DNA from: Octopus vulgaris
Lineage: Eukaryota
Length of the DNA: 64,000 bases
Assembly (NCBI GenBank): GCA_951406725.2
Contig: OX597827.1
Span: forward strand, 60,884,001-60,948,000
Reading direction: 5' to 3'
Shown here: positions 1 to 64,000 of the stretch, piece after piece
Layout of the letters: every line of letters begins with the position of its first letter
Numbering within the stretch: position 1 is the first letter of the stretch
Made by a program: the position numbers and the translations under genes
Notes under the pieces: model-generated
The model's input: only the letters and a program-made list of their open reading frames with translations
Told to the model about the DNA's origin: nothing
Database searches by the model: none

Positions 1-249
1 TAGAGTTCAGTGAGTAATTAGGTTTGTTGATTGAATAACAGAGCACTGCTCCTTCATAATCGTCAGGAGACTCTATCAAGTAGGATATAAACAAAACAGC
101 ACAATATATTTACTAAAACTTACTATTTGGTAACCAGATATATTTGCTCATTTTCTTCTTTTTTCTCCCGTTTATTATAATCCTTACTTTTCGTCAACAA
201 TTTCAGCAAATCAGTCAATAGTTTATTCTCTTTCTTTGTTCACAACTTC

Positions 250-570
250 TAGCAGATGTTCAACAAGACCATCTGTTGATCCTGTTCCTTAATGGATTGA
301 CACAAATCCTCAAGGACAGGCTGGTTAAACCAATTCTCATTAAACTAAACAGGTCAGCCAGAATGCAGGAAAACTGTGATGTCAAATTCCCCTTCTTGAA
401 ATGAGAAAACCATTTCTATGCAGTCATTTTCACAGCCATCCCTTCTCTGCACACAGATCACATTTCTCAAATGGTTTTGGCAGTTTTGGAATCTTTGTTA
501 AAAGCAAAGAAAAGTCAGCATTGAAAATGCTCACTTTTTCAACTTGGCACTCAATTGTTATATGTCTGAA
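250..570 (-). mobile_element. Decayed mariner transposase N-terminal (HTH) fragment
   Basis: Minus-strand translation with stops and frameshifts gives FAFNKDSKTAKTI..KWFSHFKKGN..HSG.P, which resembles the mariner N-terminus (WF.KF..G.FD....RSGRP). Confidence 0.7.
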
Positions 571-840
571 AAAGTGGTAAAATTTATTCAAAGTTAAAAA
601 ATAATAGACAGAAGTTGTAGAGGAAAAATAGAGCTACAAAGCACCATTTAACACAAGGATAAAAGTATTTTTTGTACTAATTCATTTATTCTTTTATTTG
701 TTTCCGTCATTTGACTGCAGACTTGCCGAAACACCACCTGTGTTAATGTGTGTACAACTGCCACCCATTTGGTTTACAGCAAGGCCTATATGAACTGGTA
801 CCCAGATCCAACATAATGTCTAAAAGGTTAATAATATATA

Positions 841-1356
<516 letters not shown>

Positions 1357-2644
1357 AAAAGTAAATGAATAAAAAAAATGGTAAGGTTGGTCTCAATTGC
1401 AATCTTCAGTCCAAGAGAGCAAAGGGTAAAAATTAGATCTCTCCTAAGCCTGTCTAGGATATGTCTGCTAACATGCCTGAAGATGACTAAAGCATCCTGC
1501 TTGCATTCACAATAACTTAAAATTCACATGATACTTAGTCACATCCTTTTTCAGTTCAAATACCAAGATCAACTTTGTCTATCATCATCTATTTAATAGT
1601 TAGCTTTTATTTTATATAATTTACTTGTTTCATTCATTTGATTGTGGCCATGCTTGGGCACCGCCTTGAAGGGTTTTAGTCAAACAAATTGACCCCAGGA
1701 CTTATTTTTTTGAAGCCTAGTAATTATCTTTTGCTTAACCACTAAGTTGCTGAGATCCTTTTCGGTCCTGACTGACCATGGATTGCATCTAGGAAGTTAC
1801 AGTCCCAAGCACAAGTCCGGGCAAGGTTGTTTATGGAAGACCAGCAGTTGCCTATGCATACCGGCCTCCCCTCTTCACGCCACCGATGTTATCCAAGGGA
1901 AAGGCAAAGGGGCCGATATAGCTTGGCACCAGTGACATCGCAATTCATTTCTACAGCTGAGTGAACTGGAGCAACGTGAGGGAGATAAACAGTAAAGAAT
2001 AAGTCCTGGGATCGATTTGCTGGACAGTGCTCCAGCATGGCCACAGTCAAATGCCTAAAACAAGTAAAAGAGTAGAGTATATATATATATATATATATAT
2101 ATGATGAGATTCCTTCAGTTTCCATCTATCAGATCCACTCACAAGGCTTTTGTAGAAGACACTTGCCCAAGGTGCCAAGCAGTGGGACTGAACCTAGAAC
2201 CATGAGGTTGAGAAGCCAGTTTCTTACTACACAGCCATATACCAACCTAATACTGAATTCAGCTTTTATCGACTAAAAACCACCCACATTCTGCCTTATG
2301 ATTTAAATCTTAATTTAGAATAATTTTCTACACCTTTCAATTTTGATGAATGTTTATCGTCTTTAAGACCTTGAGCATATCTAAGATATCAGAAAACAAA
2401 AACTATGACAATAAAATAATGATGAATTATAAAACTGGGTTTCAGCAAGCTTATGACTGGCCCTAACTTTGTGTCTTTCTCCTTTTTATTATCGTATAAC
2501 ACCTGCCAGTACATGTAAACTTTTAGTTGTTAATGTTTGTTTGCTGATAACGAATGATCTTGTTATCAAAATATTCTGTCCAACTTCTACTATTTTCCCA
2601 CATCCATTATGATCTTCATTACTGGTGGTGATGCTCTACAACAA

Positions 2645-2985
2645 ATCTACCACCACCACCATTATCACCACCGCCATCATACCACAGCCATCACCACCAC
2701 TGCCACCACCACACCACTATCCCCATCACAACCATCACTACCAATACCACCACCACTACAACTGCCACCACCACCGCCACCACCATTATCACCACTGCCA
2801 TCATACCACAGCCATCACCACCACTGCCACCACCACACCACTATCCCCATCACAACCACCACCACTACAACTGCCACCACCACCACCACCATTATCACCA
2901 CTGCTATCATACCACAGCCATCACCACCACTGCCACTGCCACCACCACAGCCATCATCACCAATGCCACTACCATCATCACCATC
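2645..2985. repeat. (CAC/CAT)n low-complexity tract with roughly 100-130 bp higher-order duplications
   Basis: CACCACCATTATCACCAC..CATCATACCACAGCCATCACCACCACTGCC recurs three times. Confidence 0.85.
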
Positions 2986-3925
2986 GCTGTGAACAATAAA
3001 GAGTGAGTCCACAATTGGCAGGTTCAAATTGCACCGGATAATCCATTGGTGCGACCCTGACAGCAGCTACTACACTGACCTAGGACAATAGTGACTATAA
3101 ACCTGGGGACAAATGTGGAGGTTCATGGCTTAGACTGTGGTTCATAGCAACTATCTTCACTATCACCACTACTACCACCACCACCGCCGCTGCTGCCACT
3201 GCTACTACTAGTGCCATGACGACAACCACCACCACCATTGCCACCTTATTTCATTCAAGATAAGACAAACATCTTGGTCTTTTTTTTAACTATCTTTACA
3301 CACACACACATGCATAAACAACCACATACACTCACACACACACACACACACAAATCATACATGCACATACACACAGAGCATCATGCATGCATTTTAATTT
3401 CACGATGCAGTTGTTTGTTTGTCTGTTTTTGTTTGTTTGTTTCTTTCTTTCTTACTTTTATGCGAATGGTGTCAGAACATTTGACACAGTTCTTCTTACT
3501 AACTCTTTAATTAAATTGTTGACTTTACACAAACCATTATTCTCAAAAATTTACTGCAATACAGCAGATCTGTGAATGGGATTGGCTGTGTGGTAAGTAG
3601 CTTGCTTACCAACCACATGGTTCCATGTTCAGTCCCACTGTGTGACACCTTGGGCAGGTGTCTTCTACTATAGTCTCGGGACGACCAAAGACTTGGGCAT
3701 CCCAAAAAACTGAGGTCATCGTCTCCCCTGCAGATGAAACAACATCAGTCATTTCACTGCGGCCACACTGGAGCACTGCCTTTAGTCAAACAAATTGACC
3801 TTAAGACTTATTCTTTGCAAGCCTAGTACTTATTATATCGATATCTTTTGCTGAACCACTAAGTTACGGGAATGTAAACACACCAACATCAGTTGTCAAG
3901 AGATGGTGGGGGAACAAACACACAT

Positions 3926-3989
<64 letters not shown>

Positions 3990-4370
3990 ACAACAGGCTT
4001 CTTTCAGTTTCTGTCTACAAAAGCCACTCACAAGGCTTTGGTTGGCCTGAGGCTATAGTAGAAGACATTCGCCCAAGGTGCCACACAGTGGAACTGAACC
4101 TGGAACCATGTGGTTCATAAGCAAGCTACTTACCACACAGCCACAAATCTTTAATAAAACATATACATATACACATTTTCATATGTAAGTATGTATGTAT
4201 CTATATATCTGTCTATATACATAAATTTACAAACACACACACACATTGCTATTTGACTATCTTGGGTCATTGACCAAAGGAAGTCATACTATGTTTAGTT
4301 TGGTTGAGTGAAAGCAAATCCTGTATTCAACAATAGCCTATTTATATATGTATGTATGTAGGAGTATGTA

Positions 4371-4407
<37 letters not shown>

Positions 4408-4979
4408 ATGTGTGTGTGTGTGTGTATGTATAAGTCTGTGTAAGTGTGTTGTATTGTGTGTGTGTGTATGTAGATGTGTTTTGTGTATGTGTGTGTGATT
4501 AGTGCTGACTATTGCAAGAAAGCCATCCAGAGTATTTCATTAAACTGCATCTGGTAGCAGGGCCTTGGTGTGGGAGTTCTGGGGTTTTGAGGAGTGTGGA
4601 ATGTGTGTATGTATGTATGTATGTGTGTGTGTGTATGTATGTATGTATGTATGTATGTATGTATGTATGTATGTATGTATGCATGTATGTTTGTATGTAT
4701 GTATGTATGTATGTATGTATGTATGTATATATGTATGTGTCTGTGTGTATGAATGTATGTAGGTATGTATGTATGTTTTTTATATATATCTGTTCAGTTT
4801 TATTTCAAGATTTTATTTCAAGATAGAGAGATGGCCAGTTTCTAAGCTTGATTCAAGGCTCCTTCATTGGAATTTCAACATCAACAGCAGGGTATTGTTG
4901 TATGTATGTATGTATGTATGTATGTATGTATGTATGTATGTATGTATGTATGTATGTATGTATGTATGTATGTATATGT

Positions 4980-5530
4980 GCAGATTTGTATGTTTTGCTT
5001 TATGTATGTATTCTCATGCATATAGTTGCATATCTAGACATGCTCATATACATTTAAATGATGAACTTCTGGAAAGTTTTACAGATTTTTACTGTTCCAG
5101 TGATGGACTGGATCTGTAGTCTTCAAATTAGCTTTCTCCTTTCTGGTTTCGAGAAGCCTAATTCCTCAAGATTGGTTTTTAGGCAGTGTGTTACGTATCC
5201 CAGGACCCCAATAATTACAGGTATAAGCCTGAACTTGTAATCTGGATACAGTAACTGCAGATTTCTCAATAGTTCAGCATAGAAGTTCTCTTTTTCACTG
5301 ATCTTCAGCTTTATGTTAACATCCGCTGGGCAGCTGATTTCTTCAACTGTACACAGTTTCTCTTCTCTATTCCAAATCATTATATGAGATCTGTTGTGCT
5401 TACATTTTATTGAGGTCTTCACTAGTACATTCCACTAGTACTCCTACCATATGGTGGGTTCTTATTTCTTTGTCCTTGGTCCTATCCTTACGACAGATTT
5501 CATTATAGAGTGTCCTATCTACATGTATAT
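4980..5530 (-). mobile_element. R4/Dong-type non-LTR retrotransposon 3' fragment (restriction-like endonuclease domain)
   Basis: ORF 5123-5422 reads HNRSHIMIW..EISCPADVN..EKENFYAEL..IPVIIGVLGYV, matching the RLE pattern NRPDI..P.D.N..EK..Y..L..P..IG.LG. Flanked by (TATG)n. Confidence 0.8.
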
Positions 5531-6435
5531 GTACATGTGTATATATGTATGTATGTAACCAAAAATAAGCAACAAGAATAGATCCGGTAATTTAGTACAA
5601 TTGTTTCATACTATAACAATTTATTAAAGCTGCAAATATTACACCAGATATAAAATGTCAAGTAATCTTCAGCTAATTTCATATAGGTTTTCCAATAATG
5701 TATGTATGTATGTATGTATCTGTGTATGTATGTGTATGTATGTATATGTATGTATGTGTATGTATGTATATGTATGTGTGTATGTGTGTATGTATGTATG
5801 TGTGTATGTGTGTGTGTGTGTGTGTGTATGTGTGTGTGTGTGCAGTGGTAAAACATACAGTGTCACTCCTATAAGAAACGGAATTAGCAGAGTCATTGAT
5901 ATGTTGGAATTGAAAGGATGGCAAATGGTAAAAAATGGCAATTACAGCAGATGACGTTTCAAGTTGCAAATTCCCGATTGAGATGATGACGTATTGGACT
6001 AGTGTTTTCCTACCGGAACCCATGTGAGCTCAGGAGTTCATATAAGGTCTTGTTGTTAAAATTTATGAACAATAAAAAGGTTATACATTTACAAAACACA
6101 AAATACTTTTTAGCAATTTTTTACTACAATTACTAATAATATTTTATAATAAAAAATATAATAGTGTGTGTTTTTATTTAACATGGGGGAGGTGTTGAGG
6201 TTCAGCAGAGCTAAAGATGTCAAAGAAGTCCATAGGTAAAACGAAGTTGAGTATGTTAGACAGAAACCCATGTGTGGTAAGTAGCTTGCTTACCAACCGC
6301 ATGTTTCCGGGTTCAGTCCCACTGCGTGGCACCTTGGGTAAGTTTTTTTTCTTCTACAGCCTCGGGCCGACGAAAGCCTTGTGAGTGGATTTGATAGACG
6401 GAAACTGAAAGAAGCCCGTCGTATATATATATATA

Positions 6436-6850
6436 TAGGAGTGGCTGTGTGGTAAGTAGCTTGCTTACCAACCACATGGGTCCGGGTTCAGTCCCATTAT
6501 GTGGCACCTTGGACAAGTGTCTTCTACTATAGCCTTGGGCCGACCAAAGCCTTGTGAGTGGATTTGGTTGACGGAAACTGAAAGAAGCCCGTCGTATATA
6601 TGTATATATATATGTATGTATGTGTATATGTGTTTGTGTGTCTGTGTTTGTCCCCCCAACATCGCTTGACAACCGATGCTGGTCTGTTTACGTCCCCGTC
6701 ACTTAGCGGTTCGGCAAAAGAGACTGATAGAATAAGAACTGGGCTTACAAAGAATAAGTCCTGGGATCGATTTGCTCGACTAAAAAAGGCGGTGCTCCAG
6801 CATGGCCACAGTCAAACGACTGAAACAAGTAAAAGAGTAAAAGAGAGAGA
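6436..6850 (+). mobile_element. SINE family A, near full-length, preceded by a partial tandem copy (6270-6435)
   Basis: Consensus head TAGGAGTGGCTGTGTGGTAAG..GGGTTCAGTCCC and tail GAAACAAGTAAAAGAG. Confidence 0.85.
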
Positions 6851-6914
6851 GAGTGGCCTGTTAAAGAGCCATGTATACTGAAAAATAGATAATACATAGG
6901 ACTGAGGTGTAATC

Positions 6915-7233
6915 AATAGCAGCCAATCAGAAACGTGTATTTAAAAACCAACCCACCAACGAGTACTAGCCGCCTTGTGCAAAACAAAACGTAAGGTGTC
7001 TGAGACACGTACATGCACGCCTCTACTTAATTCATTTCCCCCCCGAATTAGTCTGATTCTTTTCTTTTCATTTATTTTTAATCAGTTGTTTATCATTCGC
7101 CCAGATCTGAAACACCCCCCTCTCCTCCTTTATTTACATTCTTTCTATTCATCCTGTTTCAATTAGAGGCAAGTTTGGTTTCACTGATCAAGTGATAACA
7201 GGATTAACTGGAATCTAAAACTGAAAGGTAAGA
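6915..7233 (+). promoter_or_regulatory. Candidate promoter and non-coding first exon of the sideroflexin gene
   Basis: AGCCAATCAG CCAAT box at about 6921, a repeat-free and relatively CpG-retaining stretch, and a strong donor AAAG|GTAAGA at 7227/7228. The first coding exon starts AG|ATG, so an upstream exon is expected. Confidence 0.4.
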
Positions 7234-8902
7234 AGTGTCTTGTGTCCCTTGTAAGTTTTTAACATTTGTTTGCTAAATAGAAATCCGTTCCCTACGACTC
7301 CCCCCTACCGCCTCCCCGCATTCGATTTCATTAACGAAAATGTCATTGCATCATTCTATGTCTTGTCAGCAAATTTTAAGTAAATTTTTCGTAAACACAT
7401 TGTTTTTATATAATATTTGCTCGCTGACATGGAACTTTTCGCTTCAGGGACTCTTTTTATTGACATTATTAAATAAAACAATCTCAGTAAAGTCTGGAAC
7501 AACGAAATACCTCATCTCTCCTTGCCCTCAGAAATCATTTCTGATGCTTATATAAGCAAACAACGTATTTTCTACGTCGAAACCTATACGAGGTCTCACA
7601 GCCTGTTAGAAATAACAGTCAAATCTTGCCTCATTTATCCTCCGATTTACAACCTCCCGTTTAATTAATAGGGCACTATGTCAGATTATGTAGTCCCAAT
7701 TATTCTGCGTGAATGAGAGTGGTATTATTACGGCTGTAATATGTTTTATCTTAGAGGTCAAATCCCACCGTAGGCTGAACTGCAGCTGAAACAAAAACAA
7801 CAATTTATATTTATTTCTTAGTTCAGTTTTGCTTCTCTGCCAAAAATTCGCTTTCGATTAGGTCATTAACAAACCCCCATTCTCCGAAAAATGCACCGAT
7901 TGTTACACACACGTTTCCTTCTAACAAAATAGATTTCTCATTTAACTTCCAGTGCTTATGTATCAGACTATGTATGAAATTAGAGTCGTTCTTTCTTTGG
8001 TAAGTATGTGTGAATGGGATTTAAATTACTTCGCCATGTAAGCATATTACATATGCTACCACAACAACGTGTTCGTCTTTGCTTGTTTCTTCCTGGTTCA
8101 CTTACACACTCATACACAAAATCAAACGGACCGTTTCAAGCGACATAATTGCGTTGGCATAACTACAGATGTGTGCCACCTTCGATTTTGTTGTTGCTTC
8201 GTAACTTCCAGAAGACAGCAAAGTCGTGGGAATGGGGGTACACCTCTGTAGTTATGTCGCCTTCGAAATGGATGGCATCTTTTTATGAAAATAAAGTTTT
8301 GAAAATTTCATCACCTTTTGGCCTTTTTGGCCTTTTTGTGCACTTAAAAATCATGGAAGAGCCTTTTCGGTAAAAAAAGAAGAAAGAAAATGTAAATATT
8401 TTCAGAGGGAAAGATTTGCGATGTAAGGTAGATTTGGCTGTTGTTTCTAGCACATCCCAAGACCACCATATTCGTTTTCACCCTCATTGATGTTTTTTTC
8501 AATATTTTCTTCCATCAAACACATTTTATGAAATGATGATGCCGAAGTAACACACGCGTGGTCCACTGATGATGAAGGGGTGGATAAACAAGAGTTACAT
8601 GTACTTTTAAAGAAGATCGAAAAAAAACAACATTGATATTTCGTATACTTCATTGTGATTATCGATTACATCACCAAACGGCAGTTGAAAATCAAGCCCT
8701 AATTTTCTATGTCAGCTTCCCGCCCCTTTTGTTCTCTGATGACCCTTTGATCATTGACCGTAACAATTTTCTATCTCCGAGAGGTGAAGAATTAATTTTG
8801 TCCTCGGACTAGAATCCGAAGGGTTGTCTGAAGCTACGGCCTTCGTGGATGCGAAACCATTGGTCATTCTATGACCGGACCACCCTTCGACTTTTTTACT
8901 GA

Positions 8903-9134
8903 GGGCGGCGAGCTGGCAGAATCGTTAGCACGCTGGGTGAAGTGCTTAGCAATATTTCATCTGCCGTTACGTTCTGAGTTCAAATTCCGTCGTGGTCGAC
9001 TTTGCCTTTCATCCTTTCGGTGTCTGTTAAATAAGTACTAGTTACGCACTGGTGTCGATGTAATCGACTTAACCCCTTGTCTGTCCTTGTTTGTCCCCTC
9101 TATGTTTAAGCCCCTTGAGGGCGATAAAGAAATA
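8903..9134 (+). mobile_element. SINE family B (tRNA-like head, Nin/Deu-like central domain)
   Basis: GGCGGCGAGCTGGCAGAA..GAGTTCAAATTCC..GACTTTGCCTTTCATCCTTTCGG..TAAGTAC. Other copies at 16168, 17653, 19673, 20229, 39103 and 41600. Confidence 0.8.
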
Positions 9135-9244
9135 TATATATATATATAACACAGCTTTATTTTGAGATCGCTAGTATTAATACTCGCAAAAAATACAGAC
9201 TGGAGTTGTGCTCCAAGTGAGCTATATTTCACTTCTTAATTTGA

Positions 9245-9576
9245 ACGGAGTTGGTAGTTCGATGGACTTCAAGCAAAGGTACCGGTGCCATCTGAGTTCT
9301 TTTAACAATCCTAACTATAGGACATCTACGGCATTGGCATCATATGTAAATGACCTTAAAGAAAGGAATGTTGCATTCAGATTGTCATGGTCTATACTTG
9401 CACACGCTTCCCCATATGGAATTGGATCCACGAGATGTAGTTTGTGCACCAGAGAAGCATACTTTATATTGAAAAACTATAATCATGCAATGTTGAATAA
9501 ATTCACTGATTCAATACCAGCATTTACACATAGGATCCACTCTACGTTCTTGAAGAAATTTAAAAATAAAAATTAG
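9245..9576 (+). mobile_element. Penelope-like element GIY-YIG endonuclease C-terminal fragment
   Basis: FKQRYRCHLSSF..STALASYV..LK..WSILAHASPY..RCSLCTREAYFI..LNK follows the PLE endonuclease pattern. Flanked by (TA)n. Confidence 0.8.
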
Positions 9577-9585
9577 AAATAATAA

Positions 9586-9625
<40 letters not shown>

Positions 9626-10324
9626 TAGTAACGATATGACAACAAAAGAATGAATGAGACCTCGATATTATGTAAATAGAGGAATTTAACTGTAATATAA
9701 TACGTGACAATTATTCAGTTGCCATGATACTCGGAGTTTTATTATGGCAACCGAATAATCGTCACATTTTATATTACAGATATTATATATATATATATAT
9801 ATATATAAAGATCCGGACTACATATATTTCATAGTAAGCAAAACCTTGGAAGTGGTAAATATCTAAGCGAGGTTTGTACTATAGAGTACTCGTCAGGCCA
9901 AGGGTTTTCTGATCGATTCTTCCATGTGTTAACAAGTACCTCCTTGCAACAATGTAAACTTTCATTCAATCAAGATACCCTTGGCCTGACAAGTAGCCTG
10001 CAGTATACACCTCGCTTGTTATGAAACATATCTAGCCCGGATCTTATCTATTCCATTCCTTAACTCTTGTCATTCTCATACACGGCAAGCCTGGTCATGT
10101 ACCGTTAAATATAAAAAGAACTTTTTTCAGTTTATCCTACTTTGATACAAAAAAATCCACAGGCATAGGAGTGGCTGTTTGGTAAGTAGCTTGCTTACAA
10201 ACCACATGGTTCCGGGTTCAGTCCCACGGCATGACACCTTGGGCAAGTGTCTACTACTATAGCCCCAGGCCGACTAAAGCCTTGTGAGTGGATTTGGGAG
10301 AAGGAAACTGGAAGAAGCCCATCG

Positions 10325-10373
<49 letters not shown>

Positions 10374-10374
10374 G

Positions 10375-10407
<33 letters not shown>

Positions 10408-10434
10408 GTGTATATATATATATATGTATATATG

Positions 10435-10469
<35 letters not shown>

Positions 10470-10647
10470 ATATATATATATCCCTCTCTCTCGGAGATGC
10501 ATAAGCACCTACACACACGGCAGTAACTTCCGCCTACCAAATTCATTCACAAAGCTTCGGTCGCCCAGGGGCTATAGCTAAAAGACACTTGCCCAAAGTG
10601 CCACGCGGTGGGACTGAACCCGAAACCATGTAGCTAGGAAGCGAGCT

Positions 10648-10723
<76 letters not shown>

Positions 10724-12058
10724 GTGTGTGTGTGTATATGTTTGTGTGTCTGTTTTTGTCCCCCCCCCCCAACATCACTTTACAACTAATGCTGGTGTGT
10801 TTACGTCCCCGTAACGCAGCGGTTCGTCAAAAGAGACCGATAGAATAAGTACTAGGCTTACAAAGAATAAGTCCTGGGGTCGATTTGCTCGACTAAAGGC
10901 GGTGCTCCAGCATGGCCACAGTCAAATGACTGAAACAAGTAAAAGAGAAAGAGAGAGAAACCTTCCATCTCACTAAACCACAATTGTCCCTGAAAGATGT
11001 TTTTTTTTTTAATATTTACTATGGATTGCTTGAAGCTAACTTTCTTCCTACACCTCGATCCTTTGATCTTATATATGAATGGTGTATGTATTTGTTGAGA
11101 GATATCTACAAAACATTATTGTAAATCCGGCATCTGTCTTCAGGGTGGAGAGATTGGCATCTACTGGTTCAGATCATAATGGAGGAAATTCAAGGGTAGA
11201 ATGGGTGAAGAAGATGAAGGCAAGTAGAAGTAGGTGGAAGGATAAATATATACTCTTTACTCCGTTTTACTTGTTTCAGTCATTTGACTGTGGCCATGCT
11301 GGAGCACTGCCTTTAGTCAAGCAAATCGACCCCAGGACTTATTCTTTGTAAGCCTGGTACTTATTCTATTGGTCTCTTTTGCTGAACCACTAAGTTACAG
11401 GGACGTAAACACACCAGCATTGGTTGTCAAGTGATGTTGAGGGGACAAACACAGACACACACATTTGTATACATATACATATATATGATGGGCTTCTTTC
11501 AGTTTCCAACTACCAAATCCACTCACAAGACTTTGGTCGGCCTGAAGCTATAGTAGAAGATACTTGCCCAAGTTGCCATGCAGTGGGACTGAACCTGGAA
11601 CCATGTGGTTGGTAAGCAAGCTACTTACCACACAGCCACTCCTGCAAAAACGAATATATATATTCGTTTTTGGAACAGTAAATAATGGTGTAGCATGTTG
11701 TAAATATTGGGTTTAAAAAAAAACCTTGGTTTGAGAAGGTTGGCAGCTAGGCATAGGACTTAAACCCACAGTGATACACACATACACACACACATATAGG
11801 TGCAGGTGTGGCTGCGTGGTTAGATGTTTGCTTCCTAACCACATAGTTTTGGGTTCAATCCCACTGCATGGCACCTTGGGCAAGTGTTTTCTACTATAGC
11901 CTTTCTACTAATGCCTTGTGAGTGGATTTGGTAGAAGGAATCTGAGAAATGCCCATCATACATGTGTGTGTGCGTGTTTGCCCCCCACCACTGCTTGGCA
12001 AGCAGTGTTAGCATGTTTACGTCCCTGTAACATAATGGTTTGGTAAAAGAGACTGATG

Positions 12059-12365
12059 TGGAGGTGCAATGGCCCAGTAGTTAGGGCAGTGGACTCGCGG
12101 TTGGACGATCGCGGTTTTGATTCCCAGACCGGGTGTTGTGTGTGTTTATTGAGCGACAACACCTAAAAGCACCATGAGGCTCTGGCAGGGGCTGGTGGTG
12201 ACCCCTGTTGTACTCTTTCGCCCCAACTTTCTCTCACTCTTTCTTCCTGTTTCTTGAGTAACGCTGCGATGGACTGGTGTCCCGTCCAGCTGGGGGAATT
12301 CATACCCCCACAGAAACTGGGAAACCGGGCCCATGAGCCTGGCTAGGCTTGGAAGGGGCACAGAA
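12059..12365 (+). mobile_element. SINE family C (tRNA head, Meta-like domain) nested in a family A SINE
   Basis: GGCCCAGTAGTTAGGGCAGTGGACTCGCGG head, GCTGCGATGGACTGG..CCCGTCCAG..GAAACCGGG core, and a flanking duplication AAAAGAGAC[T/C]GAT. Confidence 0.8.
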
Positions 12366-12857
12366 AAAAAGAGACCGATAGAATAAGTACCAGACTAAAA
12401 TTCTTCATGGCAGTGCCCCAGCATGGCCAAAGTCTAATGACTGAAACAAGTAAAGGATAAAAGATACATACAGAGAGGTAGAGAGGCAAACAGACAGACA
12501 GACAGACATGCACACATTTACGTATGTGCATGCAGTTATATATAATCTTCCATGAGGCTGCTTCCTGTTAAAATACTGGAAGAAAGGACAGAAAGGTTAC
12601 ATTCACTGAACACTTGTTGGTAAAGAGTAAAGTCAAAGCATCTCAGGCAGATAGGAGAGAGAGCTGTTGCCAGATTCTAGTTTTTTGGTCTGAGGTAGCA
12701 TGATGTGATGTTGGGAAGTGCAACTTTGCAAAGTATAAATAAGTTCTCTTTCTTTCTGTCTGTCTATCTTTCGCTCTCTCTATCTCCCTCTCTCTTTATA
12801 TATATGTGTGTGTGTGTATATATATATATATATTATATATAGTGTGTATGTATGTAT

Positions 12858-12982
<125 letters not shown>

Positions 12983-12983
12983 A

Positions 12984-13035
<52 letters not shown>

Positions 13036-13074
13036 ATATGTATATATATATATTTATTTATATTTATATATATA

Positions 13075-13790
13075 ACAGATTCCATCACATGCCAGGAGGA
13101 AAACCTAGAAGTAGTTGATAGCTTCTGTTACCTAGGTGACTAAGTCAGTAGCAGGGGGTGGATGCCCTTAGAGCGTAGCTGCTAGAATAAGAATAACCTG
13201 GCAAAGTTCAGAGACCTACCTCTGCTGATAACAGCAGACTATATGATGCATGTGTGCAAACAGCCATGCTACTCGGCAGTGAAACATGGGCTGCGACAGC
13301 TGAGGACATGCATAGGCTTGAAAGAAATGAAGCTAGAATGCTCCACTGGATGTGTAATGTTTGTGTGCATATACAACAGAGTGTAAGTGCCCTGAGAGAA
13401 AAGTTGGACATAAGAAGCATCAAATGTTGTGTGCAAGAGAGATGACTGCACTGGTATGGTCATGTGTTGCGTATGGATGAGGACAGCTCTGTGAAGAAGT
13501 GTCACACTCTAACAGTGGAGGGAACTCGTGGATGAGGTAGATCCAGGAAGATACGGTACGAGGTGGTGAAGCACGATCTTCGAACTTTGGGCCTCACAGA
13601 GGCAATGACAAGTGACTGAGGCCCTTGCAGATATGCTGCGCTTGAGAAGACCCGGCAAGCCAAATGAGATCGTAGCCATGGCCGATGCCAGTTTTGCATA
13701 ACTAGCTTGTTTAAAAGTACCCTTCAACTGTCGGGCAATATACTGTGCTTGAGATGACCTGTTGAGTCAAGTGAAATCGTATTCATGGCT
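13075..13790 (+). mobile_element. RTE-clade LINE 3' fragment (degenerate)
   Basis: [52 protein letters not shown], with stops and frameshifts. Confidence 0.9.
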
Positions 13791-14252
13791 GAATTTGGTA
13801 AACAGAAACTGAAAGAAGCCTATATATATAATTAATAATATCAGGGTAATAAAGATTTTAGACATTTTTACTACCAGTGGCTTAGCGTATACAAAAATTT
13901 AGTCAATAGACTATATATTATTCATATAAAATACACTGTACATTTAAACACATTAAGATGTTTCCATCATAGGAATCCTTTACACTAGAAAGAACAGCTA
14001 AAGTCCAAAGCACTAATTAAGGATAAATTCTCTAAGAGAATGAAAAATATAAACATTTACCATCTCTTTCCTGGACCATGGTTTCTGACTTATTCTAGTA
14101 AATAAAATAGTAAATTAAATGTACACTGTATTTATATATCATCATCATCATCATCGTTTAATGATGATGATGATGATATATAAATACAGTGTACATTTAA
14201 TTTACTATTTTATTTTATATATATATTTACTATTTTATATATATATATATAT

Positions 14253-14640
14253 ATCATCATCATCATCATCATCATCGTTTAACGTCCACTTTCCATGCTA
14301 GCATGGGTTGGATGGTTCAACTGGGATCTGGGAAGCCAGAAGGCTGCACCAGGCTCTGGTCTTATCTGGCAATGTTTCTACAGCTGGATGCCCTTCCTAA
14401 TGCCAACCACTCCGTGAGTGTAGTGGGTGCTTTTTACGTGCTACCGGCACAGGTGCCAGACGAGGCTGGCAACGGCCACAATTGGATCGTGCTTTTTACG
14501 TGCCACCGGCATGGAGGCCAGTCAGGGCGGCGCTGGCAACGGCCACATTCGGATGGTTCTCTTACGTACCACCGGCACTGGTATCACAACTACAATTTCC
14601 ATTGATGTTGATCGATTTCGATTTTCACTTGCCTCAAGTG
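14253..14640 (-). mobile_element. RTE 3' UTR fragment or RTE-related short element with (GAT)n tail
   Basis: (CAT)nCGTTTAACGTCC..CATGCTAGCATGGGTTGG on +. Related copies at 15863, 19101, 26453, 34795, 40580 and 61393. Confidence 0.8.
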
Positions 14641-14812
14641 AAAATATATATATCCTTTAAGTGATATATATATCCTTGAAGTTTGTTTACCGGAAGTATT
14701 TTTGAGTACATATATAAAAGCTCCCATTTTATTATGTTGGTTACAGCCTTGTGATTCCAACCTGCAACAGCAGTTTTATGGGATTGTACTGAGCTGTGCC
14801 GATATAACATGG

Positions 14813-15553
14813 GATAAATATAGTAATAATAATCCATGGATGGAATTAATAAATATTTTAATGTATCTCTGCACGTTTCCACAAATCACATTTTTTTGTG
14901 ACCATAGTCCACATTCCTGAGATGATTACAATACAATCTGTAATATTGATGGACAATCAGTGGGGGTTTTCTTCATGCATTCATGACTTCTGAGATCCAT
15001 GGATATTACAGCTTGTACTTGTAATCATCTTAGGAATACTCTTTACTCTTTTACTTGTTTCAGTCATTTGACTGTGGCCATGCTGGAGCACCGCCTTTAG
15101 TCGAGCAAATTGACCCCAGGACTTATTCTTTGTAAGCCTAGTACTTATTCTATCGGTCTCTTTTGCCGAACCGCTAAGTTACAGGGACGTAAACACACCA
15201 GCATTGGTTGTCAAGCAATGTTGGGGGGACAAACACAGACACACAAACACACACACACATTTACATACATATATACGACAGGCTTCTTTCAGTTTCCGTC
15301 TACCAAATCCACTCACAAGGCTTTGGTCGGTCTGAGGCTATAGTAGAAGACACTTGCCCGAGGTGCCATGCACTGGAACTGAACCCGGAACCATGTGGTT
15401 TGCAAGCAAGTTACTTACCACACAGCCATTCCTACGCCTAGGAATGTGGACTATGGTCACCAAAAACATGTGGTTTGTGAAAATACACATAGTGGTACAT
15501 TAAAATATGTATAAATTCCATCCATAGATTATTATCATTATTACTAAGTTTAT
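14813..15553. mobile_element. Foldback/MITE-like element with inverted arms of about 135 bp, split by a SINE
   Basis: GTGACCATAGTCCACATTCCT (left) versus AGGAATGTGGACTATGGTCAC (right). The SINE sits at 15038-15438. Confidence 0.6.
15038..15438 (-). mobile_element. SINE family A, full length with TSD
   Basis: 7-bp TSD TAGGAAT at 15031-15037 and 15439-15445. Confidence 0.9.
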
Positions 15554-15734
15554 ACATACATATGTGGAGGCACATGGCTTAGTGGTCGAGGCATTGCATT
15601 AATATTCCTCACACTTTCCATTGCATTGTTGCCTTTATTGAACCCATAAAGCAAAATTGCTGAATATGCTCCTTTGTCACTTCCATTATAGCTTTGGAAA
15701 AATAACTGTTAAAATTGAACTGGACTCCTTAAAA

Positions 15735-15792
<58 letters not shown>

Positions 15793-18398
15793 TACACACA
15801 CATATATACACACATATATATATACACACACACATACATATACACATATCTGTGTATGTATATCATCATCATCATCATCGTTTAACGTCTGCTTTCCATG
15901 CTAGCATGGGTTGGACAGTTTGATTGAGGACTGGTGAACCAGATGGCTGCACCAGGCTCCAATCTTGATTTGGCAGAGTTTCTACAGCTGGATGCCCTTC
16001 CTAACGCCAACCAGTCTAAGAGTGTAGTGGGTGCTTTTTATGTGCCACCGGCATGGGGGCCAGTCAGGCAGTACTGGCAATGACCTCGCTCGAATCTTTT
16101 TACACATGCCACCAGCACTGGTGCCAGTAAGACGACGTTGGTACTTATATATAAATATATATAAATAAGGCAGTGAACTGGCAGAATCGTTAGCCCACCG
16201 GGCAAAGTGCTTAACGGTATTTCGTCTGCCGCTACATTCTGAGTTCAAATTCCTCCGAGGTCGACTTTGCCTTTCATCCTTTTGGGGTCAATTAAATAAG
16301 TACCAGTTACGCTCTGGGGTCGATATAATCGACTTAATCCATTTGTCTGTCCTTGTTTGTCCCCTCTGTGTTTAGCCCCTTGTGGGCAGTAAAGACATAG
16401 GTACTTATATATATATATATCTAAGTGTTTTACTGCCTCCTTGCCTTGACATGGTGCATTAGTTGTGTGTGTCCTTTGTTTCCATTCTTCTGAGACATGT
16501 TTGCCCATGGGGAAATATTACCTTACTTGGCAATGTGAAAGTTGGCAACAAGAAGGGCATCCAGCTGTAGAAAATCTGCCTCAACTGATTCTGTCTGATC
16601 CATGCAGACATGGAAAAGTGGACATTAACCAATGATGATGATGACAATGATAGCAATGCTTTGGAGGGAAATTGAAACAGCATTTTTATGGACAGATGCA
16701 GTGTTTTCTTTTTCTGTTGCTATCTCTTACTTGTCTTTTGAGTAGGGATTTTTTTTTTTTTTTTTTTGGCTGAGGAATTAGAAAGTGGAGAGCTACTGGA
16801 CAGACAATTTGTTGATGAGAAATGTCAAAAAATCCAACTAGCTGAGCCCAACCAAAACTAGTGGCATCACTGATTGTAGCTGAGCTGCAAATAGTGACAT
16901 CGCGATTCATAGCTCAGCGTACTTTGATAAACATTCAAACACACATACACATATACATACACACACCTACACGCACATTCACACAAACGCATGCATTCAT
17001 GCACATCCACCCAAATACATGCATATAGACACACATGCACATATATGCACAAACACATGCATGTACACATACACATACACACTTGCATATATTCTCATAT
17101 GCGCAGTCACACACACACACACACACTCTGTTCTTCTTTCAGTTTCCATCTACCAAATTTTTTTCCCAAATCTATAGTACAAAAACACGTTGTCCAAGGT
17201 GCTTGTGCTGCACAGTAAGACTGAACCAAAAACCATATGGTTTAGAAGTGAACTTCTTAACCACATAGTCATACCTGCACCTCCTAGTTTTATATCAAAT
17301 TTTGCAAAACAAGACTTGATAAGACCATAACCCATACAACACGGATTAGTTTCTTATCATAATAAAGGAAATTTAATTCAGTCAGATGTTCATGTCCTGA
17401 TAAGAACCTGACCTTTTTAGCAATTATCATATTCTTTGGGGATATGAAGACTGAAGACGTTTTTAAAGATCTTACAGTCTTAAAAATTCATTGTTTCTAG
17501 TTTCCAGAAGCTTCTCTATTACCAAAGCTTTATGTATGATCCTTTGGCACCGGTATGGCTGTGGTTTAGAAGCTTACTTTGCGACCATGTGGTTCCAGGG
17601 TCAGTTCTACTGTGCAGCACTTTGGGCAAGGGTTTTGTGTTAAAGCTTCATTATTTCTTTACTACCCACAAGGGGCTAAACATAGAGGGGACAGACAAAT
17701 GGATTAAGTCGATTACATCGACCCCAGTACGTAACTGGTACTTAATTTATCGACCCCCGAAAGTATGAAAGACAAAGTCGACCTCGGCGGAATTTGAACT
17801 CAGAACATAGCGACAGACGAAATACCTATTTCTTTACTACCCACAAGGGGCTAAACACAGAAGGGACAAACAAGGACAGACAAACAGATTAAGTCGATTA
17901 CATCGACCCCAGTGCATAACTGGTACTTAATTTATCAACCCCAAAAGGATGAAAGGCAAAGTCGACCTCGGTGGAATTTGAACTCAGAACGTAGCGGCAG
18001 ACGAAATACCACTAAGCATTTCACCCGGCGTGCCAGCTTGCTGCCTTTAAAGCTTTGTGCTGACCAATACCCTCTGTGGAAGCCCATCTTGTGTGTATAA
18101 ATATGTGTGTGTGTGTATGTGTACACACACATATATGTCCGTGTTTATATCTTTCTGTCTGTCATGCTGCCTCTGCTTAACAGACCACATTGGTTTGTTT
18201 ATGTGTCTATCCTTATAACTTAGCAGTTTGGCAAAAGAAAGTGATAGAATGAGTACCAAACTCTAAAAGAAAACAAAAACAAAACAGCATAAGGGGTCAA
18301 TTTGTTCCACTAAAATCCTTTAAGGAGGTACCCTAACATGATAACCTTCCGATTACTGAAACAAGTAAAAGAGAAATGTACAGCTACCCACTTTAGAT

Positions 18399-18789
18399 AC
18401 TCTCTTTACTCTTTTACTTGTTTCAGTCATTTGACTGTGGCCATGCTGGAGCACCGCCTTTAGTCGAGCAAATCGACCCCAGGACTTATTCTTTGTAAGC
18501 CTAGTACTTATTCTATCGGTCTCTTTTGATGAACCGCTGAGTTACAGGGGCATAAACACACCAGCATCGGTTGTCAAGCGATGTTGGGGGGACAAACAGA
18601 CACACAAACACACACAAACATATATACGACGGGCTTCTTTCAGTTTCCGTCTACCAAATCCACTAACAAGGCTTTGGTCGGCCCGGGGCTATAGTAGAAG
18701 ACACTTGCCCAAGGTGCCTCGCAGTGGGACCGAACCCAGAACCATGTGGTTGGTTAGCAAGCTACTTACCACACAGTCACTCCTACGCC
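18399..18789 (-). mobile_element. SINE family A, full length
   Basis: Reverse complement of the family consensus from end to end. Confidence 0.88.
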
Positions 18790-19672
18790 TATAGATGAGA
18801 AGAAATCTCTTCTTTGTTTTGCATCATTGGTATTCAAAAGGTCTTTCATTCTTGGTGTTGCAGTAAGCATTGCAGCTAAACCACTGTCATGTCTGGATCA
18901 TTAAGTAATAGTTTAATAATTATAACAAGAGCATTTGCATAACTGATACTTATTTTATCAACCCCGAAAGAATGAAAGTCAAAGTCAACCTCGGAAGAAT
19001 TTGAACTCAGAATGTAAAGACAGATAAAATGCTGCTAAGCGTTTTGTCTGATCCATTAATAATTCTGCCACCTTGCCACAAGAAATAATAATGATAATAA
19101 TCATCATCATCATCATTGTTTAACATCCGTTTTCCATGCTAGCATGGGTTGGACGGTTCAACTGGGGTCTGGGAAGCCCGAAGGCTGCACCAGGTTAGTC
19201 AGATCTGGCAGTGTTTCTACAGCTGGATGCCCTTCCTAACGTCAACCACTCCGTGAGTGTAGTGGGTGCTTTTTACATGCCACCGACACAAGTGCCAGTC
19301 GAGGCTGGCAAACGGCCACGCTCAGATGGTGCTTTTTACGTGCCACCAGCACGGAGGCCAAGTGAGGCTGGCAACAGCCACAATCGGATGGTGTTTGTTA
19401 CGTGCCACCGGCACGGATGGTTTCAAATTTTGCCACAAGGTCAGCAATTTGGGGGGAGAGATTGAGTCGATTATTTCGACCCCAGTATTCAACTGGTATT
19501 TATTTTATCGACCCCAAAAGGATGAAAGGTAAAGTTGACCTCAGTGGAATTTGAACTCAGAACGTAGCAATGGGTGAAATACTGCTAAGCATTTCATTCA
19601 GCGTGCTAAGGATTCTGCCGGCTCACCGCCCTAATAATAATAATAGTAGTACAGGACTATACTGTGTGGGGT

Positions 19673-19907
19673 AAAAGGCGGCAAGCTGGCAGAAATGTTA
19701 GCGCACCGGGCGAAATGCTTAGCGGTATTTCGTCTGTCATTACGTTCTGAGTTCAAATTCCGCCGAGGTTGACTTTGCCTTTCATCCTTTCGGGGTCGAT
19801 AAATAAAGTACCAGTTTCGCACTGGGGTCGATGTAATTGACTTAACCCCTTTGTCTGTCCTTGTTTGTCCCCTCTATGTTTAGCCCCTTGTGGGCAGTAA
19901 AGAAATA
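19673..19907 (+). mobile_element. SINE family B with 15-bp TSD
   Basis: TATACTGTGTGGGGT at 19658-19672 and 19908-19922. Confidence 0.9.
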
Positions 19908-20030
19908 TATACTGTGTGGGGTTAATAATAAATAAGTGAATTAAAAATATGATTAAATAAATAAATAAAGTAGTTAATATTTTTATGTTTTGAAGAAAAA
20001 TTTAATTCTAACCAAAATCTTACATTTCAG

Positions 20031-38775
<18,745 letters not shown>

Positions 38776-39102
38776 TAAAATAATCAACGATAGTTTTGTT
38801 TTTGTATTTGTTTTTTTAAGTATTTTTCTGTATTTGTTATTGTTTTTGAAAGGTAATAGGGTGGATGGTGGTCTTGAAGACATTCAATTCTATTCACAAA
38901 TGATCGCAATAAAGATTTCCAAATTTTTTTTGGTGCCTTCTCCCCCTTTTCTCTTCATGTTTCCCTTCAAACACCCTCACCCTCCCTCATACTTCCATAC
39001 ACCTCTTTATGGTTTGTCTTTTAAACAATATTTCTCTGCAGCTTTCTTGTTTGCACATACACTGTCTCTCTTTATCATATTTGATGTTATATAAAATGCC
39101 TT

Positions 39103-39336
39103 AAGGCAGCGATCTGGCAGAAACGTTAGCACGCCGGGTGAAATGCTTAGCGGTATTTCGTCTGCCGCTACGTTCTGAGTTCAAATTCTGCCGAGGTCGA
39201 CTTTGCCTTTCATCCTTTCGGGGTCGATTAAATAAGTACCAGTTACGCACTGGGGTCGATCTAATTGACTTAATCCGTTTGTCTGGCCTTGTTTGTCCCT
39301 TCTGTGTTTAGCCCCTTGTGGGTAGTAAAGAAATAG
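39103..39336 (+). mobile_element. SINE family B with TSD
   Basis: ATAAAATGCCTT duplicated at 39091 and 39341. Confidence 0.88.
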
Positions 39337-40189
39337 TTACATAAAATGCCTTCTTCCCCCCCAAAAAAGTATTTCTTAGAAATTACTCCAGGTCCTATTA
39401 TACGAAGTTGAGACTCCCATAAACTTTAACAGTATTTAAACAAACCAAATCCAGCTCAAATATTCTACCTGTTTTCTGTTAAAACTAGTCAGATCTGTCC
39501 TCTTGCACCTAATCTACACTGTCATTCAAAAAATAAACAATCACACCATTGAAATCTTGAACCTATGAGATAATGCATGATTAATTTTTAAGCAATACAG
39601 ATAAATAAGCATTACATTTGACAGAGTAATCTGAAAGCTAAAACATTAATGCAGCAAAAATATGCACTTATATGGTGTGCACTTAATATGCCCATGCATC
39701 TTTTATGCCATCAGAAACAGCATCTATTTTCTCTACTTCCTTCACTCAATTTATTTTCTCTTTCTCTCTCTCCCACCTCTTTTAGCCTCACTCTCAGCAC
39801 ATTGAATCAATAGTCCTCTACTTTCACTTTTCCTTTCACTATCACTCTCTCACATAACACCTTTCTTTCTGTCAATAACTTCTCTCTCTCCTTATGTGTG
39901 TGTGTATATATATGCATACACATACATAGTACTCATATCAAAAAGTGTCCTCACACACACACAAATATATATAATAATAGTTTTACATTTTTTCTGTGCT
40001 GCCCTGTGTTTTACAGTTCTGTTCCAAAACAGTCTCATAACTTGTTAGGAACTTACCTTTTCTCACACACATAACAATATATTTTATATGTAAGTAAATA
40101 TGAGAGTGATATTACTATCAAAATATCATTAGTGGCAGCGAGTACCAGCCGTACAGGCGAAATTAATAAAATATATATAAGATATATAC

Positions 40190-40232
<43 letters not shown>

Positions 40233-41064
40233 AGGGTACTATGTGAGCACCTGCATCACTAAAAATAGAAGTCAAAAATACTTCTGTGCCACGGAATAGT
40301 CACAAAATTAATACAAGCATGATAGGAAAAAATTCCAGTGACCAATAACATCGTGTTACCTCTGCTAGGTCAGCAAAATTAATACTAGTTAGTTTGATAT
40401 GATTTTCATCAGTCAAACTTGCCAGCCAACAGCTACTAAAATTTGCCCCCACCATGCCTGCAAATTCATTTGAAGTGGCCAAACACCACTCAAACAAAAT
40501 ACGTGAAATTATTCACAAGAAAATATGAGTGTGTTAGTACTATCAAAATACCAGCCATACAGGCAAAATTAATAAAATATCATCATCATCATCATCATCG
40601 CTTAACGTCCGCTTTCCATGCTAGCAAGGGTTGGAAAATTTGACTGAAGTCTGGCGAACCAGATGGCTGCACCAGGCTCCAATCTGATCTGGCAGAGTTT
40701 CTACAGCTGGATGCCCTTCCTAATGCCAACCACTCCGAGAGTGTAGTGGGTGCTTTTACGTGCCACTGGCACGAGGGCCGGTCAGTTGGTACTGGCAATG
40801 GCCACACTCAAATGGTGTTTTTTACACGCCACCTCTGCACAGGAGCCAGTCCAGCTGCACTGGAAATGACCTCACTCAAATGTTTTTTTCAATTGCCAGT
40901 AAGGTGACACTAGTAATGATCACGCCCGAATGGTGCTCTTTACGTGCCACTGGCATGGAAACCAGTTTGCTGCTCTGGCAACAATCAGGCTTGGATGGTG
41001 CTTTTAGCACGGATGCCAGTCATCGAATTTGATTTCAATTTATATATATATATATATATATATA

Positions 41065-41885
41065 GAAGGGTACTACATGAGCACCTGCATTGCTAAAAAT
41101 AGAAGTCAAAAATACTTCAGTGTCACGGAATAGTCATAAAATTAATACAAGCACAATAGGTAAAGATTTCAGTGAACAATAAAGTTGTCTTACCTCTGCT
41201 ACGTCAAAAAAATTAATGCTGGTTAGTTTGATATGATTTTGAATTTAGTGCCAAATGGTGTCTGATTCTCCTGAGCCAAAAACTGCTAAAATTTGTCCCT
41301 ATGCCTGCAAATTCGTTTGAGGTGGCCAAACACCACTCAAACAAACGAAGTACGTGAAATTATTTATTACTAAATATGAGAGTTGGCCGCTTCAAACGAA
41401 TTTTCGGGCATGGTGGGGGCAAATTTTAGTCGTTGGCTCATGAGAATCAGGCAACGTTTGGCGCTAAATTCGAAATCCTGATATCAAACTAATCAGCATT
41501 ACTTTTGCTGACCTAGCAGAGGTAAGACAATTTTATTGGTCACTGGAATTTTTTTTTATAATGCTTGTATTAATTTTATGACTATTCTGTGGCACAGAAG
41601 GCAGCGAGCTGGCAGAAAAGCTAGCATGCCGGGCAAAATGCTTAGCGGCATTTAGTTTATTTATATGTTCTGAGTTCAAATTCCGCCAAGGTCGACTTTG
41701 CCTTTCATCCTTTCAGGGCCGATTAAATAAGTACCAGTTACGCACTGGGGTTGATGTAATCAACTTAATCCCTTTGTCTGTCCTTGTTTGTCCCCTCTAT
41801 ATTTAGCCTCTTGTGGGCAATAAAGAAATTAGAAGTATTTTTGACTTCTATTTTTAGCGATGCAGGTGCTCACATAGTACCCTTG
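41065..41885. mobile_element. Foldback DNA element with inverted arms of about 270 bp; right arm split by a family B SINE; extra solo arm at 40231-40580
   Basis: AAGGGTACTAC.TGAGCACCTGCAT.. versus ..ATGCAGGTGCTCACATAGTACCCTTG, with (TA)n flanks. The SINE at about 41600-41830 is flanked by AGAAG. Confidence 0.8.
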
Positions 41886-42485
41886 TATATATATATATAT
41901 ATATCTTATATAACAAAAGATACAAATATATATCTTTTGTTATATATATCTTTTATTTATATATATACACACATCATTTATATATATGTATTTTATGTAT
42001 ATATATATGTATTTTTTATATATATACATATACATGTATATATACACACACACACAAAGAGGGAGTTCAAGCATAGCCATGCGGTTAAGCAGTTTGATCC
42101 CTAACCATATGGCTTCAGGTTCAGTCCCACTGTGTCATACCTTGGGCAAGTGTCTTCTACTATAGCCCTGGGTTTTCTAGATGGATTTGGTAGACAGAAG
42201 TTAAAAGAAGCCCACTGTAGACCTACATGCATACACACGTGTCTATGTGCTTGTTTGTCTACTTATCTTGGTAGTTGTAAATGATTGACATTGTCATAGT
42301 GTTATTCATTTCCAATATTCTCCGAGAACATGTTTGACCATGTGAAAACATTACCTTACTTGCAAGCAGGTGACTAGATGGGCATCTAGCCATAGAAAAT
42401 CTGCCTAAATAAAACTCTATCTAACTCATTCAGGCAGGCAAAAGCGGATGTTAAAATAATAATGAAGATGACGATTATATATATA

Positions 42486-42939
42486 CCGTAAATCCTCGAG
42501 TATAATCCAAATTTTTTTCCCAAAATTTAAAGATCAAAATCCCTAGTGTGTATTATACACGAGGTTAAAAATGAAAATTATTTTCTAGGCAATGTCCGAG
42601 TCTCTATTTGCTGTCCGGCAATGTTTATTCAGATGCATTTTGTGATGTCAGGTGCGAAAATACCTTAAATCATCCATAACTTGCTGTAAGCAACATTTAT
42701 TAAATATTTCTTTATTTTTTGCAAACAAAATGCACAAAAAAGCTACATGTTTGCATTATGTTACATATAGAATAATAAAGGACGTTACCGTATACAGTTT
42801 TACAAACCAAGGACGTTATATAGACCTCCTTGACTCAAGTTAGAGAAGGTTTGCGTGTTATACAAAAGGTTTAGGTTTTTCAGAGGTACAGCCCCCTACG
42901 TATTATACTCAAGGGCAGACTATACTTGAAGATTTGCGG
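42486..42939. mobile_element. pogo/Tc2-like MITE
   Basis: TIRs CCGTAAATCCTCGAGTATAATC and GACTATACTTGAAGATTTGCGG, TA flanks, subterminal TTATAC..RAGG repeats. Confidence 0.8.
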
Positions 42940-42964
42940 TATATATATATATATATATATATAT

Positions 42965-44110
42965 GGGGTGTAATAGGTAAAGAGGGACCACTTAAATATC
43001 TTTATTATAATTGGTATGACTCAGGGAAAATCAAACACTGCAAATTTTTTTGCCAATTTGTTGTGGAGTGTTTAGCAGTTATTTCAGTTCAATTTGACCA
43101 CCATTTGCTTTCTTTGCCAGTTGAATCCATTTACGAAATGATGCCAATACCTTAACTATTTCTTCCTTTTTCGTTTTACTGAATGGCTCGCTTGATCGAA
43201 GCCTTCAGTGAAGACACATGATTGTGAGTAGTTGTATTAGATATTGATTCAACTGCGTCCCCACCCCCCCATAGGCAAAAACCACAGAGATTCAAATCTG
43301 GCAAGCTGGAGGGCCAGATATCTTTTGGGACAAGCATGAGCAATTCCTCCTCCAAAATTTCTTGCACTCTTTTCAAAGAATGGGTGGGTGTGGAGTCCTG
43401 TACAAACATGACTATTTGCATCATAATCCAAGACGACGAAATTTTTTAGATTTTGAGATACTCTGCTGTGTTGATTTTAAGACCCACTTCAATAAAATGA
43501 GGAGGCATCAATTTCCCTTCACTTGCAACAGCTCCAAAGACCATAATGAAAGCCGGATTCTTGCTATGCAGAGCTGAAGAAATTCAATAGGGGTCATATG
43601 CTATCACATGAGTTTTAATACTTTGTAAATTTTCTTACACCACGAAGATGCGGGCGTCTCAGCCATATTTCAGATGACTAGGAAGTTTGGGATTCCTTTC
43701 AGCTTGAATGGTTTTGGAATGGGTAGTTAGGATGTTATGGTGTTTCCTCGTGTACAATTTCATATGGAGGTCTTGTCTTACAGTCCTAGAAATGGTCATT
43801 TTACTGATTCCTCAATTGTGAGCTAACTTTGCCATCAGTTTTGATGGGTTCGACTCAACTGATCTTTGAAGTCCTGCTAAGAAGTGAGGTGTGCATTTTT
43901 GGTCACTACAAGAAATATGAAGCTTTCTCCAAACTTCCTGATTTTTTTTTTCAAATTGGCTACAACTCTAAAAACGGTAGATCTGGCATACTTTGTAGCT
44001 CTAACAGTCTCCCCAGCACTTCTACTGGCGTGGAATAATTTGGCAATTACACTTCTACAGTTTAATTCTTTATTGGCATTCATAATTTGGTCAATCAGAA
44101 ATAAAAGATA
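42965..44110 (-). mobile_element. Decayed Tc1/mariner transposon, DD37D (maT)-like
   Basis: N-terminal HTH-like segment ..YARSTVFRVV... Catalytic segment FVQDSTPTH..WPSSLPDLNLCG has 37 residues between the second D and the third catalytic position, which is now GGT (one change from GAT). Confidence 0.8.
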
Positions 44111-44138
44111 GTGCAAGAGATTATTCAAGCTTGTAATA

Positions 44139-44268
44139 TAAGGTTGTCCCAAAAGTTCGTAAACATAAATGTCTTTATTTTGAGGAATAATTTTTGTTGT
44201 TTTTGTTAATACTTGGCGAGTAAAAATTCAATTTTCGCAAGTGTTTACAAACTTTTGGGACAACCTAA
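44139..44268. mobile_element. 130-bp mariner-type MITE
   Basis: TIRs AGGTTGTCCCAAAAGTT[C/T]GTAAACA (24 of 25 match), TA on both sides. Confidence 0.82.
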
Positions 44269-45567
44269 TATTTTAAATTTAGACTCCAGCAAAATCTATA
44301 CAATCAGAAATATAGGACCATCATCATCATTTAACTTCTGTTATCCATGCTGGCATGGGTTAGATGGCTTGACTGGAGCTGGTAAGCTGCACAAGGCTCT
44401 TGTCTGTTTTGGCTTGGTTTCTATGGTTGTATGCCCTTCCTAATGGCAACTGCTTTACAGAATGAACTAGGTGATTTTTATGTGTTTCCAGCAGGGGTGC
44501 CTTCTATGTGTCACTGGTACGAGTGCCTTTCATGCATCACCGCACTCTTTATAAACACTGTATAACACGGCATCTACTTGGAGATTACATTAAGCAATAC
44601 AAAAGAGAAGCTGGTGTTTACGGAATACTTACATTATAACAACAAATAGGCAGCACCAATCATTGCACAACTGAAACACTTACCCAGCATCAAAGTAAAA
44701 TCCAAGGTGTAATTATGAAATCCTGTGCAAACCAGTTGTGCAGATTGACTTCTAGAGTGCACATAAATCTATAAACATTAAGATAAATTTGTCTTCTATT
44801 TCTTGGAGGATGTGGCCATAATGCATATATCTACATATTTTTATCTGATCTTTAAGATGCCATGTGTTTAATATAACATTAAATTTGGCCATTTGTTACA
44901 ATAATTCTCAGAAACCTTTAAGTCTATTTTGAATAAAACATTAAAATGCTTTGTGTGTAGTTTAATTTCTTATGTGCACTAGATGTTGTTGTCAACCCCC
45001 AGGTCCCTCTTGATGTATTAGATCTGGGGTCAAAGCTATTTAAGCTGTGACTTACCAATCATGTTTTCAGACATACCTAGGTTCAATGTAACTTACTTAA
45101 GGTAGTAGATTGTGATTTTTTTTTTAGGAGGAGGGGTGTCTTTCTATTTAAAAAAAAATAATTTTACAAGTGGAACAATTGCATTAACATGTTAGCTCTC
45201 AGACAATCCTCGAGAGATAGAGTGGTATGTTTGCAAAATCCATGTGATCCTCCAGTGATTGTCTGAACAAGATTATATTTAGAGTTATGTCCCTTGGCTC
45301 CAAAGCTTCTTTCACTAGGATTTTACCACTGATTTAGCTTATATGATATATATATATATATATATCATCATAATTATTTAGTGTCCATTTTCCATGTTGG
45401 CATGGTTAGACAGTATGACTGAAATTGGTAAACAGGATAGCTGTGCCAGACTCCAGTCTGTTTTGGTTTGGTTTCTATGGCTGGATGCCCTTCCTAATAC
45501 CAACCACTTCAAAGAGTGAACCAGGTGCCTTTAACATGTCTCCAGTACTTGTGCCATATATATAATA

Positions 45568-46285
45568 CTAGCAGCTAAGCCCGGTTTCATCCGGTCTGTT
45601 TGGATGATGTGGCTGTGATCGTTTTTGGTTAGGTATAATCTATAACGGCATTTCTCAACCATATCATTTCGGGTCCCCTGTTTTGATTGGAGCCTCCCCC
45701 CCTTGTCAGAAAACAGCTTCAGGAGTTGTGAAGAACAAATTTGTACGTAGTCTGTTTCTGAGAGCTATTCTATTGGACCTCTGTGCAATCATTAAAACAT
45801 TGATTTAATTACGAACATAGAAAGAAATTATAAATTAATCCCTATTTTTGTAAACAGTTGTATCCGTAAAAAATTTTATTTGCAGAGAGCAGAAATTGAA
45901 AGAAGATATATGAAATGGATGTGTGTGTGCGTGCGTGCGTGCTTGCGCGTGTGTATGTGAGAGAAAAGAAGAGAGAAAGCATAGCAAAAGTTTTGGCTGA
46001 CTGTCATCCTGTACTCCCCTTGTTGTTAGCGAAATGGTATATGCCAGCTCTGTGAGCAACTGGTTGTTTTAATGGCGGAAAAAACAGGGGAATTCCATTA
46101 GAAAAAGTTTTAATCGATTTTCTCGGTAAGTATGGGGGCTAGGAAAAAAAATACAAACCGCATTCCAATGTATGCACCCGTCTGCACAGGTGCCATTTTT
46201 CACGCGAATCCACTCAGCCATTTGGCTGTGAACCTCTAGACAAGAAAGAATACAACAATCGCCCATGTCCAATTTATATTACAGA
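45568..46285 (-). mobile_element. Non-autonomous Helitron (second family)
   Basis: On -, A|TC start, subterminal CCGG..CCGG hairpin, CTAG|T end. Confidence 0.7.
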
Positions 46286-48011
46286 TTATATAGTAATATG
46301 TATTACATATTAAACACGATATATAATGCGTATTATATAATTCATGCAATCAAATATTACAATGGCAAAAATAAAAAGTAATTAAAAAAAAAGAATTTTA
46401 AAAATTATTTTCATCAGAAAAGTTTTATTATCATTATGCAAATATACATGGTTCTCTTTTTTTTTTTTTTTTAATTTATTTTTAATTTAATTGTTTTAAC
46501 ATCAGAAAGAAACAAACTGTTTTATTTCAGGAAAAAAGAAAACTGTTTTCTCACAGTTGAAAATTATTGGAAATCATCACCATCATAATTGTTATTATTA
46601 TTATTATTTTTTTTAAGGTAGTGAGCTGGCAGAATTGTTAGCACATCTGAAAAAAAATGCTTTGCAGTATTTCATCTGACTCTTAATGTTCTGAGTTCAA
46701 ATTCCACTGAGGTTGATTTTGTTTTATATCATTTCAGAATCAATAGAATGGGTACCAGTTGAGCACTGGGGATTAATGTAATTGACTAGCTCCTGCCCAA
46801 GCCCATCCCAAATTCCAGACCTTGTGCCATTAGTAGAAAGAATTACCATTATTTTAAGGCTTTGAGCTGGTAGAATTATGAGAGCTTCCAACTCATTCTG
46901 CTTCACGATCAAATTCCACCGAGGTCAGTTTTGTCTTACCTCATTAAGGGGTCAATGAAATAAGTCCCAGTTGAACACTTGAGTCAATATAATCAACCGA
47001 CACCCTCTCACCAAAATTGGTTGGCGTTGGGCTTAATAGAAGACACTTGACCAAGGTGCCGTGCAGTGGGGACCAAACCCAAGACCACATGGTTGCAAAA
47101 TGAGCTTCTTAACGATACATCAATTGCTTGTGTCTTTTAGAACAAAAAAAAAAAAGGAAAAAAACATTTTCACATCTTAGAGGTTCATCTTTGATGCAGT
47201 TTCACTTTCCTGTTCTTAGCATTTTAAATAATCACAGTTCATGGGAAAGATATACACAGTAGTGGTAAAATGTTTGCTTCCTAATGACATGGTTCCCGGT
47301 TCAGTCTCACTGCATAGTAGTTTGGGCAAGAGTCTTTTACGATGGAAACTGAAAGAAGCCTGTTGTACATACATCTGTGTCTTTGTTCCCTACCTCTTGT
47401 CTACTAGTGTTAGTTTATGTCCCCATAATTTATCAATGCTTAAAAAAAATAAAAAAGTACTGGGGTTAATTTGTTTGACTAAACCCCTTCAAGGTGGTGT
47501 GCCACACAGGGCCATATCTAATGACTGAAACCAGTAAAAAAGAAAACAGTAAAATATCACTTTACCTCCCACCCCTAAAATACCATAAAATTTCACATTC
47601 GTATCCCACAAAAGTAATTTTCACTTCTCTTCTAACAAGTGTTTAGGTGAGCATTCCCATTATAGTCACAATTAGGTATTGATTGTACTAGACTAAACCC
47701 CACCACCCACCTTTATTCTCCAACATAAACTGGAAAATCTCTACATTTGGTTACATTTCAAATCATGCCAGGGTCATTAAATTATTAAATAGTAGTGATA
47801 AATTGGTGTTGATTCAAGTGAGTATTTTATATATATAAACATTCCCTTACATATGCAGCTGAATCAACATGTACATATGTATATAAACATACACTAATAT
47901 ATATTCAAATCACAGTATATATACACACAAACACACTCAAATAAAATACAATTTTCATGAAAAAAAAATGTCCCATAGTATAAGTATTCCCACCCAAAAA
48001 TTCTTCAAGTT

Positions 48012-48184
48012 TTCCAGTAATCAACTATTATACCTAAACTTGCCCCTTTTATAAGCCTGGACTTATGTTTCCCAGTAATCAAATATTATACCTAAATTTG
48101 TCCCTTTTATAAACCTGGACTTATGTTTCCCAGTAATCAACTATTATATCTAAACTTGTCCCTTTTATAAGCCTGGACTTATGT
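48012..48184. repeat. 58-bp tandem repeat, 3 copies
   Basis: CAGTAATCAA at 48015, 48073 and 48131. Confidence 0.92.
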
Positions 48185-48952
48185 CAATTTAAAACAAAAC
48201 AATTCACTGTCATTGCAAACCTGCAGAAAAAATTATAGATAAACAATATTTAGCTACATCTCTTTTTATCAGTGATGGCCAACTTGTAACAACCAAAGGA
48301 CTTGAAGAAAAAAAAAACACAACAAAATCCCCCAGTAATATAATGTTATAAAAATCTATAAGTATTTACGTCAAACTAAAATCTGAAGTAATGTTACTTG
48401 AGAGAGTGCACAGCTTTGAGGTCAGGGGGTCTCTCCAGGATGAGCTGCTATTTCTCCACATTGAGAGATCACAGCTTCAGTGCAACGGCGGACATTTGAT
48501 TAGAATTGCTACAGAGATCCTTCAAGCCAAGCCAACAGGCAAGGCATCTAAGGGTGGATAAAGAAAGAGATGGTTTGATAATATCAGTTGGTCAAGCTTA
48601 TGAATCAAGCTAGAAAGTGTAATGATGGTTGCTTCTGATAGGACCCTATGGAGGAAGTGCTTCAGGACTCTACCCTGACAATCTTTCCAGGAATAGTAGG
48701 CAGAGAAAATGGGTGAATAAAATACATGTGTACATGTAAGAGCAGCTTCAAAGATAGGATTATTTAACCCTTTTGATACCAACCCACCCTGATTCTATGT
48801 GGCAAACTTAATGTAAATAAAACTATCCGTCAAAATTTCAAGTTAATTTATGATTCAGTGTGTACATTTAGTGTATACATGTGTGCATATCAAGTGTACT
48901 AATGTGTGTATGTATAGTGTGTGTGTAGTATGTATACATGTATAGTGTAGAG

Positions 48953-49263
48953 CAGTGTTTCTCAACTGGGGTTCACACGATAAAATAGTAAACTGGGGAT
49001 CCACAATTGAATTTTAAGGGCCTCTGAAAATATTTTGCTTTAGATGTATGTATTGGTATGTATTGCAAGAAACATAGGTTTCTTTCTCTAATATTTTACA
49101 TAGTTCAACCTATACAAGTTAACGTGTGAAAAGCAAAATAAAAATTTTGAAAGAAGTAACTATAAAACTAGTTTTTAAACATCAAATGGCTATCGGGTCC
49201 ACCAGAATAAAATAGTAATCAAAGGAGTTCATAGATAAAAAAAAAAATGGTTGAGAACCCCTG
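48953..49263. mobile_element. hAT (Charlie-like) MITE
   Basis: TIRs CAGTGTTTCTCAAC and GTTGAGAACCCCTG; 8-bp flanks GTGTAGAG and ATCTAGAG. Confidence 0.78.
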
Positions 49264-50079
49264 ATCTAGAGTGTTATTGTGTGTGCATATGGGAAGCTGA
49301 CCTGCAACTACAAGATGTCCTCCAGATATTTAGAAAAGCATTATGATCCTACAGATGTAAATTGAGAGAAAGTGAGTTGGGTTTGAGATTAACAAATCTG
49401 TTAGAACAAAAAGATGAAGGAAATCTCTCCGAAATAGAAAATGTCCGATAAGTGAATTGATATCGAAATGAGAGTGAGAGATGGTTGTTAGTTGCTGAAG
49501 ATACTCGTTCGTTTAAATTTGAGAATACAGAAGCAAGACTAATTTGTGCAATCTAAAAACATTAGATTCAATAGTAAAATAACAAATGATGATAACGGTG
49601 AGCTTCTAACAATACAGAAAGGACAAGTTAAGTAACCTTTATATTGCTGACATTATAAGAATCTCAAACTTTCAAGAGAAATAATTATTTTTTGGCAACA
49701 GTAGATTTTGAAGGACACAGAGCTACAACAGCACATACACACTGGATAGAAGGGCCAGCCTTTGACTCTTTCTATCCCAAAGAGCTTTACAACCCAATAT
49801 CTACATGCTGTTATGTATTACCTCTACATATTTCTGGCCACCACCAAAAGTGAATGGCTTAAAGAAAATTAAGTTTAGATCTTGCCATGTTGACTGCTGT
49901 ACAGGTCTCTGGGTCTGAAACATGTAAAGGTCACTTAACTTTCCCATTTTGCATTGTTAGAAGCTTTCCGTCTTCATTATTTGTTATTCTACATCTGTAT
50001 CACAATGCTTCAAGCAAATTACAATGCTCTTCTTTATTAGATTTAAAAGATTTTCTAGTTTTTACCATCGTAGTTATCG

Positions 50080-50416
50080 AGACCCCCTTTGGTCATGAAG
50101 GACCATGGGATTGCATCTAGGAAGTTACCCTCTGAGGCACAAGTCCGGGCAAAGTTGTTTATGGAAGGCCAACAGTCGCCCATGCATATCAGCCTCCTGC
50201 TCTCCACACCACTGATGTTATCCAAGAGAAAGGCAACGGCCAATACAGCTTGGCACCTGGCACGTTGCAACTCATTTCTACAGCTGAGTGAACTGGAGCA
50301 ACATGAAATAAAGTGTCTTGCTCAAGAACACAACACGCAGCCCAGTCCGGGAATCGAGCTCACAACATCACGATCGTAAGCTCGACGCTCTAACCACTGA
50401 GCCATGCGCCTTCACC
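50080..50416 (-). mobile_element. SINE family D (tRNA-derived head); partial copy at 1752-1980
   Basis: On -, GGCTCAGTGGTTAGAGCGTCG..TCGATTCCCGG..GTTGTGTTCTTGAGCAAGACACTT. Confidence 0.8.
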
Positions 50417-52613
50417 ATCATAGTTATAAAAAGTTGGTTTCTCAACAATCACAATTCCTTATACTAATGCAATCACCATACATTCTATACCAAATATCAG
50501 CATTTTAACATCTACTTTTCTATACTTGCATGGATCAGATAGAATTATTTGAGTCAGATTTCTATAAGTCTTCCTTCCTATCACCAACTTTCACAGGTTT
50601 CTAAGAGAGGAATATTTTACCATGGCTAGACATGATTTCACAGATTGGAAATGAAAGACACTGCTTCTATGACAGTGACGGTCACTTACAACTATCACAT
50701 GATGTCAAGACAGAGACACACACACACACACGTGTGTGTGTACATACATGCATGCATGTATGTATATATATATATATATATAATGGGATTCTTTTAGTTT
50801 CTGTCTACCAAATCCACTCAGAAGGCTTTGGTCAGCCAGAAGCTATTGTAAAAGACACGTTTGTCCAATGAGGCACAGTGGAACTGAACCCAGAACTGCA
50901 TTGTTGGGAAGCAAACTTCTTAACCTCACAGCCATCAGTTTTATAAACTTATACTTAAATTATCTTAATGAAAATTAAATGCAGAAAGGAATTTTAACGA
51001 GTACTACAATTTGTGCCATTCAATATTAATAATGATTTCTAACATAGGCAGAACATAACTATTTCAATGACCCCCCCAGAGGGATGAAAGACAAGTCACC
51101 TTTAGAAGGATTTAAACTCAAAATGTAAAAACCCATAACTAAATGCCACAAGGCATTTTCCCCAATGTTAACAATTTGGCAATCCACAATCCTTTGCTAA
51201 TTTTCAGTGTAAGGGCCAGAAATTTGTAGGGAAGAAAATATAATTAGCAGAACTGAGCCCAATATATTACTGGTACATATTTTATATTAATCCCCGAAGG
51301 GATGAAAGATGAAGTGTCAATCCCAGTTGGAAATGAACTTAGAATGTAAAAATTTGTAAATAGATACCACAAAGTACTTCTTTCATCTGTCTTCTGTTTG
51401 TTCTATATCAACTTGTCTGGTATGTATCTTATCAAACTAGGAAGATGACAGACAGTTTGGTATTGTTAATAATAATAATAATAACTCTTTCTAATTTTTG
51501 GTACAAGGACAGCAATTTTTAAGGGACAGAGAAGTCAATTACATTGAACCTGGTGTTGAACTGGTAAGATATCTTATTGTCCCCAAAAGGATGAAAGGTA
51601 AAATCAACCTTGGTGGCACTGAAACTCAGAATGTAAAGAACCGGAAGGAATACCACTAAGCATTTTGTTTGATGTGCTAACAATTGTCATTGATAATTAG
51701 TCAGATAATTAAATTATAAATTTTTCACATAAGATCCTAAAAACTGAAGACCTTAGTCACTCTATTGTGAAGTAAGTGGTCATACAGGAATAGTCATTTA
51801 CAATACAATGTCCAAAAATTTAATTACAATGTATTATAACAATCATATAGTAGCGCCAAGTTTGTCCGTCCATGGGATGCTTCTAGTTTCTGTAGTGCTA
51901 AGCAAATGAGATAAATCTCTACTGTTAATTGTAATGAGCTGGCAAGATTGTATCTATGGCAAGACGTATCAGAAAAGGCTTCTTCACAAACCTACTGTTG
52001 TTGTTGTTGTTGTTAAACCAATATCTACTTTAGTCAGGAATTCAAGAACAAAATGGTTACTGCAACCAGTGAGAGAATTTCTACAGGGTCTCTAAACCAT
52101 TGAAACTAGTACCATCGTCCAGCAATCTCCATAATGTCTTTGAGAATGGAAGCTACATGATTTTAAGATGTAAGCCTTAAAAAGTGGTATTTCAAAGACT
52201 TTAACCTTTATTCAATATAAGACCAAATGATCCCAGCTATGATGCTAATGAAAGGGCTGTTGAATCCCACCAATCATAATGGTCTCACCAACCCACCTGT
52301 TGGCACCACCAACCCACCTGTCCTTTGTTTAGATTTCCTAACGGATTCATACTGACACAGGCTATCATTCTTCATCAGCATCATGGTTTTACACAAGCAG
52401 TACTGACCGCTGCCACAATAACAAGTCAATCCTGTAATCACTTTTCATCCATACAAGATGGAATACTCGGCACCATCAGCCATATTAAAATTGCGCCAAT
52501 GCCAAACAAGAAGCTGCCACGTTATAGACAAACTCACATGTATTGAAGGAATTCTGATGGGAAGTGAGTACAGTAGCTAACAGGATTGGTGGAGTATCCA
52601 GCAAACAGTTTAA

Positions 52614-52827
52614 TTCTTTCACATTCGAGTTACTGTCAAAGGCAATGCTTATTCATTCACATTCTTATGAATTAATCATGCATCATCTTGTAGCTTCAAG
52701 ATTTTGATGATGTGGTTGTTTATTTTTAGAATGACATTGCAGGGTTGGTGTAAGAAGCTGGATCTGGTCAGTTTGAACATAAAACAGAACATCTAAGCTG
52801 GATATGGCTGCTTTAAATGTTAAAGGG
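52614..52827. mobile_element. piggyBac-type MITE, degenerate copy
   Basis: Homologous to 59649-59868; a reverse copy lies at about 39425-39649. Confidence 0.7.
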
Positions 52828-53358
52828 TTAGCAGTTTTTGTCCTTTCAACACTGCTGTATTCCCTAACAAACTGACTTAACTTTCAATGAAGCTAATTCA
52901 CTTAGCTTTCAATGGGTGTCATGTAAAAGAGAAGAAGCAGTATTGTTCACTACTGTTAAACAGCAAGTTTCATAGATTATTGATCTCAAATCAATAAAAT
53001 AAGTATCAACAATAAACTGAGATTGAGTCAATCAACCCACTTCACCTCTACCCTGACCTTACAAAAAGTTGTTGATGCCTTCTCAAATAAAACTAATATA
53101 GTATTATTTTATTTTTAATAAGGAAGTCTGCAAATTAAACAGCAATGTAAATAATTTAAACTGAATCAAGAAAACTAACTAAATTTAGATCGAAACAAAT
53201 ATATATATATATCTTGTTTCTCTCCTTGTTTTTTCTGTGTCTCTTTCTGTAGAAGAGCATAGGCTCGAAACGTAAAATACTTTTTCTATTCCTGAGCGTT
53301 ATACTAATACATCTGTTTGTTTTGTATACCACCTGCCTTCGTCTTTCTCATAATCTCT

Positions 53359-53396
<38 letters not shown>

Positions 53397-53617
53397 ATAT
53401 ATGGATTTAAAAGTAGATTAACATTAGAAAAAGATTTTAGTGATAGATCCTGAATTAACTATCTTACTTTTGACTAAACCCAAAGCCATGAAAGGATTAA
53501 AAGGAAAGTTTAATTAGTTTAATAATATCTCACTGTTACATTATACTAAACTACAGAATATTGCCATAGATATAGAAACTCATAAAAGCTAACCTTCTTC
53601 AGGTCCCATTTCTTCCT

Positions 53618-55560
53618 TTATTTCCAAAACTTATTCAATAAAATCAATGTAGTACTTAAAATGGCGGCTCCCAAAACAAAGTAACTGATATTTTGGGGAG
53701 TGAAATGACGTTTAAAGTCTATCTTAGAGGCAGGTTCTTCCTTTTCTTTGTTCTCTTGCTCTGCCTTTATCTGAATAGCTGCTTCAATAGCTGAGTCGAC
53801 AATTTCAGAAGCAGATTTCTCTATGTGACTTCCGTGTTCGTCTTTAATTAGAGATTCTTCAGATTTGCTGAGGCTTTTATCTAGAATATCTTGAGAGTCA
53901 GCTTCAAATACATCAACGGTATTCGCAGAGTCCATCACTTCAGCTTCACACTTGCTTTCAAATCCTGAATCCAAAGCACTGGCCTCTTCAGGCAAGATTT
54001 TCTGAGCCACCAAGGTAGGTGTTTCTCTATCATGTGATGTTTCAGAGAGAACTTTCTTATGCTGAGTTTCCTCGGGAACTGTAGTCTTAGTTTCAAGAGA
54101 TATTTCATCCTGGAAGCCATCTTTTGGACTCGTTTTTTCAGAATGATCCCTAGCAGTATCCCCAGACATTTGACTCTGAAATGCAGCCACACTATCTCCT
54201 TTACTCAATTCAAATGACCCACCAGTTTTCACTACATTTACCTCAGAATCGCTTGAAGCATCTGATGCAATATTTTGGAAGCCACTTTCAGGAACTGTTG
54301 GCTCCAAAATTTCTGCTTTAACATCGGAATTATCCTCGATATGGTGATCAGGTGTTGAAGTAGTCTCTACTGATGGTTTAACACTTTCTGATGGAATTTC
54401 CGAAATGGTTTTAGCAACATTTTCAGCATCAGGTGTAATAGTTTTATCAGAGTCTTCAAGAACATCATTGGAACTTGACAATTTACTTTCTAATAAGACA
54501 CTGTTTTGGTTTATGGTATCAGTTTCATTCAGTTCCTCAGCTTCTTTAGGCTTCTGTGTGTTGGAGTAAGCAAAAGGACTCGTGCTGCCGGTCTGCGGAA
54601 GTGAGGAACTGGACTTTGAACCGGAAACAGAGTCCTTAGCAAAAAATGGGCTTGAAAGCGATGTATCAGAAGAACTACTGTTGGAATAAAAATTAGACAT
54701 TTCAGGAGTTTCCTGCTTGGTAGATGATGATGACGACGATGATGATGGCAATGACTCCTTTGAGTAACTAGGAGATGTTGAATAATCTGGAGTTACCATT
54801 GAACTAATGACTGAACTTTGTGGAAGCAGTGGTGTCAAAGTTGGTGAAACAAGATTCCTATCAGACTGAAGGTCATCTCTGACGGACCAATTCTCAGGAA
54901 CTTGATTAAAATTAGGGATATTAAGTGTTGCTTCATTCCTCTGTAGAATTTTGGATTCATATTCTGTATCTTTGCTCACTTGGGACAGATCCTCACCAAA
55001 CAGCTCTTCTGAAACTGCTTCTGGCTTTTGTTCATATTTACTATCGCTATCACCACCGGAAGAACTATGATTTGAGGCAGCATCATTGTAGTGAGACACA
55101 TTCTTAGCATCAGTATCAAGGAAGACAGCATTTGACATGAATCTATGCTCTTCTAAATCATTATTATTGTCTGCATCAAGCGATGCAGTGTTTATTGTCT
55201 TGTTGCTGTCCAATGTATGTTTAGCATCCAGGGCGCTGTCTTTACCTGCCTCGTGCTGAATATTCTGGAATTTGCTGTTGGGCAGCAAGCCAGGAGCAGA
55301 GTTTAATTTCTGCCCATCGCCTACCAGAGGTTCCATGTTATTTCCTTCGACAAATGGAACAGAGTATGGCATATGTTCACTTACATGAGTGTTGTTCAGT
55401 ACCTCTTGTGCATCCTGCATCTTTCCAAGTGCAATTAACAAAGTATCTATATCAGATTTAGTGTGAGTAAGCCAGTTGTAAATAAGATTAACCAGAGAGC
55501 TACCTGAATCAGTTTTCAAGCTTATGTCTTCAAGTTGTGATACTTCTTCCAAACTGTAGC
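53618..55560 (-). CDS. MAVS: MAVS-like last exon: death-domain C-half, long low-complexity linker, tail anchor
   Basis: Acceptor TATGTAG|GC TAC. Reads GYSLEEVSQLE..LIYNWL..IDTLLIALGKM..ISYFVLGAAILSTTLILLNKFWK then TAA; 1.9 kb open frame. Confidence 0.9.
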
Positions 55561-58360
55561 CTACATAAAAACAAAAAGAAAAAAGAAATTCCATTAATTC
55601 ATCTTAAAATGCTGGATCTTTCTGAAACCTATTATCTTAAAATACTAGATTTTTCTAAAACTCACCAATTTATATTAAAATACCGGTTCTTTTTAAAAAC
55701 CATTAATTTATCTTAAAATGTTAGATCTTTCTAAAACCCGTTAATTTATCTTACCCATTCAATTTGAAATAAAATATTAGTAAAAAAATGTAATCCAACA
55801 AAAGAACCACAAACTAGACGGACACTACAAATTGTGTTCATGTCCACGAGACATTTATCAATGGTTCAGCCTGCCTAGCTATAAACAGATATCACAAACA
55901 AGTACAATGCACTACCATAGGCTGTAGTTACTGTCAGATGCCATTGTTTATTCTCTTGTTAGTTGCAAGGCAGGGATGAGAATTAGTCTTGTGAAGACTG
56001 AGAGATTGATCCTCTCAAAGAAAGTCTTTCTAGGGCACTTTGCATGTTTATGGAACGTCACTGAGGCAAGTGAAGAAGTTTAAGTATCTTAAAGCCATAT
56101 TAAAAAATGATGGGAAGAGGAACACTGAATTGATTGCTAGAATTGCAGTTGCTCTCACAGTAGTGTGCCAGCTTCTTCAATTCAGTTTTCATGCCTACCC
56201 TAAGGTCACAAATGTTGAGTAATGACTGAAAGAGTATGATAACAGATATAAGCAGTTGAAATGAGTTTCTTCTGAAGAATCTCTGGATGACATTACTTGA
56301 CAGTATGCATAACTTATAGACTATGGAGTCTCTCTGAGTTGAGTCATGACTTCTCCATGTTGGGAGGTCACAGCTCCAGTACTATGGATATGAGATTAAA
56401 CAATCACATGACAGACTCTTGAAACTGCATCAACCAGCAGGAGGCCTAGTGGTAGGCCAAGAACACAATAGTTGGATATTCTTATATTACAAAAGACATG
56501 CTGATCTCTGTTTGTCCACTCGTCACACCATATATTTAGAAAGGAAGGAGAAAAAGTTGATGTTAAGAGAGAAATACAGTAGTAATGTCTTGGCAATAAA
56601 TGCTAGATAATTATCATAGTAATACAGTGGCTGTGAAGGTAAGATGCTGGCATACAGAGGTAGCACATCATAACAAAGGTCACCAAGATTTTTGTTATAT
56701 AGGACACAGTTTATCTTAAATAGGAAAAAATAAAACAGAAAATGTTTTATACTTAAAGCATCAGCAAGGGAACCATCTTACAACCAAATCTCAATATCAA
56801 AATATGTTAACATTTTTAAAAAATAAACTCCATGGAAAAAAATTTGTTGAAGAAGAGGAGTCTGTTTGTCTGTCTCTCTCTTGATACTCTACATCAAATG
56901 ATAATCAGTAATTAAAAAAAAAATCCATCACCAAACTAGTTAATTAACTGCTGTGTGCTTTACAAATGATGTGGAAGGAACCTGTGGAAGTGATAGATCC
57001 AGGAAAACATGAGACGAAGGGGTGAAACATGATCTTTGGATGTTGAATTTCACAGAGGTGATAAGTGATCAAGATCTTTGGTGATTAGCTATGCTTGAGA
57101 AGATATGTCAAGTCAAGTGGAATCACAGTGGTGAATAGTAAAAGGCACCCACTACACTCATGGGGTGGTTGGTGTTAAGAAAGGCATCCAACCATAGAAA
57201 CCAAAACAAATCAAAGCCGAGCCTGGTACAGCTCTCCAGCTTATCAACCTGTCAAACTATCTGACCCATGCCAGCTTGGAAAATGGACACTAAATTATGA
57301 TGATGGTGATGTGTATTTTACCAATACAAAACTATAACTGATCAATGACCAAAATCATTTGCTGTAAACATACCAAGATGTAAAGCCAACAGTCTCCAGC
57401 TTTCAGGGTATTCTTGGTCCAATCGTTTCAGGGGCCCAAGTAGGTTTGGTAGAATGGATTCCCATTTAGATTCATCTGGAATACTCCACTGTCTGCTCAC
57501 CTCGTTTTGCAGTGATTTGTAAGTATTTTTATAGTAGTTATTATTATTTTTCCCACAGCTGTACTCGTTACTAAAATGGTAATTCTTAGACACCAGATCT
57601 GGAAACAAAGAAAGGTAAATTATGATCAATTTTTTATTTTCATAGCAAAAGGGCATTAAAAAAAAATACTGAAAAGGAAGAAAAGACCACATGGGGAAAA
57701 AAACACAGTTTGGGTTCTAAAAGAAAGAAGGACAAAAGTGAATATGTGGGTAGAAGTGATATGCTGCTCTCACTCAGAGTAGAAGCCAGTGATAAAATAA
57801 TTTGTCTTTATCATTCAGTCCAATAGCATTTTTTGTCTAGTTTAGGGTGTTTATATGCAGCAAGCTGGCAGAATAGTTAACATGCTGGGTGAAATGCTGA
57901 GGCCAACTTAGCCTTTCATCGTTTCATGGTCAATAAATTAAGGGCCAGTCGAGCATGGGGTGAGCAATATAATTGGCTTAACTACTCTTGGGTATGAGTA
58001 TAAAAAACAAAAGAAAAAAAGACTGCATCAATCTGCCAAGCCATGTCAAGCCAGAATGACAGAGTAGGTTCATCAAACCAATATGATTTCAAGCTCAAAT
58101 TCACAGCTTCCATGCCAGACTATGTTTGGTGGGGTGCACAGGCTGAGACCTTCATCTTGCAGTAGACTGAACGTAGGCAATCCAATCCAATCCAATCTAA
58201 TCTAAAATGCAGTAGTAATATCAATGTCCAAGATGTTGGGGGTAATGTTTCATTGGAGTAGCAATTTATTAATATTCTCTAGCCTCGGGCCGACCAAAGC
58301 CTTGTGAGTGGATTTGGTAGACGGAAACTGAAAGAAGCTCATTGTATATATGTATATATG

Positions 58361-58391
<31 letters not shown>

Positions 58392-60831
58392 CTGTCCCCT
58401 GCAACATCACTTGACAACTGATGCTGGTGTGTTTACATCACTATAACTTAGCGGTTCAGCAAACGAGACCGATAGAATAAGTACTAGGCTTACAAAGAAT
58501 AAGTGCTGTGGTCGATTTGCTCGACAAAAGGCGGTGCTCCAGCATGACCACAGTCAAATGACTGAAACAAGTAAAATAGTAAGTGTAATTCATAATCTCT
58601 ATGGCATGTCTTACCTAATGTCACTCTATATCCCACAGCTATCTTAGTTTTGTAAGAATTACTAAATAGTTAATAAGATGAGTTTGACAATTGTCATGAG
58701 GCATAAAGGAAAAGCAAAGTTGAACTTGGCAGGGTTTGGAATCAGAATATAAAGGGGTATACCTGGTGTTCTATCAGTTCTCTCATTTGCTACTATGACA
58801 ATGCTAAGGGCAGAGTAACAACAGCTGTCACACTCAGAGCAAGCAAATTCACCCTGTCCACTTTCATTCCTGTCACTATCAGAATCTCAAGGCATACAGA
58901 AGGTGACTGAACAGTGGAGAATGTGCAACCTGGGTGGGCTACCGAGTTGCACCACTGCATGCAATTAACTTGTGTATGTAGGTCAGGAGTAGTATGATTG
59001 TCTATGCTAGGTGGAAGCATGGCATATTGAGAACAACAGGTCTGTGAGCTAATATCTAGTCATTCAGCCAACCACCTGCATGCTGTATATGTGTACGTGA
59101 TCAAAAGCTGATATGGAACTCTACAATAACAACAGATAAGACAATGTTGAGAGAGCAACAACAAGTCCAGACTGTCAGTGAACCCCATACAGATTAATTA
59201 CTGTTTACGGAAATACCCAGTATTTTATTTTATTATTTCTTTTTTTCATTAATTAATTTGGGAGAAAAAAAAATGTAATGTGGCTTTGTGGTAAGTAGCC
59301 GATAGAATAAGTACTAGGCTTACAAAGAATAAGTCCTGGGGTCGATTTGTTCGACTAAAGGCGGGGCTCCAGCATGGCCGCAGTCAAATGACTGAAACAA
59401 GTAAAAGAGTAAAAGAGAGAATAGAGATAAACTCACCTTCTTGGGACCGTTTCACTTTCTCAGCTAAGTCAGGTAGGTTGATGCTGGAACTGAGTAAAGC
59501 TTCAGCTAGTCTCAACTGCCAGTGCTCACTTGATGCAAGATGATGAAGTAAACTATTCACAGCAGCCTCGTTCCCTTTAATTTCATATTCCAGTTCAATT
59601 TGATCCTATGAAAAACAGGGATTCATTTGCCTATTTTAGAACAATTAACCCTTTAATATTCAGAGTACTCCATAAAATTTAATGCTTTTTGATTCACACT
59701 GTTTTGAAGTAATCATGCATTATCTTGTAGCTTTAAGATTTTGATGATGTGGTTGCTTATTTTTAGAATGACATTGTAGGGTAGGTGTGAGAGGCTGAAT
59801 ATGGCCAGTCTGAACATAAAACAAGTAGAATATTTGGGTCGGAAACGGCCGGTTTAAAAACTAAAGGGTTAAACACTACATACAGATGGGGTATGCATGG
59901 CCCATACAAACAACTAGACGAGATGTACCTACATTTATTGTAGTGATATCAAAGTTCTTCATTCATGAAATACCAAAACACAAAAGAAGTTGCATTAGTA
60001 TCAATGGCGGTGCCTCACTATGACTAGAGCCCTATCAGTAAAAGAAAGTGTTGTGTCATTATGTGTGTGTGTTTTAATTGGCACAAGTTTTGAAGTGACT
60101 GAAAGGATGAGAGTTTTGCCCCTGAAACTCTTGGCTTTTGAGACTTAACTGACTTTTCAAAAGTCAAAATATGTATGATGGAACCTGATAAAACCAAGGT
60201 CAGTCTTAGGTTGGTGGGTTTCAAAAGGGGTTAAGGTAAAAGCAAAGTTTTGTTGTTTTTCTTTCAATAAGAATTGAAACAGTGATCCTGTGATTAACAG
60301 GATCACTGCTTTTAAACTATTTTTCACAGTAAGATGAAATATACTCTTTTACTTGTTTCAGACATTTGACTGTGGCCATGCTGGAGCACCACCTTTAGTC
60401 GAGCAAATCAACCCCAGGACTTATTCTTTGTAAGCTTAGTACTTATTCTATTGGTCTCTTTTGCTGAACCACTAAGTTAAGGGGTCATAAACACACCAGC
60501 ATCGGTTGTCAAGCGATGTTGGGGGGACAAACACACACACACACACACGATGGGCTTCTTTCAGTTTCCGACTACCAAATCCACTCACAAGGCTTTGGTC
60601 AACTCGAGGCTATAGCAGAAGACACTTGCCCAAGGTACCACGCAGTGGGACTGAACCCAGAAACATGTGGTTGGTAAACAAGCTATTTACCACACAGCCA
60701 CTCCTACGCCTATATAACTAAATAACTTTTTTGATTCCCATTTTTTTCATTAAAATCTTAACTTTTCTGCTTTATATTATCATTTCATAAATGCACAACA
60801 TATTAGAATGCTAGAAAAAAAAAAAGAAAAA

Positions 60832-60863
<32 letters not shown>

Positions 60864-62329
60864 GAATATTTACTTTATTTGCCCATTTTTCTCATTCAGT
60901 TTCTCTGTTATTGTAAAGCTGGATATAGCTGTTGCCAGTTCTATTGTATTTACCTTGCTATGTAATATGGTGAAGTGGTCTGGTTGAATAAGTTAGTCAG
61001 GCGGTGGGGGGGGGGTATGTTGCCACATCAATATAATGGACCTGGGCAGAATTCATACACAACTTCGCAGTAACAAAGAAATTAATAAGGTAAAAATAAA
61101 CGGGGGGTAGGATGTGAAATGAAATATGAACTGCAGCTTTCAACAATGAATGCAAAATAATACACACACACACACACACACAAGCGTATGCAAATGTACA
61201 CACACACACACATAAATACATATACACACAAACAAATCTTCACACACATACATATACATGCATACACAATCACATGCATGCTTATACACACAAAGATATA
61301 AGCCTCCACTCACATACACACACACTCAATAATTTTTGAGGTACATGCAAATGATAATATTTTGCCTCTTTATTTAAAAATGGTCAATACCAATGCTCCC
61401 TGACTGGCTCCCGTTCCAGTGGCATGTGAAAAGCACCATCCGAACATGGTCGATGCCAGTGTTCCCTGACTGGTTCCCGTGCCAGTGGCATGTAAAAAGC
61501 ACCCACTACACTCTTGGAGTGATTGGCATTGGGCATCAAGCTATAGAATCATTGCCAGATCAGATTGGAGCTTGGTGCAGCCCACTGGCTTGCCAGACCT
61601 TAGTCAAACCGTCCAACTCATGCCGGCATGGAAAGCAGATGTTAAATGATGATGATGTTTGTACTGTTTATCAGTTCACTTGCTCCATCAAATTGATATT
61701 GCCTGAACAACAAATCAAAGGTGCCATGCAGTGGGACTAAACCCAAGAGTACATGGCTGGGAAGAAAGCTTCTTGGCCACATAGCTACGCCTTTTTATCT
61801 GGCCTTCTTTTTTTCTTTTCACGATCCTTTTTGATCGGAATTGCCCCACCCCCACTTTCTTTTTTCTTTTTTTCTCCTTCTCGACTTCCCAAAAAGAAAA
61901 GCTCTACTTTGTATTTTGTCTCTTCTGTGTTCAGCCCTGCATGGCTAATAAAGACATCTATCTAGATACAAAAAAAAAAAAAAAAAAAAAAAGGGACAAT
62001 AGTCATGGCTAGACTATCTTTGATCATGTGTTAATACATGAAGATACTGAATTATCTTCATATCAGATACAGTGTCTAAATGACTGCAGAAACCCTTTTG
62101 GATTGACAACTGTTTCATTAACAAAACCCATACAAGATTATAAAACAAAAAAAAGGTGGGGGGGGGGGGTAACCAACAACAAATAAAAGGGGTAAATGTA
62201 CCAAACTTTAATATCGGTTGATATACAACTCTCCAGTTCCTGTATAAGGACCACTGCAGGCACACACTCCTGTAGTTCTGCTGTCACTTCTTTCAGAAAG
62301 TCTCTGGTTTCTTTAGTAAGTGTCTCAGG
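53618..62329 (-). CDS. MAVS: MAVS-like mitochondrial antiviral signalling adaptor (CARD, death domain, Ser/acidic linker, C-terminal TM); span of 4 visible coding exons, start exon not located
   Basis: Exons 62329-62207, 59605-59437, 57598-57374 and 55560-53618 join in frame (2460 nt) at GT-AG sites. The domain order and tail anchor match invertebrate MAVS. Identity is inferred by eye, not by a search. Confidence 0.72.
55592..55754. repeat. Degenerate minisatellite, unit about 38 bp, about 4 copies
   Basis: ATCTTAAAAT..TRGAT.TTTCT.AAAC recurs. Confidence 0.75.
56030..56480 (+). mobile_element. Old RTE LINE fragment
   Basis: LRQVKKFKYL..NDG....LIARI and AVEMSFF.RISG, plus a G.RP.GRPR-like segment, with stops. 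Confidence 0.7.
57374..57598 (-). CDS. MAVS: MAVS-like exon: linker and death-domain N-half
   Basis: Acceptor TTTCCAG|, donor G|GTATGT, phase 1-1. Reads ..LLGPLKRLDQEYPESWRLLALHLG, with the W..LA..LG death-domain motif. Confidence 0.88.
59437..59605 (-). CDS. MAVS: MAVS-like exon: CARD C-half
   Basis: Acceptor TTTTCATAG|, donor GAAG|GTGAGT. Reads DQIELEYEIKGNEAAVNSLLHHLASSEHWQLRLAEALLSSSINLPDLAEKV. Confidence 0.88.
59649..59868. mobile_element. piggyBac-type MITE
   Basis: TTAA|CCCTTTA ... TAAAGGG|TTAA. Confidence 0.82.
60343..60710 (-). mobile_element. SINE family A
   Basis: Near-consensus reverse copy. Confidence 0.88.
62207..62329 (-). CDS. MAVS: MAVS-like exon: CARD N-half
   Basis: Acceptor CTTCCAG|, donor AAA|GTTTGG, phase 0-0. 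Reads PETLTKETRDFLKEVTAELQECVPAVVLIQELESCISTDIK. Confidence 0.8.
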
Positions 62330-62664
62330 CTGGAAGATAAAAAATGTTGTAAGGGTAACAATATACAGAGGCAATACTGAAAACATGTAATCACAGTATA
62401 AACATAACACCACCAACAATAAACAACACAACTGACAGTAGACAACACAACAGGTTTTAAACAATACAATGAGCAATGAACAGCACAATGGACTGTTAAC
62501 AACATAATGAACAGTGAACAATACAACAGGCAGTAAAAATTGCAATGAACAGTAAACAATGCAATGAACAATAAACCCATCCCAATCACATTGCAAACAA
62601 TGAAATGAACCCACATTTATGCCTGGTACTTTCCTATCAGTCTCTTTTGCTGAACCACAAAGTT

Positions 62665-62972
62665 GTTGTTGTTTGTTCCTTCTTGAGCCACACCTGGCTC
62701 ATAGGGCCGGTTTCCCGGTTTCCTTGGCATATAGGTTTTCCCACCTGGACGGAACGCCGGTCCATTGCAGGTGAGCTGCAAGATGCAGGAGGAAAGAGTG
62801 AGAGAAAGTTGTGGTGAAAGAGTCAGCAGAAGTTTGCCATTACCTTCTGCCGGAGCCGTGTGGAGCTTAGGTGTTTCACTCATAAACATGCACATCGCCT
62901 GGTCTGAGATTCGAACCTGCAATCCCTCGACCGCAAGTCCGCTGCTCAAACCACTAGGCCATGTGCCTCCAC
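62665..62972 (-). mobile_element. Family C-like SINE with (AAC)n tail nested in a family A SINE
   Basis: Perfect 13-bp TSD GAACCACAAAGTT at 62652-62664 and 62973-62985. Confidence 0.88.
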
Positions 62973-63052
62973 GAACCACAAAGTTACAGGGACACAAACA
63001 CACCGATATCGGTTGTCAAGCAGTGACAGGAACAAACACAGACACATACAAA

Positions 63053-63090
<38 letters not shown>

Positions 63091-63641
63091 TGTATGTGAG
63101 AGAGAAGCTTCTTTCAGTTTCTGCCTACTAAATCCACTCACACGGCTTTGGTTGGCTTGAGTCTATAGTAGAAGACAGTTACCCAAGATACCACCATGTG
63201 GTTGGGAAGCAAACTTCTTATTTCTTTATTTCCCATAAGGGGCTAAACAGAGGGGACAAACAAGGACGGACAAAGGGATTAAGTAGTTCGGCAAAAGAGA
63301 AAACACCATGCAGACTGCAACAGTCAATAAAACAGAAACATAGTTTAAAAATTTATTCTTTCAGTGAGTCCCAGTACCAAATAATCCATGGCCCAGGGTT
63401 GGGACCTGTCAGAGCATTATATATTGCAATATAGAGCAATGCTCCGCAACCACTTTTTCACTTGCAGTACACTTATATTCTTTTCAAAATTCGGTGGCAC
63501 ACTTGAACTAAAAGCATAAAACTAAAAGCATAGGGCAAAAAAAAAATTATACTCAGGTTACACTGCGGCACACTGGTTGTGGAGAACTGGCATAGAGGCA
63601 GTAGTATACTATGATAAAGCATTTTAATAGTACTGTACAAA

Positions 63642-63993
63642 TCTCTATATATATAAATGGCAAAATGTCTGCGTGTGTGTCCTTTATACAAATCCACAAT
63701 TTTTCAGTTATAGGGCTTGCACTTTCTATGGTCATTCAAATCTGTCCAAGGGTGGTCATGCACATCTTTACATTTCCCCAGTCACCCCGTAAAGCCATTA
63801 AAAAAATCAATAGAAGTGACTTTTTTGTGAATTTTCTATCCAAAACTCAATCAAAATGCCCGAAACTTGATATGCCAATTGAACGCCAGCTAGCTGTATG
63901 TGATTGGTCGGAGATTTGGACGGTACTCGCGTGTATGTGCACACGCACGCAGCTGTATATGCATGCACTAGCGTTGCCGGGTCATAGTGCTAG
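63642..63993 (+). mobile_element. Non-autonomous Helitron (third family)
   Basis: A|TCTCTATATATATAAA start, GC-rich subterminal segment, CTAG|T end. Confidence 0.72.
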
Positions 63994-64000
63994 TAGCATA

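Follow-up and report, generated by a model that had tools for sequence, protein, structure and literature searches.

The CARD-Death-TM form of MAVS has been known from bivalves since 2017, and the architecture itself is not new. The Pacific oyster protein CgMAVS binds the CARD of RIG-I, associates with itself through its anchor and protects against virus, and in human cells it left NF-kB, ISRE and IFN-beta reporters inactive (PMC5557890). In scallop, the MAVS death domain is reported to partner with a TBK1/IKKepsilon-type kinase (PMC9879056). Spontaneous aggregation of MAVS is blocked by truncated MAVS forms (PMC5474743), and MAVS is limited by uORFs (PMC7190755); the protein is also drawn in a pathway figure of PMC4199593. 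Among molluscs, the excerpts of PMC11103948 and PMC9334734 report MAVS from oyster and scallop and state that it was not found in abalone or Aplysia, and the available part of PMC7665748 invokes RIG-I signalling in squid without naming the adaptor.

We analysed a window of 64,000 nt of Octopus vulgaris DNA (contig OX597827.1, positions 60,884,001-60,948,000), in which a gene on the minus strand had been predicted from the letters to encode a cephalopod MAVS. The minus-strand ORF at 53618-55603 (661 aa from stop to stop, 658 aa from the first Met) was said to be extended by three small upstream exons, and this held. Exons 62207-62329, 59437-59605 and 57374-57598, connected by GT-AG joins to the last exon at 53618-55560, give 2460 nt, or 819 aa, with a single terminal stop, and the same joins, with the in-frame form of exon A, are found in the public gene models P0001, P0002, P0003 and P0005. 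The exons and the 3' end are as follows.

62207..62329, minus strand: exon A as joined in frame, 123 nt; codes for the N-terminal half of the CARD; its start codon requires an upstream exon
62202..62329, minus strand: exon A as the transcript contigs have it, 128 nt; frame shifted by the 5 extra nt; gapless contiguous pieces in 4/4 assemblies
59437..59605, minus strand: exon B, 169 nt; codes for the C-terminal half of the CARD; CARD_2 E 0.00097 from exon B alone
57374..57598, minus strand: exon C, 225 nt; codes for a spacer rich in Asn/Tyr, then the start of the death domain
53618..55560, minus strand: exon D, coding portion of 1943 nt; rest of the death domain, acidic Ser-rich linker, anchor and stop
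52500..53617, minus strand: 3' untranslated region; covered by several contig pieces and extending past 52500

All exons of the gene are open, with zero stops and zero indels, and the genome search gave one locus. No start codon for the 819-aa model lies within the 64-kb window; an alternative first exon has an ATG and a strong donor and reads in frame into the CARD. AATAAA occurs at 53113, 52724 and 52212. As had been foreseen, the gene is easily overlooked: its current labels are only uncharacterised or dentin-sialophosphoprotein-like. A match of LETM1_RBD on exon C (E 0.002, under the cut-off) was treated as chance.

The predicted CARD-like domain was recovered by Pfam CARD_2 at 33.2 bits (cut-off 28.2), whereas the classical CARD, PF00619, gave no match to the octopus protein in the Pfam scan. 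CARD_2 exceeded its cut-off in two of the three scanned octopod proteins that carry the domain (33.2 and 31.7 bits) and scored 25.6, below it, in Argonauta. The death domain is, as proposed, spread over two exons and collinear with that of CgMAVS, but it did not reach the Pfam cut-off of 22.6 in any of the three octopods (19.9, 19.6 and 18.6 bits). It had weak PDB matches to p75NTR death domains, and the structure-database searches showed likeness to p75NTR, PIDD and RIPK1; MAVS was not matched in the PDB search with octopod proteins alone. The hydrophobic C-terminal segment was also confirmed: it is the most hydrophobic 19-mer of the whole protein and is followed by five residues of net charge +2. 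The anchor is predicted from hydropathy and charge alone.

55394..57470, minus strand: death domain, roughly residues 141-228, interrupted by the C/D intron; Pfam E 0.0008 (below cut-off); alignable to its oyster MAVS counterpart
53636..53689, minus strand: C-terminal hydrophobic segment of 18 residues, predicted tail anchor; mean Kyte-Doolittle of the best 18-mer 2.13, against 1.79 in CgMAVS
53618..53635, minus strand: basic tail of five residues, net +2, then the stop codon; the tails of O. bimaculoides, Argonauta and CgMAVS have the same net charge

When the CARD and death domain part was compared with 1.84 billion representatives at E<=0.001, there were three matches, namely two octopods and one oyster CARD_2-Death-TM protein, the sole non-cephalopod match. 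Relatives of this oyster protein include LOC105337492, whose start and end agree, compared by eye, with the CgMAVS cDNA given as supplementary data to PMC5557890. Profile-profile alignment (hhalign) of the CARD and death domain part with the oyster MAVS family was continuous, with a probability of 94% and an E of 9e-8. Compared directly, the octopus protein shares 28% identity with CgMAVS over 175 aa spanning both domains, but a genome search with CgMAVS as the query gave no match anywhere, this locus included. The best PDB matches of the oyster relative were vertebrate MAVS CARDs (E 2e-4) and then MDA5 (0.07), and a mollusc profile, six of whose eight rows are oyster, matched vertebrate MAVS CARDs at E 1e-7 to 3e-4. 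With the oyster CARD profile, the Argonauta CARD was the last of 8 non-oyster rows. A CARD-only tree of 13 rows, which has long branches and no vertebrate rows, did not join the octopod and oyster CARDs (basal support 56/73). An oyster gene model starts at the residue aligned to the first residue of exon B, and a phase-0 intron splitting the CARD is probably common to the octopus and oyster genes. Oyster proteins of 66-94 aa in Logan clusters, considered as splice products, proved to be single-exon read-throughs. Elsewhere in the octopus genome (contig C2), an exon with a receptor CARD_2 and an exon with a RIG-I C-terminal domain lie on the same strand in the correct order, 130 kb apart, with the intervening exons unassembled; they indicate a CARD-bearing RIG-I-like receptor, a candidate upstream partner. 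Judged by these alignments, the gene probably belongs by descent to the mollusc-type MAVS (CARD-Death-TM). Its loci and accessions are unnamed in the literature searched, which leaves most subscription fish and shellfish immunity journals outside its coverage, and a prior description is possible.

The same domains could instead form a membrane-anchored cell-death adaptor like RAIDD/CRADD, and not an adaptor of RIG-I-like receptors, a reading that we regard as very doubtful. CRADD-like CARD and death domain clusters were the top ESM Atlas matches (0.83-0.84), above a MAVS-like cluster (0.78), all being below 0.9 and leads only. The likeness of the death domain to p75NTR, PIDD and RIPK1 and the silence of CgMAVS on all three reporters in human cells (PMC5557890) agree with such a role. 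However, the CARD is of the CARD_2 type and PF00619 is unmatched, whereas PF00619 is the higher-scoring profile in all three CARD genes scanned on C24. The CRADD-like clusters are 225-245 aa long, against about 820 aa plus an anchor here, and the nearest relative is an oyster family that binds the RIG-I CARD and is virus-protective (PMC5557890).

The transcripts bore out only part of the predicted splicing. Junctions B/C and C/D are carried by all four transcript assemblies, but the first junction in each of them, from four studies, is 59605|62202 (intron 59606-62201), so that exon A measures 128 nt instead of 123 nt and the CARD loses its frame. The donor used in the assemblies lies 5 nt downstream of the in-frame donor.

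62205..62206, minus strand: in-frame GT donor; weak, 4/11 matches to the U1-complementary consensus; sits where P0042 suggests an oyster exon boundary
62200..62201, minus strand: +5 GT donor, used by the contigs; 6/11 matches to the U1-complementary consensus
59557..59559, minus strand: premature stop of the +5 form, within the CARD, at codon 59 counted from where exon A begins; it precedes the next junction by 120 nt and the last by 345 nt
55418..55420, minus strand: Met220, where the long frame of the +5 form has its first ATG; the 600-aa product lacks the CARD and almost the whole death domain

Both donors were scored against the U1-complementary consensus, and the in-frame GT is likely to be the ancestral site. 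The in-frame joint (59605|62207) occurs in none of the four assemblies and is absent among the 15 of 52 joints listed, where contigs keep the majority form only. Because contigs drop minor splice forms, an in-frame minority would be invisible to them. The transcript evidence comes from 4 of 24 listed runs, whose tissue of origin is not given and which were taken as RNA, with spliced joints visible. Thus, for the majority form, the first junction of the original prediction is absent from the transcripts, an outcome which that prediction had itself named as refuting, and the 819-aa protein is not encoded by the main transcript. The full-length product therefore rests on the database models and on conservation. 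The assignment to a cephalopod MAVS stands as to family and falls short as to the product of the main transcript.

Several other accounts of the 5-nt shift were considered. The alternative reading frame of exon A does not make the +5 join productive, since it runs into a stop two codons ahead of the join and has more upstream. An assembly error does not fit contigs that match exons A and B without indels, and a processed gene copy is an unlikely source of the spliced contigs with a single genomic locus. Inspection of the join for a slippery heptamer that would allow ribosomal frameshifting found none. RNA editing that would strengthen the in-frame donor was also rejected; the duplex around the donors, at -23.9 kcal/mol, is nothing unusual beside the -21.8 to -38.0 of 14 control windows, and no A-to-G changes in exon A are listed in the transcript assemblies.

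We consider it probable that this gene corresponds in octopus to oyster MAVS and encodes an adaptor with a CARD, a death domain and a predicted tail anchor. Its assembled transcripts use the frame-breaking +5 donor, so that the full-length protein would have to come from a minor splice form. Its function as MAVS depends on the existence of an in-frame CARD transcript. A simpler view, which we find unlikely, is that this is an ordinary mollusc-type MAVS, that the +5 form reflects weak-donor noise or tissue bias with no regulatory role, and that immune cells make mostly the in-frame form. Nearby frame-shifting alternative donors are common in animals, the four public models take the in-frame join, and the runs examined are 4 of 24 with tissues not given. 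Against noise, the +5 form was assembled in four of four studies at whole-transcript depth, which is unusual for noise and least expected of a predicted decay target. A second species, moreover, has a CARD-less RefSeq protein: P0004 (XP_052828638.1, O. bimaculoides) is identical to the +5 product in its Met220 start and its 600-aa length, and a Pfam scan of P0004 gave zero matches.

We compared conservation along the protein. The CARD and death domain part is identical to O. bimaculoides at 176 of 183 positions and the linker at 497 of 557 (Fisher p 0.004); against Argonauta the counts are 123/183 and 195/557. The better conservation of the two domains suggests that a minor in-frame form probably exists. 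The linker itself contains two conserved elements.

54764..54853, minus strand: Ser/Thr-Pro-rich linker motif, residues about 409-438; best-conserved linker 16-mer against Argonauta, 14/16 identical
53774..53824, minus strand: amphipathic helix, residues 752-768; 13/16 identical to Argonauta, against 195/557 for the linker

The Ser/Thr-Pro-rich motif is, from its composition and conservation, likely a phosphorylation or docking site. The helix resembles a PKA-RII docking (AKAP) helix and is a putative one. A loose RII hydrophobic-spacing pattern fits residues 752-768 in all three octopods, but 1619 of 5000 shuffled linkers have it as well; a strict pattern occurs in none of the 5000, but was written after the helix had been viewed, which makes the comparison unfair. 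The hydrophobic moment of the helix ranks 15 of 550 linker windows, and the helix alone had no match in Pfam (RII_binding_1 included) or PDB. An octopus RII docking domain is present at locus L035. The LxIS and PxQxT/S motifs are absent from two Octopus and three of three oyster proteins, and two TRAF6-type motif matches in the Octopus protein are not shared by Argonauta.

These conserved elements lie in the part that the +5 form retains, and this bears on a third alternative, in which a MAVS descendant has largely ceased to make its CARD form in Octopus, its main product being a 600-aa tail-anchored scaffold, possibly a membrane PKA anchor. We think this quite unlikely. It would account for the lack of the in-frame junction in the four assemblies and for the small number of ATGs between exon A and Met220, only three, and the conservation of the CARD alone between the two Octopus species (90/95 identical, p 0.14 against the linker) is not significant. 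However, the death domain is 86/88 identical between these species though it lies outside the 600-aa form, every exon is open, the alternative first exon with its ATG and strong donor is in frame, and the genome holds a candidate CARD-bearing receptor.

The most likely explanation is a MAVS held to a limited dose by unproductive splicing. By analogy with its family, the C-terminal anchor would insert in the mitochondrial outer membrane. The RIG-I-like receptor at C2 would bind viral double-stranded RNA, and its CARD would seed assembly of the MAVS CARD. As in bivalves, the death domain and linker might recruit TRAF6 and a TBK1/IKKepsilon-type kinase, leading to NF-kB and IRF targets; the original prediction had put forward FADD, RIP or IRAK-type partners. 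In the contigs, two GT donors 5 nt apart compete and the out-of-frame one prevails. The +5 form would then enter nonsense-mediated decay, or else its translation would start at Met220 and give a 600-aa protein with the anchor only; both fates would limit spontaneous CARD assembly, as do the short forms and upstream ORFs of human MAVS. Splicing at the +5 donor may in this way keep the antiviral alarm turned down. In a more elaborate version, which we hold to be a long shot, the 5 bases form a conserved switch in the CARD that keeps MAVS off by default. Most transcripts would then give the 600-aa scaffold with its putative PKA-docking helix, which would restrain the scarce full-length protein until infection moved splicing to the other donor and armed the pathway. 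Such a switch could have evolved to let animals whose transcriptomes are rich in repeats and heavily A-to-I-edited live with abundant self double-stranded RNA.

Recognising a cephalopod MAVS behind the label dentin sialophosphoprotein-like would fill the mollusc gap, and the gene is a knock-down target for asking whether cephalopod RNA editing shields self RNA from RIG-I-like sensing. Because the frame-breaking donor yields a single countable junction, the idea that splicing sets the dose of MAVS is testable on existing raw RNA-seq.

Comparison with cell-death and kinase-anchoring proteins shows partial likeness. RAIDD/CRADD, the PIDDosome adaptor, has a CARD followed by a death domain, as in octopus; however, its CARD is classical and its clusters are 225-245 aa long, whereas the octopus protein lacks a PF00619 match and has about 820 aa with an anchor. 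RAIDD/CRADD is not known to have a membrane anchor. The octopus helix shares a hydrophobic spacing pattern with A-kinase anchoring proteins, but has no Pfam RII_binding_1 or PDB match.

Vertebrate MAVS (IPS-1/VISA/Cardif; PDB 4o9l, 3j6j, 2ms7) has the same CARD type and tail anchor. The octopus protein differs from it in the extra death domain and in having no LxIS or PxQxT/S motif, and from these missing motifs we would not class it as a vertebrate-type MAVS. The CARD-less anchored forms of vertebrate MAVS (miniMAVS) damp signalling, and the octopus 600-aa form is comparable; vertebrate MAVS makes its forms by leaky scanning or exon skipping, whereas the proposed octopus damping would act through a frame-shifting donor in the CARD intron.

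The closest systems are Pacific oyster CgMAVS (KY630189; LOC105337492, XP_011440519) and scallop CfMAVS (OM069740), which have the same order of CARD_2, Death, linker and TM. The linker is about 560 aa long in octopus and about 90 in oyster and scallop MAVS, and the scanned oyster proteins lack the conserved octopus linker motifs. In the CARD, the majority octopus transcript is out of frame, unlike the published oyster cDNA, which stays in frame. CgMAVS and the octopus protein nonetheless share the basic tail of net +2 and 28% identity across both domains, and octopus and oyster each have a database isoform without the CARD, the oyster one being RefSeq isoform X3, which is without most of it.

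The long open reading frame on the minus strand (53618-55603) had been predicted to splice in frame to three small upstream exons, and the genomic sequence bore this out, with four exons and GT-AG intron ends giving 819 codons and a stop.

Exons of the candidate octopus MAVS gene
62207-62329, minus strand: exon A in its in-frame form, GT-AG ends, in-frame join
59437-59605, minus strand: exon B, GT-AG ends, in-frame join
57374-57598, minus strand: exon C, GT-AG ends, in-frame join
53618-55560, minus strand: exon D, joins in frame, stop at its end

A genome search gave one matching locus for exon D, and the matching part of P0001, an Octopus vulgaris protein named 'dentin sialophosphoprotein-like' by its source, was identical to the product of this exon. 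O. sinensis (LOC115219348), O. bimaculoides (LOC106868927) and Argonauta (GAB1604361.1) each have a relative. In genome coordinates the window is G000:C14:60884001-60948000.

A profile check confirmed the predicted CARD: both Octopus proteins exceeded the Pfam CARD_2 cut-off of 28.2 bits, with scores of 33.2 and 31.7, and neither gave a Pfam match to the classical CARD. The predicted death domain was matched by Pfam Death in the same two proteins, but at 19.9 and 19.6 bits, under the cut-off of 22.6. The Argonauta protein was below the cut-off for both profiles. The C-terminus was hydrophobic as predicted, an 18-residue segment plus five residues with a net charge of +2, and CgMAVS, the MAVS from Crassostrea gigas, the Pacific oyster, likewise has a hydrophobic C-terminal segment and a short tail with a net charge of +2. 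The linker (residues 236-790) is 18% serine with a net charge of -56.

CARD and Death together, searched against 1.84 billion representatives, gave three matches. Two came from octopods; the third is an oyster protein of 412 aa (E 4e-5) in which CARD_2 and Death are both above cut-off and the C-terminus is hydrophobic. Relatives of this oyster protein (6 matches) take in the cluster of C. gigas LOC105337492, whose first and last codons agree with the cDNA that PMC5557890 gives for CgMAVS in its supplement. According to that paper, CgMAVS is a CARD-Death-TM protein that binds TRAF6 and the CARDs of CgRIG-I-1, its knock-down with virus challenge raises mortality, and it did not activate reporters in human cells (PMC5557890). 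The octopus protein aligned with CgMAVS at 28% over 175 aa, through both domains, and the profile-profile comparison gave a probability of 94% (E 9e-8). The top PDB matches of the 412-aa protein were vertebrate MAVS CARDs. Several results speak against the kinship. Octopod sequences by themselves did not reach MAVS in the PDB, and CgMAVS as a query of the octopus genome found no match. An oyster CARD profile placed the two Octopus CARDs on top of eight non-oyster rows and Argonauta at the bottom, a CARD-only tree (13 rows, none dropped) did not settle the branching, and the Atlas ranked CRADD-like clusters first, with scores that serve as leads only. We consider the gene very probably orthologous to oyster MAVS.

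Of 24 runs listed, 20 contained exon D, and four, one from each of four studies, were examined for joins. Joins B/C and C/D were as modelled in all four, but the A/B junction, predicted to be in frame, was not: in every run the join stood at 59605|62202 and so took in five bases of the intron as modelled, with contiguous pieces free of gaps and at the main contig's depth. With this +5 donor the CARD frame ends at a stop at codon 59, 120 nt ahead of the next junction, and, should translation begin at an upstream start, the transcript is a predicted target of decay. Its long frame starts at Met220, with three ATGs upstream, and encodes 600 aa. RefSeq XP_052828638.1 of O. bimaculoides, which has the same start and length and no Pfam match, may reflect the same splice. 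Against a U1-complementary consensus the +5 donor matched at 6/11 positions, the in-frame donor at 4/11 and the other four donors at 7-9. Contigs retain the majority path alone and give no donor ratio, and a minor in-frame form may escape them. The first residue of a partial oyster model is CgMAVS residue 41, which the alignment pairs with the first residue of octopus exon B, and a phase-0 intron in the CARD appears common to both genes, which would make the in-frame donor the older of the two.

Between O. vulgaris and O. bimaculoides, CARD and Death together were identical at 176/183 residues and the linker at 497/557 (p 0.004); the CARD alone was identical at 90/95 (p 0.14) and Death at 86/88. 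Against Argonauta, the CARD alone was identical at 56/95 and the linker at 195/557 (p 2e-5). Nearly the whole death domain is missing from the 600-aa form, and its conservation therefore argues that a longer form is translated. The Argonauta protein (P0006), a partial model, carries more than 640 acidic residues ahead of the CARD (residues 1-648) with a 13-residue period; five units resemble the first helix of the CARD, as was reached in 0/500 shuffles. Either CARD helix 1 was amplified in tandem or the repeat is an artefact of the gene model.

Upstream of exon A, database models differ from one another. A candidate first exon 3 kb upstream (G000:C14:60949355-60949366) has an ATG, a strong donor and the CARD frame, and matches the O. 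bimaculoides start. Two models use a second candidate, a 30-nt exon (C14:61004921-61004950) 58.6 kb upstream. Contig pieces extended two bases beyond the exon A acceptor in all three runs where the piece was listed; these bases would suit an upstream exon with AG at its end, as the 30-nt exon has, but not the near exon. Transcript contigs held up to about 660 nt of further upstream sequence, without placement. In the public O. vulgaris model, residues 1-72 derive from a 30-bp tandem repeat (L008, G000:C14:61009556-61009771), 63 kb upstream of exon A and with a look-alike on contig C26, and are probably an annotation artefact. The neighbouring upstream gene, which shares this strand (L016-L019, G000:C14 about 61037500-61064200), has long Pro-rich and Arg/Asp-rich exons and may resemble YLPM1. 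Window 1-52500 holds 44 open frames of at least 110 aa, chiefly simple repeats and interspersed elements; 22466-24247 resembles a decayed LINE fragment, and 23239-23997 gave no Pfam match.

The two best 16-mers shared by the linker and Argonauta were a Ser/Thr-Pro motif near residue 421 (14/16) and a helix at 753 (13/16). The Ser/Thr-Pro-rich motif (window 54764-54853) is the most conserved linker stretch between Octopus and Argonauta. The helix, which to our eye resembles PKA-RII docking helices, fits a loose pattern, as do 1619/5000 shuffled linkers, and ranks 15/550 in hydrophobic moment. It had no Pfam or PDB support, the strict pattern was missing in all three oyster proteins scanned, and the accessible text of PMC10990152 yielded no AKAP consensus. 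A built-in dock would be sensible, given that PKA phosphorylates the CARD of human MAVS and blocks aggregation (PMC5626498), but a canonical PKA site is absent from the O. vulgaris protein, and we treat the putative dock as a lead. Among PKA regulatory subunit genes, one is intronless (L037:514-1671; RIIa and two cNMP domains), possibly a retrogene, and those at L034 and L035 contain introns.

As to a receptor partner, contig C2 has one exon above the CARD_2 cut-off and, in the same orientation and 130 kb downstream, a strong RIG-I C-terminal exon, consistent with one CARD-bearing receptor. The remaining 11 CARD_2 matches above cut-off in the genome form an array on C24, and all three scanned there were classical CARDs; the search is poor at split CARDs and missed the gene studied. 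This array (L021-L031, G000:C24:38.85-39.06 Mb) comprises at least 11 near-identical single-exon CARDs in tandem, of two subtypes and on both strands.

By analogy with bivalves, the tail-anchored adaptor would most likely nucleate on receptor CARDs and signal by way of TRAF6 and kinases of the TBK1/IKKepsilon type; in scallop, the death domain binds a kinase of this type at its coiled coil (PMC9879056). The frame-breaking donor, itself observed, may act as a dose limit, as human MAVS suggests. On balance we lean towards the whole reading, an octopus MAVS with a splice-limited dose. We found no description of a cephalopod member in the literature searched; in their accessible parts, gastropod surveys report no MAVS (PMC11103948, PMC9334734), and a lophotrochozoan receptor survey including O. 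bimaculoides names MAVS for oyster and vertebrates only (PMC8998645). The CARD-Death-TM architecture is already known. Human MAVS is restrained by N-terminally truncated forms via the anchor (PMC5474743), by uORFs (PMC7190755) and by splice variants and miniMAVS (PMC5536018). Annotated oyster MAVS forms (P0040, P0041, P0042) in two Crassostrea species lack the first CARD half or start at residue 74, and isoform X3, with the latter start in both species, parallels the CARD-less octopus form.
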